Positions 1 to 64,000 of a stretch of 64,000 bases of DNA are shown piece after piece. A program made the translations under genes and the position numbers. A model generated the notes under the pieces. It saw only the letters and a program-made list of their open reading frames with translations. It had not been told where the DNA came from and ran no database searches. Origin of the DNA: Piedraia hortae CBS 480.64 (Eukaryota). Positions within the stretch are counted from its first letter, which is position 1. Each line of letters begins with the position of its first letter. The DNA is taken from the NCBI GenBank assembly GCA_010093745.1, contig MU005986.1, positions 62,001 through 126,000 on the forward strand, read 5' to 3'.

Positions 1-175
1 CCGCTTATCATATGTAGGGATGGAGGGCCTTTTCTTATCAGCAGTGTTCTGTTTACCCCGCTCTTGGCTCGTGTAATTGTTCCGCACCGAATGAAATTGG
101 ACGTTGAACGTCTCACCAAGGTCTACCGACTGTCTATTTGCTTTTCATTCAACGGTTCTCGCACGTTTTGCTAAA

Positions 176-1189
176 ATGAACTGTCGACGCTGCCAGGCAG
201 AGTCGGTGTTGATTCTCAGGTCGCAAGCACTGTGTGTAGCTTGCTTCTCACGCTATGTCTCAACGAAGGTGATAAAGCGCATGGAAAGTTTTCGCGTGCG
301 CAATGCCGATCCTCTGCATAATCGCAAATTAATGCTCGCCCTGTCATTCGGACCGGGATCTACGGCGTTGTTGCACTTACTCAGCCAGCACCTCAAAGGT
401 CAGTTTGCTAAGACGGGCAGGACGGGCTACAAACTTCATGTGCTCCATGTACGCATGTCTGGAGATGATGAAGGTACAGAGAGTCTTGAACGGGTCAAGA
501 CTCGCTACCCCGATCACGAATATTGTACTGCATCATTAGCTGAGGCGCTGGACTGCGACGGTATCCGCAGCATATTGCCCGAAATTCCACAGTCTGAAGA
601 TCACGACAACTTGATGACCATTTTGCGCCGTCTCGGTTCTACAACGGCGCAAGCCGACGTCATGCAGCTACTCCTGTGTAGGCTTGTGGCGGCAACAGCA
701 TCACGAACAGGATGCGAAGGAATCCTCTGGGGCAACAGCACAACTCGTCTGGCAGAGAGAACACTAGCTAATGCGGCCAATGGCCGAGGAGCGTCCTTGC
801 CGTTTGTTACTGCTGACGGCATGTCTCTCTACAAGGTGCCTTTCTTCAATCCCATGCGTGACCTCTTATCAAAGGAGATTGCATCATTCATAAGCATCGT
901 TGAGCCTTCACTAGACGAACTTGTCGTCCAGCACGAGCAGAAACCGATGACGAGCACAAAGTACACGACCATTGACGACCTCATGAGGCAGTACTTTGAA
1001 CATGTCGAGCAGAATTATCCGTCCATCGTAGCGAACGTTGTCAGAACAAGCGATAAGCTTCAGGCCCCGTCCCTAACAGATGTAGAGACGCAGTGCGAGC
1101 TTTGCTGCACTCCGCTGGGCGCAAACTCCCCGGAAAAAAGCAGACTGTGCCACGCTTGTATCGTTGCCTTGTCCGTTCCTGACCCGTAG
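176..1189 (+). CDS. NCS2: Cytoplasmic tRNA 2-thiolation protein 2
   Basis: N-terminal CxxC...CxxC, ALSFGPGSTALL PP-loop-like motif, 'GILWGNSTTRLAERTLAN..GRG', 'YPSIVANVVRTS', C-terminal CELC...LCHAC. First ATG at 176. Confidence 0.9.
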   Translation: MNCRRCQAESVLILRSQALCVACFSRYVSTKVIKRMESFRVRNADPLHNRKLMLALSFGPGSTALLHLLSQHLKGQFAKTGRTGYKLHVLHVRMSGDDEGTESLERVKTRYPDHEYCTASLAEALDCDGIRSILPEIPQSEDHDNLMTILRRLGSTTAQADVMQLLLCRLVAATASRTGCEGILWGNSTTRLAERTLANAANGRGASLPFVTADGMSLYKVPFFNPMRDLLSKEIASFISIVEPSLDELVVQHEQKPMTSTKYTTIDDLMRQYFEHVEQNYPSIVANVVRTSDKLQAPSLTDVETQCELCCTPLGANSPEKSRLCHACIVALSVPDP

Positions 1190-1256
1190 GGATCACTAAA
1201 GGAAAGGAATATGGAAATCAACACTAGAGGACAACGATCGACTATGCTATAAACGT

Positions 1257-2756
1257 TTAGACCATCATCATTGTATCGTCACCGTCATCTTTGTTCGCAC
1301 CAACCAAAGCGGCTTTGTCCCGGCCTTCAATCAGCTCACGACGCACCTCGGGACCGACCTTGTAGTGGCCTAACTGCAGCAGCAGATCTAAGAGAGCTTC
1401 CCGCTGATCCTCGCTGATGACATACTTGTATCTCTGCGCAAACGCAAGGAGGCTACGATGCCACAGTACGGGGAGCTTCATGGAGGTCTGGTTGTCTGCT
1501 CCAGCCATGGACACATTATCTGAATCGAGCAGACGGAAGCGCAAGAAATACGCAACCAACTCGTCGATGACAGTAGTTGGCAGTGCGTACTTTTTCTCCA
1601 ACAGAATGCGGATGAGCGTGTTGCACGCGCCGGCAGACTCGACGCTCTGCCTCATCTGCTCTTCGGAGAGTTTGCATAGTTTATAGAGAGCCATGGCCGA
1701 TTTCATGACCGGAATGCTCACACGAGAGATGACGGAGCCTACAATTGTGGCCTCCCGCAAAGTGCAGGTTCCTGACGCTACGAGGGGAAGAACAAGACCA
1801 TCAAAGAAGGCGGCTGGCTTGTACAGCGCTTTCTTGAGGGCCTTGTAGAGGTGTGGGTTTAGTTTCTTCGTCTCCGCAATGTCCCCTCTCACCCGTGGAA
1901 GGAGGACAGTGGACATGAATGCACGGGCTATGGCAGGCTCAGAAGAGACGAAAATCTTGGTCGCCTCATACACGGCATTGGGCGACCAGCGGTCGGGCTG
2001 TGTCATCTCAAGCAGAATGTCCCACCGCGGCAGAGTGTGAATTATCTTGAACGGCTTCGGCAGTTTCCCGCTCTTGTATCGTGACAGATGCAGCCCGACT
2101 TGGGTGTAGACTTCGATGACTCTGGGCGGGAATTCAATCGCCTCCTCGCCATCGTTGCCCCTCTGACCGCCTTCACCGGGACCTTGGCTCTGCTGTGGCT
2201 GCGCTTCGTGTGCCGCAATCTTCTCCAGTATCAGGTCTGCAAGGTTTATGCCACCTTGAGCCTCTGCTGCATCTGCTGCATCGTCTTGACCAAGCAAGGA
2301 TCGAGGCGGGGCATGCTTTGCAGGATTGAAATTGTTAAACATTTCCAAATCGTTTGGGTCAATTTCTTCAGCTTCATCCTCTACATCTCCCCAGGACCCT
2401 TCGTCATCGATGTCTTCGAGACCCACGCCGTCCTCAACCTTGTCTTCTTCGTCATCATCGCTGCGATTGCTCTGGTCTGGGAACCTGCTCTCGAACGTAA
2501 ACAGAGAGGCTGGATGTTTTGGCTGCTGAACCATGCGAGGTGCTTCATCTTCTGCAACAAGCTCCTGTCCCAAATCCAGAATCCTTCGCGAAGCCTTACT
2601 GCCTACATAGCCGTCATTCTTATCCTCTACATCCACCGACTTCCTCTTCTTGCCGGCTTTTTGCTTGAAGGGCTCTGTGGGGGAATATACCTCGGCAAGG
2701 GGCTTATGCTGGCCATTTTGCGCAGCGGATGATCTTGAGCGCGGTGCTTTAGACAT
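1257..2756 (-). CDS. ENP1: Bystin / essential nuclear protein 1 (40S biogenesis)
   Basis: 'LSRYKSGKLPKPFKII', 'ALKKALYKPAAFF', 'LLEKKYALP', 'LPVLWH..LL.FAQRYK' bystin motifs. Likely ATG at 2756. Confidence 0.95.
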   Translation of the reverse strand: MSKAPRSRSSAAQNGQHKPLAEVYSPTEPFKQKAGKKRKSVDVEDKNDGYVGSKASRRILDLGQELVAEDEAPRMVQQPKHPASLFTFESRFPDQSNRSDDDEEDKVEDGVGLEDIDDEGSWGDVEDEAEEIDPNDLEMFNNFNPAKHAPPRSLLGQDDAADAAEAQGGINLADLILEKIAAHEAQPQQSQGPGEGGQRGNDGEEAIEFPPRVIEVYTQVGLHLSRYKSGKLPKPFKIIHTLPRWDILLEMTQPDRWSPNAVYEATKIFVSSEPAIARAFMSTVLLPRVRGDIAETKKLNPHLYKALKKALYKPAAFFDGLVLPLVASGTCTLREATIVGSVISRVSIPVMKSAMALYKLCKLSEEQMRQSVESAGACNTLIRILLEKKYALPTTVIDELVAYFLRFRLLDSDNVSMAGADNQTSMKLPVLWHRSLLAFAQRYKYVISEDQREALLDLLLQLGHYKVGPEVRRELIEGRDKAALVGANKDDGDDTMMMV

Positions 2757-2908
2757 TGCAATGCAGAAAGTTGTTGGATTTGTGTCGTGTGCGAGGCCAA
2801 GAGTGCGCCGGATCAACTTCGGATCTCCCGTTACCCCGGATCAACCTCGGATCAGCAGTGGATGTCACAAGCATCACAAGACCGCAGTCGCGGATTCCAC
2901 CAGTTGCC

Positions 2909-4603
2909 ATGGACGACTCGACTCCTACTTCCCCAGGCCATCCTGGTCCCGAATCAGACAAGGCGACCATGGCCAGACAATCTTCGGCGCCACGTGGCCG
3001 GTCAAAGACGCCGACGCCAACTCCCGCTCCCCGCGAACGACGCGAAAAGAGAGAAACGTTGAAGAAGCGCGAGAATGCATCCGGCAGCAAGGCGACGTCT
3101 ACGACGCTGGGCAAGCGTAAGGCGCAGGCTGATGAGGGTCCGTTGGTGCCGCAGAGGTTTAATGTGCCTCCACCGCGATCAGCGGATTTTGATCCTCCCA
3201 AGAACGAATCGATGGAGCCCGTGTCTATCCAGGTGCCGGATGGGGTGCAGCAGATTTGCAAGCCCATGGATCTGGCTGAAAACAAAAAGGGATATCGCTA
3301 CCTTCGGGCAATTGCCGACCCCCGGTTCCCTTATAAGCAGTATTATCGTGGTACTTCCCCTCCACCTCATTACAGCCGGCTGAGCTACGAGGATTCTGAC
3401 CGCGCCGTCTGCTTTACCCGTGATGCTCTGACCACAACAAATGACAAGGGGTGGCGCTCAGTGCGGGCCAATGTGTGTGTGCGTGAGGGGACGATGTACT
3501 ACGAAGTCAAAGTTCATAGAGGCATTCCCATTACCGGTCCCGTTGACGACATAAGCACCAGATCGCAGCCACACGTCCGCCTCGGCTGGGCCCGCAGGGA
3601 GGCACCTCTGGATGCTCCGGTGGCATTTGATGGCTACAGCTACGGTGTCAAAGACGTACGCTTTGAAACAATCCATCGAAGTCGTCCTGGCCAGATTTTC
3701 CACCCTACAGGCAAGACAAAACAAGCCAAAAACACCCCAAACGCCATTGTAGAACTCTCTCCCGAAGACCAGCACATCAAGGAAGGCGACATAATCGGCC
3801 TGGAAATCCAACTTCCCTCCCTGACCCTCCACCAGAAAATCGTCAGCGGCGTGTATAACCCCGCTGTAGACATATCCGATGGCTTCGACGCACCGCGATA
3901 CCCTCTCGAATCAGGCGCTGAGGCCATGGACGTGGTTCGAGACCGTATTCCCGTGCAGTACAAGGGCAACGGCTATTTCGAAATCCTCGACTATGTGCCT
4001 TCCAAACCCGTCGAGGTTTACGCCTCACGGCTAACCCAAGCCTCTCCCACCCCTAATCCCGCTCAGGGGGCTGCGAGCAGGGAGCTTGCGAAATCTTTAC
4101 CTAATCCTAATCACGAAACCCCCGCCCTGCGAACCCTCCCGCATAGCGCGATAAGGGTCTACAAAAACGGCCGTCTGATTGGTACCGCGTTTGAGAATCT
4201 GCTGGCGTTCTTGCCGCCCGCTTCGCTGCCGTCGAAGACGGTGGGCGCCCGCGAGGGTCTGGATGACGGTATGGTCGGCTACTTCCCCGCCATTTCGACC
4301 TTTTTCGGTGGGATCGTGGAAATGAATTTCGGGGATGGACCGGACGGGTTCTGGTGTCCTCCTGAGCATATTGTCAGCGCGGCTCAGCGTTTGCCCCCCG
4401 CGGATAAAGTGGAGTGGAATCCCGGACGACAGCCACGGGCGGTTGGAGAGAGATTCAAGGAGCAGATTGCAGAGGATATCGTGTGGGATATTGTGGACGA
4501 AGTGACGTTTTTCACGGAGGATGGAGGGTATGGTGGTGAAGTTGGATCTGGTGCGTTGGCGAGTAATGGGCAGAAGAAGAAGAAGGTGAAGGACGAAGAT
4601 TAA
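2909..4603 (+). CDS. ASH2: COMPASS/Set1C subunit Ash2/Bre2 (SPRY domain)
   Basis: 'KGWRSVRANVCVREGTMYYEVK', 'HVRLGWARREAPLDAPVAFDGYSYG', 'GYFPAIS.F.GG', C-terminal 'ERFKEQIAEDIVWDIVDEV' Sdc1/Dpy30-binding-like helix. Confidence 0.92.
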   Translation: MDDSTPTSPGHPGPESDKATMARQSSAPRGRSKTPTPTPAPRERREKRETLKKRENASGSKATSTTLGKRKAQADEGPLVPQRFNVPPPRSADFDPPKNESMEPVSIQVPDGVQQICKPMDLAENKKGYRYLRAIADPRFPYKQYYRGTSPPPHYSRLSYEDSDRAVCFTRDALTTTNDKGWRSVRANVCVREGTMYYEVKVHRGIPITGPVDDISTRSQPHVRLGWARREAPLDAPVAFDGYSYGVKDVRFETIHRSRPGQIFHPTGKTKQAKNTPNAIVELSPEDQHIKEGDIIGLEIQLPSLTLHQKIVSGVYNPAVDISDGFDAPRYPLESGAEAMDVVRDRIPVQYKGNGYFEILDYVPSKPVEVYASRLTQASPTPNPAQGAASRELAKSLPNPNHETPALRTLPHSAIRVYKNGRLIGTAFENLLAFLPPASLPSKTVGAREGLDDGMVGYFPAISTFFGGIVEMNFGDGPDGFWCPPEHIVSAAQRLPPADKVEWNPGRQPRAVGERFKEQIAEDIVWDIVDEVTFFTEDGGYGGEVGSGALASNGQKKKKVKDED

Positions 4604-4683
4604 TGGTACAGGCTAGCTACAATAATGACAGTGTTAATACAAGTTACGGTGGTCGCAGAGGCCCGGCCCATGATCAGCTTTTC

Positions 4684-6486
4684 TTATGATTGTTCAATGT
4701 ATGTCCCGTGCAGTTGGTAGAGCCTGCGAAACCCCAGAGAGTTGTTCCTTGCCGGGTCGTCGAGATCCGTCGGTATCCCATATTCTGCCAAAAAGCACTC
4801 AAAGGCAAGATTTTTGGCATTATCTATATTCCTCTCCATCTTCGCCTCCTCCAGGTTGCCCCAGAGGATGTTAAGCTTGTCCCGTAGCTGGGCAAGTGCT
4901 TTGGGGTGTTTTTTCAAATCGCAGAGCCATATTTCTGGGCCTAGCAGCTTCTGAGCCTCTGTGCCCGTCACGTAAACGGTCATCCGATTGTGTGTATCGG
5001 TAATAGGCCTGCCACGCGGCCCGCTGGCGTCCTCTAGCGTCAACGAGAAGAACCACTCATGCTCGTATTCATCGTTGATTGCCGGTTTGCAAAAATCAGC
5101 CAGGTCAGGTGGCCAGAAATCAACAACGCGCACCTTGGCTCGGAAATTGGCATTGACAAACGGCACAACCATGCCATCTGACGTTGTATGTCGTTTGCCG
5201 TTGGGGTCTAGATCAAATTAGCTTTGTAGCTAGTTTTAGGAGTGAAAAACTTTACCGACAATGGTTTTTATGGAGGATACGGCAGTGTCCTGATGGTCAC
5301 ACTTAATGCGCTTGTTGAAGTAACTTGTTGTTTCCACATGATTCTCAGGGGCTGGCACCCCGGCCATGTTATTACGCTTTGCCTTTAATCTTTTCTTCTG
5401 GCCTTTGGTCAGCTTTGGCTCAAGAGAAGCCCTGTGTTCGGCTCTCCGTTCAATGAGGTTTCGGTATTCGTCACTATTCCTGTTTTTCAGGTCAACCGTG
5501 CTTATTCGATCGTCGCCCAAATCATCCCCCCGGATATGGCCAATAAGTATGCCCTTGTCTACTTCCATCAAAACCCTTTTAAGCATGACGATTTCGCCCA
5601 CTTCGACGCCCTCACGAACCAACTCCGCGTAAGGCGGCTTGACCTCCACTTTGAGAACAGTTTGCCCATACGGTCCATTGCTCCAGGGAGCCTTGGGAGT
5701 GTTGTAAGCGAAAGCATCACCTTCCCTGCCGTCTTTACTTTCCCCATTCGGGCCAGGGTAATCGCGTAACTGTTTGTTCTTAGTGTAGTCTGTAACGTAG
5801 AGGTTGCAGTGCTGGTCCGAGACAATTTCCTTGAACACGACATCAACGCACATATTGGGACGTGCCTTGGGCCAAACAAATTCGATGGTTGTAAGCTTTC
5901 CACTCGAATTGAGCACATCGACAGAGTGTGTTGTCTTGGGAGTTGGCCTGGGGGTTTCCTTGGGCTGCACTGGGCTCGAGTAACTCGGTGCTTCGCCTAG
6001 ATGGTTGATGTCTGCGTTGAGGCGAAGGACATAAGCTTCTTCTTCGAGGGTCGGTCCCTCTTCGTCATTTATCCCATAGCGATGAGGGTTCAATTTCGGT
6101 CGACCGCGTTTTTTCTCCTCGCCACTTGCATAGGGCATTTCAGAAGACTTGAAGACCAATGTAGCAGTTCTTCGTTTGTCAGAGGACATCAAAGGATTGC
6201 CAAGATGCTCCCATCTTCTCACATTTCGCAACAAAATCACATCATTCTTGTCTACATCAGGGATATCGTCTCTGTTTTCGAAAAACCAACGCACTTTGAG
6301 AGCATTATCGTAATGCTCGTTGGCCTCCATTGGCCGATCGAACAAGCCTACCGTCATCATCCATTCTCGAGATGCTGTCTTTGCCGGCTCTAACCGGTCG
6401 ACCACCATCCCAATGATGTTGACATACATTCCTTTGCCAGCAGCCTTTGCTTGATCAAGACCTGTAAAACCTGCGGGTAAGGCCAT
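4684..6486 (-). CDS. POT1: Protection of telomeres protein 1 (OB folds); 2 exons, intron 5208-5255
   Basis: 'VNIIGMVVD', 'LYVTDYTKN', 'GPYGQTVLKV', C-terminal 'FVNANFRAKVRVVDFWPPDLADF...WFFSLTLEDAS...LFILWGNLEE'-type motifs. A 48-nt GT..AG intron joins the two ORFs in frame. Confidence 0.85.
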
Positions 6487-6546
6487 TGCTACGGGCCACA
6501 ATGTACACGAAGCGGACTAACTTCCAGTATTTGCTTCGCCATACAT

Positions 6547-6563
6547 ACGCGTCGAAAACGCGT
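6547..6563. promoter_or_regulatory. Two MCB (ACGCGT) boxes in the POT1/importin-alpha divergent promoter
   Basis: ACGCGT at 6547-6552 and 6558-6563, about 60-80 bp upstream of the POT1 ATG. Confidence 0.5.
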
Positions 6564-6772
6564 AGTCACATGACTGTATATTCACGTAACGGTGACGGAC
6601 TAGGGTTAGCGCCGCGGACGCACCGGGTTAGCGCTGTGGAGTTGAGCACAGGCCCTCGCCGCTGTGTGCCAAGACCCCTCACGCGCTCTTACTCCTTTGA
6701 ACCCCACCTTGATCTCACACCCCTTCCACTTCTCCCACAATCTGTTCGGTCTCGATTGTGTCTGCCGGCAAT

Positions 6773-8484
6773 ATGGCAGAACGGTACATTCCCGAGCATC
6801 GGCGCACAAACTTCAAGGCAAAGAGTACCTTCAAGCCCGAGGAGCTGCGCCGCCGCCGCGAGGAGCAGCAGGTAGAGATCCGGAAGCAGAAACGTGAAGA
6901 GAACCTTGCCAAACGACGCGGTCTGGGAGCGCGCGGCGATGGAGCGCCGGGAGCGTCTCTCGGGGCTGCACCTGACAGTGACGATGAAGGCACCAACACG
7001 GAGAGTCAGGTCTGGCAGCTCTCTTCCACAATGTTTCATCCGGCTGACGTGCTCCATAGCTGAACGAAGAATTACCTCTGATGGTACAGGGCGTGTTTTC
7101 GGACAAGTTCGATGATCAGATTGCCGCCACCACCAAGTTCCGCAAGCTGCTCTCCAAGGAACGCAACCCGCCTATTGAGCGTGTCATTGAGACGGGTGTT
7201 GTCAGCCGCTTTGTCGAGTTCTTGCGCTCGCCCCACACTCTCGTGCAGTTCGAAGCCGCCTGGGCCCTCACCAACATCGCCTCAGGCTCCGCCCAGCAGA
7301 CGCAGGTGGTTATCCAGGCCGGCGCCGTGCCCATCTTCGTCGAGCTGCTCAATAGCCCGGAGCCCGACGTCAGAGAGCAGGCGGTATGGGCTTTGGGCAA
7401 CATTGCCGGCGACAGCCCGACCTGCCGAGACTTTGTCCTGTCGTGCGACGCCCTTCCGTCGTTGCTGCGTCTTTTGGGTGACTCTCGAAAGCTGTCCATG
7501 CTCAGGAACGCCACGTGGACGCTGAGCAATTTCTGCCGTGGTAAAACGCCTCAGCCGGCGTGGGAGAAGATTGCGCCGGCCCTTCCCGTGCTGGCCAAGC
7601 TCGTTTACTCGCTTGACGATGAGGTGCTGATTGACGCCTGCTGGGCCATTTCGTACTTGTCTGATGGCTCCAATGACAAGATTCAGGCTGTTATTGACGC
7701 CAACATCCCACGTCGTTTGGTTGAGCTGCTGATGCATGCTTCAACTTCGGTGCAGACGCCCGCTCTTCGCTCCGTTGGAAACATTGTCACGGGTGACGAT
7801 GTCCAGACTCAGCTGATCATTAATTGTGGCGCTCTGCCCGCTCTCCTCTCGCTGCTAAGCTCGGCCAAGGACGGTATCCGCAAAGAGGCTTGCTGGACTA
7901 TTTCCAACATCACGGCTGGCAACAGCTCCCAGATTCAGGCTGTCATTGACGCCAACATCATCCCTCCGCTCATCCATCTTCTTGGCAATGGGGACTTCAA
8001 GACGCGCAAGGAGGCCTGCTGGGCCATTTCCAATGCCACCTCTGGTGGTCTTCAGAAGCCTGAGCAGATTCGTTTCCTCGTTGAGCAGGGTGCCATCCGC
8101 CCACTCTGCGATTTGCTGGTTTGTCCCGACAACAAGATCATCCAGGTCGCCTTAGACGGGCTCGAGAACATTCTCAAGGTGGGTGAGATGGACAAGGCGG
8201 CAAGCGAAGGTAGCAATGAAGCTCCGGTCAACCGCTACGCCCTTTTCATTGAAGACGTCGGCGGAATGGAGAAGATTCACGACTGTCAAAACAACAGCAA
8301 CGAGGAGATTTACATGAAGGCCTACAACATCATCGAGAAGTTCTACTCGGACGAACCCGATGACACCGAGGTCAGCGCTCACGCTCCTCAAGGCCGAGAT
8401 GGTCGGTTCGGCTTCGGCCCTCAGCAGTCGCCTCAGCAGCAGCAGTTTGATTTTGGCAACGGCGATGACAGTATGGACATGTAA
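6773..8484 (+). CDS. SRP1: Importin alpha (karyopherin alpha); intron 7010-7059
   Basis: IBB domain '[26 protein letters not shown]' followed by ARM repeats ('[14 protein letters not shown]', '[14 protein letters not shown]', '[13 protein letters not shown]'). Confidence 0.98.
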
Positions 8485-9229
8485 GACAGCAATAACGAGC
8501 AAAGATGCAAGCAAGGCTCGGCCAAAGATTACGAGAAAAATAACTAGGCGTTGCGACGTGCATACGATCAAAAGAGGCATGCCAACGCCAATTTCCCTGC
8601 CCATCCAGCATAATCCCCAATGCACACACAGCCCACGGAACCGCCACCCCATCCTTTTCACACCAACACATTTAGCCCCAGTGGACCCCTTTGACGACGA
8701 TATCGGCCAGCGATCCAGAACTTCTGATGAAACGGGTAGCCCTTGCCAAGCATCGTCACATCCATTTGCGGTGCAGCGGAGACAAAGCAGGGTGGCCTTG
8801 TAAGGCTTACGATGGCTGGATGTTGGAATTCACTGATACCCCCGGTTGATAGACTGCTCCATACCGTTATGCACATGATTCCCCAATGTAGTGCTTTTCC
8901 ATCTCATTCATGCAGTCTTCTGTACAGGAAACTCTGATGCCACTTACAATTTCTCGGATAATCAGTAGCTTTCATTTGATGTTTGAGGGCACCGTAAGGA
9001 CGATAAAGTGATTCAATTTCACTGTGTTGTTAGTTTTCGAGGTTGTTCATCTCAAGACGCTTTCCGTGATAAAAGCTCTTTCTCGTGAGCACCCATGATC
9101 TCATGATTCATGACTCATTATGGCGGAACGGGCCGGGCACAATTTTCCGATTGTGGGTCGGTTTGGCAATGACGACGCGCTATTTCCGCCCGAACAAAAT
9201 CTCTTGCAATCCGACTAACATCGTCTACC

Positions 9230-11378
9230 ATGTCAAGCGTTACAGGTGCATCAGTCCGCGTAACCTTGAAGAATCCTCCCAAGTCTACAGTTACTGGAAA
9301 GGTGGTGCAAGTGAATCCTGGCAAGGCTCTGGTTCTCGAAGATGGTATGTAATTGATACACACAGCAGGGACCCTGCTAACAGACGGCAGCCTACTTCAC
9401 GTCGACCGGAAGGTGCTTTCCGACTTTTACATTGCAAGCCTCAGCCATCGCAGATCTGAGTGTTGTGCCGGCTGACAGCGAGTCTGCCACAACGCCGGCC
9501 TTGGATACGCCAGCGCCTGTGATGAACCAGCATCCTGCTCCGCAGCCGCCCATCGATCCGGCCATTGTGAGCTTCAGCAAACCGTCTGCTCCTGCCACAC
9601 TCCCGGCCCCCTTTACCGCCACTTCTGTATTGCCCTTTAGGCCTGCCCCTGCCAACCCGGTTTCAACTCCATCTGCACCTGTTCAGGCGTCAACTTCGGT
9701 GGTTACAGAGGCCCCTGTTTCTACCTCCGTGCCTGCCACGCAGACTGGGACAGCACACCGCACGGGGCGAGGTCAGAAGAAGGCAAAGGCAGCAGAAGAA
9801 GCGAATGGCGCGCCATCCGCGCATCCGGCGGTTATGAACACGGAGGTCTCAAGAAATGGCAACGACATGAACAGCGCTCTGCGCAAAGGCCAGGGCTGGA
9901 GACAGACTCCGCTGCTGCAACCGACACCGCAGACGAGAAGTGCCACAGGAAGAGGCGGAAGGCAAACGAGGAGACAACGAGAGCTTCATGGCAGCGGCTG
10001 GGCCACCGAGGACGCCACGGATGTGCAGGACATGGGCGAGTTTGACATGGAGGCCAGCAACCGGCGATTTGACAAGAAGGGCGTGTTTGACCAGATCAGA
10101 CGTGATGATACCACCACAGCCGACGAGCGGCTGATTGGGTACAATCGCGCAGCTCGTCCAGGTACATATGGCGGCAAGAACTTGCACCCCACAGAGAACG
10201 TGCTGGGCCCGTCAAGGGTTGTTAGCAGCGAAGCCGATACGGAAAGCGAAGCAAATGCGGGAGAAGCAATCGGTGCGATGAATGGTCGTTGTAGTTCACG
10301 GCAATCCGCAGTTCAGTCAGCTACGGGGAGACATCACGATGGCAAGCCTTTTCCGTCGGCGGCTTCACTTGCCGTTGATCGCAGTGGCCCTCTCGGCATC
10401 TCACGGCGGTCTTTAGCATCGCTTGCCGGCGCTGCAGCTTTGGAACGAACCGAATCACCGCATTCGGTGGCCTCAGCTGCGCGGCTACCCTCAGCTGTAG
10501 ATCCGCATCTATACGTGGTGTGCAATGGGAGTCGATGCCCAACGTTGCACCCTGGTGCCCTTGAGACGCTGGAAAGCGAGACAGTATCCCGCTATGGGCT
10601 CAGTCGCGATGCCATTGTTGAGAGCGCGGCGCGGTGCATAGCGAAGTCGACCTTTCATCTCTTTGACGTGACTTCTCCCAGACATGCGCTAACTCATGAG
10701 GCGGCCCGAGCAAATCAAGTCGTTGTTGTCTTGGCGGGCAAACAGGCCGTCAACGCAGCAGGAGCCAAAGCTGTGGCTGCCGCTCGCCATCTCGCCACTC
10801 GTGGATGCAAGGTTTTGGTGGCAGAGGCTGTCTATGAATCACAGGAGCTTCGCGGCGATGAGATGCAAAAGCAAATGGCAATTCTTAGGAAGATGCAGCA
10901 AAGCACCGGCCCCGACATAGTCAAAAGAGGCGGATGGTCGAGAGTTCTCGAACGCATCAAGAGGCTCCCGGCGCCGCCTGTTGCCATCATCGATGCGCTC
11001 TTGGGCGGATCATACACTTATGAATCGCTACAGGACTCATGCGAGGGTCAGCACGGGGCCCAGCTGCTACGCGAAGTGCGAGAGATGATTGACTGGGCAA
11101 ACCGCAGCCGCGCACCCGTGCTCTCTGTCGGGTGTCCGTCAGGCGTTTTGGGCATTGACGGATCGGCAACTCTGATTGAAGGCGGAGAGCCGCTGTCCGT
11201 GCGGCCGGATAAAGTGCTCAGCCTAGGCGTGCCCATGACGGGCATTTTACCAGCCATGAGCTCCGAAAAGTGGCAGCACCTCGTGGCCGATGTCGGCTTG
11301 AACATTGCCCTCAAACGGGAAGAAGCGGTGGCCTTTGACGGCCGATGGGTCACAGAAGTAAAGTATAGCGATGCATAG
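9230..11378 (+). CDS. EDC3: Enhancer of mRNA decapping protein 3 (Lsm-FDF-YjeF_N); intron 9345-9390
   Basis: Exon 1 encodes an Lsm-like 'MSSVTGASVRVTLKNPP..VTGKV'. Also 'GWRQTPLL', 'GWATEDATDVQDMGEFD....RFDKKGVF', and a YjeF_N region 'IIDALLG...WANRSRAPVLS..CPSG'. Confidence 0.9.
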
Positions 11379-12642
11379 TCAAACAGTCTTGGTGTCTACT
11401 GTAGTTCTTCGAAGATGCTGAAGATATTAACGTCCTTATCGCATCCATGTCCCCTTTTCAACATTATGTCTACAGGTACTGAAGGCCCGTTAGACTGAAG
11501 ACGTATTAAAGGATTGTTTAATCTGGCAATTCTGTCCACACTCGCTTTCGTCGTGAATACTGAACGGCGAGCTCTAGCTTTTTCATTGCCTTCTTCCTGT
11601 ATACTGACGTCCTGTCCTCCCAAGAGAGACAGCATATCAGAATGGGGAGACTAGTGTTATTTTCATAATGGGAAAGCATCAGCTCGTTCTCGTATCTCTG
11701 AACAATGGGATAAGGAACAGGGCATACCTCGTCCTCGTGTTTCTTCACGACGGCATGAGCAATACCTTTGTCCACGCCTTTCTAGAAAGAGGATAGGACG
11801 AGAGATGACTCCTCGCGTTGTTGGTGGGAGGATGGGACGGAGCGGTGTTTGTGAGAGGAAACAGAGAAGTGAAGTGGGAAGATTCCGCATGCAATTTTTT
11901 GCATTGACCGCGGATGCAATCGTTGCGTGCGGAATTGCTTCCGCATGCAATTATGGCATTGATCTCGGATGCCCGAGACACAACATGGTAACCAACTGCG
12001 TGGACAAACATCGCATATGATACATACTACCACAACAGTAGAAAGCACAAGAACAAACAGTTTTCCAGCGCATCACTCTCGTCGCAAAACTACACTAAAC
12101 CGTCTGAGCTCTGGTTTATTTACATGTAAACAAAGCCGTTGCCAGGGCGATACACTTTTTTATAAGTTTTACGTCTAAAAATAATCCCTAAAAAGAGCGA
12201 AAGACGGAGGGCGATACACATCATTTTACAAGTCGGACTGCTGTGGAGGGTGCACATTCCTTAGCATCGTTAAAGCTGAGCCAATCAGTATTGAGAGTTT
12301 ATCCTACACCCTCCTGACTACACACACCCCTTCATCGAGCGAAGTCGCGCCCGAAAGTTCAAGGGTCCCTGGTTCGCGTATGTTCTGCGGCGTGCTGCTG
12401 GAAGGATGATTGCTGCGTATGGTCTTTCTGATACAGTCAAACCTGGATATAGTGGACACTGGGTACGGCGGTTTCCTCTTGATAGTAGATTTTCAACTCT
12501 TCCCTCCAATATCGTCTCCACTCGCCTGTAGGTGCGTGGATACGGCGGGATTTTAATATAGGGGCGGAATTTTCGCACCGGATTGATCCGCTATAACCAG
12601 GTTCGATTGTAAAGTTTTTGAAGACGGAGAAGCAGCGTGGTA

Positions 12643-12747
12643 TGTCACGGCTAATGCCGACAGGGTTCGTGCTCTCTGTAGTAGTTAGGTAGCGCGCCTG
12701 GAACCATCTCCTCGCGCTACAACATAGTACCAACGCGTACCTTGACA
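12643..12747 (+). repeat. 5' LTR (105 bp)
   Basis: tgtcacggctaatgccg...caacgcgtaccttgaca; homologous to 18318-18411. Confidence 0.92.
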
Positions 12748-12849
12748 GTTTGACGCGCCTAAAACCACACACATTTTTTAAATAGGTTTGGGTGAGGTTC
12801 CAGAACCTTAAACAAAGCGAACGAAACGGCACCGCGCGGCCGAGTATCT

Positions 12850-14300
12850 ATGGAAGTCGAAATTGCACACCAATCCGAAACCAGTCAGGGTGGTATGGGT
12901 GCGACCCACAGGGCTCAAGGGCAGAGTGCGGCGCCAACCATTAGCTTTGAGCAGATGATTGGCCAGTACGGCACAAACGGCTATATCACCAGACAGTTCG
13001 AACAGGAGGGCGGCTACGCCGCTATGGAGGTTTTAAAACATGTTTGGGAAAGAAAAATGGATGCCGACGAGCGTAAAGCATTTGCTCAGAAGTTTGTCTC
13101 TTGGATGGGCCAGGGCTTACACGCTGATGACCAGGTAAAGGCCCCCTTGCGCAAGCAGGTCGATGACCTTACCTTCCAATACGGCACGCTGTGGCAATGC
13201 TCAATGGCTACAAGTAAATTTTACCAAGCTTTCCGAGTCACTAGCGGATATGAGTGCCAGTAAGGGCACCGCACCGAATACTCGAGAGGAAGGTTTCGAA
13301 AAGTTTAGTGGTGAAGGATGTGCTGTAAAAAAGCGTCAGGAACTCCGCCAGTGGAGGTGGTGTCTGACCTACAAATTCGATGCCGGAAAAAAAAAAGTAT
13401 AAAACCAAAGGAATGAGATTAGAATACGCGGTATCCCGCCTTGCAGGCGGGGCATGGGCCATGGTAAGCTCTATTGCACATGCCGTGGTACACAATGTTA
13501 CGTTTGCCAATTGGCATTACCAGACCTTGGCTTCGTTGTTAAAAGATATTTCACAGGTTTACGACTCTGTAGACGCGAAGAAAAAAGCAGAGGCCAACCT
13601 ATCCAACCTCAGGATGGGTCCAGACCAGCCTTGGCCGGAATTCTTCGCCAAATTCACGGAATATCATTCCGAGCTCTCGTACGACACGACAGCAAGGGTG
13701 TCCCAGCTGCGCCCACGCATAAACAAGCGCCTGCGAGACGCCATCTCCTACCAAGCCAATACCCCACCAGATGATGATTACGAGGGTTGGGTCCGTCTCT
13801 ATGCGAAACTGGACGACAGCAGTGCAGAGGAAGCACAAGATCCATCCAGTTTTTTGCCCGACACCCAGGAGGTTGCCATGCCCGCCTCTGACCCTATGGA
13901 AATTAATTAACTCAATACTGTTCTGCAGCGCACGGACGACCTACAGGTTTCGCAAGCGCAATACAATTACCGAAAAGCCAACTACCTTTGCTTTGGGTGT
14001 AGGAGCGCCGAACACTGGTGGCGACGTTGTCCCAACCGTCAAAAACCGCGTGGAAGCGATAGGGGCAGCCGCAGCGGTCGTGGGAGACGTGGAAGTCGTA
14101 GGGATGTTCAATGGCAGTGGGGCCCGGGGCAGGGCTGGGGAAGTTGGAATTATCATCCCTCTTTCCAGGTCCATCAGATGGGCATGCCTCCCATGCAGCT
14201 CCTCCCTTGGTCGACCCCTCCTATGGGCATCCCATCCCCTCCCGCACCCCGACAGCCCGAGGACGTTGAAGATGTTCCCAAAAGAAAAAGCATAACTTCC
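12850..14300 (+). pseudogene. Retrotransposon gag (frameshifted) with CCHC zinc knuckle
   Basis: Capsid-like 'LRMGPDQPWPEFFAKF', then 'DPMEIN*', then in frame 'CFGCRSAEHWWRRC' (13989-14030). Confidence 0.8.
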
Positions 14301-14399
14301 TCGCAAAGTCGTGCGGGGAAGTCGAAAAAAAGTTGTTATGAATCAGAATTGGAACCATTACACATGACATCTATTGGCTCTCAACATCAACTGCTTGAC

Positions 14400-17300
14400 T
14401 CCATAGTTCTAGGTAGAAAAAACTTAACATCCAACTCAATGATCGATTCAGGATGTTCCGGAATAGCCTTCATGAGTATCACTTTCGCGTAAACATCGAA
14501 TCTGCAGCCGCAGAGACTCAAAGCGCCGAGACGCTTGCTGATGGCCGACAACTCGCCAGTGAAGCGGGATATAATACCCACTTTGTGCAATCATGGTTCG
14601 AGATTGGAAGCCATCGCGAGTTCCTCCTTTTTTCTTTCACGCAGCTCAATGTCGACATCATACTAGGTCTCCCATGGTTGCGTTTGCATAACCCTCGTAT
14701 AGACTGGGCGAGTAACTCGAGAGTTGACTGGTCCAACTGCTGCCTGAACTGTCTGAAGGATGGTCAGCGTTGCAGATTTGAGGGATGGTCTGAATGTGCT
14801 CACAAACGCTACCAAGCTACGGTGGATGACTTTGCGGAAGACGAAACTGGCACACTGGATATATCGGTGTTGGACCCTGACAGCATGCTGGCGTACTACC
14901 AATCCGATGGAGTTTATGACCACTTTGTCACCTTGACAGAGTTATCAGAGAATCGGCTGGATCAGGACCCCATAGCAATTCACAAATTGACGCAGGATGA
15001 CATCGACAAATTCCTGGAAAGACAGCGGCGCAGCCCGTACACACCAGAAGAGCTGGAAAGGAAAATACCTAAAGAGCACCACGGCATACTGGATGCTATT
15101 TCCAAGCAAGCTACAAACGAATTGCCGCCATACCGGGCGACTGACACCAAATTTCTTTGGAAAGAGGGTATAGCACCACCCTGCAACAAATCGAGGCCAT
15201 TCAGCACAGAGGAAAACAAGGTCATCAAGGAGTGGTTGGACGATCAACTGGCGAAAGGTTTTATCAGAAGATCGACTTCGCCTCCCGCTGAGCTGATCCT
15301 CATTGCAAGGAAACCTGGAGGCGGAGTCAGAATCTGCCATGACTACCTAGGGCTGAATGCAGCCACGATCAAGAATCGGTTTCCCCTGCCCTTGATACAT
15401 GACACCCTGGCCAAGATTGGGAAAGCCAAATGGTTCACCAAACTGGACGTGATCGCAGCCTTCAATAGGATTCGCCTCATCGAAGGGGAGGAATGGAAGA
15501 CAGCGTTTACAACGTGATACGGCCTTTTTGAGCAGCTGTTCACCCCGTTTGGCCTGTGCAATGCCCCGTCCATCTTCCAAAACTACATCAACCGGGCACT
15601 GCATGACATATTGGACGTGCATTGCTCTGCATATCTGGACGATGTTATCATTATCTCGGATAATCTCGATGATCATTATGAGCACGTTAATCAGGTCCTG
15701 AAAAGGCTTCTTGCGGCTGGGCTACAGATCGACGTGAACAAATGCGAGTTTCACACAACGTCAATCAAATATCCTGTTCTCATCGTGAGAAGAGACGGTA
15801 TTTTCCATGGACCCCGCAAAAGTTGAAAAGAAAAATTGTCGTGGACAAGCCCTGATGACTGCCCCAAGAACAAAGTCAAGGAATTCCAACGCTTTTTGGG
15901 GTTTGCCAATTATTACCGGCGCTCTGTGGCAGGATACTCAAAAATAGCGAGGCCATTCACAGAGCCAACCAAACTACAGGTAGCATGGGATTGGACTGAG
16001 GAATGTGATCAGGCGTTCCGTACCCTCAAGCGTGCATTCAGCCAGCGCACCAGCCTTGCAGTACTTCGATCCAACACGGAAAACATTTGTCCAAACGTAC
16101 GCCTCAGATTGGGCGGCTGGTGGGGTACTGTCCCAGAATCATAACGGCACACTGCATCCGGTGGCTCTTTTCTCCTCCAAGCACTCTGCTCAAGAGTGTA
16201 ATTACGATATATACGACAAGGAGATTTTGGCAATTGTGAAAGTCCTGGAGGAGTGGCAGCCAAAACTCCAGGGTTTGGACCAGTTCGACATTGTTACCGA
16301 TCATAAAAGCTTGGAGTTTTTTATGACCACGAAGCGATTTAAACAAAGGCATGCTCAATGGGTAGAGTTCTGGTCCGACTTCAATTTTACAATTGCATAT
16401 AGACCTGAAAGGTACTATGGACAGCCGGACGCGCTCAGCCGGATGCCGAGCACAAGGCCTGTAGATGCTGACAACGTCGCCTGTGCCACCGTGAGCAACA
16501 TCTCCTGCCAGACAACAACCTGGCCCCAGGCATAAAGCCACTAGGCACAACTTCAAATGCCATGAATGTCCGCTTGGTAGACGCGCTGAGCAGCGCCGAC
16601 AAACCCACGATGAGCTGATCACAGAAGCATACGCTAAGTCCCCAATTGCAGTTTGTATGATGAAAGCTATACAGGAAGGAAAGCAAAACTGGCCGAGAAG
16701 CATCCGCAGGGACTTGTAGAAGGTGCCATTTAGGAAATGCAGGATCGTGCGTGACAAGATGTATCTCGAAGGCAAATTGTTCATTCCTAAGGACGACGAA
16801 ACAGTACTTCAAATTCTCCATCGAAACCACACGCTAGGTGGCAGGCCATCCCGGACGGACCAAAACCTTAGATCTCGTCAGACGGAATTATATTTGACCA
16901 CGAATGCACCAGGATATAGCACGCTCTGTGCGAAACTGCAACACATGTCGACGATCAAAGGCGTCAAGACGGGCTCCTTTTGGGCTCCTACAACCGCTAC
17001 CAGCACCTGTGGGTAAACGGGAGGACATTTCCATCGATTATGTCACGGATTTGCTTGAATGCAAGCGGAATAACCAAGTCTACAAGCACATCTTGGTCGT
17101 GGTAGACCGACTGACGAAAATGCGCCATTACATTCCCATGGCAAGCCTGGACGTCCCGGATTTGGTTGATGGATTTCTTTGGTGGGTCTGGTCCCTACAC
17201 GGCACCCCGCTGTCCATCGTCAGTGATCGAGGACCTCAATTTGTCTCCATTTTTTGGGGACAGGTAAGCAAGCGACTCGGTACGACACCAACGCCCTCAT

Positions 17301-18130
17301 CATCGCATCATCCTCAGACAAACGGGCAAACCGAAAACGCGAATGCCGAAAAAGAAGTCTAATGCCGATCGCATGTCAACTACCTCCAGGACGATTGGTA
17401 CAATTGGCTGCCCATGGCGGAATTTGCAGCCAACAATGCGCGCTCAGAACCCACAGGCCTGACACCTTTTTTCCGCCAGATACCTCGCTCACCCCAGAAT
17501 GGGAACGGAACCTCGAGGCCCGCAACCGCCATGTATGATGTTCAAACAGTGACAAGCCTGCTTGGCAGCGAACGAATATGCAGAGAAGCTGCAGCAGATG
17601 TTGGATTATCTTCAAGCGGCCTTGAGGGAGGCGCAAGAAACACAAGCCGACGCGGCAAACCGGAAACTTCTACAATCTAATTTCAAAGAGGGAGAAGAAA
17701 AATTGCCTGAACACCAAGTACATTAAAACGCTTCGTCAATCCAAAAACCTCGACGCCAAGAATGAAGGACCTTTCTTCATTGAAAAGGCATACGAGACGG
17801 CGTGTCGGTTGAAGGTTCCTCCAGAATATTTCCCGTCTTCCACAACTCACTGTTGACTAGGGTATTCAACGACCCTCTACCGGGTCAATATCAACTCAAC
17901 GAATCACCGCAAGAGGAAGGTGTCCTGGCGCATCACGATGACATGGACAAAGATAGAGTGGAACTATAATCCAGCCACATAATAAAGCAGAGGGGCCGGC
18001 AGAACATCAAGTACTTGGTTCAATGGAGAAATCAGGCGGTCACGTGGAAGGAAGCTGGAAATCAGAGGGGCTGTTTGGACCAGCTCGAAGACTTTTACCA
18101 GAAGAACCCCGACAAACCGAAGCCTTTCAT
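14400..18130 (+). pseudogene. Retrotransposon pol: aspartic protease, RT, RNase H, integrase, chromodomain
   Basis: 'MIDSGCSG'; 'RICHDYLGLNAATIKNRFPLPLI', 'AYLDDVII'; 'NYDIYDKEILAIV'; 'SIVSDRGPQF', 'HPQTNGQTE'; 'KYLVQW....TW'. Confidence 0.92.
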
Positions 18131-18317
18131 GTACCACGAGTACCTTCGGCTCAATGAGGCCCGGGACACTGAACGAGTCCACCCTCCAACTGATCGGAAT
18201 GCGAGAATTCGAAAACCTTCAAAGCGGCTGCTTGGGCAGTGGTCCGTTGCACCCTGAAGGAATAAAGTCTCAAGTGGTTAGTTTTCGGGTCTAAAACACT
18301 TTTTGGACGGGGGCAGC

Positions 18318-18411
18318 TGTCACGGCTAATGCCGTGCTCTCTGTAGTGTTGGGTAGCGCGCCTGGAGCCATCTCCTCGTGCGACAAATTAGTTCCAACGC
18401 GTACCCTGACA
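18318..18411 (+). repeat. 3' LTR (94 bp), preceded by a G-rich PPT-like tract
   Basis: tgtcacggctaatgccg...caacgcgtaccctgaca; 'ggacgggggcagc' lies immediately upstream. Confidence 0.92.
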
Positions 18412-19967
18412 TGGTATCATATGAGATGAGGAATAATTTGTTGAGTGAAAGTGTTGGGTCTGTGGCTGGGTTGAGATCCTCTATCTCCCTCCGGTAGGAA
18501 TGTTCGTGTGAGAAGGTAGGATTATGATCTCCTGCATTTCCCTGAATGTAGTCTGCAAAGGTTCTCCCCCCTTCCGTTCCGTTTGATGCTTGTTTTTCTT
18601 TCTTACTTTCCATAGTGGGTTCCCGTTCTCAGAAGGTTGTTTAAGGTGCAGCTCTATTGGATGTAATGTTCGAAGAACATTTCGCGTGAAATATCCGGAT
18701 GTGGACATGGCTGTTTTCAATATGGCTTTCTCATGTGATGGGTAGAATGTATCAACCGCTGGAGTGATGCTCTATTCGCAGGAGGGAAGTTCTACTCTTG
18801 ATCCATCCTTGCCTGTGGTTGTTGGGCTTGGATGTCACTTCACTATCTGCTTCGCTCGTATCGCTCACCATTCACGATCCATTCCTTGTTCCATTCTACT
18901 TTATGCCGGCAGCAGCCATAGGGGTAAGAAATGGACATAATGCCTTGGACTCGTGGTAGCACTTGAAATTAATTGATTATTCAATTCCTTCTCCCCCGAT
19001 AATTTGAACTACCACTCGGGTATTGCATGAGACGGGTTTCAATGGCATGGAAGGGATTTGCAATAGAGTGCGGGTATCAATGATCCCTAGATCATCTTGA
19101 ATGCAACATTTCGCTCTAAGAGATGCCAATCAAGAGAACTCTTCGTGTTATATTGACACACTGGGCGGGAAACAACTGCCTTTTTCTCTTGTGGCTTGGC
19201 ACTGTCAAAGAGGTAAAGAGGGTGTGGATACACGTGGGGAGGATGTTACTACGAAGAATGGATACGAAGAATGATATGTAGGTATACTGCCGACTTCCTT
19301 TATTGTAGACTCGAAGCATGCATTGAGAAAATTCCAAGTCCATATATATAGGGAGTAGCGTGGAGGATATGGTCCGTGCGCGGTCGAGCGGGTCCCAATT
19401 TCGTTTATGGCGGCAACTGGTGCCGCAGAATTCAGCCGCTGTCGACTGGTGCATCAGAATGTGGTGTCACGATTTGCCATTCACCCTAGGACGTTCGGAG
19501 AATTTGTCATTCTCGCGATGTGCACGTGATTATCTAAACTTACACATTAGATTTCACTACGCTGACCTGACCACAAGCGGTCAGGGCTTCGGGAAGGAAG
19601 CTATGGGCTTCTCTGAATCGGCCATCGAAGCTGAATATCCTTTGAGGAGGAGGTTTTACTGAGTAGAAAACACCTAATGTTCCTTGTAGGCGGCGAAGTA
19701 TCCAAGAGATGCGGGGGTACTTTCCACCAGCAACAGCACAAAATTGTAGGAACCAAGTCTTCTTTATCGTCTCATCTCCTCGTCCTCTCATCTGCCCCTC
19801 TTCCCCTGACATTTCCGTTATAGAACGCTGTCCGCGCCCATGGCTCCGTGCTCGCCCAGAGTGCTGAAGACCTCTTATCCCGAACCCCCCTTGCTCTCCT
19901 TCCATAGATTCGTTCATTTTTGTTCCGAAAAAGCAAGACTTTCGATTTTTGGGGGAACCGGAAAATT

Positions 19968-21617
19968 ATGCCGCTGATCAGCAAGTTTTTACCTCTCGTC
20001 CTCCTCGCCTCGAGTGGGCGCTCGATCGCTGTCCCGTCTCCCGGCGATGTACAGGTCACGAATCACGGCCAGGTGGATCAGGGAACTTGGGATAATGCGC
20101 CTCAGGGAATGATGGAGCGTCGTGAGGTGACGGTTACAAATCACGGCCCGGTCGATTCAGGAACTTGGGACGATGCCGCCAAGGACAATGAACGTCGTGA
20201 AGTGACGGTTACGAACCATGGCCAGGTGGATCAGGGAACTTGGGATAATGCGCCTCAGGGAATGATGGAGCGTCGTGAGGTGACGGTAACGAACCACGGC
20301 CCGGTCGACTCTGGAACCTGGGATGATGCCCCCGATGGGAAGGAGAAGAAAAGGGAGGTGACGGTCACGAACCATGGTCCGGTTGACTCTGGCACTTGGG
20401 ACGATGCCGCCAAGGACAATGAACGCCGTGAAGTGACGGTTACGAACCATGGCCAGGTGGATCAGGGAACTTGGGATAATGCGCCTCAGGGAATGATGGA
20501 GCGTCGTGAGGTGACAGTGACAAACCACGGCCCGGTCGACTCTGGAACTTGGGACGATGCCGCCAAGGACAATGAACGTCGTGAAGTGACGGTTACGAAC
20601 CATGGCCAGGTGGATCAGGGCACCTGGGACAATGCACCCCAGGGCGGGATGCAGAAGAGGGAGGTAACAGTTACGAATGACGGCCCTGTCGACTCTGGAA
20701 CCTGGGATGATGCTTCCGAAGGAAAGGAGCGTCGCGAGGTGACGGTCACAAACCATGGCCAGGTGGATCAGGGAACGTGGGATAACGCTCCCCAAGGGAT
20801 GAAACGTCGTGAGGTGACAGTCACAAACCACGGTCCGGTTGATTCTGGCACTTGGGACGATGCCCCCCAGGGCAAGGAGCGTCGTGAAGTGACGGTTACA
20901 AACCACGGCCAAGTGGATCAGGGAACATGGGACAATGCCCCCCAAGAAATGAAACGTCGTGAAGTTACAGTCACGAACCACGGCCCGGTCGACTCTGGAA
21001 CTTGGGATGATGCTCCCGAAGGAAAGGAGCGTCGTGAGGTGACGGTCACAAACCACGGCCAAGTTGATTCTGGAACATTTGACAATCCTTCTGGATCCAA
21101 CCAGCGTCGCGGCCTCTACTGCTTGGACACGTACTTCGCGCAGCAGATTGCAACCAACTTTGGCAATCTGATCCAACTAGTTCCTGGCTGGCAGAGCCTC
21201 GCAAAGGCAGCCCTCGCGCCGGAATTTACAGACTATAGCGAGTCCGTCAACTCTCTAATCAACAGCTGTCCGCAGGGTGCATCGGCACACACTCTGCCGC
21301 TGCTTTCGCCAACATTCTCCAGCCGGAACGAGTTCATCCAGGGTCAGGGCGAGCAGGCGCCCATCAACTTCCAGCAGCTGAACCTGTGGCACTCGTGTGA
21401 CTCGGTCACCATCCGCTGGATGACGACCAATACGGCCAACGTGACCGGAGTCAAGCCCGTCATCGGCATGATTACCATGGAAACGCGTGAGGCGCCCTAC
21501 GGCAACAAGTACCCCTTTTACATCAAGAAGATTTATTCCGAGTTCAACGCCGGCGCCTGGCTACAGAACCTTATCGCCGCCGGTTTCTGTCCCAAGTCAG
21601 CCCTTTCGAAGCTTTAG
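19968..21617 (+). CDS. Secreted Kex2-processed repeat protein (KEP): signal peptide + 14 peptide repeats + C-terminal globular (probably NTF2-like) domain
   Basis: Hydrophobic N-terminus MPLISKFLPLVLLASSG; repeats EVTVTNHG[QP]VD[QS]GTWD[ND]A....[RK]R; 168-aa non-repetitive tail after the last RR. Confidence 0.85.
   Translation: MPLISKFLPLVLLASSGRSIAVPSPGDVQVTNHGQVDQGTWDNAPQGMMERREVTVTNHGPVDSGTWDDAAKDNERREVTVTNHGQVDQGTWDNAPQGMMERREVTVTNHGPVDSGTWDDAPDGKEKKREVTVTNHGPVDSGTWDDAAKDNERREVTVTNHGQVDQGTWDNAPQGMMERREVTVTNHGPVDSGTWDDAAKDNERREVTVTNHGQVDQGTWDNAPQGGMQKREVTVTNDGPVDSGTWDDASEGKERREVTVTNHGQVDQGTWDNAPQGMKRREVTVTNHGPVDSGTWDDAPQGKERREVTVTNHGQVDQGTWDNAPQEMKRREVTVTNHGPVDSGTWDDAPEGKERREVTVTNHGQVDSGTFDNPSGSNQRRGLYCLDTYFAQQIATNFGNLIQLVPGWQSLAKAALAPEFTDYSESVNSLINSCPQGASAHTLPLLSPTFSSRNEFIQGQGEQAPINFQQLNLWHSCDSVTIRWMTTNTANVTGVKPVIGMITMETREAPYGNKYPFYIKKIYSEFNAGAWLQNLIAAGFCPKSALSKL
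20046..21110 (+). repeat. Coding tandem repeat, 14 units of 75-78 bp
   Basis: Directly visible; 1065 nt = 355 aa. Confidence 0.97.
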
Positions 21618-22064
21618 AGGATTTTTTATGTGAGATTGCGTTGGGGTAGCCGGGGGTTGGGGAGTGTTATCTTGGAATATAACTCATAGTTGAACATACC
21701 ATGATACCTATACATACCTATAAGAACATGTGAAGCGAAGAAACCACCGATCGTCTGCCCCATAAGCCGGGATACAAGGAAGTCGGGCAGCTCCTTGAAT
21801 TCCGACGCTTCCTGAGATATACTGCCCGCTTTCAACACAAGATGATGAGATGCAACAAAAAATTTGCCATTCAAATTCACACAATCCCTAAGCAGCAACC
21901 AGAACACATCATGCATTTTGATGGAGTGTCCGGTTTCAGGGTCTGTCCGACTTCCTCAACCCGTTTAAGGCCGTTTTAGCCCTCGGCCCGACCCGTTCTG
22001 ACTTCACCTCCCCCACCCACCAATCAGTCCATGTTTAATGGACTGAACTTCTCCATACCCATAA

Positions 22065-22712
22065 ATGGTCCGTAGCCTCTACAAAACCAAACCAACCTAA
22101 CATCATTCTGCATCGTTATAGCCGCCCCGAAAGTCCACGAAGAAAAGTCAAACCCGCTCCTCCCACGCATCCGAAACCTCAACACAAGAATCCGAATTCC
22201 GCGAGGCCTTCCAACTCTTCTCCACCAAACCCAAGACACGGGAAAAACGCTACCTGAACAATGACGGTGAGGCTTATCTTCCTCTCACCGACTTTCGTCG
22301 TGCGCTCTCTGCACTGAACTTCCCGCTCCCGGATACGAAATCTAGAGAGTGGAGGGAGATCTTATCCGCCGTCAACCCTGATGAGGACGAGGAAGACCAA
22401 AGAAAGGGCATAGATTTCGAGACGTTCGTAGGCGTTGCCGAGCTTTTGGCGCGAAGGCAGGATGACGGTGCAGCCGACGCGGAGAATGAGGAGATCGAGA
22501 GTGTATACCACATGTTTACGAAGAACAGGCCCGGCGCAAAGGGGATCAGTCTCCAGGACTTGAAACATGTGGTGGGATTGTTGAAGCTTGAGGACCAAGT
22601 CGATGAGGCACTCCTGAGGGATATGATTCGTGAGGCGAAGGGAGGGGAGGAGGGAGAGGTTTCGTTGGATGAGTTTGGGGATGTTGTTAGACGAGCGGGA
22701 GCGGTTGGGTGA
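22065..22712 (+). CDS. EF-hand (centrin/calmodulin-like) protein; ATG-only first exon, intron 22068-22121
   Basis: ATG|gtccgt...ctaac...tag|CCG opens a 197-codon exon: 'EFREAFQLF', 'GIDFETFV', 'IESVYHMFT...ISLQDLKHV...MIREA...VSLDEFGDVVRRAG'. Confidence 0.75.
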
Positions 22713-22731
22713 GGGCTTTCCATCAATTCTG

Positions 22732-23952
22732 TTATAGTCTCAATTCAGACCCATTTTCTTCTTCCCATTTCTTGATTCTCTCTCTGATCTTTTCTTTGCT
22801 CTTCTTCTTTTCCTCGAAGTTTAACCACTTTTTGAAGACCATTTCAGCCCTCCGCTTCTTCATTTTCACACCCGTCATGCGTTCGTACAGGTCCGATACC
22901 CTTTGCTTATTCTCTATCCCCACCGCTTTCTCGGCATCAACCCACATATCCCACCCAGTCGTCCATTTGGGCCATTCGGTCATTAAGCTTTCGAAGATAG
23001 TCCGCCCGCGCTCGAGGTTGCCGTTCCCGGAACGGAACTCCGAGATCGCGAACTTGGCCGTCAAGAGTCTATGTTCGTTGAGCGGCACAGATTGCAACGC
23101 ACGGGGTAGCAGCTCGCGCGCGCGATCGGGCGTCTTGTTAGTATCCATGAGAAAACTGGCATAGTTGAGCCAGACGCTTGCGGAGGCCCTGAAAGCTTTA
23201 TTCTTAAGCATGCGGTCAAAGAGTGCATCTGCGCGCGCGTGTTTGCCGGACATGATATATATAGATGCCAGTTTCTGGTGCATCGCAAGGCTATCCTGCA
23301 CTTGGCACGCCTGACTGAAGACTTCCTCTACGCGCTCCTCGTCGCCATACTCGACTTCCAGATTCAGCAAAGCGATCCAGATATTGAGCTTTTCTTCTAC
23401 CTCACAAAGGTGTATCGTGCGCAAGGCGCGTTCGGCAATTTCGCGTGCCCGCTGTGTCTCGCCCAATTGGAGTTGGAACGCCATGTATTCGACCCAGAGC
23501 GTAGAATCATTGGGACGCACGAGTAGCTGGCGTTCGAAATCATCGTTGCTGCGTGGGCCGTAGAGGACCAAGTCGCCGGTTACGTCTTTCTGTTGGCTTT
23601 TCTTCTTGCTACGTTTGCGACTTTCCATCGGTGTGTCCGACTCGGACTCGGTTGCGGTAGAGTCGGCAAAGACATCGCCGGTCCAGTCGAAGCCGCGCGT
23701 TTTAAGACATTGAGCTGGCTGAGACGCTGCCACGGGTTGGTCCGTCTTCTGTGCGGCATCACGCTCAGCCTGCGCTTTGATTTTTTTTCGGTCAGAAGAC
23801 CCAAGGACATCAGCATCGATCTTTCCGGTTGATTTGACTGATTTCTTCTGCGCTTCTTCAGCCTTTTGGGACTTTAGTCTTTTCTCTGAAATCACTTTAG
23901 GCTTCTTGCTTGGACGCTCAGCTGCGACTGCTTTCCGTTTGACTTGAGCCAT
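22732..23952 (-). CDS. RRP5: Rrp5 C-terminal half (HAT/TPR repeats) as a stand-alone gene
   Basis: 'GFDWTG', 'PRSNDDFERQLLVRPNDSTLWVEYMAFQLQLGE..RAREIAERALRTI...EEKLNIWIALLNLEVEYG', 'ERGRTIFE', 'FKKWLNFE'. No S1 domains. Confidence 0.9.
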   Translation of the reverse strand: MAQVKRKAVAAERPSKKPKVISEKRLKSQKAEEAQKKSVKSTGKIDADVLGSSDRKKIKAQAERDAAQKTDQPVAASQPAQCLKTRGFDWTGDVFADSTATESESDTPMESRKRSKKKSQQKDVTGDLVLYGPRSNDDFERQLLVRPNDSTLWVEYMAFQLQLGETQRAREIAERALRTIHLCEVEEKLNIWIALLNLEVEYGDEERVEEVFSQACQVQDSLAMHQKLASIYIMSGKHARADALFDRMLKNKAFRASASVWLNYASFLMDTNKTPDRARELLPRALQSVPLNEHRLLTAKFAISEFRSGNGNLERGRTIFESLMTEWPKWTTGWDMWVDAEKAVGIENKQRVSDLYERMTGVKMKKRRAEMVFKKWLNFEEKKKSKEKIRERIKKWEEENGSELRL

Positions 23953-24239
23953 GTTACGAAGACAAGATTATCAGATTCTTTTTCTGGTGCATCGCGGAAC
24001 CCTGCCGCTCCTACGCTGACTCATTGTAACATTGTAATAGACGTGACATATCGTGACACCCGTCAGCAGGATGAACCTTAAGGTTGCATGGTAAGGAAGA
24101 CAATGCCATGTACTATATACACAAGTGTAGCCAGCAAAAACTCCAGGACATGCTCCCATCTACTACACGGCCAATGAGCGGCCACCCGACATGCGACAGA
24201 CCCGATATCCACCCTGGCTCGACCCTCTATGAACACCAA

Positions 24240-24688
24240 TCATATCCGTATTCTGCCAGCAATGGGTGTTTCTAACGGCTCGGCATCACGCCTCCCTTTC
24301 AAAGTACCGTAACCGATAGAGCCGTGACCGGGCGATGGCCATTGCTGCGGTATGTTCTCAAACTTTTGTGTGTAGATCACCTCAACATAGGTCGTAACGG
24401 CCCCAACTTTCGATTGGAGCCATTGTGTAGTAATGGACGGTTGTTGGGCGCCGTCTACAGGAAGTGTAGCGCCCAAATTCGCGTTGCCGCCTGCCTGACG
24501 TGGCCTTTGCAACGTTAGACTTTTCCATTTGAATCACTCCAAGGCAACCAAACTTACATCAGCTCGCTCACGGTCGGCGTCGGGACTGGAGTAGTCATGG
24601 CATTTGCTGCGGTTACAGGAGGCTGTGCTAAGGATGGCGACGTGAGGCCTAGCAGCGCCACCGTATAGGCGAGAATGGGGGACTTCAT
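24240..24688 (-). CDS. Small secreted Kre1-like protein; intron 24505-24557
   Basis: Spliced product MKSPILAYTVALLGLTSPSLA...'TTYVEVIYTQKFENIPQQWPSPGHGSIGYGTLKG', resembling the Kre1 motif. Canonical gtaagt/ctaac/aag intron. Confidence 0.7.
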
Positions 24689-24961
24689 TGTGCGCGGCGG
24701 CTGCTCTTGCGAGCCAGTTGTGCAGGTTGGGTCGAGGGTTTGGAAAAGAGGACTGGCTGGGTGCGAAGGTGAGTGTGAGGTGTGCGACGTGTTCGTATTG
24801 GCAGAGCGTTGGTTGTCAATGTTTACGTCGGTTCATTCCATCTCGGCAACAGCCGAACTGTGTTTGATTGGGCGGGCCGCGTGGCAGGGACCCGCAACGA
24901 CCCCGCACCTGTCAGATGATCTGCACAACCTCATCCTCATCGCCCAAGTAGTCGTCACACA

Positions 24962-25411
24962 ATGCCAATCTCACTGCCCCTTGGCCTCAACTCGCAGCCC
25001 ATGCTTGGGCCCGTCCTCGGCCTTGTGTCCTGGACGTTTGTCATGGAGGCCTGGATGTTTGCCAAGCGCATCCCAGCCTTGTCCAAGTACAACATCGACA
25101 CGCGCCCCGACAAAGTCAAGGGTGACATTGCCGCAAAGGTGCCAGCCCATATCAACTATCTAGCTGATAACTTCAATCATCTCATGGAGCAACCGACCCA
25201 GTTTTACGCAGTGGCTCTAGCCCTTAACCAAATGGGCGTCAAGGACAACTTGTCGGTCAACCTCGCCTGGACTTATGTCGGCCTCCGAGTTGTTCACAGC
25301 CTCATTCAAGCGACTAGCAACAAGGTGATGATGCGCTTCCAGGTGTTTTTGATGAGCTCTCTCACTTTGCTCGGATTGACCGGCAGAACTGTGGGGCTGT
25401 GGTACGAATAA
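24962..25411 (+). CDS. MAPEG family membrane protein
   Basis: 'WMFAKRIPA', 'ADNFNHLMEQPTQFYAV', 'LAWTYVGLRVVHSLIQ', 'MRFQVF'. Confidence 0.85.
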   Translation: MPISLPLGLNSQPMLGPVLGLVSWTFVMEAWMFAKRIPALSKYNIDTRPDKVKGDIAAKVPAHINYLADNFNHLMEQPTQFYAVALALNQMGVKDNLSVNLAWTYVGLRVVHSLIQATSNKVMMRFQVFLMSSLTLLGLTGRTVGLWYE

Positions 25412-25518
25412 TTGATGTCTGTTCACCACTGACTGGTCGTGTACATAAAAAACTATTGTACAGGAAATCTATATCCGCCATGGTCAAACGCCTCGCTATG
25501 CATCCACATACCTATGCA

Positions 25519-26664
25519 TCACAGCAAGTCCCAATTGGGTGTGGCCAAGAACTTTCCCTTGATCTGACCCATGCTCAACGCAAGGCCCTTTGACGGCGTC
25601 TTTGCTTTATTGTCCGCTGTATCGTCTCCAGCCTTCTCTTCTGCTTTAGGCAATGACATAATCCAGACGTCCTGAATACTATCGGACTGTAATCCCATGG
25701 ATACATCCATGGCGAAGCCGCCATAGTCAAGCGTAGCTCGACCAGATTTGTAAACTCGAAGCTTGCCTACCATACCCACTACTTGGGGCGGCTTCTTTGC
25801 CGAGTCCGCGCCTTCGGTATCTGTGTTGCTTTTGTCGCCAATTCCCTTCGCATCCGCCGAGCGGGGCTCGCTCCTGCCGGGCAGATTTACAGTCTGAAGC
25901 TTCGGGAGTAAAGCCGGGAGTTGAAATAAGTAGACCTTATCGTCCTTTTTGTTCCGGCCCCCCTCGGTAGCTGAGGAGCCGAGCTCAGATACAAGGAGTT
26001 TGCGATCAGCTTCGCAGCGTTCCCACTCTTCCTTTTCTTGCTGCGTGTGGAACTGTGGATGCTCAGTTGCAAGGCTGGCTGCTTCTTTTGCCGTTGATAT
26101 CTGCACTTCAGAATCCGAGTCGTCATCATCGCTGCTACCACCTTCTTCAGCCACAGCAACGCCGTCCGCATTAAGGCCGAGTTGTCGCTCGACATGTTCA
26201 TGACGCCGTGTGCGAACAGGCTCAGATTGATCGTCGACAAGCGAGAGAGCTTGGATATTTAGTCCTTGGACATCATCATTCTCTTGGTCAGGTACTTGAG
26301 ACCAATTACCAGAGGTCATTATGCTATCCCCATCGGAATCCGTCTTTATCCTAGCACCGCTTTCACTGCCGAAGCCAGAGTAACTGCCGCGCGAACCTCC
26401 ATCTTCAGTCGACATTTTACCTCTAGCCAAGGGTCCGCTGCCTGCCGATGCACCCATATATCCACCTCTGCCCTGTCCTACGCCTCGTCTCCTCCATAGT
26501 CCATCACGACGAGCTTCGGCCGCATCTTCTGCGGCTCTCAGTTCTGCCTCTTTCCTTTGGCGCTCTTCTTCCGCCCTGATAGCCTCGTTGCGGTCTTTCT
26601 GTGACCGACGTTGTCTATACTTGGGAATTTGCACGGGTTTTGGGGGCCTCGAAGGTGTCGACAT
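25519..26664 (-). CDS. RPC53: RNA polymerase III subunit RPC4/C53
   Basis: 'VYLFQLPALLP', 'GMVGKLRVYKSGRATLDYGG', 'MGQIKGKFLATPNWD'. Confidence 0.85.
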   Translation of the reverse strand: MSTPSRPPKPVQIPKYRQRRSQKDRNEAIRAEEERQRKEAELRAAEDAAEARRDGLWRRRGVGQGRGGYMGASAGSGPLARGKMSTEDGGSRGSYSGFGSESGARIKTDSDGDSIMTSGNWSQVPDQENDDVQGLNIQALSLVDDQSEPVRTRRHEHVERQLGLNADGVAVAEEGGSSDDDDSDSEVQISTAKEAASLATEHPQFHTQQEKEEWERCEADRKLLVSELGSSATEGGRNKKDDKVYLFQLPALLPKLQTVNLPGRSEPRSADAKGIGDKSNTDTEGADSAKKPPQVVGMVGKLRVYKSGRATLDYGGFAMDVSMGLQSDSIQDVWIMSLPKAEEKAGDDTADNKAKTPSKGLALSMGQIKGKFLATPNWDLL

Positions 26665-27155
26665 GGAATTGTTGATGTGGCTCTGAATTTATTTGGCGAG
26701 ATCGTGCATGACGACATGGGTACGGGCCCGCTGCAACTCGTATGCCAAGACTTCTTCGCACACTAACCCCACTTCTCAAAACTGATTCTTATTTCATCTC
26801 ATTTCAACTTCCTGCAACCTCACCATCATATTCACACGAAAATTCCGAGACAATTAGGGGAAATGGTTGATCGGACCAGGCGGTGTGTAAGATGCGTTCA
26901 ATCCAAGTTATCTTACTTGGCTTGATTATCTGGGTAGCCTTCCGTCTTATATAGAAATGATTGATCCTGTGGAAACTTTCAGATTGCCCTAACGTTTCAT
27001 CTGTCATCCACTCGGGCAAACGTTTGATTGACCAAGTTCGCGGTTTGGTCAGTGAAGTGCTTTCGACTCCTCTATACAGGACTCAGTTCAGCACATCATA
27101 GAACTGCATCCACAAACGCAGAGAATTACATGTGCTGTATGCATCCACTCCAAAA

Positions 27156-29753
27156 CTACAGTTTAACCCCTCCACTCTCCTCATCCGACTCATCCAACTC
27201 ATCCGATCCATTTTCACCATCTGATTCCTCCTCACTCTCCTCATTAGATCCCTCCCCACTCCCCTCCCCACCATCCACCTCCTCCTCACCATGAACAAAA
27301 TACTCCGCCTTCAACCCAAGATTAATCCTCCTAGCAGGAACATCAACCTTAAGCACCTTAGCCTTAACCAAATCCCCCACCTCAAACAAAGCGCTCGGGT
27401 CCTCAACTATCCTCGCCGCCATTTCCGACCTATGACACAATCCCGAAAGCCTCGGTCGCGTCTTATCAATATCCACAAAAACCCCAAACGTCTCCACCTT
27501 GCGCACCTTTCCCGTGACAACCATATCCTCTTTCAAGTTCGTCAACGTCAGCGCAGTTTCATCATCCACCCCTTCCGGGGGAGGTTTACACGAAACTTTC
27601 ATTTTCTCTGCGTCGGGGTCGACAGATAGGATGCGGACGGAGACAGTTTGGCCTATTCGAAGGCGTTGGTCGATGCTGGGGACGAAGGTCTCGCTTAGCT
27701 CTGCTAAAGGGAGCCAAGCGCGCACGTCGCCGAAAAATTGGACTGCGGCACCGCTTGGGAGGAGACGCACGACGGTCCCTTTCGATTCCATGCCGGGTTT
27801 TAGGTCCGCGTAGCTGGTCCAGACTTTGGGTTCTTTCACCAGGAGTTTTTTGAGGGTGAGGCGGAGTTTGTGTTTCTCGATGTCGATGGATAGGACGCGA
27901 GCCTTTACGGTTAGGCCGGGACGATATTTCCGTTCGGGGTGCGAGAGGTGGACGTCGCTCAGGTGGGTCTCAGGGACGAGGCCGGTGACGGTGTCGCTGA
28001 GCTTGACTAGGATGCCAACGATGCCGGTTTTACCGCCCAAGATGAGTTCCTCGACGGTGCCCTTGACGACCTCGCCGACTCGAAGGTCTTCGAGGCGGAG
28101 GAATTGTTGCGTCAGGATACTGGGTTTGAGAGAGACGTAGTGGAGGTTGTCCATTGGGTTGAAGTTGAGGATGCGCGCTCGGTGGGTAGAGTTGACTGGG
28201 TAGGGTCCCGTTGTGGTGGCTAGGACGTCTATGTGTGTGTCGGAGACTTGGGAAATGTGCGCAAATGCTGCGGCGGACTTGTCGTTGGTTGAGAGGAAGA
28301 GGCCGCGGTCTGGAAGGACGTGGGTGACTTTGGCCTTCTCTATGATAGAGCTTATGGACAGAGTCTTGTACCATGCACTTGCCTGGGAGGTGGGCGGGGG
28401 TAATCGAAGGAGAGGCTCAAGTAGACTGGCTCCAATCTTCCGTCTATCATCGTCGACGGGAAGTGACCAAGTGATGCGAGCATCGATTTTGGACCCGATT
28501 TTATATTTCTGGCTCAAATTAACGTCTTTACTGGCGCCGATGCCGGTGTGCATGATATCGACGATGATGTCGACCATTCCCATTACTTTTCCAGCTACGC
28601 CGCCCGGTCCAGACTCGGTTATCAGCAGTTGTACAGCTACGCCGGGCAAGAAAGCCCTTACGGTGGGGGCCTCGCCGAGGACAGGCGCGCTGCCACGCTT
28701 CTGGGTAGTTAAGGCGGAAAACCGAGCAGGGTTGGGAGAGAGCTTGACCACTTTGCCGTTGCTGGCTTTTCCTGTGACTAGACAGAGCATGACCTGGCCT
28801 TCTTGTATCTTTTCAATATTAAAAACCTGACCAAGCTCCTTTTTGCCGATGAAGCCTTTGACCTGAGCATCTGCCAGTCCGAGATCCATAATCAGCCCGT
28901 GGTCTTCCATGCTGCGTACCGAAGCTTGCACCAACGAGTTCAGAACAACATCATCGCCATCCAGCTGGTCATTTACATGTTTGGGATCTAGCGACAGCTT
29001 GATACGTCGTGTATTCTTCGCCTTGTCAGCCGCCTCCGAACCAGTTACAGTGACAGCAGCACGTAACCATTGGCCCAGGTGGAACATTCGTTCAATCGCA
29101 AAACCCTGTTTATCTGTTTCCTCATCATCATCGCTTGCATCAGGCCCAATCATCCCCTCCAATTTCGTGGTCAGCGTCTCGGAAATCGCCGTCAGAGGGA
29201 TATATCCCGTCAGGTTATTAGGCAGCGCCAGTGCGATATCCTTATCCGTGATTGCCGTCACACATCCCAACACAATGCTGCCAACCACAAGATTCTTATA
29301 ATTCAGACCGTGGATCCTGAGACCCTGTGCCTTCAGCTTCTTAACCTCCTTCTTGTCCTCCTTCTTCCCCGCCTTTAGCTTCCTCTTCTTTACCGGCGCA
29401 GCAGCCGTCGCTTTTCCGTCCCCATCGAGCTCATACTCTTGGTCATCTCCAAAATCATCCCTCGCATCTGCTTTCAGTCCAGTGCGCTGCTCAAATAGGA
29501 CATCTCGCTCAGCCCGCGCTCTAATTTCCTTGTGCTCGAAAGGTGTCAGGACCCCAGCTCCGCCACGGGGAAATGTGCGCTCCTCGGCCTGTAGGATCGA
29601 GTTCACCACCGGGTTCCTCTCTCCTTCCTTGTTCTGCTGCTTCTTCTTCTTCTTCTCCTCTTTGGGCTTCTTCTGGCTGGATGTTTCCGACGATACTTTG
29701 GCCTTTTTGCTGGATCGCTCGGTCACAGGGGCTTTACGTTTGACTGGTCCCAT
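27156..29753 (-). CDS. RRP5: Rrp5 N-terminal half (about 7 S1 domains + acidic tail) as a stand-alone gene
   Basis: 'FPRGGAGVLTPFEHKEI', 'ALALPNNLTGYIPLTAIS', 'SMEDHGLIMDLG', successive S1 repeats, last S1 ending 'RRINLGLKAEYF', acidic tail, stop. No HAT repeats. Confidence 0.92.
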   Translation of the reverse strand: MGPVKRKAPVTERSSKKAKVSSETSSQKKPKEEKKKKKQQNKEGERNPVVNSILQAEERTFPRGGAGVLTPFEHKEIRARAERDVLFEQRTGLKADARDDFGDDQEYELDGDGKATAAAPVKKRKLKAGKKEDKKEVKKLKAQGLRIHGLNYKNLVVGSIVLGCVTAITDKDIALALPNNLTGYIPLTAISETLTTKLEGMIGPDASDDDEETDKQGFAIERMFHLGQWLRAAVTVTGSEAADKAKNTRRIKLSLDPKHVNDQLDGDDVVLNSLVQASVRSMEDHGLIMDLGLADAQVKGFIGKKELGQVFNIEKIQEGQVMLCLVTGKASNGKVVKLSPNPARFSALTTQKRGSAPVLGEAPTVRAFLPGVAVQLLITESGPGGVAGKVMGMVDIIVDIMHTGIGASKDVNLSQKYKIGSKIDARITWSLPVDDDRRKIGASLLEPLLRLPPPTSQASAWYKTLSISSIIEKAKVTHVLPDRGLFLSTNDKSAAAFAHISQVSDTHIDVLATTTGPYPVNSTHRARILNFNPMDNLHYVSLKPSILTQQFLRLEDLRVGEVVKGTVEELILGGKTGIVGILVKLSDTVTGLVPETHLSDVHLSHPERKYRPGLTVKARVLSIDIEKHKLRLTLKKLLVKEPKVWTSYADLKPGMESKGTVVRLLPSGAAVQFFGDVRAWLPLAELSETFVPSIDQRLRIGQTVSVRILSVDPDAEKMKVSCKPPPEGVDDETALTLTNLKEDMVVTGKVRKVETFGVFVDIDKTRPRLSGLCHRSEMAARIVEDPSALFEVGDLVKAKVLKVDVPARRINLGLKAEYFVHGEEEVDGGEGSGEGSNEESEEESDGENGSDELDESDEESGGVKL

Positions 29754-30559
29754 TGTCGGCGACTTCTAATCAAGCTGGCGCGAAGTGGGAGGAGGGATTT
29801 TTTTTCCTGGCCGGGGTATGGCGGGCCGGCCCGAATTCTCCGCAGTTGAGTAAGCGACTCCTGCTGTGGTTTGTGCTTGGCGGCATCACGCAACATAATT
29901 GAAAGCTCACTTTGGCCAGTGGGCATGTTTTGTTGTACTACTGGCACTTCCATACATATTTCCCCTGGTTTAATAGCGAAACTTACAGTCACCCGTGAGG
30001 AGGTCTCTAGTCATCTCTCTGCCTAACGACTTCGCTTCAGCTGGTCGATGTAAACAGTAGCAGGATACAATTTTTGTCGAGTCTGGCTAGGTCGTTTACT
30101 AGACCATACTTGATGGGAGTTTTTGTGACATCGTCTCAAACCAGCCAGAGGAGGTTTGGGTGATAATTTTCCTACGCGGGCTCTTCTTTCGCAATGCAAA
30201 CGGTTATGATGGTGTGGTAGTATGGTTACCGGTACTGTGAGTAACCGATTTGTCACGGTAATGGACAAGTAGGCAATATGCCGGGACTCATAGACGATAC
30301 GGCTAGTGATCGTAACCATTGCCGGGTGGATATATACGTGAGAGTGAACGGGGTTGTCATCTACGTCTGCCTTGGCTGAGGTATGCTCACTCGTGGGAAA
30401 AGCACGGGCTGGTGATATAGGCAGACCGGACAGGTGGCCCACTCTTGGTTGTTCGTTGGTTTCATAACGTTGACTGGAAAGCTTCTAAACTTGATAGCCA
30501 TATAGACAGATCCACAATCTCACCCTCAGATGGGCTATTCAGCCTCACATCGACGTGCG

Positions 30560-31879
30560 TCGTCTGAACGCAGTCTCAATTGCTCGTTACACCGAGCGTT
30601 CTTCAGGTCTAACCAAAAAGAGTCTGGGGATGTGAGCTTTCAAGACTCGATCAACATCCACCGCCACTTGGTTCATCTGCGCTGGGTCACGCCAGGGGTC
30701 AAAACTGTCGCGCAATCAGTATCATGCATTCACAGTGAAACAGAAAAGATCTGATCTCTCAGGCAGAAGTCTTGCCACACATAGCATTCGAATGTTCGGA
30801 AAAAGCAGTGCCGGCGTCTGCTGCAGAGCGAGAACACCGAACGAGGCATTGGTTTCAAAATATGTCACATCTGGACATAAGCTGCTCAATGCGACAAGCG
30901 TTGCTATGCTGACAGTGGGAATATAATTGCGGGGGATCAAAAAATCCTTGCAGGTTCGGAAGACAGGCAAGGACGGCGATTATGTGCTCGTCGCTCAGGC
31001 CAGTGACGTTGATTTTCCTCAGGTTCTTTGAAACAAGTTCGAGACATTCCAATGACCTTAGACGCCTGAGACTGGGAAAGTCTTGCGGGCTTATGATTGC
31101 ATCGCATTCGCATTCAAAAGTGATGCACAACACGCATAGTGATGAGATCTCGCCAAGGATACCCAGAACGTTCACACGGCCGGGATCAACGATAATGAGA
31201 AAAGCCCTCTGGAGACCTCCTACGATGCCGGGAAGGAATGGCACTGAAGCTGCGCTGAGGCTTATAATGAGGACCCGAAGATTTGGGGAAGGCAGGCTCC
31301 TTGTTTGACGCTAGCTTCTGAAAAACTTCGGAGTCCAAGTAGGTGGAATTTACGCAAAATTTTTGTGAGCAATCATGTTGGAGCGCGGGGATCTCTTCGC
31401 CGCCGCATTTGAGGCCCGAAATTGTTAGAGCCTCAAGGTTAGGAAGGGCGCCGTGCTGGGATGAGGTAGGCCAGATCATCTATCCTTTCCACGCTGCCTC
31501 CACGTGTTATATCAGGTTCGGTTGGAGGTATTGGGCGATGAATAATTTTCCTTGACAGGAATTATGAAGTACGTAGAAGTTGACTTCAGTGAGCATCAGA
31601 AAGGATAGGTCTCTAAATCCTCGTTGGTATTTGCTTTCATGCTTGCCATCCAGAGGCACAAAGACGACGAATCTTGTTTGCATAATACTGCCTCTGGTCA
31701 AAAGTCGCAATCCTGCTGAGTTGTCTTGTAACAGACTTTCAGAGAAAATCAGTGCCAGCGTCTGCCAACTCTTTGCAGGCCAAACTGAAGCTGAGCAGAG
31801 CTTCTTGATCGCTTGCCACCTCGCGTGCGATTGCCAATACAATCTCTAGCGGGACATGTATCTTGTTGTCGATGAGCAT
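30560..31879 (-). pseudogene. Probable F-box / leucine-rich-repeat gene relic
   Basis: F-box-like 'VPLEIVLAIAREVASDQEALLSFSLACKEL' then a stop. Downstream fragments in different frames read 'LPNLEALTISGL', 'FPSLRRLRSLECLELVS', 'LACLPNLQ'. Boundaries approximate. Confidence 0.5.
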
Positions 31880-32061
31880 GGTGTTGAGTGATTGGAATAA
31901 ATCACCCGTTCTGCGGGGCAACCATCAGACACCTTCAGTACTCCGTACTAACCGAACTGAGTATGGTTACCATATCAATGCAAGAGTAAGCAGTCAACAT
32001 AACTGTTGCCATCCATCACCGAACCAATAGGAACCTACCTACTGATTCCACACCAATCTTC

Positions 32062-33201
32062 TCACCCCACAAGTTTGGTCTTCCCATATGCACCCCCAAG
32101 TTTCCTTCTCTCCTCAAGCGCGGCCTTATACGGCGGGGCCGTAGGCGGCTGCACGGGCTCGAGGGAAACATACCCTTCTGGTAACTTATGCGAAGCATCT
32201 GCATCGAAAGCAGAGAGATCCCCACAGGCCAGGAAAGGAGGAATCCATCTATTCCCACTCTCGTCACCGAAATCCAATTCCGTGATTCCGTGCTCGTTGA
32301 CTACCCTCCTTGCAGTAGAGTCCCTGCTAGCAGTAGCTTCACTATCTTCCTCATCCTCACCAAACCTGACCTCAGTGATTCCCAACTCACCAACCCCCCT
32401 CGTAGCTTCTCCTATCTCCTCCCCTTGCGAAGCCTCTCCCACCTTCAACCCATCCCTCCCCACCCCCTCCAAAGGCCTAAATCCAGTACAAACCACAAAC
32501 GCCTCTAGCGAACTCTTCCTACTTGCGCGGGGCTTCGCCACAACCACACTCTCAAACAGCAGCTTTAGCTGAAAATAAAGCAAATCCACATCCTTTGCGC
32601 GGAAAATTTTCGCTACGAACCTGCCGCCCGGTCTGAGGATTTGCAGTGAGAGTTTGAGAGCAGCCCATACGAGCTGAGACTGGATGTATATGTCCAGGTC
32701 GTGGAGGCCAGTCACGTCCGGTGCCCCGTCTGAGAGGACCAGGTCTACTGGACGTGGGTGGGGCGCCTCGCGACCTGCTTCGCGGGATGGGGATGCTTCA
32801 CCGAGGGCGCCGAGGAGTAGAGGGATGGTAGAGGGATGGGTGATATCTGCTTTTAGAGAGATGATTCCTTCGAGGGGGGACATGGGCTGGAGGTCTATTG
32901 CAACGATTTTGATCTCATTGTTGGTAGGTCTGGTTGGGGGGTTGTGTGGTAAAGGTGATGGGTTGTGACGTGTGTCTTGCCATGATGTCTGGTTGATGTG
33001 TTCGCCCTGGATGAGGACGCGTGAGAGGACTTGTGACCAGCTGCCGGGCGCGGCGCAAAGGTCTACCACGCGGGTCACGCCGGAGAAGAGGTCGAATTCT
33101 TGGTCTAGTTGAAGGAGCTTGAAAGCTGACCGCGCGCGCCAGCCTTGTTCTTTGGCGAGACGGTAGTATGCGTCGCGCTTATCTTTGGAGGATTTACCCA
33201 T
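32062..33201 (-). CDS. TRM7: tRNA (cytidine32/guanosine34-2'-O)-methyltransferase
   Basis: 'MGKSSKDKRDAYYRLAKEQGWRARSAFKLLQLD', 'VDLCAAPGSWSQV', 'DGAPDVTGLHDLD', 'PVQPPTAPPYK'. Confidence 0.97.
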   Translation of the reverse strand: MGKSSKDKRDAYYRLAKEQGWRARSAFKLLQLDQEFDLFSGVTRVVDLCAAPGSWSQVLSRVLIQGEHINQTSWQDTRHNPSPLPHNPPTRPTNNEIKIVAIDLQPMSPLEGIISLKADITHPSTIPLLLGALGEASPSREAGREAPHPRPVDLVLSDGAPDVTGLHDLDIYIQSQLVWAALKLSLQILRPGGRFVAKIFRAKDVDLLYFQLKLLFESVVVAKPRASRKSSLEAFVVCTGFRPLEGVGRDGLKVGEASQGEEIGEATRGVGELGITEVRFGEDEEDSEATASRDSTARRVVNEHGITELDFGDESGNRWIPPFLACGDLSAFDADASHKLPEGYVSLEPVQPPTAPPYKAALEERRKLGGAYGKTKLVG

Positions 33202-33398
33202 TTTGTGGTGTGCTAGGTAGAAATTGAAAATTTGTGCGAGGTTTGTTGAAGAGAATTTTTGGCATCCACCACTACCATTACTATCTGTACATGACTTGCG
33301 CAAATACGCCTATGCTACAGTGCTCGGTTCGATCGCCAAGGACCGAGATGTCGGACTTGAATTACAGAGTGAAGACCACGCACCGTACCAGGTGCTGT

Positions 33399-34683
33399 TT
33401 AGAAGGGAGGAGAGGCCGGAGTGACAGTTTCCTGCATCCTCATCGCCTCTTCTCCACTTGCCTCGATTGACACTGCCAATCCAAGTTTTGCCGCATTCTA
33501 TCCCAGTTAGTCAGCGTATCAATGTTATCGAACAACACGACGTACCTTGGAGTGGTCCATTTCCCCAGCAAATGTTACACGAACGGCGGGGGCAACGACC
33601 TTCTCCAGCAGGCAACCGACTTTGCCTTGACTATCGATCTGGGCGCGGAAGATGCTTCTGGCGAATTCATATTTTGCGCCAAACGTCGCGGAGCTCTGAG
33701 CCTTGCTGTCGCCCATCAGAGCGTTTAGGCTTGTGGGATCGGGCGGCTGAACGTTAACGTCCATGCCAGCCTCGACCTTGTCTGTGAGTCTTTTCCAATA
33801 CGTCGCCTGTAGACCGCCCCGCGCAAGAAGCTGAGCCGAAGCGATCCAGTCATTGGCCTTGTACCGCATGCCATACGTGAGGACCGACTCCATGGGCATG
33901 CCACCACCAGTCTTTTGGACAAGGCCCTCAATTCCCAACGACAGACGAGGGGTCACCGATTGCAAGTAGGAGCCAAGGAATAGCCCCGTCAGCCCGCCTT
34001 CCAGGATGCTAGGGTTGATGCTCTTTAGTGAAGCCGTGAAATCGTCTCCCGTGTAGTCCTGCTCAATAGAGACCTGTGCACCGCCAGGAGACATTGGACC
34101 TGCGGCTTGCAGCTGCACGCTGTGCTTCAAAGAGAGCCGAGGACTCGCAGCGAAGTTGAAGCGTCCGGAAAAGGAGGTATCGGAATCGATTTGGCCTTGG
34201 CAGAGTAGCTAGTCGCTGTTAGCAAAAAAAGGTCGAAGACCAACGCGCATGGAACTTACCTTGTTGGTGCCGTAGATGGCGAGAAAGGTGTAAGGCGAAA
34301 GTATCTGGCTGCCGGTGGAGAAGGCATGGCTGATCTGGAACAGTGGATTGAGCGACAGGCTGGAAAGTTAGTACATGTAGGTATTTGCAAGGTGAATATA
34401 ATCACCTCTTGTTCAACTCGGCGCGCAGCCCGCTGAACATCTGGTTGGTCAAAAAGACGGAGCGTTGCGTCTCTGCCGCAATGTTCTCGAAAGATCCCGG
34501 ATTCCTTAGCCCTAGCGCCGCTCGTCTCTGGTGGAACGAATGGTAAAGATCCGAGACTACATCGAATGAGGAGTTTGATGGCATTGACGGTAATGCAGAT
34601 TTCTCGCTGGAAGCTGCTGACACGGGCACGGCGCCATCCACCGGCACCGTGACGATTTCCTTTTCCAATGGGACAGCGGCCAT
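33399..34683 (-). CDS. TOM40: Mitochondrial import channel Tom40; introns 34360-34405, 34209-34259, 33498-33545
   Basis: '[12 protein letters not shown]', 'SGLRAEL', '[14 protein letters not shown]', '[28 protein letters not shown]'. All three introns splice in frame. Confidence 0.95.
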
Positions 34684-35039
34684 GTTGCTACGTTGATCTG
34701 AGCACTTAGCGGCTTGCAAAGAGGTTGCGAGGTGGTCAGACTTGGCGGCGATGTTCGCCTGTCGCACTTTTGAAAGCCTATCACGCTAGCCCCAATTTGG
34801 GCTAAACCTCGGGGCTTCTTCAGCCATGTCACAGCTGCCGACTGCTGGGCGTGTCATGGACGTGGTGACGCTCTCAGGCCCAGTGAAGGCAGCTTCGACT
34901 TAATATTCCCAGTCATTGGTAGCTTCTCCTCAACTGCACCTTCTTCTTCTTCTTCGACCCGTAGAGTTCCACAAACATAAGCGGCGTTGTTGATGGAACT
35001 CCAGCATTGAATATCAAACATCACTCAACCTCCCTCATC

Positions 35040-36686
35040 ATGGACACGTTATTGACAGCCGACGTGGTTAAATCGCACAAAGTGCAGCGCCGTGCCAGCG
35101 TCTACAAAGATGCAATCCACGATTTGCCGGAAAAGGAAGAGCTGGCTCCGGCCCAGCTGTATTCCACGGAATCAGGACGTCTTTTCCATGCAGGACGGAT
35201 GGTCATTGCAACAGTCGGTCTCCCTGCCCGAGGCAAGACACATATGAGTGTTGCCCTAGCTCGTTATCTCCGGTGGCTCGGGGTTAAGACCCACGTGTTC
35301 CACCTAGGAGATTACAGAAGGGCTCACCTTGGTCCCAATCGCGAATTGCCTGCAGATTACTTTCATGTCAATGCTTCACAATCGTCGGTGGATTTGCGTA
35401 CCCAGATTCTTCAAAAGTGCCGTGATGACGTTTATCGCTTTCTCGACAAGGAGAACGGGCAGATTGCCATCTACGATGCCGTAAACCCCGTTGCCGTTGG
35501 ACGCAGGAACCTGGCAGCAGAGTTTGAGAAGAAAGGCATCAATGTACTCTTCATCGAATCATACTGCACCGATGAGGCAATAATTGAAGAAAACGTGCGT
35601 AATATCAAAATCAGCTCACCAGACTATCACGGCTGGTCGCCTGAAGATGCGGTCAGAGATTACTTGCGACGAATTAATGACAGAATCCCGCACTATGAAA
35701 CCATGGAAGAGACTGAGCTCCACTATGTAAAGATGATCAACGCCGGCCAGCGTGTAATAGTGAACAATTGCGCCTTTAACTACCTGAGCCAGCGAATCGT
35801 CTTCTATCTAATGAACACACAGCTGAAGAGGCACAATACATATTTTTGTCGTGCTGGCACCACTAAGGAGGATGAAAGCTACAAGATCGATGCCAGTCTC
35901 TCTGCCGAGGGCCGGGACTACGCTCAAAAGTTGGTCGATACCTTCATCGCTCACCGCCAATCCGAACGTCAGCAGCTCATCAAAGACGGGGCTCCAGAGA
36001 GCACAGCCTTGAAGCCGCTAACAGTGTGGACATCAATGAGACGCAGAACCATTGAAACGAGCGAGTTCTTTGCCCGTCGCGGCTACTCGGTCCGTCAGCG
36101 TAGTCAAATGGTACAGATGAACCCCGGCGTGTGCGAAAAGATGAGCGAGAAGAAGATTCGCGAGCTCTACCCGGAGGAAGTGGCAAAACACGAGCGTGAT
36201 CCTTACCATCACCGCTATCCTCGTGCTGAATCCTACCATGACCTTGCCGTCCGGATGGAGCCAATCATCCTAGAGCTTGAACGCGAGCAGAACGACGTCT
36301 TGGTTATTGCCCATGACTCTGTTCTCCGCGTACTTTACGCATACCTCATGGCTTGCTCTGCCGTTGATATCCCCAGGCTTCAATTCCCGCGTGATGAAAT
36401 TGTTGAGTGAGTGTTATCATCAGAAGAATGGAGGACACAAGCTAATTGCTCTCCCAGAATCATCCCCGGGGCTTATATCAACCAGGCACGCCGCATACCC
36501 ATTCCTGGTCTGCCGCCCCGCATCATTCCCGGCAGTCCCATGGATATCAAGATGCCGGCACCACCGTCTAACGTGCCAAGTAGGGCCATGACGCCTTCGA
36601 GTGGAGCAATCACTCCGCTCGATGGGCACGGGACACCCAAGCCAAGGGCAAACAAGAACGACACACCAGAAAAGAGCACCGACTAG
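35040..36686 (+). CDS. 6-phosphofructo-2-kinase/fructose-2,6-bisphosphatase-like protein (YLR345W-type); intron 36407-36457
   Basis: 'AQLYSTESGRLFHAG', P-loop 'VGLPARGKT', 'YHHRYPRAESYHDLAVRMEPIILELER'. Confidence 0.9.
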
Positions 36687-36864
36687 CAACAAATGGGCTC
36701 CGCTATGACAAGTAACGACTTTTACGTTGACAGGTTTCCATAGACCAAATGACAAATTCAAATTCAATTAGTACTGTACATGTCACGGGAGCTAGTCTAT
36801 GGGTATAAGGTACCGGTACGCCCCCCCAAAAACATTATGCATTTCCGTGCAATCGTCTCCATCA

Positions 36865-37690
36865 TTAACGGCGTCCTCGCGGGGGCTGCTGAGGGGCCCG
36901 CGTACTGCGAGCGGGCGGGGCATTGTTGCTGCGGCTCTGGTAGGGTGGGGCGGAGGATTCTTGCATGAACCTCGCGCGCTCCTCGGCCTCATCTCCAAAG
37001 TCCTCAAACACGGTAGCTGGCGGCGGATCCCGCGGGTCGTAGATACCCGACTGGCGTTTCTTACGACGCTCTTCACGATCAACGTTGGAATATAGGCGAG
37101 CATCACGTCCGGGAGCCGACGCGGGCCGGTATTTGGAGTCTAGATGAACCTCGAGAAGGCGCAAGTTGCGTGAATTGCACTTGAAAGCCGCATCCACCAG
37201 ATCGCCGACAATGGGTATGAGGCCGACGGCAAAATCCATGAGAATGTTGAGCACCATTTTCATGCGCAAGGCCGCTGGGAGGCCACCGTCCACCTTGCAG
37301 CACTCGGCGAATACCATGTATGCCAGAGCCAGACCGATAGCGTCCCCTGCCATGGGCACCAGGCCGACGACAGAGTCCCAGCCGAAGCGGATTCCGAACA
37401 GGTTGAAGAGACACATGTCCAGGCGATATGCGCTCTTGCGCACCTTGGCCAGAATCAATGCATCGTGTTCGGGGATGTAGGCTGGAATCTGCTTCTTGAC
37501 CTTTTTCATCTTCCCGGGCCTCTTGGGGTCTTCTACCATTGCGAAGAATGGGTCCTGCGTGCATTAGCCAATGTTGGGCGGTCGTGTAGCTCAGACTTAC
37601 GATTCCAGTGTCGACCTTCTTGTCCGCATACCGCTTCATTTGAGAGCCCAGTAGCTTCTGAGCCGCATATTTGCCCACTACTCCTGCCAT
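36865..37690 (-). CDS. DUF4112 family membrane protein; intron 37555-37600
   Basis: 'AYRLDMCLFNLFGIRFGWDSVVGLVPMAGD', 'VGLIPIVGDLVDAAFKCNSRNLRLLE'. Confidence 0.88.
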
Positions 37691-38138
37691 GTTGTGTGTG
37701 TATGTGTTGTTTTGGGATATGTTCCGGGGGCCCAGGTCGGACGATAAAGACCTTTGTTGCTTTGCCGCGCGGCTATTTGGACGGTGGTTACAGGGTGCTT
37801 ACGGCGGATCAGGAACCAATTAAGAACTAAGAAGTTGCGCTGTCGAGCTGGGAGAAGGAAGAGGTTCGTGACAAGCGCTTCATGCACGAAACAAAGTGAC
37901 TGGGACCGTCCAACCTTTCTGCGACAATGACATAATGCGGCGAAAGGTGGCTGACGGTGACGGTGGCGGTGCATGTCACTGTGGCGGTGCAACACGCATG
38001 ACGCGCACGTGATGCGGTCGGACCGCGACGGGATCAGCCGATGGACGACACCTCCAATGAGCGTTGTCAGCGACCACATTCAGGACTCATCAAGGACGGC
38101 GGTGTGATCTCCCACCAGAAAGCAAGAAACAGACAAGC

Positions 38139-39839
38139 ATGAGGTCCGGCTATGGGGGTCTCCTCCTCCTCAACCTGGCGGCATTGAGCCAGGCTGTGGA
38201 AATGCAGATATCGACCAAAGATTACCAAAAATGCAGCGGCATGTACAGCCGCAGAGCTTGGGGCGGTCGAATTGATCCGTTCATTCTCACAAAATTTACC
38301 GCGCCGCCTGCCGCAGGCATTCCAAAGGAGCAAGATCCCGTGGTGAGCATGCTCATCTTCGAGTGGGGTGATCGAAATTCGATTCAGCTTGATGATCTTG
38401 GAAACGCAATGCTGTGCGATAAGCATGCCGTGGACACCAAACTTTGTTCGGACAAGGAGCTCGGGAACTTCATATTGGCCGAGAATGCGACAGAGGCTAG
38501 TCGGAATGAGATGTTGACTCAACCAATCCATCTGAAAAGCCCTCCAGCTGTTCGATATGCCGTTCAAAAAACGGGCTATTATTGCATCGTCACTTCGCCG
38601 TTCGAGGACCCCAACCTGGAGTTCAAGGCAGTGGCAGAATTCCGCAACTCGTTTGGCGAGCTTCCGGCTGCTCAGATTCCAAAGTTACCATTCTATGCAG
38701 CCTCCATGATGGTCTACACCTTTCTGGCCGTGGCATGGGCTGTTTTGTACTACCTTCATCGGCACGACATCTTGCCCGTCCAAAACTACATCACTGCCAT
38801 TCTCTTCTTCCTCGTCATTGAAATGTTTATGACTTGGCTCTTTTACGACTACCAGAACCGTCACGGCATGACGATGGGCGCAAAGGCCCTTCTTGGAGCT
38901 GTCTCTGTGCTCAATGCTGCTCGCGTCAGCTTTTCGCTGTTTTTGCTTCTTGTCGTCTGTCTCGGTTATGGCGTTATCAAGCCATCTCTGGGAAAAACAA
39001 TGACCTATGTTCGCATCTTAGCCGCGGCCCATTTTGTTTTTGGCGTCATCTATGCCATTGCTTCGTTAACCATTACGCCCGAGGATGCGGGCCTCATAGC
39101 CCTTCTTGTAGTCCTCCCTCTCACGGCGACCCTGACAATCTTTTACGTCTGGACGCTTAATTCTCTTAGCCACACGCTGAAAGATCTTGCGCTGCGCAAA
39201 CAGACGGTAAAAGCTGGCATGTACCGCAAGCTTTGGTGGTGCATTCTATCAACGATTCTCACCATCTTCGCCTTCTTTTTCATTAACAGCCTAGAGTATG
39301 CGGGGACCAGCGGCGAGGATTTTGCTCCGGAAACTTGGCAAACGCGTTGGTTCACTCTGGATGGGTGGCTCAACCTGGTATATCTCTTCGATGTGGCATT
39401 TATCGCGTATATATGGCGACCGACTGCCAACAATCGCCGTTTTGCGATGTCAGAAGAGGTAAGTTCCCGTTACACGAGGGTGATTCTATGCTAACGATCC
39501 TAGCTTGCGCAAGAAGACGAAGGCTTTGAGATTGCCTCTATCACGGATAGTCTTGACATTGACTTGGACGACCCGGAAGCTGATGGAGGCCTGCACCATA
39601 AGCCCCCGGTATATGGCACGCAATCCTTACGCTGTGATCGCGACCAGACACGAAGAGATGCTTCACCTTTACCGGCTCCAGTGCCCAAGAAACCAGCTGC
39701 ACCAAAGTTGCCGAGGGAAAGTTTGGAGGGTGGAGAAACGATATTTGCCCTCGGCGAGGAAGATGAGCAGGATGAATACGACGAAGATCGTCAAGGCGCC
39801 GGGGAAACAGCCAGGCTGGCTGGCGAGAAGAGGGACTAA
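38139..39839 (+). CDS. PTM1: PTM1-like GOST / lung seven-transmembrane protein; intron 39459-39503
   Basis: Signal peptide, 'CSGMYSRRAWGG', 'FRNSFGELPAAQIPKLPFY', 'ILPVQNYIT', 7 TM segments, 'WRPTANNRRFAMSEE'. Confidence 0.88.
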
Positions 39840-40148
39840 CGGAACAGTTTTGTAACATTTCAACCAGACAGTCTATTCTCTCTGTAGTTTTTCTAGAAAT
39901 TGTAGTATATCGGAGTTTGGCAAACCTATTACACCCGTTTTAAGCCACAGTGGAATTCTCCGAGCGGTTGTGCATGCCAAGAAACGGGTCGAACAACCCT
40001 GCATGGATCCCGAACCGGTAATTCACAAACAACGCCCGTCGTTGCAGCGGTTCGACACCACTCTACATACGTCACCGCTACTGTGGGTGAGGGAGACGCT
40101 CAACATCTCTCCAACCACCCACCCTCACCACGAGGACCAACTACAAAC

Positions 40149-40841
40149 ATGGTGCTGGACATGCACTCTTCATGGCCCTCGTGGCGCTCTGACCGCAAGT
40201 TCGTCCCGGACCTACCGCTGGACGAGATCGAGCTCAACAGCTGGGACGACGAAGTCGTCTATACCGTGTGCTCTCACAGCACCTTTTGCCCTTCATGCGG
40301 CCGACGCGCCGCGCACAGCGATAGCATCATCATCGCTGTCGACGGTGCGTGTCGCAACAATGGCATGATCAACGTGCCGCAATACGCCTCAATCGGGGTA
40401 TACGCCAACGAATACTCAACCTACAACGTCGCCGAGCGACTCACGCCCCGGCAGGTTTCGGCCAACCTCGCGCTGACGAACCAGATGGCTGAACTCTACG
40501 CCGGAATCAGAGGCCTTGAAGTCGCCCAACAAATCCACGCGGACGAGACCACAGAGCTCACGCCGCTAAAGCAGGTCATCATCAAGTCTGATTCCATGTA
40601 CCTTGTCCGCGGCATGACGGAGTGGATCTTCAAGTGGCTGGCGAATGGGTGGGTGAATGCCAAGGGCGCGAGGGTTGTGAACTGGAAGTTGTTTGCGAGG
40701 TTGGACGAGTTGGTCAAGCAGTTGAATGGTCGGGGCGTAGAGGTCTTGTTCTGGTTGGTGCCCCGGGAATACAATGCGGAGGCCGATGCCCTAGCCAACC
40801 AAGCGTTGGATGATACCCTTGGGTACTATTCCTATTACTGA
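40149..40841 (+). CDS. Ribonuclease HI-like protein
   Basis: Catalytic D-E-D-D set: 'AVDGACRNNG', 'TNQMAELYA', 'IKSDSMYLV', 'YNAEADALA'. Confidence 0.85.
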   Translation: MVLDMHSSWPSWRSDRKFVPDLPLDEIELNSWDDEVVYTVCSHSTFCPSCGRRAAHSDSIIIAVDGACRNNGMINVPQYASIGVYANEYSTYNVAERLTPRQVSANLALTNQMAELYAGIRGLEVAQQIHADETTELTPLKQVIIKSDSMYLVRGMTEWIFKWLANGWVNAKGARVVNWKLFARLDELVKQLNGRGVEVLFWLVPREYNAEADALANQALDDTLGYYSYY

Positions 40842-40996
40842 TTGGGGCGATGGTGTTCGGCTTTGAGCGATAGAGATACCCTTTTTGCATAGCTTTCTCG
40901 CTGTCCGATTACGTCACGTTTTGACTTCCATCTGAGGGGAACTACCCAGATGGGTATATATATCTACCTACGTAGAGCTAGGTAGGCAGATGAAAT

Positions 40997-42757
40997 ATGT
41001 CGACGAAACACTTTTCCAACTCCCCTGACGCTCTCGTCCTCTCCGCTCTACGAGCAGTCACGTTCACGAACCCCAATACCGCGTTCGACGAGCGTAACAA
41101 AACCATCTACATCCGTCCCGACGCCGTGCGGGGAAAGCAAGTCTCCATTGTCACAGGCGGAGGAAGCGGCCACGAACCGTCATTTGCGTCCTATGTTGGT
41201 CCGGGACTCCTCTCGGCCGCTGTAGCGGGCACTATTTTCGCCTCACCCAGCGCCGAACAGATTCGGAGATGTCTCTTGGAGAAGGTCGACCCTTCGGTCG
41301 GCGTGCTCGTCATCGTCATGAACTATACGGGCGACGTCTTGAACTTTGGCATGGCTGTTGAGAAAGCCAAAGCAGCTGGGGTGCGTGTGGAAATGGTTGT
41401 TGTGGGCGATGATGTTGGTGTGGGTAGACGCAAGGGCGGTAAGGTCGGGAGGAGAGGTATCGCCGGTGCGGTTCTCGTACAGAAGATTGTTGGCGCCCTG
41501 GCTGCCACTGGTGCCTCGTTGGAGGATGTGCACAAGCTTGCGTGCGCGATCGCAGAGAATGTGGTGTCAATTGGATGCTCGCTTGACCATGTGCATGTCC
41601 CAGGGCGTTCAATGGATGTGGCGGCTTCGCTGGCACAGGGCGAGGTTGAGATTGGGATGGGGATTCATAATGAGCCCGGCACAGAGAGGATTAAGGCCGA
41701 CTTGCCGGGGGTTGTGGAGGTTATGCTCAAATATATGCTGGATCAAGAAGATAAGGATCGGGCGTTTGTGGACATTCGAAAGGGGGAGAAGGATACTGTG
41801 CTTTTGGTCAACAACCTGGGAGGCGTCAGTCCCTTGGAGATGGGTGCCATCACGCAAGAAGTGGCATCCCAATTGTCCAGCACATATGCTATTGAGCCCG
41901 CTCGCATCCTCTCGGGAACATTTATGACGTCCCTTAACGGCTTGGGGTTCTCCATCTCTCTACTCAAAGTAGCAGATACAGATGTGGGGAAATCCATGCT
42001 GGAGCTTTTGGACGCACCGGCAGATTGCACGGGTTGGTCAGCTCCGATTCAGAGTAAAACTTGGTCAAGTCGGCCTAATCAAACTAGGGAGGGCTCTAGT
42101 AGCCTCGACGGCCAGAATCAGCCCTGCGGCCTGGATTTGGACCTCACACAAGCGACCGGGGCTTTGAGAAACGGCCTCGAAAGGGTAATCAAATCCGAAC
42201 CAGAGACCACCCGCTACGATACAGTCGTCGGCGATGGTGACTGTGGGGTTGGCTTGAAGCGTGGGGCTGAAGCCATCCTTCAGCTCCTCGACAATGGGAA
42301 TATGCCGAAAGACGCTGCACTCTTTCTAGACCAGATAATCGGCGTTGTAGAAATGACGATGGACGGAACCTCTGGTGCTCTTTACGCCATTTTCTTGAAC
42401 GCTTTGGCCCGAGGTCTTCGAGATCAGAGCGGAACCCAGCAAAAGCCAGCAAATAGCAAAGTCTGGGCGGAAGCGTTGGACACAGCCATGGAAAGCATGA
42501 GCCGGTACACGCCGGCCAAACCGGGTGATCGAACGCTTGTGGATGCCCTGGCTCCTTTTGTGGAGCTGTTGAATCAGAGTGGAGACGTTAGAAAGGCAGC
42601 CCAAGCTGCGGAGAAGGGTGCAACAGACACGAAGGGCATGAAGGCCAGTCTTGGCCGCTCCGTATATGTTGGTGGAGAAGGATTCGAGGAAGTTCCTGAT
42701 CCAGGCGCTTACGGCTTGGCCCAGTTCTTGATAGGGCTAACAGAAGGATTGAATTGA
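40997..42757 (+). CDS. DAK1: Dihydroxyacetone kinase (DhaK+DhaL)
   Basis: 'GGGSGHEP', 'NYTGDVLNFG', 'GRRGIAG', 'GMGIHNEPG', 'GDGDCG', 'GDRTLVDAL', 'PDPGA'. Confidence 0.97.
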   Translation: MSTKHFSNSPDALVLSALRAVTFTNPNTAFDERNKTIYIRPDAVRGKQVSIVTGGGSGHEPSFASYVGPGLLSAAVAGTIFASPSAEQIRRCLLEKVDPSVGVLVIVMNYTGDVLNFGMAVEKAKAAGVRVEMVVVGDDVGVGRRKGGKVGRRGIAGAVLVQKIVGALAATGASLEDVHKLACAIAENVVSIGCSLDHVHVPGRSMDVAASLAQGEVEIGMGIHNEPGTERIKADLPGVVEVMLKYMLDQEDKDRAFVDIRKGEKDTVLLVNNLGGVSPLEMGAITQEVASQLSSTYAIEPARILSGTFMTSLNGLGFSISLLKVADTDVGKSMLELLDAPADCTGWSAPIQSKTWSSRPNQTREGSSSLDGQNQPCGLDLDLTQATGALRNGLERVIKSEPETTRYDTVVGDGDCGVGLKRGAEAILQLLDNGNMPKDAALFLDQIIGVVEMTMDGTSGALYAIFLNALARGLRDQSGTQQKPANSKVWAEALDTAMESMSRYTPAKPGDRTLVDALAPFVELLNQSGDVRKAAQAAEKGATDTKGMKASLGRSVYVGGEGFEEVPDPGAYGLAQFLIGLTEGLN

Positions 42758-42895
42758 CGAGATCGGGCCATGAAATGATGAGGCTGAGACAAAATGGGAG
42801 ATTAGCGTGATCTTTGTGTACATATTCATGGCATACCTATAGCAGCTCCAACGCCTGTTAACACAATTCGCTTCACGAACTTATCGCCCGCTCCC

Positions 42896-43302
42896 TCAGC
42901 TCAACAACACCAGAATCACAGAGTCTCCGCGCAAGAACATTTTGCTGATGAATCTGTCCTTGTTGACCGGTCTGCCCTTCTTTCCATCCGCCAGTTTCGG
43001 TGTCTCCGTCCACGCTTCCCTCACGTTCTCCAGCACCATGTTACAATGACGATCGAATGCTTTTACGCGCGCCAGCAGTTTGCGGTTGTTGCGACAAGAG
43101 ATGAGGACTTGGCTGTGATTGCGTACGGCAGACTGGAGCAGCGACAGAGGGCCGGAGTTGAATTCGTGCTGCTCCAACTGCGACAGTTCATACTCGGTCA
43201 ATTCGGAGCGGGGCTTGCCCTGGAGTTCTCTGCAACAAGGTCAGTGAATGCCTGGGCGCGTGGGGTTGGTCAGACGTACTGGATCTTCTCATTAGACGCC
43301 AT
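42896..43302 (-). CDS. SMD2: snRNP Sm D2; intron 43230-43279
   Basis: 'GPLSLL..AV....[30 protein letters not shown]', '[18 protein letters not shown]'. Confidence 0.97.
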
Positions 43303-43609
43303 TGTGGTAGTAGCTGTGGCGCTTAAACGTGCAGACGTACTGTTCTTCAAGACAAAGGCAAGGCCTGTCGTGGAAATATGCTATGGACGTTATTTTAGCG
43401 ACGGACCTGTCTCGGGAAGGCACGGAAAACTTCCGCTCACACACCCAGAATTTGCGCCCCACATATGTAGTGCACTTCAAATTTCCGAACATTCCACTGG
43501 CACAAGTGAATCTTGCGGCCTACATATCCCACTTCAAATTTCTGGTACGACGTGAAATAACCAAAACGCTGCACGCTTCAGCATGTCTTCGCTGCCACCA
43601 CCGGAGCCA

Positions 43610-43960
43610 AGAGAGCTGGAATCAGCCGAGACATAGGAATACATCGGATCTACCCCAGCCACAACTCAAAATCTATATGCTCAATGGTGTGGGCTAAGCG
43701 AGGAAGATCGCCAATCTGTGGGCTTCTTCAAGTTCAGCTAGAGCTCTGCACAACGAGATTTGTTATCTCCGCGATGGCCCGGACGTTGACTGGACCGAGG
43801 CCCTGAAGAGGATTGGGATCCGCGACGATATGGTCAACGGCATCATGGACCCGGAGTATGAAGACATCGGGAAAACCCAGCCTACGATATTGTGGGTACG
43901 AGAGTCCACGGAAGCAAGCTTCAGCTATCCTAAGTACAGGAAGTTGCAGATGGAAGGTCG
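43610..43960 (+). pseudogene. Relic of an uncharacterised fungal gene family (copy 1)
   Basis: 'ESAET*EYIGSTP...WTEALKRIGIRDDMVNGIMDPEYEDIGKT..ILWVRES' is similar to 47540-48603. Confidence 0.55.
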
Positions 43961-45129
43961 GCGCATTCGTGCCTTCACGCCCAATATGCTGACTCTTGTT
44001 CCCAGGACCAAAATACAGGCTGTGGGAGTGGTTCATGGCCAATCATGCTTGAGCGCCACACTCGAGGACCGTCTCCAAATATGAACCCTTAATAGCCTAG
44101 ACTTGGTGCGCGATTAAAGTGCACCCCCTATATCCCCCAAACTCTCTATACAATGCGCTCCTCAAACTGTCTTTACCGCTACCTTCTGATACGCCACACA
44201 CTTCCGCACCCTCTGCCATGTTGAAGGCTCCCCTTCCCCCAGTTCTCTTCTTCGAAACATGCTGTAGTTCGGCGGGCGATTCAAGCTCACCACCGCTAAT
44301 GGTACCTAAGAAAATGTGAACTCCCATCATCAATGCAGAGAGCGAATACTGCTTATGCCGTGATGGCCTGCTGCACAATGGCAGTGGGAATCGTTTGGTT
44401 TCGATGGGGAATATCTCAACATACTCTAGGAGTAGCAGCTTGAATGCCACCGATGAGCCAAGTCCTGTCAAGCGGGCGCTCCTTCGAGTGCTGACGCCCG
44501 ATGAAGGCAGGTAGAGTTGTTGAGGCTCTGCAGGCGCCCAAATCGTTTGAATTCATGAGCTCAACCGCTGTTATAGATCGGAACATTTTTACTCAGTGGC
44601 CTTACCTTGCTGAAGAAGTATGGAATTTTGTGAACTTGTTCGGGTTTGTCTAAGATCACCTTTACAATAAGACCCAGTCACAGGGTACCACTTCGGAGCA
44701 AAGGAATGGAGGCTTAGGCACAATGCTCCAGTCAACAAGGTGAAGCTGGACCAGGCACGCCAGCATCTTTCAAGGCTGGACATCTTGAATCCACTTGAGA
44801 TCCCTCTGACCGCGATCGCTCCTCCGCCGTTGCCATTCTGGGCTGCGTCGATTGAAGCGCGGCGATGCCCCCGTTAAATGTCCCTCAGCCGCGCGATGAT
44901 GCAGAGACACACTCAGAAGGTACATGAGTCGACGCCAGAGGGGATAATTGTGCAATCCTTCGTAGGAAGCAATCGCATACTCGGTAATTTTAGGTCTTGA
45001 TGTGATGCCTTTGCAAAGCGCTCACCACTGGTACGACTCTTTAGCACCATCGACCACTGAGCGGGAAACCAAGTACAATGCTCCGAGGACCACAATCGGT
45101 GCTGTGTCTGACTCTGTGGTGAGGGAGGA

Positions 45130-45150
45130 NNNNNNNNNNNNNNNNNNNNN
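45130..45150. other. Assembly gap (N run), followed by a purine-rich low-complexity tract (~45186-45230)
   Basis: Directly visible. Confidence 0.99.
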
Positions 45151-46908
45151 TTGCTTGGTGTCCACAATACTTAGCTATCCCACTCAAAAAAAAAAAGAAA
45201 AGAAAAGAAAAGGAAAGAAAAGGAAAGACTCAAGTGGTGAAAGGGATGCGCAGGAAGATCATATCTCTCGCATGTGGTGGGCGAAGCAACCTCTTTCCAA
45301 GCGGCTCGGTTCCTCGAATTCATGACGGCCATAAACACAAGGACTTTCCTTCGGCGACCGACAGAAGGTTCGGATCCGATCATCCTTGGAAGCAGGTGTT
45401 GAGCGGTGATAAGGTCTGGTGACGCCGGCATCTTGTTCGTGCGTTCTTGCAAGATGTGCCCGTGAACTCATCAATGGTTGGGCAAGGCCAAAACTTTTCG
45501 CCAAGTTAGCAGTCAAATCTTTCTGAGAAACGATGGGGCCACCAAGATCTAGAATGGCGTCCTGGACATCGTGATGGATGATTTGAAGTCGTTCCGGCAG
45601 GTTTCCGACGGACTCAAGGACGGATCCTACGTTTAGACTCAGCGAAGTACACAGCACGGTTCGCTGTCCCAACATGGAGAGATCTCCTGAATCTAGTCCG
45701 TGGGCTCCTGGGCGACGATGTCCTGAGACCGAGTTGGCCAAATAAGGAACCGGTCGCTGAGGTAGTGGACCTTGGTCCGACTTTTGGATTTCGGTCGCGT
45801 CAATCTTGCGTTTTTCAAGGCTTGTAACTCTCATCGTTGGTTGCATCAAGCAACACATTTGATAGAAAGGGAAGAAGGTAAATTGAAGCAAACTTGCCAC
45901 ACAGCAGCTTACCTGCGCGTCGATCGGAGAGACCAACAATACCAAATAGGGCGACAAGCGCAACAGGGATGTCTTCCGGGCAGGCATAGAGGCCTGAATT
46001 TTCCAGAGTTAGTGACACGAGGTTAGCGACGGAGGAGAACGGAAAGGGCATGGAAGGGCAAGTTTTCGTTTGTAAAGGCGGCCCTTGTTTGATGGAAACC
46101 ATCAAGGCAAACGACTACTTCCAAATCCTCTACAAAGCGTGAACTATTTGCTCTTTCACACACTGGGAGCACTGTCCTGTGGTGGTCTTACAAACAGATT
46201 CAGATCCGGCATGGATCAAAATCCCCCTTAAATGTTCGGCGACGCGAACGGGACTGCGAGCGCCGTAAGGCACATTTTGAGGTCATCCCAGCATAGTAAA
46301 TATAGAAAATCTATCGCGTAGTATCTCCTCGGGACCAGGAAAAAGAGCTTTGCAGCTTTACTATCAGATGAAGTTGAAGCCCTTCGTGCGGAACGTGTGT
46401 AGATCTTTCTTCACTACCTAAAGCTCACCAACCAAGCACGCTTTTTGAAGCCGCCTACACGCTAAAGCTGACGCAGAGGACTCCACCTCGACCATTAGGG
46501 TCTGGAAACAAGTTTGGTATGAGGTGTTATTCAATCATATATGTTAAATTCACAACGAACAGAAAAAAAGGCTCCGTGTCAGGATCTCAGTCCCAGTTCC
46601 AGTCACGAGGATTCGGCACAGCCCGTGAGTCCTACAACACCGAAACAGTTGCCCTTTTGGACATGACGCGTTGGTCTAGTCTTTTAGGCAGTATAGAGTA
46701 GCGCCCACCGCATAGCTCCGTCCCTTGTGCCCCCCGGCCTCTCGGGCCTGACACTCCGCAAGACAAATTATTTTTAAATCGAGCGGGGTCAAAAAATATA
46801 GAATGCCTTCACGCTCTTCGACATTTTTTTAATGGCGAAAATTCTTGTTCTGTGAAGTGACGGTCAATGTGGGGCCGCCCGCCCCACCCTAACCCCGCTG
46901 TTATATTC

Positions 46909-46925
46909 AAACACACACACACACG
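46909..46925. repeat. (AC)n microsatellite
   Basis: acacacacacacac run. Confidence 0.8.
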
Positions 46926-47539
46926 CGCACAAAACACCCACTCCAACCCACATTGATTACCTCCCTCCAAACCTGATCTTTCATCCATTTGTTCAGGCCG
47001 CTCCCACCCTTATCTACGACGTTCCCATTTTTACAGAAAAATGGATTGCGATAACTTTGTTATGTGCGGTGTGAGTCAGAACGGTGCGCTTGGAGGATGC
47101 GACTGACACGCGACGGGAAGCGACGGTTATGCAACCAAGGTCTCATGTCCAAGACGTTTGAACAGCCCCGTCGTGGAACCATTTAGATTTAATCTAGACG
47201 ACGCACAATCAAAGGGAGAGTAATCGTATCCCCACGCACTTCGATACGTCCTCATCACCACCGCCTGCTGTACCACATCATTATTTGCGACCTACTACAC
47301 GGGAACCTCACATCGGCAGTGGAAGGTTCAAAGAGCTTACTGTCCTATCATCAATTTACAATATGATTTTCGCCGGCGTCGCCATGGACTGAAGTCTCCG
47401 ATAACTGTCAAGCGCAAGTTTCAGGACCAGAAGAGCTCCTCATAGCAAAATGTTGAGCAAAACCCTATCAAGCGTGGGCATTTACAAGATCCCACGCCTG
47501 ATCTCAATGTCGATGAGTTCATTGGGATAACAAAGGACC

Positions 47540-48603
47540 TTAAATCAGCCAAGACCTATGAGCTCATAGGATTTACCCCAACCACGGTTCACACCCTGTC
47601 CCTTCGGTGAATGGACCCTGATGAAGAAAATGAACTGTTTGCGGACTTCTTCCGCTTTAGCCAGGACTATGTATACGTGTCGGAGGTGTAAACCTCCGAG
47701 GACTAAAGCGGAACGTATGTCAACGACAAATGTGTGCACTCAACTTTGACCAAAAGGTGAATGTAGATGTCTATCTCTATGTGAGGTGAGGTTCGAAACC
47801 TCCTCCACACTACCTCAGTCGAACCGCATTTGCTAGGACAACGTCAGCGAACCATGCCTTAAGCATGAACGAGACAATGACCTGCCTCAGGGAAAACTTC
47901 CTCTATAGAGGTAAAAACCCCGAGAAGCTTCGACTTCTATCTAAGGTTCTGGTCATGGTGTGTGCCACATCCTTCTGACAATACGCCCACATTGGTCATC
48001 TGCCTGAGGGCCAGAAGTCGATGGGGCAGTGGTCCTGAAAGACGTCGGCATTCGTGATAATTTAGTCAACGATATTTTGGATCCAGAATACAATGACGCT
48101 AGGAAAACTGCGTCGATCCTTTGGTGGGTACGCAAGGCGATGGAGGCTGCGTTTGGCTACCTCACGTCGGGCCAAGATGCCAGTAACCTTCGCACCCAAG
48201 AAGCGAAAACAGGCACACGGTCTTCAGGGCCCCACTATCGAGCGCAAGCAATCGACTATTATGTCCCTGAAACTGCGGGCTCGGCGTGGCTGGTGGGAAC
48301 GGGGGAGGACCCACGCGATGTAGTGCTTTGGCGAGCAGCTTTTTTAAGAGTCGTATTTTGCTCTCAGCGTCGAGAAAATATCCGTTCCCTCATTGATATC
48401 AGCAAGGTTTACTTGATCACTGGGCATGCATGCACGGGATCCCAAGCGAAATTTGCGAAAACGAAAAGTTGGGAAGGAATCAATGAGAACAATTTACTAA
48501 CACTAGGTAATCCACTCCGCGTGATGCTCCATTGGGCATTGACGGATGATATGGCTTGTTTAATTGAAGAACGCCACCATGACAGGATTTCATGCTGCGC
48601 CTA
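47540..48603 (+). pseudogene. Relic of the same uncharacterised family (copy 2)
   Basis: 'KSAKTYELIGFTP...*' and 'VLKDVGIRDNLVNDILDPEYNDARKTASILWWVRKAMEAAFGYL', interrupted by stops and non-homologous sequence. Confidence 0.55.
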
Positions 48604-49462
48604 AAATAATCCAAACCTCGTATTCCAGCGAGAGGACCGCTCGTTACCTCAAGTTGAGCTAAATCCGACGCTCGATAGCTGAAAATCGAGCAAGGCGGAG
48701 GGAGAATGACACCTTTGAAAGCCCAAGATAGGTACAGTATAGGAAGCCAGATAGAGTCTACTACCACGCCAATATCACTATGGAAATTTCTGCACTCTGC
48801 GTACAAGTGAACATTACTCAAATCCACGTAGACCCTCGGTATCCCATTTCCATACATGTCCTTCCTTTCACCCACTGCATTACTGCCCTGTTTCCTCGCG
48901 GCTTCTTTATTATTGTCCTTGGGGCATTTTCCAATCATCTTACAGTTTTATAGCTTCACGCATTCAAGTGATACTCGGAAAAGTCTAGTCCGCGTGATGC
49001 GTAAAGAATCCAAGTCCTGGATACAGTGTTTCCCGGCTCAGAACAGTATTGTATTCCTTTGGAGTCCATGGAGCTCATCGACCTCAGCAGACATAGGTTC
49101 CGAGACCGTGCAGCTTATACAGCCAACGGTGTACAAGTTTGGCGTCCTCGGGAGGTGGTAGTTCCAGTAGGCCGTTTAGGCGAGCATTTTGGACGAAAGA
49201 TGACTGGAACTTGAAGACCGTTTAGTCATTATGACAGGGACCGGCGCGCTGTTGGGGTTCACTCAGATGGGTGGCCCCGCCCCCGCGCACGTGTCACATA
49301 ATTACGAACAATCGAACAACCAACAGCCTGGGAGGCGACTCTACAGAATTCCAAGACAGCTCGATGTTTCAGTACGTCTGCGTCTTCAACTACACTCAAA
49401 TCATCGTCCTTTCCACCTAGGACGCGGCCAATCAACGTTTCAGCGCGTTCAGTCACGTGGGT

Positions 49463-49560
49463 TCGCGTAACGCGTAAAGCCTAATCGCCAACCCGATCTC
49501 CACTTCTATCAAACCCTAAGCAACGCGTAATAACGCGTGCATGGCATTTGGCTCGCGTTG
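49463..49560. promoter_or_regulatory. MCB box cluster upstream of the Ams2-like gene
   Basis: ACGCGT at 49470, 49523 and 49533, plus TCGCGT variants. Confidence 0.65.
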
Positions 49561-49658
49561 ACGCACATTCCACCTTCACAACGTCCAAATCTCACCTGCT
49601 TCTACAACCATCTTCTAATCATAAGTCGAACCGCGTCAGCGGAGCCTGCAGCGCAGTC

Positions 49659-52169
49659 ATGGACGGCTACAGTGACTACGGCGATCTTCCCACGCGGCTA
49701 ATGCGCGTCAAGGTTCTCTATTCCTTCGATGACAACCAGAACAACTGCCTTGCTCGCTTCCCACAACCACAGCAGATTCCTGCCGTGGTCATAGATGAAA
49801 CTGCGCAGGTTGGCGTCATCGATCTCCAGCAATGCATTCAGGCCGTTCTTGGTGCATCTCCCGAGCTGTACCCGAACGCGAAGACAGGCGACTACACCAT
49901 CTATGCCTATGATTATAGCGAGTATGGCTCTCCGCTTGTCGGCCAGGGCACGTTATCAGCCGCATTGAGTTCCCAAGCAGACCCGACGGCGGAGAAGACA
50001 ATGATTACCGGACGTGTCTGCCGGAACCTGCCACTGCTGTTCAACAACAACACAAAAGAAACGTTAGAAGTCAAGCTCAAGTTGGTTCCGTTGCCTCTGC
50101 AGTCGTCGACCAGTTCTTTTTGGGGAGCCGGTGCTATAAGGTCTAGCAGCCCAGCCACGTCAGCCGGCTTCGACCCAAACGCTTGGAGTGCTTTTACCCA
50201 GATGAGCCGACCCGTTATCGAACACAAGGAGAATTTTGGAGAGACGTCGCTGAGTAAAGAGGATCTTGCCATTATGGACGAAGTTCTTGGGCTCGGTTCC
50301 AACAATGCGTCATGGACGCGTCAGGACGTAGATGGCACGGCCGGGACACCATTTGGGTCTGCGATAGATATGGACGACGCCACGGCTGTCGCAAGCATGC
50401 CTTGCAGTCGATCAGGCAGTCCGATGATTGGCTCGGATGCTTCGTGGCCAGCACTTTCCGCAACGGCGTCTAATCGTCCCCGATCCGGCTCATCTCTTAG
50501 TGAGAGCCGAGTGCCCGTGATGTCTACCGCATTCGAAAATGATGGAGGTCCAAGTCGTAAGCGTGCTAAGATCACCCAGGCACATTGGCGAGGTCGGTCA
50601 TCGTTTGCCGCTCATGGTGAACTTCGTGTGGCCGCTGCTACGGCACATTCTGTCCAAATGCAGCGGCCTGTGGCAACCCGTCCTGTGGCTGGCCGTACAA
50701 GGCTGGAGCCGCCGCCGCGTGCACCGACACCAATCCCTCAGCAAGCCCCGAATTTTCAACGGCGGCAGTCACGTAATGCCAGTTCGGGACTTGTGCAGCA
50801 AAGCTCTTATCTTTCTGTCACCTCTCCTGTCCCCAGCCTTTCGCCGGGGCTTGAACAGCCTGCGGATAGCAACATGAGTTCGCCGGATGTCATTCCCACT
50901 GATATGAGCCATACGGCTGGCAGTACACCTCAGTATCTGCCATCATCGCCCCCTATTCTTGCCGGGACCGGTGTGCTAGAACCCACCAGTCCTGGTCTTC
51001 CAGCACTGATCCCGCCTGATAGCGGCTATCGAAGCGAGTCGCCCCTAAAGAGTGGAGTAGTCACGGACGATCTCTGCACTTATGGCGGAGGTGACGAAAT
51101 GGATCCCAACTCCGCCATATCCTACTTTTGCGATGACGGCTTCACGAGCTGTTTCAACGACGATGATGACCAGACGCAGACCACAATACAGGTGGAAATG
51201 GAGATGCCAGGAGATATGTCTCAGCTTCCGCAGGAAATGCGCTTGGATCTGGGAAACACGGAGCCACAGTTTCCCGCGTCTATTCAAGAACTTGAAAACA
51301 CCAACCTTAACCCGAACCCACCGAGACTGGCTCTTCCAAACCCAAGCCGTTCCTCATCTCATTCAGGTCGACTAGCGGATAGAGAGCAGCAGACCCAATC
51401 CCAGAAGCCTTCTGAACTGGCACGAAAGAAGCGCAGCAGAGCAGATGCAGAGAACTCGGATTGTGGCTCACCTGCACCGAGCGAAGCGGATAGTATCCAG
51501 TGCTCCCGATCATGTGCTACGCGGAGAGCAGACGTGATAGAACAGCGACTGCTCCAGGACATTACGAATGGTCAGATGCCACAGCACTGTTTCCATTGCG
51601 GAGAGATCCGGACTCCGACCTGGCGCAAGCTATATATTAAAATCGTGGAGGGCAAACCGACTTCGTTGGACGAGTTCGAGGTTGAAGGCGAAACGATCGG
51701 GATCAAAGTCCTTGAAAAAGACCCAGTAAGCAACGAAATCACGCGGTTTATGGTATACAAGAGCATGAAGAAGACCAAAAACTGTTCCCCCGGCAAGGGC
51801 TTCATAGACAAAGTCGTCTGCAACCCGTGCGGCCTCTGGTTCAACAAAAACCGCACCATGCGGCCTCCGGAAAAATGGACCCGTCGGCCTTATGCTCGGC
51901 GTAGGAGGCGACAGAACACCGATGGCCCCATGACGGATGACATGGAACCCTCGTCCGAAGCATGCTGGCCAACAGATCAGCTCGTCCTCGAAGACTCCAC
52001 CGCCTCAGATGTTCAAACGACCCTTGCTTCCCGCCAAAGGTCGAATAGCATTCAACTTCCGCCAATGAGCAGCGACCACAACACTAGGCCCGGTAAGGCG
52101 GAAAGCGCTCTCGCTCGGGATGGGGATGGCACAGATGAAAGGAATCAACAAACGTACATCGTTATCTGA
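49659..52169 (+). CDS. ams2: Ams2/Spt21-like GATA-type transcription factor
   Basis: N-terminal 'MRVKVLYSFDD..NNCLARFP', 'DYTIYAYDYSEYGSPLVGQG'; GATA finger with long insert 'CFHCGEIRTPTWRK...VCNPCGLWFNK..TMRP'. Confidence 0.88.
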   Translation: MDGYSDYGDLPTRLMRVKVLYSFDDNQNNCLARFPQPQQIPAVVIDETAQVGVIDLQQCIQAVLGASPELYPNAKTGDYTIYAYDYSEYGSPLVGQGTLSAALSSQADPTAEKTMITGRVCRNLPLLFNNNTKETLEVKLKLVPLPLQSSTSSFWGAGAIRSSSPATSAGFDPNAWSAFTQMSRPVIEHKENFGETSLSKEDLAIMDEVLGLGSNNASWTRQDVDGTAGTPFGSAIDMDDATAVASMPCSRSGSPMIGSDASWPALSATASNRPRSGSSLSESRVPVMSTAFENDGGPSRKRAKITQAHWRGRSSFAAHGELRVAAATAHSVQMQRPVATRPVAGRTRLEPPPRAPTPIPQQAPNFQRRQSRNASSGLVQQSSYLSVTSPVPSLSPGLEQPADSNMSSPDVIPTDMSHTAGSTPQYLPSSPPILAGTGVLEPTSPGLPALIPPDSGYRSESPLKSGVVTDDLCTYGGGDEMDPNSAISYFCDDGFTSCFNDDDDQTQTTIQVEMEMPGDMSQLPQEMRLDLGNTEPQFPASIQELENTNLNPNPPRLALPNPSRSSSHSGRLADREQQTQSQKPSELARKKRSRADAENSDCGSPAPSEADSIQCSRSCATRRADVIEQRLLQDITNGQMPQHCFHCGEIRTPTWRKLYIKIVEGKPTSLDEFEVEGETIGIKVLEKDPVSNEITRFMVYKSMKKTKNCSPGKGFIDKVVCNPCGLWFNKNRTMRPPEKWTRRPYARRRRRQNTDGPMTDDMEPSSEACWPTDQLVLEDSTASDVQTTLASRQRSNSIQLPPMSSDHNTRPGKAESALARDGDGTDERNQQTYIVI

Positions 52170-52448
52170 GCCCTGTTGTCCAGACAGGAATTATGAGTGA
52201 AACCATCTTCAGATAATGTATCATGTCTACTATAAGTCTAGAAATTAAGGATAGGTAATATCCACCCGATTTGCAATCATCTACAATTACTTTGCTCAAA
52301 TGCAACAGCGTTCAACAATTTTATATCGCTTCTCTGAAACGCACGCTATGTAGAATCTGACAATCGTATCAATGCCTTCAAAAACGCCCGCCATTTGACA
52401 AGAGAAAACTTGTGAAACGAAGAATTATTGAACAGTCATGCTGTTGCA

Positions 52449-53881
52449 CTAATAACCGGGGTATCGTGTGTACGGGCCCGCGGATTGCGGTTGCATGGGG
52501 TAGGTTGCTCCGCTTTGCTGCGGACCGGCCCAGCTGGCGGTGGCCGAGTGCATGGGATGCGAAGGCAACTGCTGAGGTGCCCAGCTGCCGGAAGCGTGGT
52601 GCTGAGGGTAATGAAGGGCACCGGGACCGGTAGCTTTTGGGACTTGTTAGTTTTGACTGGATGTGATGATGATAGGAACAGAAAAAACTTACCACCTTGC
52701 GGGGACATCGGGCTGGGTTGGCCGTACTGCGGAAAGAAGGCAGCGGTTGGGGGGGCAAAGGCCGCTGTAGTCGGAACCGGGGCATAACCGTCACGGTCCT
52801 TGCCCCAGCTGCATTTCAGAGGACGGCCGTTGATATTGTAGCCATGCAAATTACAGATTGCCGTCGCTGCGTTCTCGTGAGTGTCCATTTTGATAAAGGC
52901 GAAGCCGCGGTCGGCCTGGAAGCGAGACTCGATGACATAGCCGTAATTCTGAAACAGCGGAACGAGGTCATTTTGTGTCGTGTAGGGAGTTAAGTTGCCG
53001 ACGTAGCATGTTGTTTGCCACTGAGGCGCCTGCTGGAGTACCATCTCGTACGACTGGGTGCGTGGGGGGAGCATATGCGGTCCCTGACCAAAGGGAGAAA
53101 TGGGCCCCATGGCCATCTGCGCTATGGCCTGATGCTGTTGTTGCTGCTGCGTAAACGATGGCTGTCCTTTCTGATTAGCCCAGTTGCAGCGAATGGCCCG
53201 CGAGCCCAGCCATTCCCCATCCATCTCGCTCAACGCCCTCTCCGCATCGGCACGCTCGCGGAAAGAGACAAAGGCGTAGCCGCGAGAACGGCCTGTCTTC
53301 ATGTCCCACATCACCCGCGCCTCGGACACGGTGCCATAGGGCAAGAAGGCTTGCAAAAGAACTTCATCCGAAACTTCGTTGGATAGATCGCCAACGAAAA
53401 TGTGGAAGTGGTTGGATGTATCCTCTTTGGCCTTGTTGGTCGCCTGATAAGCCCAGTTCACCCGAATTTCTTGTTGATGAACCCGGCGACCGTTAAGCGT
53501 CTGCATCGCGCGCTCGGCACACTGAGGATCATCGTACTCCACGAAGCCATAGCTGTACCCTTTGGTCTGGAAGTTTTTGTCCGGAATTATCTTAACGCTC
53601 TGAACGGGGCCGGTTGTCTCGAAAATTTGCTTCAGCACATCCTCCGTCACACGTGGGTCCAGACCCCCGACGTAAAGAACTCTCTTATTGGGCTCAGGCG
53701 CATTACGTCGTGCGCTACTTGTGGGAGACAGAATGGAGCTACTGACCGGGGTGGACAAAGCAGTATTGAGAGGGTAAAGGCCGGTACTTCCCTTCGAAAT
53801 GCTGTGAGAGGGAACGTGGACTTGAGCATGAGAGCCATTATTGGCTGCATCGCCCAGTCTCTGTGCAAGATGATCCGTCAT
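52449..53881 (-). CDS. PUB1: Poly(U)-binding three-RRM protein Pub1/TIA-1; intron 52634-52692
   Basis: Three RRMs: 'LYVGGLDPRVTED', 'FHIFVGDLSNEV...ARVMWDMKTGRSRGYAFV', 'TCYVGNLTPYTTQ'; Q/P-rich tail. Confidence 0.95.
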
Positions 53882-54275
53882 TTTTGCAAGAAATGGAAAA
53901 AGAAAAGTACTTGCACGAATAGAAAGCTGAGCTGCAGGTGGATTAGGAAACTTGATTGCAAATAATCTGACTGCGAACGCACAGTCCGGCAGAAGATAGA
54001 GAGCGGCTGCGACCCAGTAGGTATGAATTTGCGATGGTGCAACTTTGACTGGTACAAGGCTCGCAAATAACTGTTGAAAGAAGTGATGTGGTGGTGTCGG
54101 GTAGGAGTGTGTGGCCCGCAGAGAATTTGGGTTCAGGGTAAGCCGACGGAATGGCACGGGCCGCCTGCCAAATCCTATTGTGGCTTAGCGTAAGCATTTG
54201 GGGACAGCCACGAGGATGTGATTGTTCATGTGACGGACATACTGCACAGATCACTGCCCTCCTCCTTTTGCTATA

Positions 54276-54762
54276 ATGGGCACAAAGACACCCATCGAAC
54301 AGCTTGAGAAAGAGCTCGGTAACATGGTATGGATTTGAAGCTTCGATAACTAATCTCTTGCTAAGCCTACCTGATGAACAGCTTATACAACTAGGCCGAA
54401 TGTTATCGGCAGCCGCACGTGGAGAGAGAACAACAAGTGCAGCTGATGCTACGCGGCTAAAACGAGACCTACCTGGATATTCAGGCCGCTTTCATAGTGC
54501 ATTAGACAGCCTGCAGACCGATGTCTCGAATGCGATGCTTGCAGTGCACAGTGAATTGTCTGAACTTGCACCCACAGAGTTTGAAGCTCATCTAACGGAA
54601 GCCCACGATATACCTGAGATCTCTGATGTGGACATGGATGGAACACAAGGAAACTTTGATGTGATGGGCGATTTTGATGATTTCATGAACTTCGACTTCG
54701 AAGATCTCGGCAACATAGGGGACGATCTGACAGATGGTAACGACCACCAATTTTCGTTTTAG
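54276..54762 (+). CDS. Small protein resembling Mediator tail subunit Med2; intron 54327-54381
   Basis: Spliced 'MGTKTPIEQLEKELGNM|LIQLGRML...FHSALDSLQ' helical region (cf. yeast Med2 FHGILDDLE, from memory) plus an acidic D/F-rich tail. Confidence 0.5.
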
Positions 54763-55918
54763 CTACAGGCCTTTCCTTGCTGCTTTTCATTCCACGCTCT
54801 CAACATCCCCTCCACTTGCTTCCCCCAAATATCTTCGTCTTGGCACAAATCGTCATAGCTTAGGACGTTACGACCGAGTTGAAAGTCGCCTTGTCTCGTG
54901 CGTACTAGGCTGACCATGCAAGCGAGTGAATCAACAGCTTGACCGAGATCGTGGCACAAGCTTCGTACATAAAAGCCAGAGCTAACTGTCATCCGGAGAC
55001 GGACAGCCGGAGCAGGGCAAGGTGTTATGGATGGAGCTTTAGGCAGATTGCCTTCGGATTGAACCGTTTCTAGCTCACCAGTCTCAGCAGAGCCAGTCGC
55101 CTTGTCTTGATTTGGCTCAACAGAAGATGACAACCTACGCCTCTTCTTTTCTGCACTTTCCTCGGCGTCTTCCTCCCGCTCAGCTGGCCACCGCCAAGCA
55201 TGGCTTCCCCCCTCATACCAATCCACAATTTCCAGCTCATGGACTTCCACCGGGCGTGGCTGGATCTCAATGGGCACCTTTAGGCCTTCACGCGCGTATT
55301 CATATAAACGTTTGCCCCGGACATGCAGCGCACTGTATATTGGCGGCTTCTGCATAATCTTGCCACGGTATTGTTTCAATGCATCCTCTACCCGATCCCG
55401 AGTAATTTGCTCATACTGCTTTTGCCCCACTATCCGACCCCAGCAGTCATATGTGTCTGTTGCGGCGCCAAACAACACTACGGTTTCATAACTCTTCGTA
55501 CAGTTCAGAAATGAACCAAGCAGTTTGGTGCCAGACCCAACACCCAGAATCAATACACCAGTAGCCTCTGGGTCCAGAGTGCCACCATGGCCCATCTTGA
55601 CGTGTAATGGCCGATGGCGACGCTTTCTTTGACCTGCACGCGCCACTTCGAGTCTTGCCTTTTCCTGTCGGAGCCAGGGCTGAAAGAGGCGTGACGGATC
55701 AAACTTTTCTTGGAGGTTTCGAATTACTTGAGCTGATGAGGTTGAGGGAGGTTTATCGACCGCTGGAGTCGTCAGCGGAGTAAGCGAGGAAAAGTGAATG
55801 TCGAACCAAATATGCCTTCGACGACCGCCAGGTTGGATACAGGAGTTGGAGATCGCTTCATAGCGGGCACACGAACGACTTTCTTGAGCTGTTGTTTGAT
55901 CGCGCAGTGACAGTTCAT
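54759..55918 (-). CDS. PUS4: tRNA pseudouridine-55 synthase (TruB family); intron 55763-55806; start codon uncertain
   Basis: 'EGIFA|VDKP', 'KMGHGGTLDPEATGVLILGVG', 'PPIYSALHVRGKRLYEYAREG', 'VSSGFYVRSLCHDLG'. Confidence 0.93.
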
Positions 55919-56135
55919 GGCCGCATTTGCGCAAACCACCAGATGACGTCTGGTGATTCGGAGCGGACCGTTACTGCGGCGCGGCCCAGGCCGTATACCC
56001 TTGTCAATGAGTCATTTTCAATGACGCTATGATTGACAGTGCTTGATGACGGCGCAGGGCCCTTTCTAATGCTTGTCTGCTCAGCCTTCTCAGCCTCCTG
56101 CTTAGAAATATATCATAGTTCTTCCTTTCAACACC

Positions 56136-58145
56136 ATGGGAGTGTGTAATACCCTACAGATTCCCTGGACGTGCTAACAATCCAAGCTTGCTTCTAAGCT
56201 AGCTGCAGTCCAAGGCGCCCAGGGTGCTCAAGGTGCCTACAACGGTGGTCCTGCGGGAACATATCGTAAGTGACGCGTAATCGCTTATCCCATGATGTCA
56301 TACTGACGAATCCAGCTGGACAGTCACAATACCGGCCTTATCCAGGTGCTACGGTAAGATTTCCTAACTTTTGCAACACTTGATCCCCAAATCATGCCAC
56401 TCGCTGCCAAAATGGCTCAAGCCCGTAGTGGCACCCAACAATCAACACCCGGTCTGTCAAGCATGCCCTCTAATCCATATTCCGGTCAACAGCCGCAATA
56501 CGGCCAGCCACCACCTGGTATACCACAGTATGGGCATCCGCCTGGTGTTCCACAATACACTCAGCCGCCCGGTGTACCACAGTACGGTCAGCCGCCTGGT
56601 ACGCCACAATATGGTCAATCTCCTGTTACCCAATATGGACAGCCGCAAGGTTTGCCGCAGTACGGGCAGCAATTCTCCAATCAAACTCGGAATTATGGCC
56701 AGCAGCCCTATGGCCAACCGCAGTATGGCCAACAATCTGGACACACCCCTTATCCTTCGCAAACGGGGGCATTTCCACCTTATCCAGGACAACCGGGAGG
56801 CTTCGGCTACGTTCGTCACTTCCACTCAATTATCCTACATCTCACGAATCTTTCTGACTCTTCGTTTCCTTTAGGGCGGCCCTCCTGGACAGTATGGTCG
56901 ACCTGGCCAGCAAGGTTCCGGTCAGTATGGACAGCCTGGACCCGGCGCCCCGCATGACATCCAGGGCTACCAACGTCAACTCGAAGATGCCATTCGCCAG
57001 AAGAATCTCGGCAAGTTTCCCATCAGCCAGCGCGTTCCTCAGATAGCAGCTCGCGCTGTTGAACAGGTTGATCGTGTCTGTCAAGCCTGGCGCATTCCGC
57101 AAGAGCTGGCGGCCGATATTGTCCGACTCGCTTTGTACGATATCATCCTCTTTATCGACGACAGCGGCTCCATGTCCTTTGAGGAGGACGGAGAGCGCAT
57201 CAAAGATCTAGAAGTGATTTTGCAGCGTGTTGCCTTTGCTTCCACGCTATTCGATGATGACGGGATTGAAATTCGTTTCATGAACGATGAGGATGGTCTT
57301 ACGCCTAACATGCTCAGCAATATTCGTAGCGAACAACAGGTGAAGGACATCATTTCTCGCAAACGCTACAAGGGTCTTACACCGTTTGGCACCAAACTGC
57401 GCGAAAAGGTTATTGATCCACTCATCATCTCCAAGCTAAAAGGATCTGGCATGCAGAAGCCGATCCTTGTTATCGGTATTACTGATGGACAGCCAACGGA
57501 TGGTCCAAATGCATTGCCCGAAACTATACGTTATGCAGTCAACGCTGCGGCGAACTCTCCTTTTGGTGAGGGTGCTATAGCTTTTCAATTCGCCCAGGTT
57601 GGAAATGATCAGAAGGCAACGGAGTATCTGGCCCGCCTGGACAATGATCCGGTGGTCGGAAGGTCGGTTGACTGCACGTCGAGTAAGCCGTTCCACTTGA
57701 ACTGTTTGCAAGTATTAACGAGCTAGATTTTGAGAATGAGTCGGCTGAAATGGCCAAGGCCCAGCCTCCGGTGGAATTGACACCCGAGACGTATATGCTG
57801 AAATTAGTTCTGGGCGCCATTGATCCGAGTTACGATACCAAAGACGAAAAGACGCACATGATTGGCTCTCAGTCAGGAGGCCCACCTTCATATGGTCAGC
57901 CGGCTCCAGGAGGATACGGCCAGCCAGCCCCTGGAAGCCATGGGCCACCAGCTCCTGGAGGCTATGGTCAGCCCGCTCCCGGAGGGTATGGACAGCCCTA
58001 TGGCCAAGTCCCTCCCGGCGTTGCGTACCCTGGACAGCAGCCGCCTGGTGGTGGATATCCTCAAAGTGGTGGGTATCCGGGCCAGCATCCGCCCGGCGGT
58101 GGTTATCCTGGTCAGCAAGGTGCTTATCAGCCGCCGCGGTATTAG
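56136..58145 (+). CDS. VWA-domain protein with Gly/Pro/Gln/Tyr-rich termini (RfeF-like), multi-exon
   Basis: MIDAS 'FIDDSGSM', 'ITDGQP', 'FQFAQVGNDQKA', 'LVLGAIDPSYDTKDE'; QYGQPP and YGQPAPGG repeats; several in-frame GT-AG introns. Confidence 0.85.
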
Positions 58146-58212
58146 TCACTTGCAGTTGATCCTAACGTCCTGAATGAGAACTTCTGAACTAACTGTACAC
58201 ATGCCATTAAAT

Positions 58213-58881
58213 CTATTTGCCAACCTGTCCCTGCAGAGTCATGGTAACGAATCCGCCCACCTTCCCCTCCATGGGTTTCATCTCCCCTGCCCCCTCCACC
58301 TCCCCCACCGTTCCCCTAATCTTCTCAAGCAACCTCTTACACTCCTCGGTACTCGCCCTCCTCCCCCCCTTCCTCTTAACCGCAAGCAAAACCTCGACCC
58401 TCCTCCCCTCCTCCAAAAACTCTTTCAACTTCCCAAGTCTATGCGCCAAATCATTCCCATCGATCGCCCAATTCAACTCAATCGTTTTTGCCCTCTCCTT
58501 GCCTTCCTTTTTCTTCTTCTTCTCCTTATCCCTCAAATACAACTCCTTCTTCTTTACAATTTTACAAATCGGAAGTGTAATCTTTTCTCCACTCCCATCC
58601 TCATTCCCGCCCCCGTCTCTGTTCTCTTCCCCTTTAGGAACGGGAACAGGGCCACTTCCTTTTTGGATGAGAATTTCTTCGCTGGTGAGTTGGGAGAGGA
58701 TTGTTGATTTGTGGAAGACGCCGGTGAGTTTGCCGGAGGGGTTGATTAATGCGATGAGACGGGAGGGGATGGATTCGTTTGTGATGGGTGAGGGTTTTGT
58801 TGAGAGGGAGCGCAGGGGGGTGAGGTTGATTGGTGGATGTTTGGGTCGGGAGAGGGTTAGGAAGACCTGGAGGATGGACAT
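58213..58881 (-). CDS. AIM23: Mitochondrial translation initiation factor IF-3
   Basis: Presequence-like N-terminus; 'PICKIV', 'KTIELNWAIDGNDLAHRL.KLKEFLEEGRRVEV'. Confidence 0.8.
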   Translation of the reverse strand: MSILQVFLTLSRPKHPPINLTPLRSLSTKPSPITNESIPSRLIALINPSGKLTGVFHKSTILSQLTSEEILIQKGSGPVPVPKGEENRDGGGNEDGSGEKITLPICKIVKKKELYLRDKEKKKKKEGKERAKTIELNWAIDGNDLAHRLGKLKEFLEEGRRVEVLLAVKRKGGRRASTEECKRLLEKIRGTVGEVEGAGEMKPMEGKVGGFVTMTLQGQVGK

Positions 58882-59843
58882 TTCGCGTTGAGGTTGATCG
58901 CTCGCGCGGTTGGTTTGGTTTGGTTAGGGTTAGGAGTTGGGTATTGCTGCGGCGCTGGACTTGAGGTTGGGGGTTGGGTGTGAATGTGGGCTGTTCTTCG
59001 TTTCGAGAGTGGGAAGATGCAAGGAAGCTGGTTTGCGTGCGATGCCAAGCTGTCTTCGCGTCGTTAACTTCACCCTAATTTTGACGCGATTCTACAGCCC
59101 AACCTGGACATCGCGGACCCAATCCTTTTTTTGCAATCATGCATACAGTGTCTCTAGGCGCGTAGGTACCAAAACGGGGTCGCTGATTGCCCGCTATCCA
59201 AGTTTGACATAAAGGTCTGCAAATACACAATTACATAGGTACTACAAAATCTTATACACCAGCTTCTCCAGCACCCAGTCCATTACACTGAGCAACTGAT
59301 GAAGAAGGTGAAGTTCACATCAGCCGGAAGTAGTGCAAAACCAGCGACACCGTGCCCCCGGACATGAGCATGCTCAGCGGTCGCAGGAGCGAGCTCCAAA
59401 TATGAGTATCGAAGAAGCCTGGATAGAGGCGTATCAGTGATTAGACTGATAAGAACAGATACTACACCTTGATCTAAGCCAAAAGGCAAACAGAGCTGGA
59501 TAAGGAAGAAAGAATCGCGACAAAGGAAAGCCATATAGTGAAGAATAGCGCTATCGTTATTGGCTGTCAGAAGATGAGCTAGATTTTTGTAGGTTAGGTT
59601 CGCTACTTGGCGTAACGCTAATGACTCGCGACCCAGAGACCTTGAGTACGGTACGCTGCTCGAAGAACCAAGCATACACGGAGAGGCGCAGCCGTTTGAA
59701 CTAAGATTGTCCGCCAAGACGACTAATCACAATCGTTGGAGGGGTAGTAAGTTGAGTTCGTTTCGACTGCCAAGGCCACAATGGTATAAAATCTCTATCC
59801 ATGAAATCGTACCTTACCTTAAGACTCCCCGTAACAGTATATC

Positions 59844-61530
59844 TCAACACTCCAACACATCCACCCCCCCATCCCACGTCCCATTCCCCCTCTCAAACCC
59901 AAGCATCGACCCATCCGCACCCTGAAACAGCACAACCGGTCCTTTATCCATCCCATTCCCATTCCCCCCATCCCTCACACTCGCCGCCCCAAGCCTCGTA
60001 CCCGTCAACGCAGTCCCAATCACAACCGGCTCACCCACAACCTTCTCCTTCTCACACACCCACGCATCCTTGACCTCTCGCGCAAGAACCCTATTCTGCC
60101 CATCCACCAAATAAAACACCTCCCCATCATTATGCAAAAACCTCTCCCCCGCACTCATCAGCGCATTGAACGGACACTTCCTCCATTTCGGCTTGTCAGC
60201 ATTTTTATCAATACTCCAAAACTCAAATGCCGACTTCGAGCTAATAAACATTACATGCGCGAGGGAATCGGCGGGGTCACTATAGCACCCTACCCCAGCT
60301 TGAACGCTAGGCACGGACCACTGCTTCGAGTGTTCCCAGGTATAATTTTTGTAGGTCCATTCTTCGAAGAGTGTTTCGTTGGAGGCGTACCAGACCATGA
60401 TGCCGTCTGTGTTGTAGCGGGACTGATCGGACATTTTCTCACCGTAGTGGAATGTGCACGCCCGAATGGGGGTCGAGCCTTCGGTGTAGACCCCGGGGGG
60501 TTTGAGTGTGTCGTAGCCTGCCACATCGATGATGATGCCCCAGCCAGATTCACCGCCGTCTTGGTAGACGTGGTGGTAGGGGCGGTTGGCGTAGTTGACC
60601 ACTGGGTTAAGTTAGTGGGTTGGGGTTGAAGGGGAGGGGGATGGTAACGAACTGAATGTGTTCCAGGTTACAATGCCGTTGTTGTCGACAGTCGCTACCG
60701 CGTCTAGAGGTGTTCTTAGCCGCGCGTCGTATTGTACGGGTAGTTTTTTGTATGTCCAGCTTCCGTTGCTGAGTAATTGGCGGACTTGGATGTCGATGTT
60801 GTTGTCGGCTTGGTAGTAGATGTTTGCGAGTGTTTGGGAGGAGTTTTTCATGATTCCGCCAAAAGGCATGGAAGCGAAGCCGATCCCTGAGCCGCCCATT
60901 GCTGGGCCTGAGGGGGGGATTTTCCTGGTTTGTGATGCCGTGCAGTTGAAGCGTGCTAATCTTGGGATAGGAGTTGCTGATGCGGCGGTGTTTTGTGTTG
61001 CCGTTGCTGATGTCTTGGATTGTTCAGGCTTCACACCCAGCCCAACCCCCAGCCCGACTGCCAGCGCGATTATTGCTGCAAGCAGTACTACGATTAGAAG
61101 AATAACACACGATATTGGCATGCCGCAGATTCTTCTTCTCTTGCGCGATGGTTTCTCTGAAGTGGGACTTGTTGGTGTATTCGAATCCTTTGCAGTTGAA
61201 CCTTTCCATTGTTGCGTTATCGGGATGGGTTCTGCTCTTGATGGAGAAAGGATTTTCTCATCAAAGTGGTTATTTTCTTGATGTAGACACCTTTCTTTGG
61301 CGTCACAATGTTCTTGCTCCGCCCAATAGGGGATAGGATACGAAGAAGAGCCTGACTTCCTCCATTGCTTTGAAATTTCCGAGTCTCCCTTGCTGTCCTG
61401 ACTTGGACTGGATATAGCGTGACCGTGCCTGCATAGAGTTAGCCTCTTTTAACTCCCCAAGCGCGGAAAATTCAACGCACTCGGAACCAGAACGACTTTC
61501 GCCTCTCAATGAGTCCCGGTAAACATCCAT
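59844..61530 (-). CDS. Single-pass membrane protein with a fucose-specific-lectin-like beta-propeller; introns 61429-61480, 60602-60652
   Basis: Basic 'RKRRRICG' then a TM helix 'LLIVVLLAAIIALAVGLGVGL', S/T linker, 'NIYYQ...NGSW', 'ARLRTPL.AV' and W-rich repeats. Both introns splice in frame. Confidence 0.65.
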
Positions 61531-62307
61531 TGTTTAGTCCAAGTTTACGAGTTGGAGGAATCACACAAGCACCTCTCCGAGGTCCCATTTTGGGGCATGC
61601 TTTCTATAGCCACATTGCTACCTACCACACAGCCTCGATCCATGGATTCCCCTCGTCGGAATGTTGTCCTTGAGGGTAGAGGCATGCCATGTGGCGCACT
61701 TAGCCTCTTATAATTCAGCCTTGTGTATTATTACCCAGAAAAGAGACGCTGCCTGACAACTTTGCCCCAGAAATCTCATAGACCGGTGTCCTGTGAAAAT
61801 CGCTCGAAAGGCATTGCAAATCTTGTTCCCGACATTATATGAGCTTGAGTTTGAAAGTGCGTTCACCAATCCAGAGAGCCCTGAGAGGTGCTTAGTCCGC
61901 CGGAGGAATTGCCTGCTTTCGACCAGTAGAAGGTGAGTCCGGTAGAAGCGTTTAGGCATTCTTTACCGAGATTATCCCAAGTTTAAGAAGCCAATCAAAC
62001 GCTGCTATTGCTAGCTCAGCCTTGCTGCAGCCACATCCGCCGGTTCACCAGTCTGCCTCGGTAACGATGGCGCCATTGCCTGTTGGCACCTGACCTAGAT
62101 TGCAACTGTAGTTTCCTTAAAGCTGGCCGGTCCCACTCGATTGAGGAAAAAACCGATTGGGAACGAGCTGGTGTATAATCGTGCACAATTCTGCACACAA
62201 AATCTGCCTAACAACCTCTGACACCCTGCGAATCATTCCCGAAGAACACCTTGGCGCTGGCGTCCTGCCTCCCGAGGATATGGTCCAAAACTCCCCCCAA
62301 ACCCGTA

Positions 62308-63189
62308 TCATGTTTTGTTTTTCGCAATCCAGTCCCCAAGTTTATTCAACGAGAACTTATTATCGGCCCTAAACTTCTCCAAACCATTCACCTCCTCGAG
62401 AATCGAACCTGCGGGCCCCTTACTCGCGCGCCGAATGATCTCATCAATGATTCGTTTTCGTCGGAAATAATAGGACCTATCGCTTTCCTTGTTGCGCCAT
62501 GAAGCGCCCAGTGACGCCTCAAGCGATTGCACCGAAGGATTCCCATTCAGCCCAACCGTCCACTCTTGCCAGAGATCAGGAACTGTGGCGATGCTCCGGT
62601 CCTGGGCGTGTTGAGCAGGACTGTTAGCAGCAACAGCAGCAGGCTGCCCTGGGGTCGCTCGATCATGTTCCGATAATAGCGCCTCTTGGAGGGTATTATG
62701 TGCGCTTGCATCTTCAGGCTGTGCACTCCATTCTGTCCGATTGCCCATGTTGTGCCACCCGTTTACTAGTCGGGTTCCCACTTGCTCAGCAGCAACTTCG
62801 GCAGACGGTTCCCCTTCTTCCCGAAGTAGGCCTCCGTCTCTCCTGTAACCCTGTCCATCGCTAGATAGTCTGACCCTAGTCTCACGCCCTGCCCTCTGGT
62901 CGGCCGTATCCCCATTCCTATTCCCATCAAGACCAACAGTAGTCGTTACGGTAAACTGCCTGTTCCTTTCAAACTGAGACAATTCGTCAATCTCTTGTTG
63001 CATGCGCTGAAGCTGTTTCCGACTCTCAATGCTTTGCCGCAGCGAATCCTGGCGCATCCGGTCGATTGCGCCCATGATTTCCGTCTGGATATTCTCCAGC
63101 TTGAGCTCAATTCCGCGGGTCAGTTGTTGGAATTGTTGCTCGCTCAGCCCGCCAGAGAGACTTGGCGATGATGGCGCGGATGGGTCCAT
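62308..63189 (-). CDS. GCR1_C DNA-binding-domain protein with N-terminal coiled coil
   Basis: 'TVPDLWQEWTVGLNGNPSVQSLEASLGASWR...RSYYFRRKRIIDEI...LE......SLNKL'. Confidence 0.85.
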   Translation of the reverse strand: MDPSAPSSPSLSGGLSEQQFQQLTRGIELKLENIQTEIMGAIDRMRQDSLRQSIESRKQLQRMQQEIDELSQFERNRQFTVTTTVGLDGNRNGDTADQRAGRETRVRLSSDGQGYRRDGGLLREEGEPSAEVAAEQVGTRLVNGWHNMGNRTEWSAQPEDASAHNTLQEALLSEHDRATPGQPAAVAANSPAQHAQDRSIATVPDLWQEWTVGLNGNPSVQSLEASLGASWRNKESDRSYYFRRKRIIDEIIRRASKGPAGSILEEVNGLEKFRADNKFSLNKLGDWIAKNKT

Positions 63190-63722
63190 TGCCACGATTA
63201 CGACAGCAATCGGTGACTGCAAATGATGGAATAGATCCGTCAGAGGTCAAGTGTGAATATTTATTTCGCTCGAGGAGTTTGGTGTTCACTGAGCCTGGCT
63301 AGAAGGAATGCGACTTGTTTGTCGAATTGAACTGTGGAAACTGAAGCGGGGCGCTAGGTCTAATATGGTATGGTACACTCGTTAACCGAAAATAGTAATC
63401 GAGCTAGTCTTCTAGAAGAAGTTGACATCACTCAAGTCAGCCTGCCAAACTCTAGGTGCAAACGCTTTTATCCGGACAGACTTGAGCGAGCTAACTCGAT
63501 CGGTCTACCATCCCCATCCCAAATACCACTTAAAATCTCCTCCACTATAAATGTACAAGAGAATGGCTATCTGCAATCTCAACAGTACGAGACACTGTTA
63601 ACGCATACCAACTGCTATGCTCCGTAGTATTCAGAACGTTAATCCCCAACAGAACTCGACAGAAAAGTATTCATAAACTCCCTGCACCACCAGTACATAC
63701 ACCCTACCAACGGCCAGAACGC

Positions 63723-64000
63723 CTACTCCCTCAGCGTCCTCAACAACTTCTGCCCACCGAGTAACAGCCTAGATTTCCTCCCAAGCTCCTCATCATGTTC
63801 ATCTACACCGTTAACATTCGCACTATTTACTTCCGACGTCTTGGGTCTTATACCCCCAAAGTGAAATAGACCCCTTGGTCTCCTACTAGCCTCATTCCCA
63901 CTGGGGTGCTCACCCTGCTGTTGCTGCTGCTGCTGCTGTTGATGATGATGATGGCTCGAATCGTCACCACTACCATCAACTCTGTTAAGAAACTCTGCAG
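63723..64000 (-). CDS. 3' end of an unidentified gene running off the window (poly-His/Gln tract)
   Basis: Open frame 'EFLNRVDGSGDDSSHHHHQQQQQQQQQG...LLRTLRE*' from the window edge to a TAG ending at 63723. Confidence 0.5.
   Translation of the reverse strand, partial: AEFLNRVDGSGDDSSHHHHQQQQQQQQQGEHPSGNEASRRPRGLFHFGGIRPKTSEVNSANVNGVDEHDEELGRKSRLLLGGQKLLRTLRE

Follow-up and report, generated by a model that had tools for sequence, protein, structure and literature searches.

A fungal gene with fourteen Kex2-type repeat units followed by an NTF2-like domain, probably encoding many small peptides and one protein

Introduction

By the definitions of Le Marquer et al. 2019 (PMC6339444) and Umemura 2020 (PMC7329392), Kex2-processed repeat proteins (KEPs) have an N-terminal signal peptide and at least three or four similar units split by KR, RR or KK. 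According to Umemura's survey, 78% of KEPs have no DUF3328 gene nearby, and orphan repeat types are common, with 2560 stand-alone KEPs (PMC7329392). Alpha-pheromone precursors are described as having cores of ~9-13 aa with a W/C/GQP-type motif and, after the Kex2 site, the X-Ala/X-Pro dipeptides recognised by Ste13 (PMC6339444, PMC9769878). The dikaritin precursors (ustiloxin UstA, phomopsin, asperipin) are presented as having a KEP-like plan (PMC9769878, PMC7329392), and in these systems a DUF3328/UstYa gene, often together with a tyrosinase, is found close by.

In other cases the Kex2 substrate is followed by a folded domain. As an example, Hum3 of the basidiomycete Ustilago maydis is reported to carry a hydrophobin domain after 17 tandem repeats, with putative Kex2 motifs between 14 of these, and Kex2 cuts Rep1 into peptides that assemble as amyloid-like fibrils (PMC4617103). 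The K2PP proteins, as described in PMC8528282, consist of a signal peptide, one KR-ended pro-peptide and a folded secreted domain. The GH128 protein 365456 of Coprinopsis cinerea has the same plan, with a signal, a Kex2-flanked peptide that was detected by peptidomics, and the GH128 domain (PMC9769878). An arrangement of many peptides and one protein is known already in fungi.

The gene described here lies in a window of 64 kb, by which we mean the whole stretch of DNA that was analysed. With orphan KEPs being common, and arrays followed by a domain already described, it is no new kind of system. Like the KEPs it combines a signal peptide with many units that are nearly identical and are set off by KR or RR, and like Hum3 it has an array and then a domain. 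The likeness to Hum3 is architectural only: Hum3 and Rep1 belong to Basidiomycota and have amphipathic repeats of 31-55 aa, with a hydrophobin as the C-terminal domain, whereas here the domain is NTF2-like and the predicted peptides are hydrophilic and acidic. The K2PP proteins and the GH128 protein share their plan with the closest relatives of the gene, but they contain a single pro-peptide, whereas here there are 14 copies under strong purifying selection.

Architecture of the gene

The gene is a single intron-free ORF of 549 aa on the plus strand (19968..21617), which starts with ATG and is uninterrupted. It has three parts, a signal-peptide-like N-terminus, an array of 14 units and a tail with four Cys (Table 1). 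The N-terminus was judged by inspection and has the n, h and c regions of a signal peptide, with a basic n-region, the hydrophobic core FLPLVLLA and small residues at -3/-1. It also aligns with signal-like N-terminal segments of 44 homologues of the tail domain.

Table 1. Parts of the ORF and their positions in the window
Feature	Position	Strand	Basis or remark
Predicted signal peptide, aa 1-21, MPLISKFLPLVLLASSGRSIA	19968..20030	+	Read from the sequence; putative cleavage position
Linker VPSP, between signal peptide and first unit	20031..20042	+	Read from the sequence
Array of 14 repeat units, 25-27 aa each, aa 26-381	20043..21110	+	Split at dibasic sites
Last dibasic site RR, aa 380-381	21105..21110	+	3 residues before the first conserved Cys of the domain
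NTF2/SnoaL-like secreted domain, 168 aa, aa 382-549, 4 Cys	21111..21614	+	Homology and AlphaFold2 model
Stop codon	21615..21617	+	Sequence

With Tandem Repeats Finder a single array is detected (20054-21076); it can be described with a period of 75 (13.4 copies, score 793), 153 (6.7 copies, score 961) or 231 (4.2 copies, score 1042). At the amino acid level, the preliminary description of this DNA had claimed a precursor of 14 units with a C-terminal domain, and this is what is found: the core VTN[H/D]GxVDxGT[W/F]D is present in 14/14 units, with His in 13 and Trp in 13 of them, each unit ends in [KR]R at the same unit position (RR in 12 cases, KR in two), and the 168-aa tail with its four Cys follows. 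Two types of unit alternate (HGQVDQGTWDNAPQ... and HGPVDSGTWDDA...), seven being A-type and seven B-type. The KEP architecture that had been proposed, with a signal peptide and dibasic-delimited repeats, is likewise present.

Kex2 is predicted to cut after aa 52, 77, 103, 129, 154, 180, 205, 231, 256, 281, 306, 331, 356 and 381. The residue at P1' is Glu in 13/14 of these sites, as it is in the alpha-factor site, where KR is followed by EAEA. At P1 there is Arg and at P2 Lys or Arg, which is the Kex2 motif as described in PMC8528282. The units begin EVTVTN and contain neither Cys nor X-Ala/X-Pro dipeptides, and the cores are without Tyr. The predicted peptides are acidic and hydrophilic (pI ~4.1, net charge -3 to -6, GRAVY ~ -1). 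With 25 aa the unit is longer than the short cores of pheromones and dikaritins, and the gene differs further from the KEPs in lacking the Ste13 dipeptides and in having a globular domain after the array. These features also set it apart from the alpha-pheromone precursors.

The copy number of 14 rests on the assembly of the window. In two public sequencing runs the array is split over contigs of 65-417 bases, none of the listed pieces reaching from one end of it to the other. The contigs from both runs match the window without differences. No run listed as containing the stretch is labelled as RNA; one of the two is only guessed to be RNA, and its depth is uneven and no sign of transcription.

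Selection on the repeat units

The regularity of the repeats and the conservation of the units at the protein level are far beyond chance. In the 17-codon core, compared over the 91 pairs of the 14 units, dN/dS is 0.063 (pS 0.632 vs pN 0.082), and the mismatch at first, second and third codon positions is 0.08, 0.08 and 0.455. Such values indicate that the units are selected as protein. The low dN/dS and the divergence at third positions argue that the copies are old and that it is the peptide sequence itself that is conserved. The conserved 17-residue core would then be the selected, functional part of the peptides; it has a strong beta-hairpin propensity (VTVTN-HG turn-VDxGTW).

The C-terminal domain

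The tail has its Cys at 4, 53, 96 and 160 and contains both motifs that had been quoted from it earlier. Its AlphaFold2 model has a pLDDT of 95.9. The best solved match is 6hnl_B (Z 13.6, rmsd 2.5 A, 125/129 residues aligned), and 913/1000 re-aligned chains reach Z >= 8. Matches to SnoaL, ketosteroid isomerase and NTF2 structures have Z 12-13.6 and rmsd 2.2-2.8 A over 110-130 aligned residues. A structural search of the C-terminal domain, which the preliminary description had suggested, gives Foldseek matches to NTF2/SnoaL-like folds at E about 1e-4, and when the full-length model is used the matches are only NTF2-like and only over the tail. The NTF2/SnoaL-like fold is an alpha+beta cone of three helices on a curved antiparallel sheet, and on the evidence of these matches we assign the tail to it. 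The same fold is found in IdmH, ketosteroid isomerase, limonene epoxide hydrolase and SdnG. Identity to solved proteins of this kind is 6-13% only, and the tail is unlike them in being secreted and fungal and in having four Cys. By sequence, the tail matches no Pfam family in the local library and no PDB chain at E <= 10.

With 239 representatives at E <= 0.001, the family of the tail is a widespread one of secreted fungal proteins, and the earlier suggestion of an NTF2-like secreted fungal tail holds. The closest family match (P0003) has an E-value of 1.1e-66 and 70% identity over 92% of the domain. All 7 closest homologues are similar over the domain and carry the precomputed database label PF26534, an accession of which no mention was found in the literature searched. 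Within the family E144 never varies, and the conservation of R102, Q82 and S43 is 90% or more. By analogy with its repeat-free relatives, the NTF2-like domain would have a function of its own, separate from that of the peptides.

Relatives of the domain

Borosin and BURP-domain fusions also contain core peptides and a globular domain in one polypeptide. The gene here resembles them in this, but its domain is NTF2/SnoaL-like and not a methyltransferase or a BURP domain, and the family of the domain occurs without core peptides. The co-occurrence of repeats and domain in homologues had been proposed as a check, and dibasic repeats are present in 0/7 of the closest named homologues and in 0/17 of the N-extended family members. 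The longest protein among the 150 listed of the 239 representatives has 390 aa, which is too short for such an array plus the domain. Since the family is widespread without repeats, the domain did not evolve to serve these peptides.

What the relatives do have is a single Kex2-type site. In 6/7 of the closest homologues a pro-site of the form xEKR is found 3-10 residues before the first Cys of the domain, and the last RR of the array lies at this position. Among family members with a short N-terminus, 15/46 have a [KR]R between signal peptide and domain, and the density of [KR]R over the 46 is 1.54 per 100 aa in the linker vs 0.21 inside the domain. Several N-extended relatives instead have low-complexity extensions, rich in S/T or G, of 60-170 aa before the domain, and these are without dibasic sites. 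The pro-peptides of the relatives are short and not detectably similar to the repeat unit; the best of 47 linkers (P0017) has p = 0.011, which is not significant after allowing for multiple testing, so that position is the one feature from which a derivation of the array from the pro-peptide can be argued.

Neighbourhood of the gene and searches for relatives of the repeat

Among 100 other ORFs of at least 130 aa and one 96-aa ORF in the 64-kb window, none encodes DUF3328/UstYa, a tyrosinase, a P450 or another peptide-modifying family; exons under 130 aa could be missed in such a scan. The absence of DUF3328/UstYa and other tailoring genes nearby, claimed earlier from the letters alone, thus agrees with the scan. 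In this the gene is like the 78% of KEPs in Umemura's survey, and it differs from the dikaritins, as it does in its much longer units and in its cores without Tyr. Its neighbours in the window are housekeeping genes and a decayed retrotransposon.

The repeat region was compared with 5.8 billion protein clusters, and no match at E <= 0.01 was found among proteins of 30-961 aa. A tblastn search of the 64-kb window with the domain and a two-unit piece gave no second copy, and an ESM Atlas feature search with the array gave no usable match. The core motifs VTNHG, GTWDD, GTWDN and TVTNH are absent from the text supplementary files of PMC6339444 and PMC7329392, and a narrow literature search found no Kex2-processed repeat paired with a C-terminal domain. 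The peptide type is without relatives in the searches run.

Some apparent matches were rejected. When the whole protein is compared with Pfam, FPRL1_inhibitor is reported (E 8.8e-11, 42 bits), but 0 stretches pass alone, and we read the match as an artefact of summing over repeats; five further, weaker Pfam names were rejected likewise. Scanning metagenomes with the repeat gave 9 loci, and in 8 of these one type of bacterial protein can be recognised, by its N-terminal body, by the tail that bears the motif, or by both (in one of the loci, L005, the ORF covers the tail region only, and another, L008, holds just a short piece of this tail). The two loci that were scanned against Pfam, L001 and L006, are DUF2076. 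The bacterial proteins and the gene have only the motif GxVDxGTWD in common, and the loci are therefore treated as non-relatives. Complex prediction for the domain and a two-unit piece gave scores of 0.00 and 0.00, that is, no answer.

Interpretation

Since the ORF consists of a signal, fourteen units that each end in a protease site and an NTF2-like protein, its product is probably many small peptides and one protein. We consider it likely that the gene is a KEP built on a secreted NTF2-like protein of the pro-domain type, with the array amplified in the pro-peptide region, and that it yields about 14 linear acidic peptides and a mature domain. In the ancestor, the NTF2/SnoaL-like domain would have been preceded by a signal peptide and by a short pro-peptide with a Kex2 site at its end. 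A unit of ~25 aa at the position of the pro-peptide would in this lineage have been amplified in tandem, mostly as the 51-aa A/B double unit, until there were 14 copies, with the dibasic site kept in each. The precursor would enter the ER and lose its signal peptide. In the late Golgi, Kex2 would cut after each of the 14 [KR]R sites, assuming that the Kex2 of the organism accepts them, and Kex1 would trim the basic residues. The cell would secrete about 14 peptides of 22-25 aa, linear, acidic and without modification, in two main isoforms, and alongside them one mature 168-aa NTF2-like protein starting GLYCLD. The average masses calculated for the trimmed peptides lie at 2.38-2.71 kDa and include 2457.5 (three times), 2644.8 (twice), 2714.9, 2569.7, 2439.5 and 2390.4 Da. 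The distribution of the sites speaks for this reading, with [KR]R in 14/14 units vs none in the 168-aa domain. So does their predicted accessibility: in the full-length AlphaFold2 model, the dibasic linkers are unstructured and of lower confidence than the strands.

The same full-length model, made without an alignment over the array, draws two beta strands per unit at a pLDDT of ~60-83, so the array might be a folded module and not a string of free peptides, and the strict A/B alternation could correspond to a 51-aa structural unit, the double unit being the dominant period (153 nt). One could then think of the array as a beta-rich stalk, folded or extended, which is never released, or is nicked but holds together, and on which the NTF2-like domain is displayed at the cell surface, the dibasic sites being incidental or only partly used. 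The low-complexity extensions of several relatives offer a parallel, and they show that the N-terminal region in this family tolerates long uncleaved S/T- or G-rich linkers, which counts against the KEP reading. Those extensions, however, are without such dibasic sites, whereas here a canonical [KR]R is kept in every unit of a secretory protein, in acidic linkers predicted to be unstructured. AlphaFold2 often draws regular beta structure for repeats, and when the public model of the array is compared with other structures, only extended mucin-like repeat proteins resemble it, with no family named. We regard a stalk as unlikely.

The units may also be multiplied pro-peptides that act only in cis, as an intramolecular chaperone or as an aid to solubility, sorting or storage, in which case the released peptides would be by-products without an extracellular function. 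In the closest relatives this place is taken by a single pro-peptide, and the pro-domains of Kex2-processed effectors are, according to PMC8528282, needed for correct folding in several cases. But one pro-peptide is enough in all relatives that were read, the short pro-peptides of these relatives do not detectably resemble the unit, and 14 copies at such a low dN/dS are hard to square with the chaperoning of one 168-aa domain. A purely cis-acting role is thus rather improbable. A role of the tail as a cis maturase or carrier, which crosslinks or modifies the His/Trp cores in a self-contained RiPP system, is very improbable even though there are cyclases and isomerases among the SnoaL-like folds (the matches include IdmH, SdnG and ketosteroid isomerase) and the family has conserved polar residues. 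The family is widespread without repeats, and the searches run turned up no relative of the repeat, be it linked to the domain or not, whereas the two should occur together if they were precursor and enzyme. The preliminary description had itself said that homologues lacking a consistent link to repeats would speak against this role, and such are the homologues that were read. Of its interpretation the KEP plan, the NTF2-like tail and the missing tailoring gene stand, while the maturase or carrier is not supported. The alternative that it gave, in which the peptides and the protein are secreted together at 14:1, agrees with the data.

If the gene is a KEP that releases its units as peptides, these could be more than a set of separate molecules. 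The cores might be acidic beta hairpins, and the 14 peptides, once cut free by Kex2, might assemble by themselves into a layer at the surface or in the extracellular matrix. Low pH or metal ions, acting on the conserved His and Asp, would set off the assembly, and the NTF2-like protein would be a partner co-secreted at 1:14. This would be a repellent-like system, comparable to Ustilago Rep1/Hum3, that a dothideomycete had evolved separately, with the pro-peptide of an unrelated protein as its source. We offer it as a conjecture that has small odds of being right.

On the KEP reading, the gene pictures how a multi-copy peptide precursor may originate, with a slot for a single Kex2-cleaved pro-peptide becoming 14 selected copies, and two published classes of Kex2 substrate, the repeat precursors and the pro-domain proteins, are joined in one gene. 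The predicted products are unmodified peptides of 2.4-2.7 kDa that are suited to synthesis and mass spectrometry. This makes a test cheap.

A probable orphan Kex2-processed repeat protein

A signal peptide followed by repeats delimited by dibasic sites is the architecture of the Kex2-processed repeat proteins (KEPs). In Umemura's survey 2560 stand-alone KEPs are without homologues, and 78% of KEPs have no DUF3328 gene nearby (PMC7329392). Arrays ahead of a globular domain are also on record. As an example, Hum3 of Ustilago, with 17 repeats and 14 putative Kex2 motifs (PMC4617103), shares the array-then-domain plan of the repeat gene, its domain being a hydrophobin, and a Coprinopsis peptide that is flanked by Kex2 sites and precedes a GH128 domain has been detected by experiment (PMC9769878). 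Since these systems and the KEP class are already described, the repeat gene is a newly found, probable orphan KEP of known architecture.

The gene is a single uninterrupted open reading frame of 549 amino acids with an ATG start. When the protein is split after dibasic pairs, 14 units are obtained (residues 26-381); this is the count as assembled in the window, and contigs from public runs do not confirm the copy number. The core VTN[H/D]GxVDxGT[W/F]D is found in all 14, with His in 13 and Trp in 13, and every unit ends in [KR]R (RR in 12, KR in 2). Two unit types alternate, A ending in ...HGQVDQGTWDNAPQGMME-RR and B in ...HGPVDSGTWDDAAKDNE-RR, in the order A B A B B A B A B A B A B A. Tandem Repeats Finder reports one array only, with three periods, and neither the unit nor the domain has a second copy elsewhere in the 64-kb window. 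The preliminary description of frame, array and tail was accurate, including the four cysteines and both motifs it quoted. The protein is present letter for letter in the ESM Atlas, which may merely hold the same genome record. A 339-residue stop-free frame antisense to the array was rejected as a gene: it is a shadow of the repeats, and Pfam gives it only UCR_TM, weakly and below threshold.

Between units, codon positions 1, 2 and 3 are mismatched at 8%, 8% and 45.5%, and dN/dS for the 17-codon core is 0.063 (pS 0.632, pN 0.082; 91 pairs of the 14 units). Near-saturation of synonymous sites between copies means that the units were not duplicated recently and that selection has kept their peptide sequence; the repeats are more than drift. 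Units 3 and 6 are the sole pair identical across the first 51 nt, which, with the 231-nt period, fits one later three-unit duplication.

Features of the window around the repeat gene
Feature	Position	Strand	Details
Repeat gene	19968..21617	+	predicted signal peptide, 14 units, tail
Array, period 75 nt	20054-21076		13.4 copies, 70% matches (Tandem Repeats Finder)
Array, period 153 nt	20054-21076		6.7 copies, 80% matches (Tandem Repeats Finder)
Array, period 231 nt	20054-21076		4.2 copies, 76% matches (Tandem Repeats Finder)
Tail domain	21111-21614	+	168 aa
Antisense frame	20157-21176	-	rejected
Importin-alpha-like Arm repeats	7060-8484		Pfam
FDF/YjeF_N protein	9381-11378		Pfam
Rrp5-like S1/HAT protein	about 22.7-29.8 kb	-	Pfam
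MAPEG, RPC4, FtsJ, porin, 6PF2K, dihydroxyacetone kinase, others			Pfam
Ty3/gypsy-type LTR retroelement pieces	14417-17362, possibly from about 12.4 kb	+	different frames
Retroelement reverse transcriptase	14417-15517	+	
Retroelement RT-RNase H	15984-16535	+	
Retroelement integrase	16898-17362	+	

The tail is a predicted secreted NTF2-like domain

The tail has Cys at positions 4, 53, 96 and 160 and contains no KR or RR. It matches nothing in a local copy of Pfam, and no PDB chain by sequence at E <= 10. Large protein collections yield seven matches in the 301-961 aa size range, at E 1e-66 to 4e-38. The top match, with 70% identity across 92% of the domain, is a protein annotated as hypothetical from Meristemomyces frigidus (Teratosphaeriaceae, Mycosphaerellales); Hortaea werneckii and Vermiconidia calcicola come next, and PF26534 is the precomputed label on all seven. 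An exhaustive search of representatives puts the family at 239 proteins with E <= 0.001, of which 104 reach 1e-10 and 18 reach 1e-30; the usual build is signal peptide, short linker and domain, often with an S/T-rich tail. The AlphaFold2 model, from an alignment of 44 homologues (pLDDT 95.9, pTM 0.89), is matched by Foldseek at E about 1e-4 to SnoaL-like cyclases, ketosteroid isomerases, limonene epoxide hydrolases and NTF2-like proteins. Structural re-alignment to IdmH gives Z 13.6 and an rmsd of 2.5 A over 125/129 residues, with many others at Z 12-13. The preliminary description's likening of the tail to a secreted fungal NTF2-like family is thereby borne out.

Five homologues (P0050, P0054, P0056, P0057, P0112) have a C-terminal KR site and then a conserved tail of ~8-20 residues (e.g. 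...KRS...LRG[AP]AI); judged from these sites, Kex2-type processing may occur at the C-terminus too in this subgroup. In the gene models of P0003, P0005 and P0006 the secreted domain is joined to a C-terminal EF-hand-like region (PF13499 given for P0006), which looks like a gene caller merging two neighbouring genes rather than a real fusion.

Predicted processing and probable origin of the array

Kex2 motifs have Arg at P1 and Lys or Arg at P2 (PMC8528282). All unit-end sites are canonical by sequence, with Glu at P1' in 13/14. Kex2, acting in the late Golgi, would cut every one of the 14 sites, after which Kex1 would trim the ends, giving linear peptides of 22-25 aa (predicted pI about 4.1, net charge -3 to -6, masses 2384-2715 Da) and the mature domain. 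The full-length model shows a pair of strands in each unit (EVTVTNH, VDxGTW; pLDDT about 60-83), the acidic linkers bearing the dibasic pairs are unstructured and lower-scoring, and the domain reaches 92-98. The main rival takes the array as a beta-rich stalk that would stay attached, as suggested by its regular model and by the variable N-terminal linkers among relatives. For released peptides, one can speculate that hairpin propensity and the conserved His, Asp and Trp serve assembly or ion binding.

The origin of the array is instructive. A single xEKR site lies 3-10 residues before the domain's first conserved Cys in six of the seven closest homologues. Of the 46 members whose N-terminus is short, [KR]R separates signal peptide and domain in 15, and its density is 1.54 sites per 100 aa before the domain vs 0.21 inside it. 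The ancestral state of the clade would therefore be a Kex2-type pro-peptide ahead of the domain, the plan of Kex2-processed pro-domain secreted proteins (PMC8528282). The last RR of the repeat gene is 3 residues before the same Cys, and the array fills the pro-peptide slot and, going by position, probably derives from it; the unit has no significant sequence similarity to the relatives' pro-peptides (best p = 0.011 among 47 tests). It is possible that the array is a pro-domain acting purely in cis, but this leaves 14 selected copies unexplained.

Repeats are absent from all seven closest homologues. Among the best 150 of the 239 representatives the longest is 390 aa, while the repeat-gene protein needs 549 aa. 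In the 17 members with the longest stretch ahead of the domain, no dibasic-delimited repeats occur; that stretch is either a low-complexity linker rich in S/T or G, or probably the product of a mis-called start. Searches with the repeat region (E <= 0.01) find nothing in the two protein size ranges covered, 301-961 aa and 30-300 aa, and the core motifs are absent from the text-searchable supplementary tables that accompany the two surveys of KEPs. Among the homologues and collections searched, no domain-repeat link was found outside the repeat gene. The preliminary description had itself named this outcome as one that would refute its proposal of the tail as a maturase modifying the peptides in cis, and the proposal is accordingly disfavoured.

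A metagenome scan with the repeat gave nine loci (L001-L009) sharing only the GxVDxGTWD motif. Each has two copies of GxVDxGTWD[ND], separated by ~18-20 residues, within a C-terminal tail that is acidic and rich in Gly and Ser. One bacterial protein type is recognisable in eight of them by its body and/or tail, and Pfam assigns DUF2076 to both loci that were scanned (L001:2499-2609, L006:1405-1542). Because the matches were found by an exact 8-residue pattern and are all of one protein type, chance or convergence suffices, and they were rejected as relatives.

Genomic surroundings

Besides the repeat gene, Pfam was run on the 100 stop-to-stop ORFs of the window that reach 130 aa, and on one of 96 aa. 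The neighbours are housekeeping genes. In agreement with the preliminary description, no DUF3328/UstYa, tyrosinase, P450 or peptide-modifying enzyme was found in the 64 kb, where exons <130 aa could be missed. With no tailoring genes nearby, the released peptides would most likely be unmodified, like alpha-factor, the Rep1 peptides and the Agaricomycete KEP peptides, the latter detected by peptidomics (PMC9769878).

None of the public runs listed for the stretch is marked as RNA. In one that may be RNA by guess, the contigs have a summed depth that falls to 3.6 just past the ORF's last contig (ending at 21588; window 21584-21674) and climbs to about 360 downstream (21718-22100), towards the Rrp5-like gene, although neither transcription nor the ends or levels of transcripts can be read from contigs. 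The Ty3/gypsy-type element, 2.6 kb upstream of the repeat gene, is broken by stops and therefore decayed. In that part of the window, G+C is lowest and AT skew highest at 12-18 kb.

Follow-up and report, generated by a model that had tools for sequence, protein, structure and literature searches.

In Piedraia hortae CBS 480.64, the essential and normally single-copy ribosome-assembly gene RRP5 is now two genes, with the S1 repeats on one (gene A) and the helical-repeat domain on the other (gene B). P. hortae is the natural counterpart of a split previously made only by engineering in yeast. The history we favor, with a probability of about 0.7, is duplication followed by complementary deletion, with both products acting in trans as yeast fragments do.

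Locus Layout

The window analyzed was a 64,000-nt stretch of contig MU005986.1 (positions 62,001 to 126,000), with which Logan contigs from a DNA run (X1) and from a run of another study (X2) were compared. As the initial annotation had proposed, A and B were two ORFs on the same (minus) strand with three unrelated genes between them, which were identified by Pfam as RPC53/Rpc4, MAPEG and, below threshold, KRE1-like genes:

22122..22712, plus strand: EF-hand-like gene, convergent with B (Pfam EF-hand_7, weak, E 0.0013)
22732..23952, minus strand: gene B (Rrp5-C), 406 aa, stop 22732-22734 (ORF, Pfam, Baudoinia alignment, X2 contig)
24092..24782, minus strand: mRNA of a KRE1-like small secreted protein, CDS 24688-24558 + 24504-24240, intron 24505-24557 (X2 contig)
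24962..25411, plus strand, opposite to A and B: MAPEG-family gene (Pfam MAPEG, E 2.6e-22)
25519..26664, minus strand: RPC53/Rpc4, RNA polymerase III subunit (Pfam RNA_pol_Rpc4, E 1.6e-24; X2 contig 25101-26578)
27156..29753, minus strand: gene A (Rrp5-N), 865 aa, stop 27156-27158 (ORF, Pfam, Baudoinia alignment, X2 contig)

The KRE1-like product was 131 aa in length with a signal peptide (translation of the spliced CDS 24688-24240, minus strand), and its second exon scored 26.1 bits against Pfam KRE1, slightly below the 27-bit cut-off. A GT..AG joint was found on the plus strand at the EF-hand-like gene (22067-22120, X2 contig); one X2 contig spanned this gene and B, because their stops were only 20 nt apart.

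Domain Content of Genes A and B

Gene A comprised the Rrp5 leader, seven S1/OB units (1-6 and the last) and an acidic tail. Pfam matches were to S1 (E 5.8e-42), S1_RRP5 (1.6e-35) and OB_RRP5_4th (5.3e-23), with no match to a HAT/TPR family. The protein shared 56% identity with residues 1-722 of Baudoinia Rrp5 (BLASTP) and mapped onto yeast Rrp5 17-682 and 1103-1379, the latter segment aligning to A residues 581-859. Its features, all on the minus strand, were:

29499..29753: leader, residues 1-85, with a basic MGPVKRK...KKAK stretch and the motif FPRGG..LTP.EHK.I.A.AERD (Baudoinia Rrp5 alignment)
27585..29282: S1/OB units 1-6, residues 158-723, six matches to a newly built S1 profile, collinear with Baudoinia Rrp5 148-722
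27525..27584: deletion junction, residues 724-743, after ...MKVSCK (MAFFT with eight orthologs; BLASTP)
27309..27524: last S1 unit, residues 744-815, S1 profile 62.4 bits, motif VTGKVRKVE.FG.F.DID...PRLSGLCHRSE
27159..27296: acidic tail, residues 820-865, equal to the acidic linker before GFDW in full-length Rrp5 (BLASTP/MAFFT)
26787..27155: 3' untranslated region, as far as the transcript contig reaches (X2 contig)

The last S1 unit is the ortholog of unit 13 in relatives and corresponds by position to yeast S1-12. No HAT remnant was detected in the 3' untranslated region (no tblastn match of Baudoinia Rrp5). A had been described earlier as S1 domains plus an acidic tail only; the lack of HAT repeats held, but A is not the whole S1 half.

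Units 7-12, the counterpart of Baudoinia Rrp5 residues 723-1285, were missing from A in a clean, in-register loss that was absent from the initial annotation. A thus has 7 units, compared to 13 in 55 of 58 orthologs and 12 in the remaining three, and its deletion junction sits within one continuous X2 contig.

Gene B matched HAT/TPR families only in Pfam (among them HAT_PRP39_C, 2.6e-15, TPR_14, HAT_PRP39_N and HAT_Syf1), with no S1 match. Its description as a GFDW linker with HAT repeats, beside its leader, was upheld. It was 61% identical to Baudoinia Rrp5 1454-1791 (BLASTP) and matched solved yeast Rrp5 TPR chains nearly end to end (e.g., residues 1-305 of 314 in 5nlg_A). Its features, again on the minus strand, were:

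23749..23952: leader, residues 1-68, a diverged second copy of the Rrp5 N-terminus, MAQVKRKAVAAERPSKKPKV ... IKAQAERD
23551..23727: GFDW segment and basic patch, residues 76-134 (Baudoinia alignment; 29.7 bits against a GFDW-region profile)
22735..23550: HAT/TPR domain, residues 135-406 (Pfam, Baudoinia alignment, yeast TPR structures)

An in-frame TAA at 23968-23970 lay upstream of the leader, and tblastn and profile searches at the locus found no S1 trace ahead of B. In yeast Rrp5, residues 1408-1418 fold into a short helix that docks onto the TPR (PMC6168700); the GFDW segment of B may be its equivalent.

The Shared Leader

The homology of the two leaders, claimed from the outset, was borne out by BLASTP of A against B (30/85 identities, E 7e-06). 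At the DNA level, 29622-29753 and 23820-23952 matched at 64.5% over 138 nt, the similarity beginning exactly at both ATGs; outside the leader, no DNA similarity was found between the A and B loci. A profile was built from 116 orthologous Rrp5 N-termini, leaving out A and B; on it the A leader scored 126 bits and the B leader 21.2 bits (E 2.7e-05), compared to a best score of 12.0 bits among 2000 composition-matched shuffles. Where B has MAQVKRKAVAAERPSKKPKV (residues 1-40), the family consensus reads MApvKRkAvtdeRpsKkak; B also keeps IKAQAERD. The two genes encode the same residue at 15 of 23 leader codons and use a differing codon in 7 of those 15, which makes the copies old and shows conservation of the peptide.

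Ancestral State and Origin of the Split

Among 80 metagenome loci, of which 73 were tabulated, the 40 with at least 4.6 kb upstream were informative, and all 40 carried a single gene: a full collinear RRP5 in 35, and S1 and HAT in one gene in the other five. The 119 other long homologs among the matches listed combined S1 with HAT/TPR, except P0107, which had S1-type families only. The Rrp5 leader was found in 0 of 40 HAT-sized database matches (best 4.4 bits). By this comparison, the ancestral state is one RRP5 gene.

Such an ancestor would have had about 1800 codons encoding the leader, 13 S1/OB units, the acidic linker, the GFDW helix and the HAT/TPR domain. The whole gene, or at minimum its 5' end and 3' part, would have been duplicated, after which each copy would have deleted what the other retained, with the start codon and basic leader surviving in both and S1 units 7-12 being lost from both. 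Gene B would then represent the second leader copy fused straight to the GFDW segment and complete HAT/TPR domain. Because no HAT remnant follows A and no S1 precedes B, it is the shared leader that points to duplication of the whole gene. Duplication (putatively in tandem) and deletion, as first suggested, is supported overall, with the caveats that the split point differs from the classic one in yeast and that six internal S1 units were lost from A as well.

An unlikely alternative, though the most serious one, is a single break in the acidic linker, with the RPC53/MAPEG/KRE1-like block moved between the halves by a rearrangement and only the 5' end (the start codon and about 70 codons) duplicated, which would have supplied the HAT half with a start. 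The end of A and the post-leader start of B abut in one linker of about 70 aa (Baudoinia about 1400-1460) without overlap or remnant, and the loci are alike nowhere beyond the leader, which would fit a single break. However, ends at domain boundaries are also expected from independent deletions under selection and genome streamlining, P. hortae ranking lowest in both genome size (16.95 Mb) and gene number (7,572) among 101 Dothideomycetes compared (PMC7082219). The present-day outcome would be the same, and duplication must have preceded or coincided with the break, because breaking an essential gene should be lethal unless a HAT half is expressed. A synteny comparison supported neither history.

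Search for Other Copies and Conservation

Annotated proteins were screened with B (223-711 aa) and with A (475-1514 and 1515-4325 aa). The sole P. hortae match in the three length classes was P0041, the 1712-aa model in the public record, which is a chimera joining A to B through RPC53 and stretches in the wrong frame. Among annotated proteins of 475-4325 aa, and only there, a second intact RRP5 can be ruled out. Of the four threats named in the initial annotation, this one was therefore addressed in part: the screen covered annotated proteins only, some entries being without species assignment, which leaves a small probability that an intact full-length RRP5 lies elsewhere and that A and B are surplus partial paralogs, decaying or otherwise employed. 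Against this, neither ORF is interrupted, both are conserved where the family is invariant, and both occur on transcript contigs; the genome is the compact one noted above, and DNA depth across the locus was flat (12.6-14.5), which indicates that there is no collapsed near-identical copy.

Near-invariant columns were kept at 93.1% of 159 (A, N-terminal part), 86.1% of 36 (last S1) and 88.8% of 107 (HAT), despite an overall identity of just 56-61%. P. hortae retained fewer such columns than nearly all of the 114 orthologs, a comparison biased by the consensus being drawn from those same orthologs, and conservation in A and B seems somewhat relaxed. With 86-93% of columns kept and both halves on contigs of the spliced library, neither half appeared unexpressed or neutrally evolving, outcomes that the initial annotation had seen as fatal to its reading.

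Transcript and DNA Contigs

Run X2, labelled only "RNA?", probably derived from spliced RNA, because its joints were missing from the DNA run X1. Its contigs had zero letters differing from the window, and it may therefore come from that strain and not be independent, while the assembly may itself have been built from X1. One X2 contig (26787-29726) ran from inside A past its stop by 369 nt, unbroken by any joint, and a separate one covered B (22121-23912). The contig of the KRE1-like gene showed a CT..AC joint, marking a canonical intron, and a loose end with 23 nt of poly-T at about 24092, placing a poly(A) end between A and B, 140 nt upstream of the B ATG. The joints listed in X2 were two small introns in other genes, none connecting A, RPC53 or B. 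On this contig evidence, a weaker kind that reveals presence, not absence, and to which strand, ends and rare isoforms are inaccessible, A and B are separately transcribed, and no single spliced transcript joining the halves was seen. Misassembly, likewise named beforehand as a threat, was not borne out: two pieces of X1 contig, overlapping by 27 nt (24545-24571), together spanned all 9.3 kb and, as in X2, had no differing letter.

B is predicted to be translated from the ATG at 23952. It is very improbable that B is transcribed yet not translated from this leader ATG, or non-functional, the S1 half alone or another TPR protein being sufficient. The B contig does begin 40 nt past the ATG, but the A contig is likewise 27 nt short of its well-supported ATG; moreover, the leader peptide still fits the family consensus although its codons have diverged synonymously, no further in-frame ATG occurs before codon 109, which lies beyond the conserved GFDW segment, and the HAT domain keeps its near-invariant columns as given above. 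Least credible of all is an artefact, by misassembly or because the public single-gene model is right and the halves are spliced together, since that 1712-aa protein takes in residues of RPC53, MAPEG sequence read in antisense and part of the KRE1-like gene in the wrong frame, with none of its junctions among the joints observed in X2, while the A stop and 3' untranslated region lie in one unbroken contig, a polyadenylated end separates the halves and X1 agrees throughout.

Putative Function of the Two Products

Following duplication and complementary deletion, the A and B polypeptides would be imported into the nucleus independently of each other and work on pre-rRNA in trans, with no other copy expected. 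By extension from yeast, A would be the ITS1-binding, pre-60S (Noc1/Noc2-side) RNA-binding module, and B the module in the 90S/SSU processome, on the Utp22/Rrp7 and Rok1 side. Function of A and B in trans is plausible, and the split may uncouple the 40S and 60S roles.

Comparison with Known Systems

Full-length fungal Rrp5 is 1729 aa in yeast, 1796 aa in Chaetomium thermophilum (PDB 6rxy) and 1803 aa in Baudoinia panamericana (BAUCODRAFT_32189). P. hortae likewise has the leader, S1/OB units 1-6, the last unit, acidic linker, GFDW and HAT/TPR, collinear with the family and 56-61% identical to Baudoinia, but on two genes with three others between, with the leader present twice and S1 7-12 missing.

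According to Khoshnevis 2019 (PMC6800521), co-expressed yeast Rrp5 fragments largely complement growth, including splits at several S1 borders; S1-9 + S10-12T and other S1 borders are credited there to Torchet 1998, Eppens 1999 and Young & Karbstein 2011. The same paper reports an A2-cleavage defect by northern in cells with S1-9 + TPR alone (delta 10-12), and the title cited for Vos 2004 refers to functional 40S production without reduction. As in the engineered form described there, P. hortae has two polypeptides, with N-terminal S1 repeats on one and the TPR on the other. In contrast to that plasmid-borne version, the P. hortae split is natural and chromosomal, falls between the last S1 and the TPR rather than at the classic S1-9 | S1-10 border, and gives the TPR piece its own N-terminal leader copy. 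The units missing in P. hortae include, by position, yeast S1-7, the block of A2 cleavage that responds to Noc1/Noc2, as well as S1-10/11; the mapping is by position only, because the count is 12 units in yeast but 13 in these fungi.

Short single-chain forms of Rrp5 were found in Lipomyces (four records, 990-995 aa), P0209 (1005 aa) and the metagenome loci L039/L040 and L075/L076, which have shortened genes of about 1456 and 1493 aa. As in A, distal S1 units are gone from the same border, after unit 6 (...VSCK), with the HAT segment coming straight after it in Lipomyces and P0209. Unlike P. hortae, these forms keep the S1 part and HAT in one gene, and Lipomyces and P0209 also lack the last S1 that P. 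hortae retains; the Lipomyces models stop inside the HAT domain and are possibly truncated.

In the Drosophila monkey-king case, a gene is reported to have undergone fission, being duplicated and then degenerating partially and in complementary fashion in the two copies. P. hortae similarly has two paralogs with complementary parts of the ancestral coding region, but here the gene is an essential, normally single-copy ribosome-assembly factor, and the two still overlap only in their common 5' leader.

Locus Organization and Domain Content

The locus in Piedraia hortae CBS 480.64 carried the S1 array and the HAT/TPR domain of the ribosome assembly factor Rrp5 on separate polypeptides, since the ORF of gene A (Rrp5-N) ended at a stop codon and was followed by three genes before gene B (Rrp5-C) was reached. 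The features, in the order in which A and B are read, were as follows.

27156–29753, minus strand: gene A, ORF of 865 aa, stop codon at 27156–27158
25519–26664, minus strand: RPC53/Rpc4 (Pfam E 1.6e-24)
24962–25411, plus strand: MAPEG gene (Pfam E 2.6e-22)
Between the MAPEG gene and gene B: KRE1-like gene, spliced, encoding a 131-aa signal-peptide protein (exon 2 against Pfam KRE1, 26.1 bits, cut-off 27)
22732–23952, minus strand: gene B, ORF of 406 aa

Based on Pfam, S1-type families were found in A alone (S1, 5.8e-42; S1_RRP5, 1.6e-35; OB_RRP5_4th, 5.3e-23) and HAT/TPR families in B alone, where the S1 profile likewise detected no S1 unit. The two ORFs, their S1-only and HAT-only content and the three genes between them, all described in the initial annotation, were thus borne out by ORF and Pfam analysis, and that description was correct in every item that could be tested. 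The sole run of N in the window (21 letters, from 45130) was far from the RRP5 locus. Both RRP5 genes were set in very short intergenic space. Elsewhere in the window, a 549-aa ORF (19968–21617, plus strand) had a signal-peptide-like start, many tandem units of about 33 aa (REVTVTNHG.VD.GTWD.AP...) and a non-repetitive C-terminal part, with Pfam matches that were below threshold or looked like chance.

Comparison With Full-Length Rrp5

Domain retention was complementary when A and B were compared with the 1803-aa Rrp5 of Baudoinia (P0049), with no overlap beyond the leader, the basic N-terminus of Rrp5. A covered approximately residues 1–722 (A 1–723, 56% identity) and, resuming after its residue 723 at about 1286, the last S1 unit and the acidic linker to about 1450, while B covered the leader (B 1–66 aligned with 1–85) and residues 1454–1803 (B 76–398 aligned with 1454–1791, 61% identity). 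The S1 profile built here counted seven S1/OB units in A (1–6 and 13) versus 13 in 55 and 12 in three of 58 orthologs, indicating that A is devoid of units 7–12, removed in register; the numbering follows the 13 units of most Dothideomycete orthologs examined, versus 12 in yeast. In an alignment with eight of 119 orthologs, the junction in A fell directly after ...MKVSCK, at the end of unit 6, and the sequence resumed there with the lead-in to the last unit and then its core.

Relative to yeast Rrp5, A aligned with residues 17–682 and 1103–1379, and B spanned nearly the whole TPR structure (residues 1–305 of 314 in 5nlg_A). Yeast S1 10–12 are reported to comprise residues 1083–1343 and the TPR construct residues 1400–1729, with a short helix at 1408–1418 (PMC6168700). 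Mapped to yeast domain numbers by position only, the part deleted from A takes in S1-7 through S1-11 and perhaps S1-6.

The GFDW segment, which precedes the HAT/TPR domain, and the C-terminal HAT/TPR domain itself were present in B only, and a profile of the GFDW region scored B's copy alone (29.7 bits). Searching the 64 kb by tblastn with Baudoinia Rrp5 revealed no remnant of units 7–12 and no second HAT domain. A stretch past the stop codon of A, ...GGVKL*FWSG, resembled GLKT.GFDW.G by eye and was considered as a HAT remnant, then rejected when the GFDW-region profile gave no score there. A predicted complex of A 730–865 with B 76–406 scored 0.00 in a run without controls, which says nothing either way.

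The Shared Leader

That both ORFs begin with a homologous leader, as had been proposed, was corroborated by BLASTP, by DNA alignment and by an N-terminal profile. BLASTP between A and B gave 30 identities over 85 positions (E 7e-06). At the DNA level, similarity started precisely at both ATGs (64.5% identity over 138 nt), with a second block at the AERD motif (69% over 58 nt), and no similarity between A and B could be aligned upstream of the two start codons. An in-frame TAA was found six codons 5′ of the ATG of B. The N-terminal profile, built from 116 of the 119 orthologs (>1700 aa and starting with M) with A and B left out, gave 126 bits for A and 21.2 bits for B (E 2.7e-05), and shuffling the first 110 residues of B 2000 times yielded a top score of 12.0. 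The leader features tested were a basic M-A-x-x-KRK...KK stretch and an FPRGG..LTP.E..I...A..D motif; B retained the basic stretch and IKAQAERD and had lost FPRGG. Residues 1–19 of B were nearly identical to the family consensus. Among the first 23 codon pairs of A and B, 15 encoded the same residue, seven of them by different codons. These differences where residues agree show that the leader copies are old and that selection has maintained the peptide.

Of the near-invariant columns (conservation of 95% or more across 114 aligned orthologs), P. hortae kept 93.1% in the N part (n = 159), 86.1% in the last S1 unit (n = 36) and 88.8% in the HAT domain (n = 107); these values were at or under the bottom of the ortholog range, in a comparison biased against P. 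hortae because the orthologs themselves defined the consensus. Overall identity to Baudoinia Rrp5 was 56–61%. Judged from sequence, A and B appear far from neutral decay, yet somewhat relaxed or fast-evolving, and the columns kept, together with synonymous differences at conserved leader codons, point to purifying selection on both daughters.

Public Gene Model and Transcripts

The public model K470DRAFT_217955 (P0041; 1712 aa) from P. hortae CBS 480.64 matched 93% of A with 100% identity, and RNA_pol_Rpc4 was among its listed domains. Its five pieces were as follows.

Piece 1: A residues 1–804
Piece 2: 26631–25579, RPC53 sequence
Piece 3: 25417–25226, antisense to the MAPEG gene
Piece 4: 24755–24549, KRE1-like gene, out of frame
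Piece 5: 23862–22735, B residues 31–406

P0041 is a multi-gene chimera that conceals the RRP5 split, and the present analysis corrects it. Because of this fusion, RPC53, MAPEG and the KRE1-like gene would probably be absent from orthology tables as genes of their own. Suspicion is warranted for any protein in which S1, Rpc4 and HAT domains occur together.

Contigs of two sequencing runs covered the locus, a DNA run (X1), possibly the assembly source, and a run from another study (X2), for which the library type was guessed as 'RNA?' and the strain may be the same as that of the window. Both runs matched the window letter for letter, and DNA depth was flat (12.6–14.5). Between 21500 and 30800, the X2 contigs had two joints of 53–54 nt with canonical ends that were absent from X1, as well as a 23-nt poly-T loose end and an adapter remnant, from which we infer that X2 is cDNA. 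Its contigs report presence and not absence, and give neither strand nor true ends; accordingly, the stretches without X2 cover (23913–24091, 26579–26786 and 29727–29944) were not counted as evidence.

Gene A was carried on a contig without a joint (26787–29726) that ran through its stop codon and a further 369 nt, and another (25101–26578) covered RPC53 together with the 3′ end of MAPEG. The KRE1-like mRNA (24092–24782) had an intron at 24505–24557 and a poly(A) end at 24092, 140 nt upstream of the ATG of B. Gene B was merged on a contig (21718–23912) with a convergent EF-hand-like gene (22122–22712, plus strand; intron 22067–22120), whose stop is 20 nt from that of B (22712–22734); since one transcript contig spans both genes, their 3′ ends probably overlap. 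No joint linking A, RPC53 or B was found among the X2 joints listed, and the junctions of the public model were likewise absent from them. Both A and B are expressed, each having contigs in this library with its spliced and polyadenylated sequences.

Upstream of A there was an FtsJ-type methyltransferase ORF (32062–33309, minus strand; Pfam E 3.5e-47), and a 3269-nt transcript contig extended from past 30800 down to 29945, about 190 nt off the ATG of A. The ribosome-biogenesis promoter motif GCGATGAG was absent within 200 nt upstream of A and of B when up to one mismatch was allowed, and was unenriched across the window (75 found versus 61 expected).

RRP5 in Relatives

Using HAT-domain alignment (12 of the 40 HAT-sized matches plus B), 80 metagenome loci of relatives were retrieved, of which 73 were anchored; among the other seven (L029, L049, L054, L057, L061, L067, and L069), the first three had long S1 alignments up to residue ∼1381. 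At least 4.6 kb of upstream sequence was available for 40 anchored loci. A full collinear RRP5 was found in 35 of these, and S1 and HAT were in a single gene in the remaining five as well (L038, L039, L040, L068, and L076). S1 and HAT/TPR families also occurred together in 118 of the 119 other long homologs listed. A single gene in all 40 informative loci and in nearly all of these homologs argues that the fused state is ancestral. Single shortened RRP5 genes with fewer S1 units than the usual 13 were present in L039/L040 (6695–11062, ∼1456 codons) and L075/L076 (6395–10873 in L076, ∼1493 codons).

The combination of leader and HAT domain was seen in P. hortae only, among the relatives' loci and database matches examined; the Rrp5 leader was absent from all 40 HAT-sized database matches (top score 4.4 bits), and P0014, P0023, and P0030 began in the acidic linker, devoid of the leader. 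No second P. hortae protein occurred among the A-sized matches (n = 56, E ≤ 1e-30), nor any intact second RRP5 among annotated proteins of 475–4325 aa for the S1 part and 223–711 aa for the HAT part. Short loci seemingly devoid of S1 were considered as further natural splits and dismissed as truncated contigs, cases of an intron, or genes contiguous by eye: L021 and L024 both begin inside the acidic linker, an intron is probable in L026, and in L037 the last S1 lies immediately upstream, in frame. The records of P0014 (373 aa, HAT only) and P0179 (990 aa, S1 only, ending mid S1 unit) give the same length for the longest contig (63,945 nt) and the same source type, and the two proteins may be parts of a fungal RRP5 that is split, or wrongly modelled, on a single contig. 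A search of the open PMC and bioRxiv literature found no description of a natural Rrp5 split.

Short fused forms were found in four Lipomyces models of 990–995 aa (P0346, P0347, P0212, and P0348) and in P0209 (1005 aa), where the linker and HAT came straight after S1 units 1–6 within a single chain; the four Lipomyces models end within the HAT domain and are possibly truncated. P0213 was also a short form with units 1–6, linker and HAT. The border of the short forms past unit 6 (...VSCK) is that of the P. hortae deletion. Distal S1 loss after unit 6 thus recurs in fungi, whereas the split does not.

Synteny in relatives, also compared, could not decide between RRP5 histories. When ORFs outside RRP5 (n = 221, from the 8–45 kb part of the window) were compared with the 80 loci, only importin-alpha matched, and only in L052, from a distant relative; a rough estimate puts the number of such matches arising by chance at about 0.8, so nothing was inferred from it. 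The match comprised three overlapping ORFs in the window (7060–8481, plus strand), convergent and ∼14 kb past the 3′ end of B, and the gene is likewise convergent in L052 (10089–10832), about 9 kb from the 3′ end of RRP5.

Origin of the Split and Its Implications

The locus is best read as the fission of a known gene, in which RRP5 was duplicated and each copy then lost by deletion what the other retained. This history of A and B, as put forward in the initial annotation, is supported by the shared leader, the complementary domains and the single-gene state of relatives, and is the best-supported one. Copy A would have lost the GFDW/HAT part and units 7–12, copy B everything between codon ∼70 and the linker, and the start codon and basic leader would remain in each. 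A live variant is a single break in which only the 5′ end was duplicated, as no remnants of the lost parts were found and the two end points lie next to each other within one linker of ∼70 aa. With duplication and complementary deletion, the clean fission of an essential single-copy gene is recorded by the duplicated leader as a fossil of the duplication. P. hortae is reported to have the smallest assembly (16.95 Mb) and the fewest genes (7,572) among 101 Dothideomycetes (PMC7082219).

By analogy with yeast, A and B would act in trans: yeast Rrp5 fragments cut at several S1 borders are reported to give near-full complementation on co-expression (PMC6800521). The same report describes an A2-cleavage defect with raised 21S in yeast with S1-9 and TPR alone, and assigns to S1-7 the role of holding off A2 cleavage until Noc1/Noc2 binding (PMC6800521). 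Because exactly the middle region is missing, coupling of the 40S and 60S pathways may, speculatively, be simplified in P. hortae. A further step, tentative and on balance doubtful, is that this fungus assembles ribosomes with a minimal, physically uncoupled Rrp5 and that the 40S–60S checkpoint is absent or rewired, given an S1 half devoid of S1-7, which in yeast restrains A2 cleavage until 60S assembly starts, and of most units that promote this cleavage (S1-10/11). The TPR half would be an unattached protein with an import leader of its own, and one option is that ITS1 separation could proceed through the A3/RNase MRP route only.

Rrp5 is the one assembly factor required for both ribosomal subunits, and studies in yeast propose that an early step of 40S cleavage can be gated by the progress of 60S assembly because Rrp5 is a single chain. 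A viable fungus that has the modules on separate genes and lacks the middle S1 units puts this single-chain gating idea to a natural test. The retained parts indicate what evolution tolerates, with the covalent linkage and units 7–12 dispensable, and units 1–6, the last S1 unit and the TPR domain retained. If P. hortae does assemble ribosomes in this way, then together with the Lipomyces-type forms it would place the minimal functional Rrp5 at S1 units 1–6 plus TPR, in cis or in trans.
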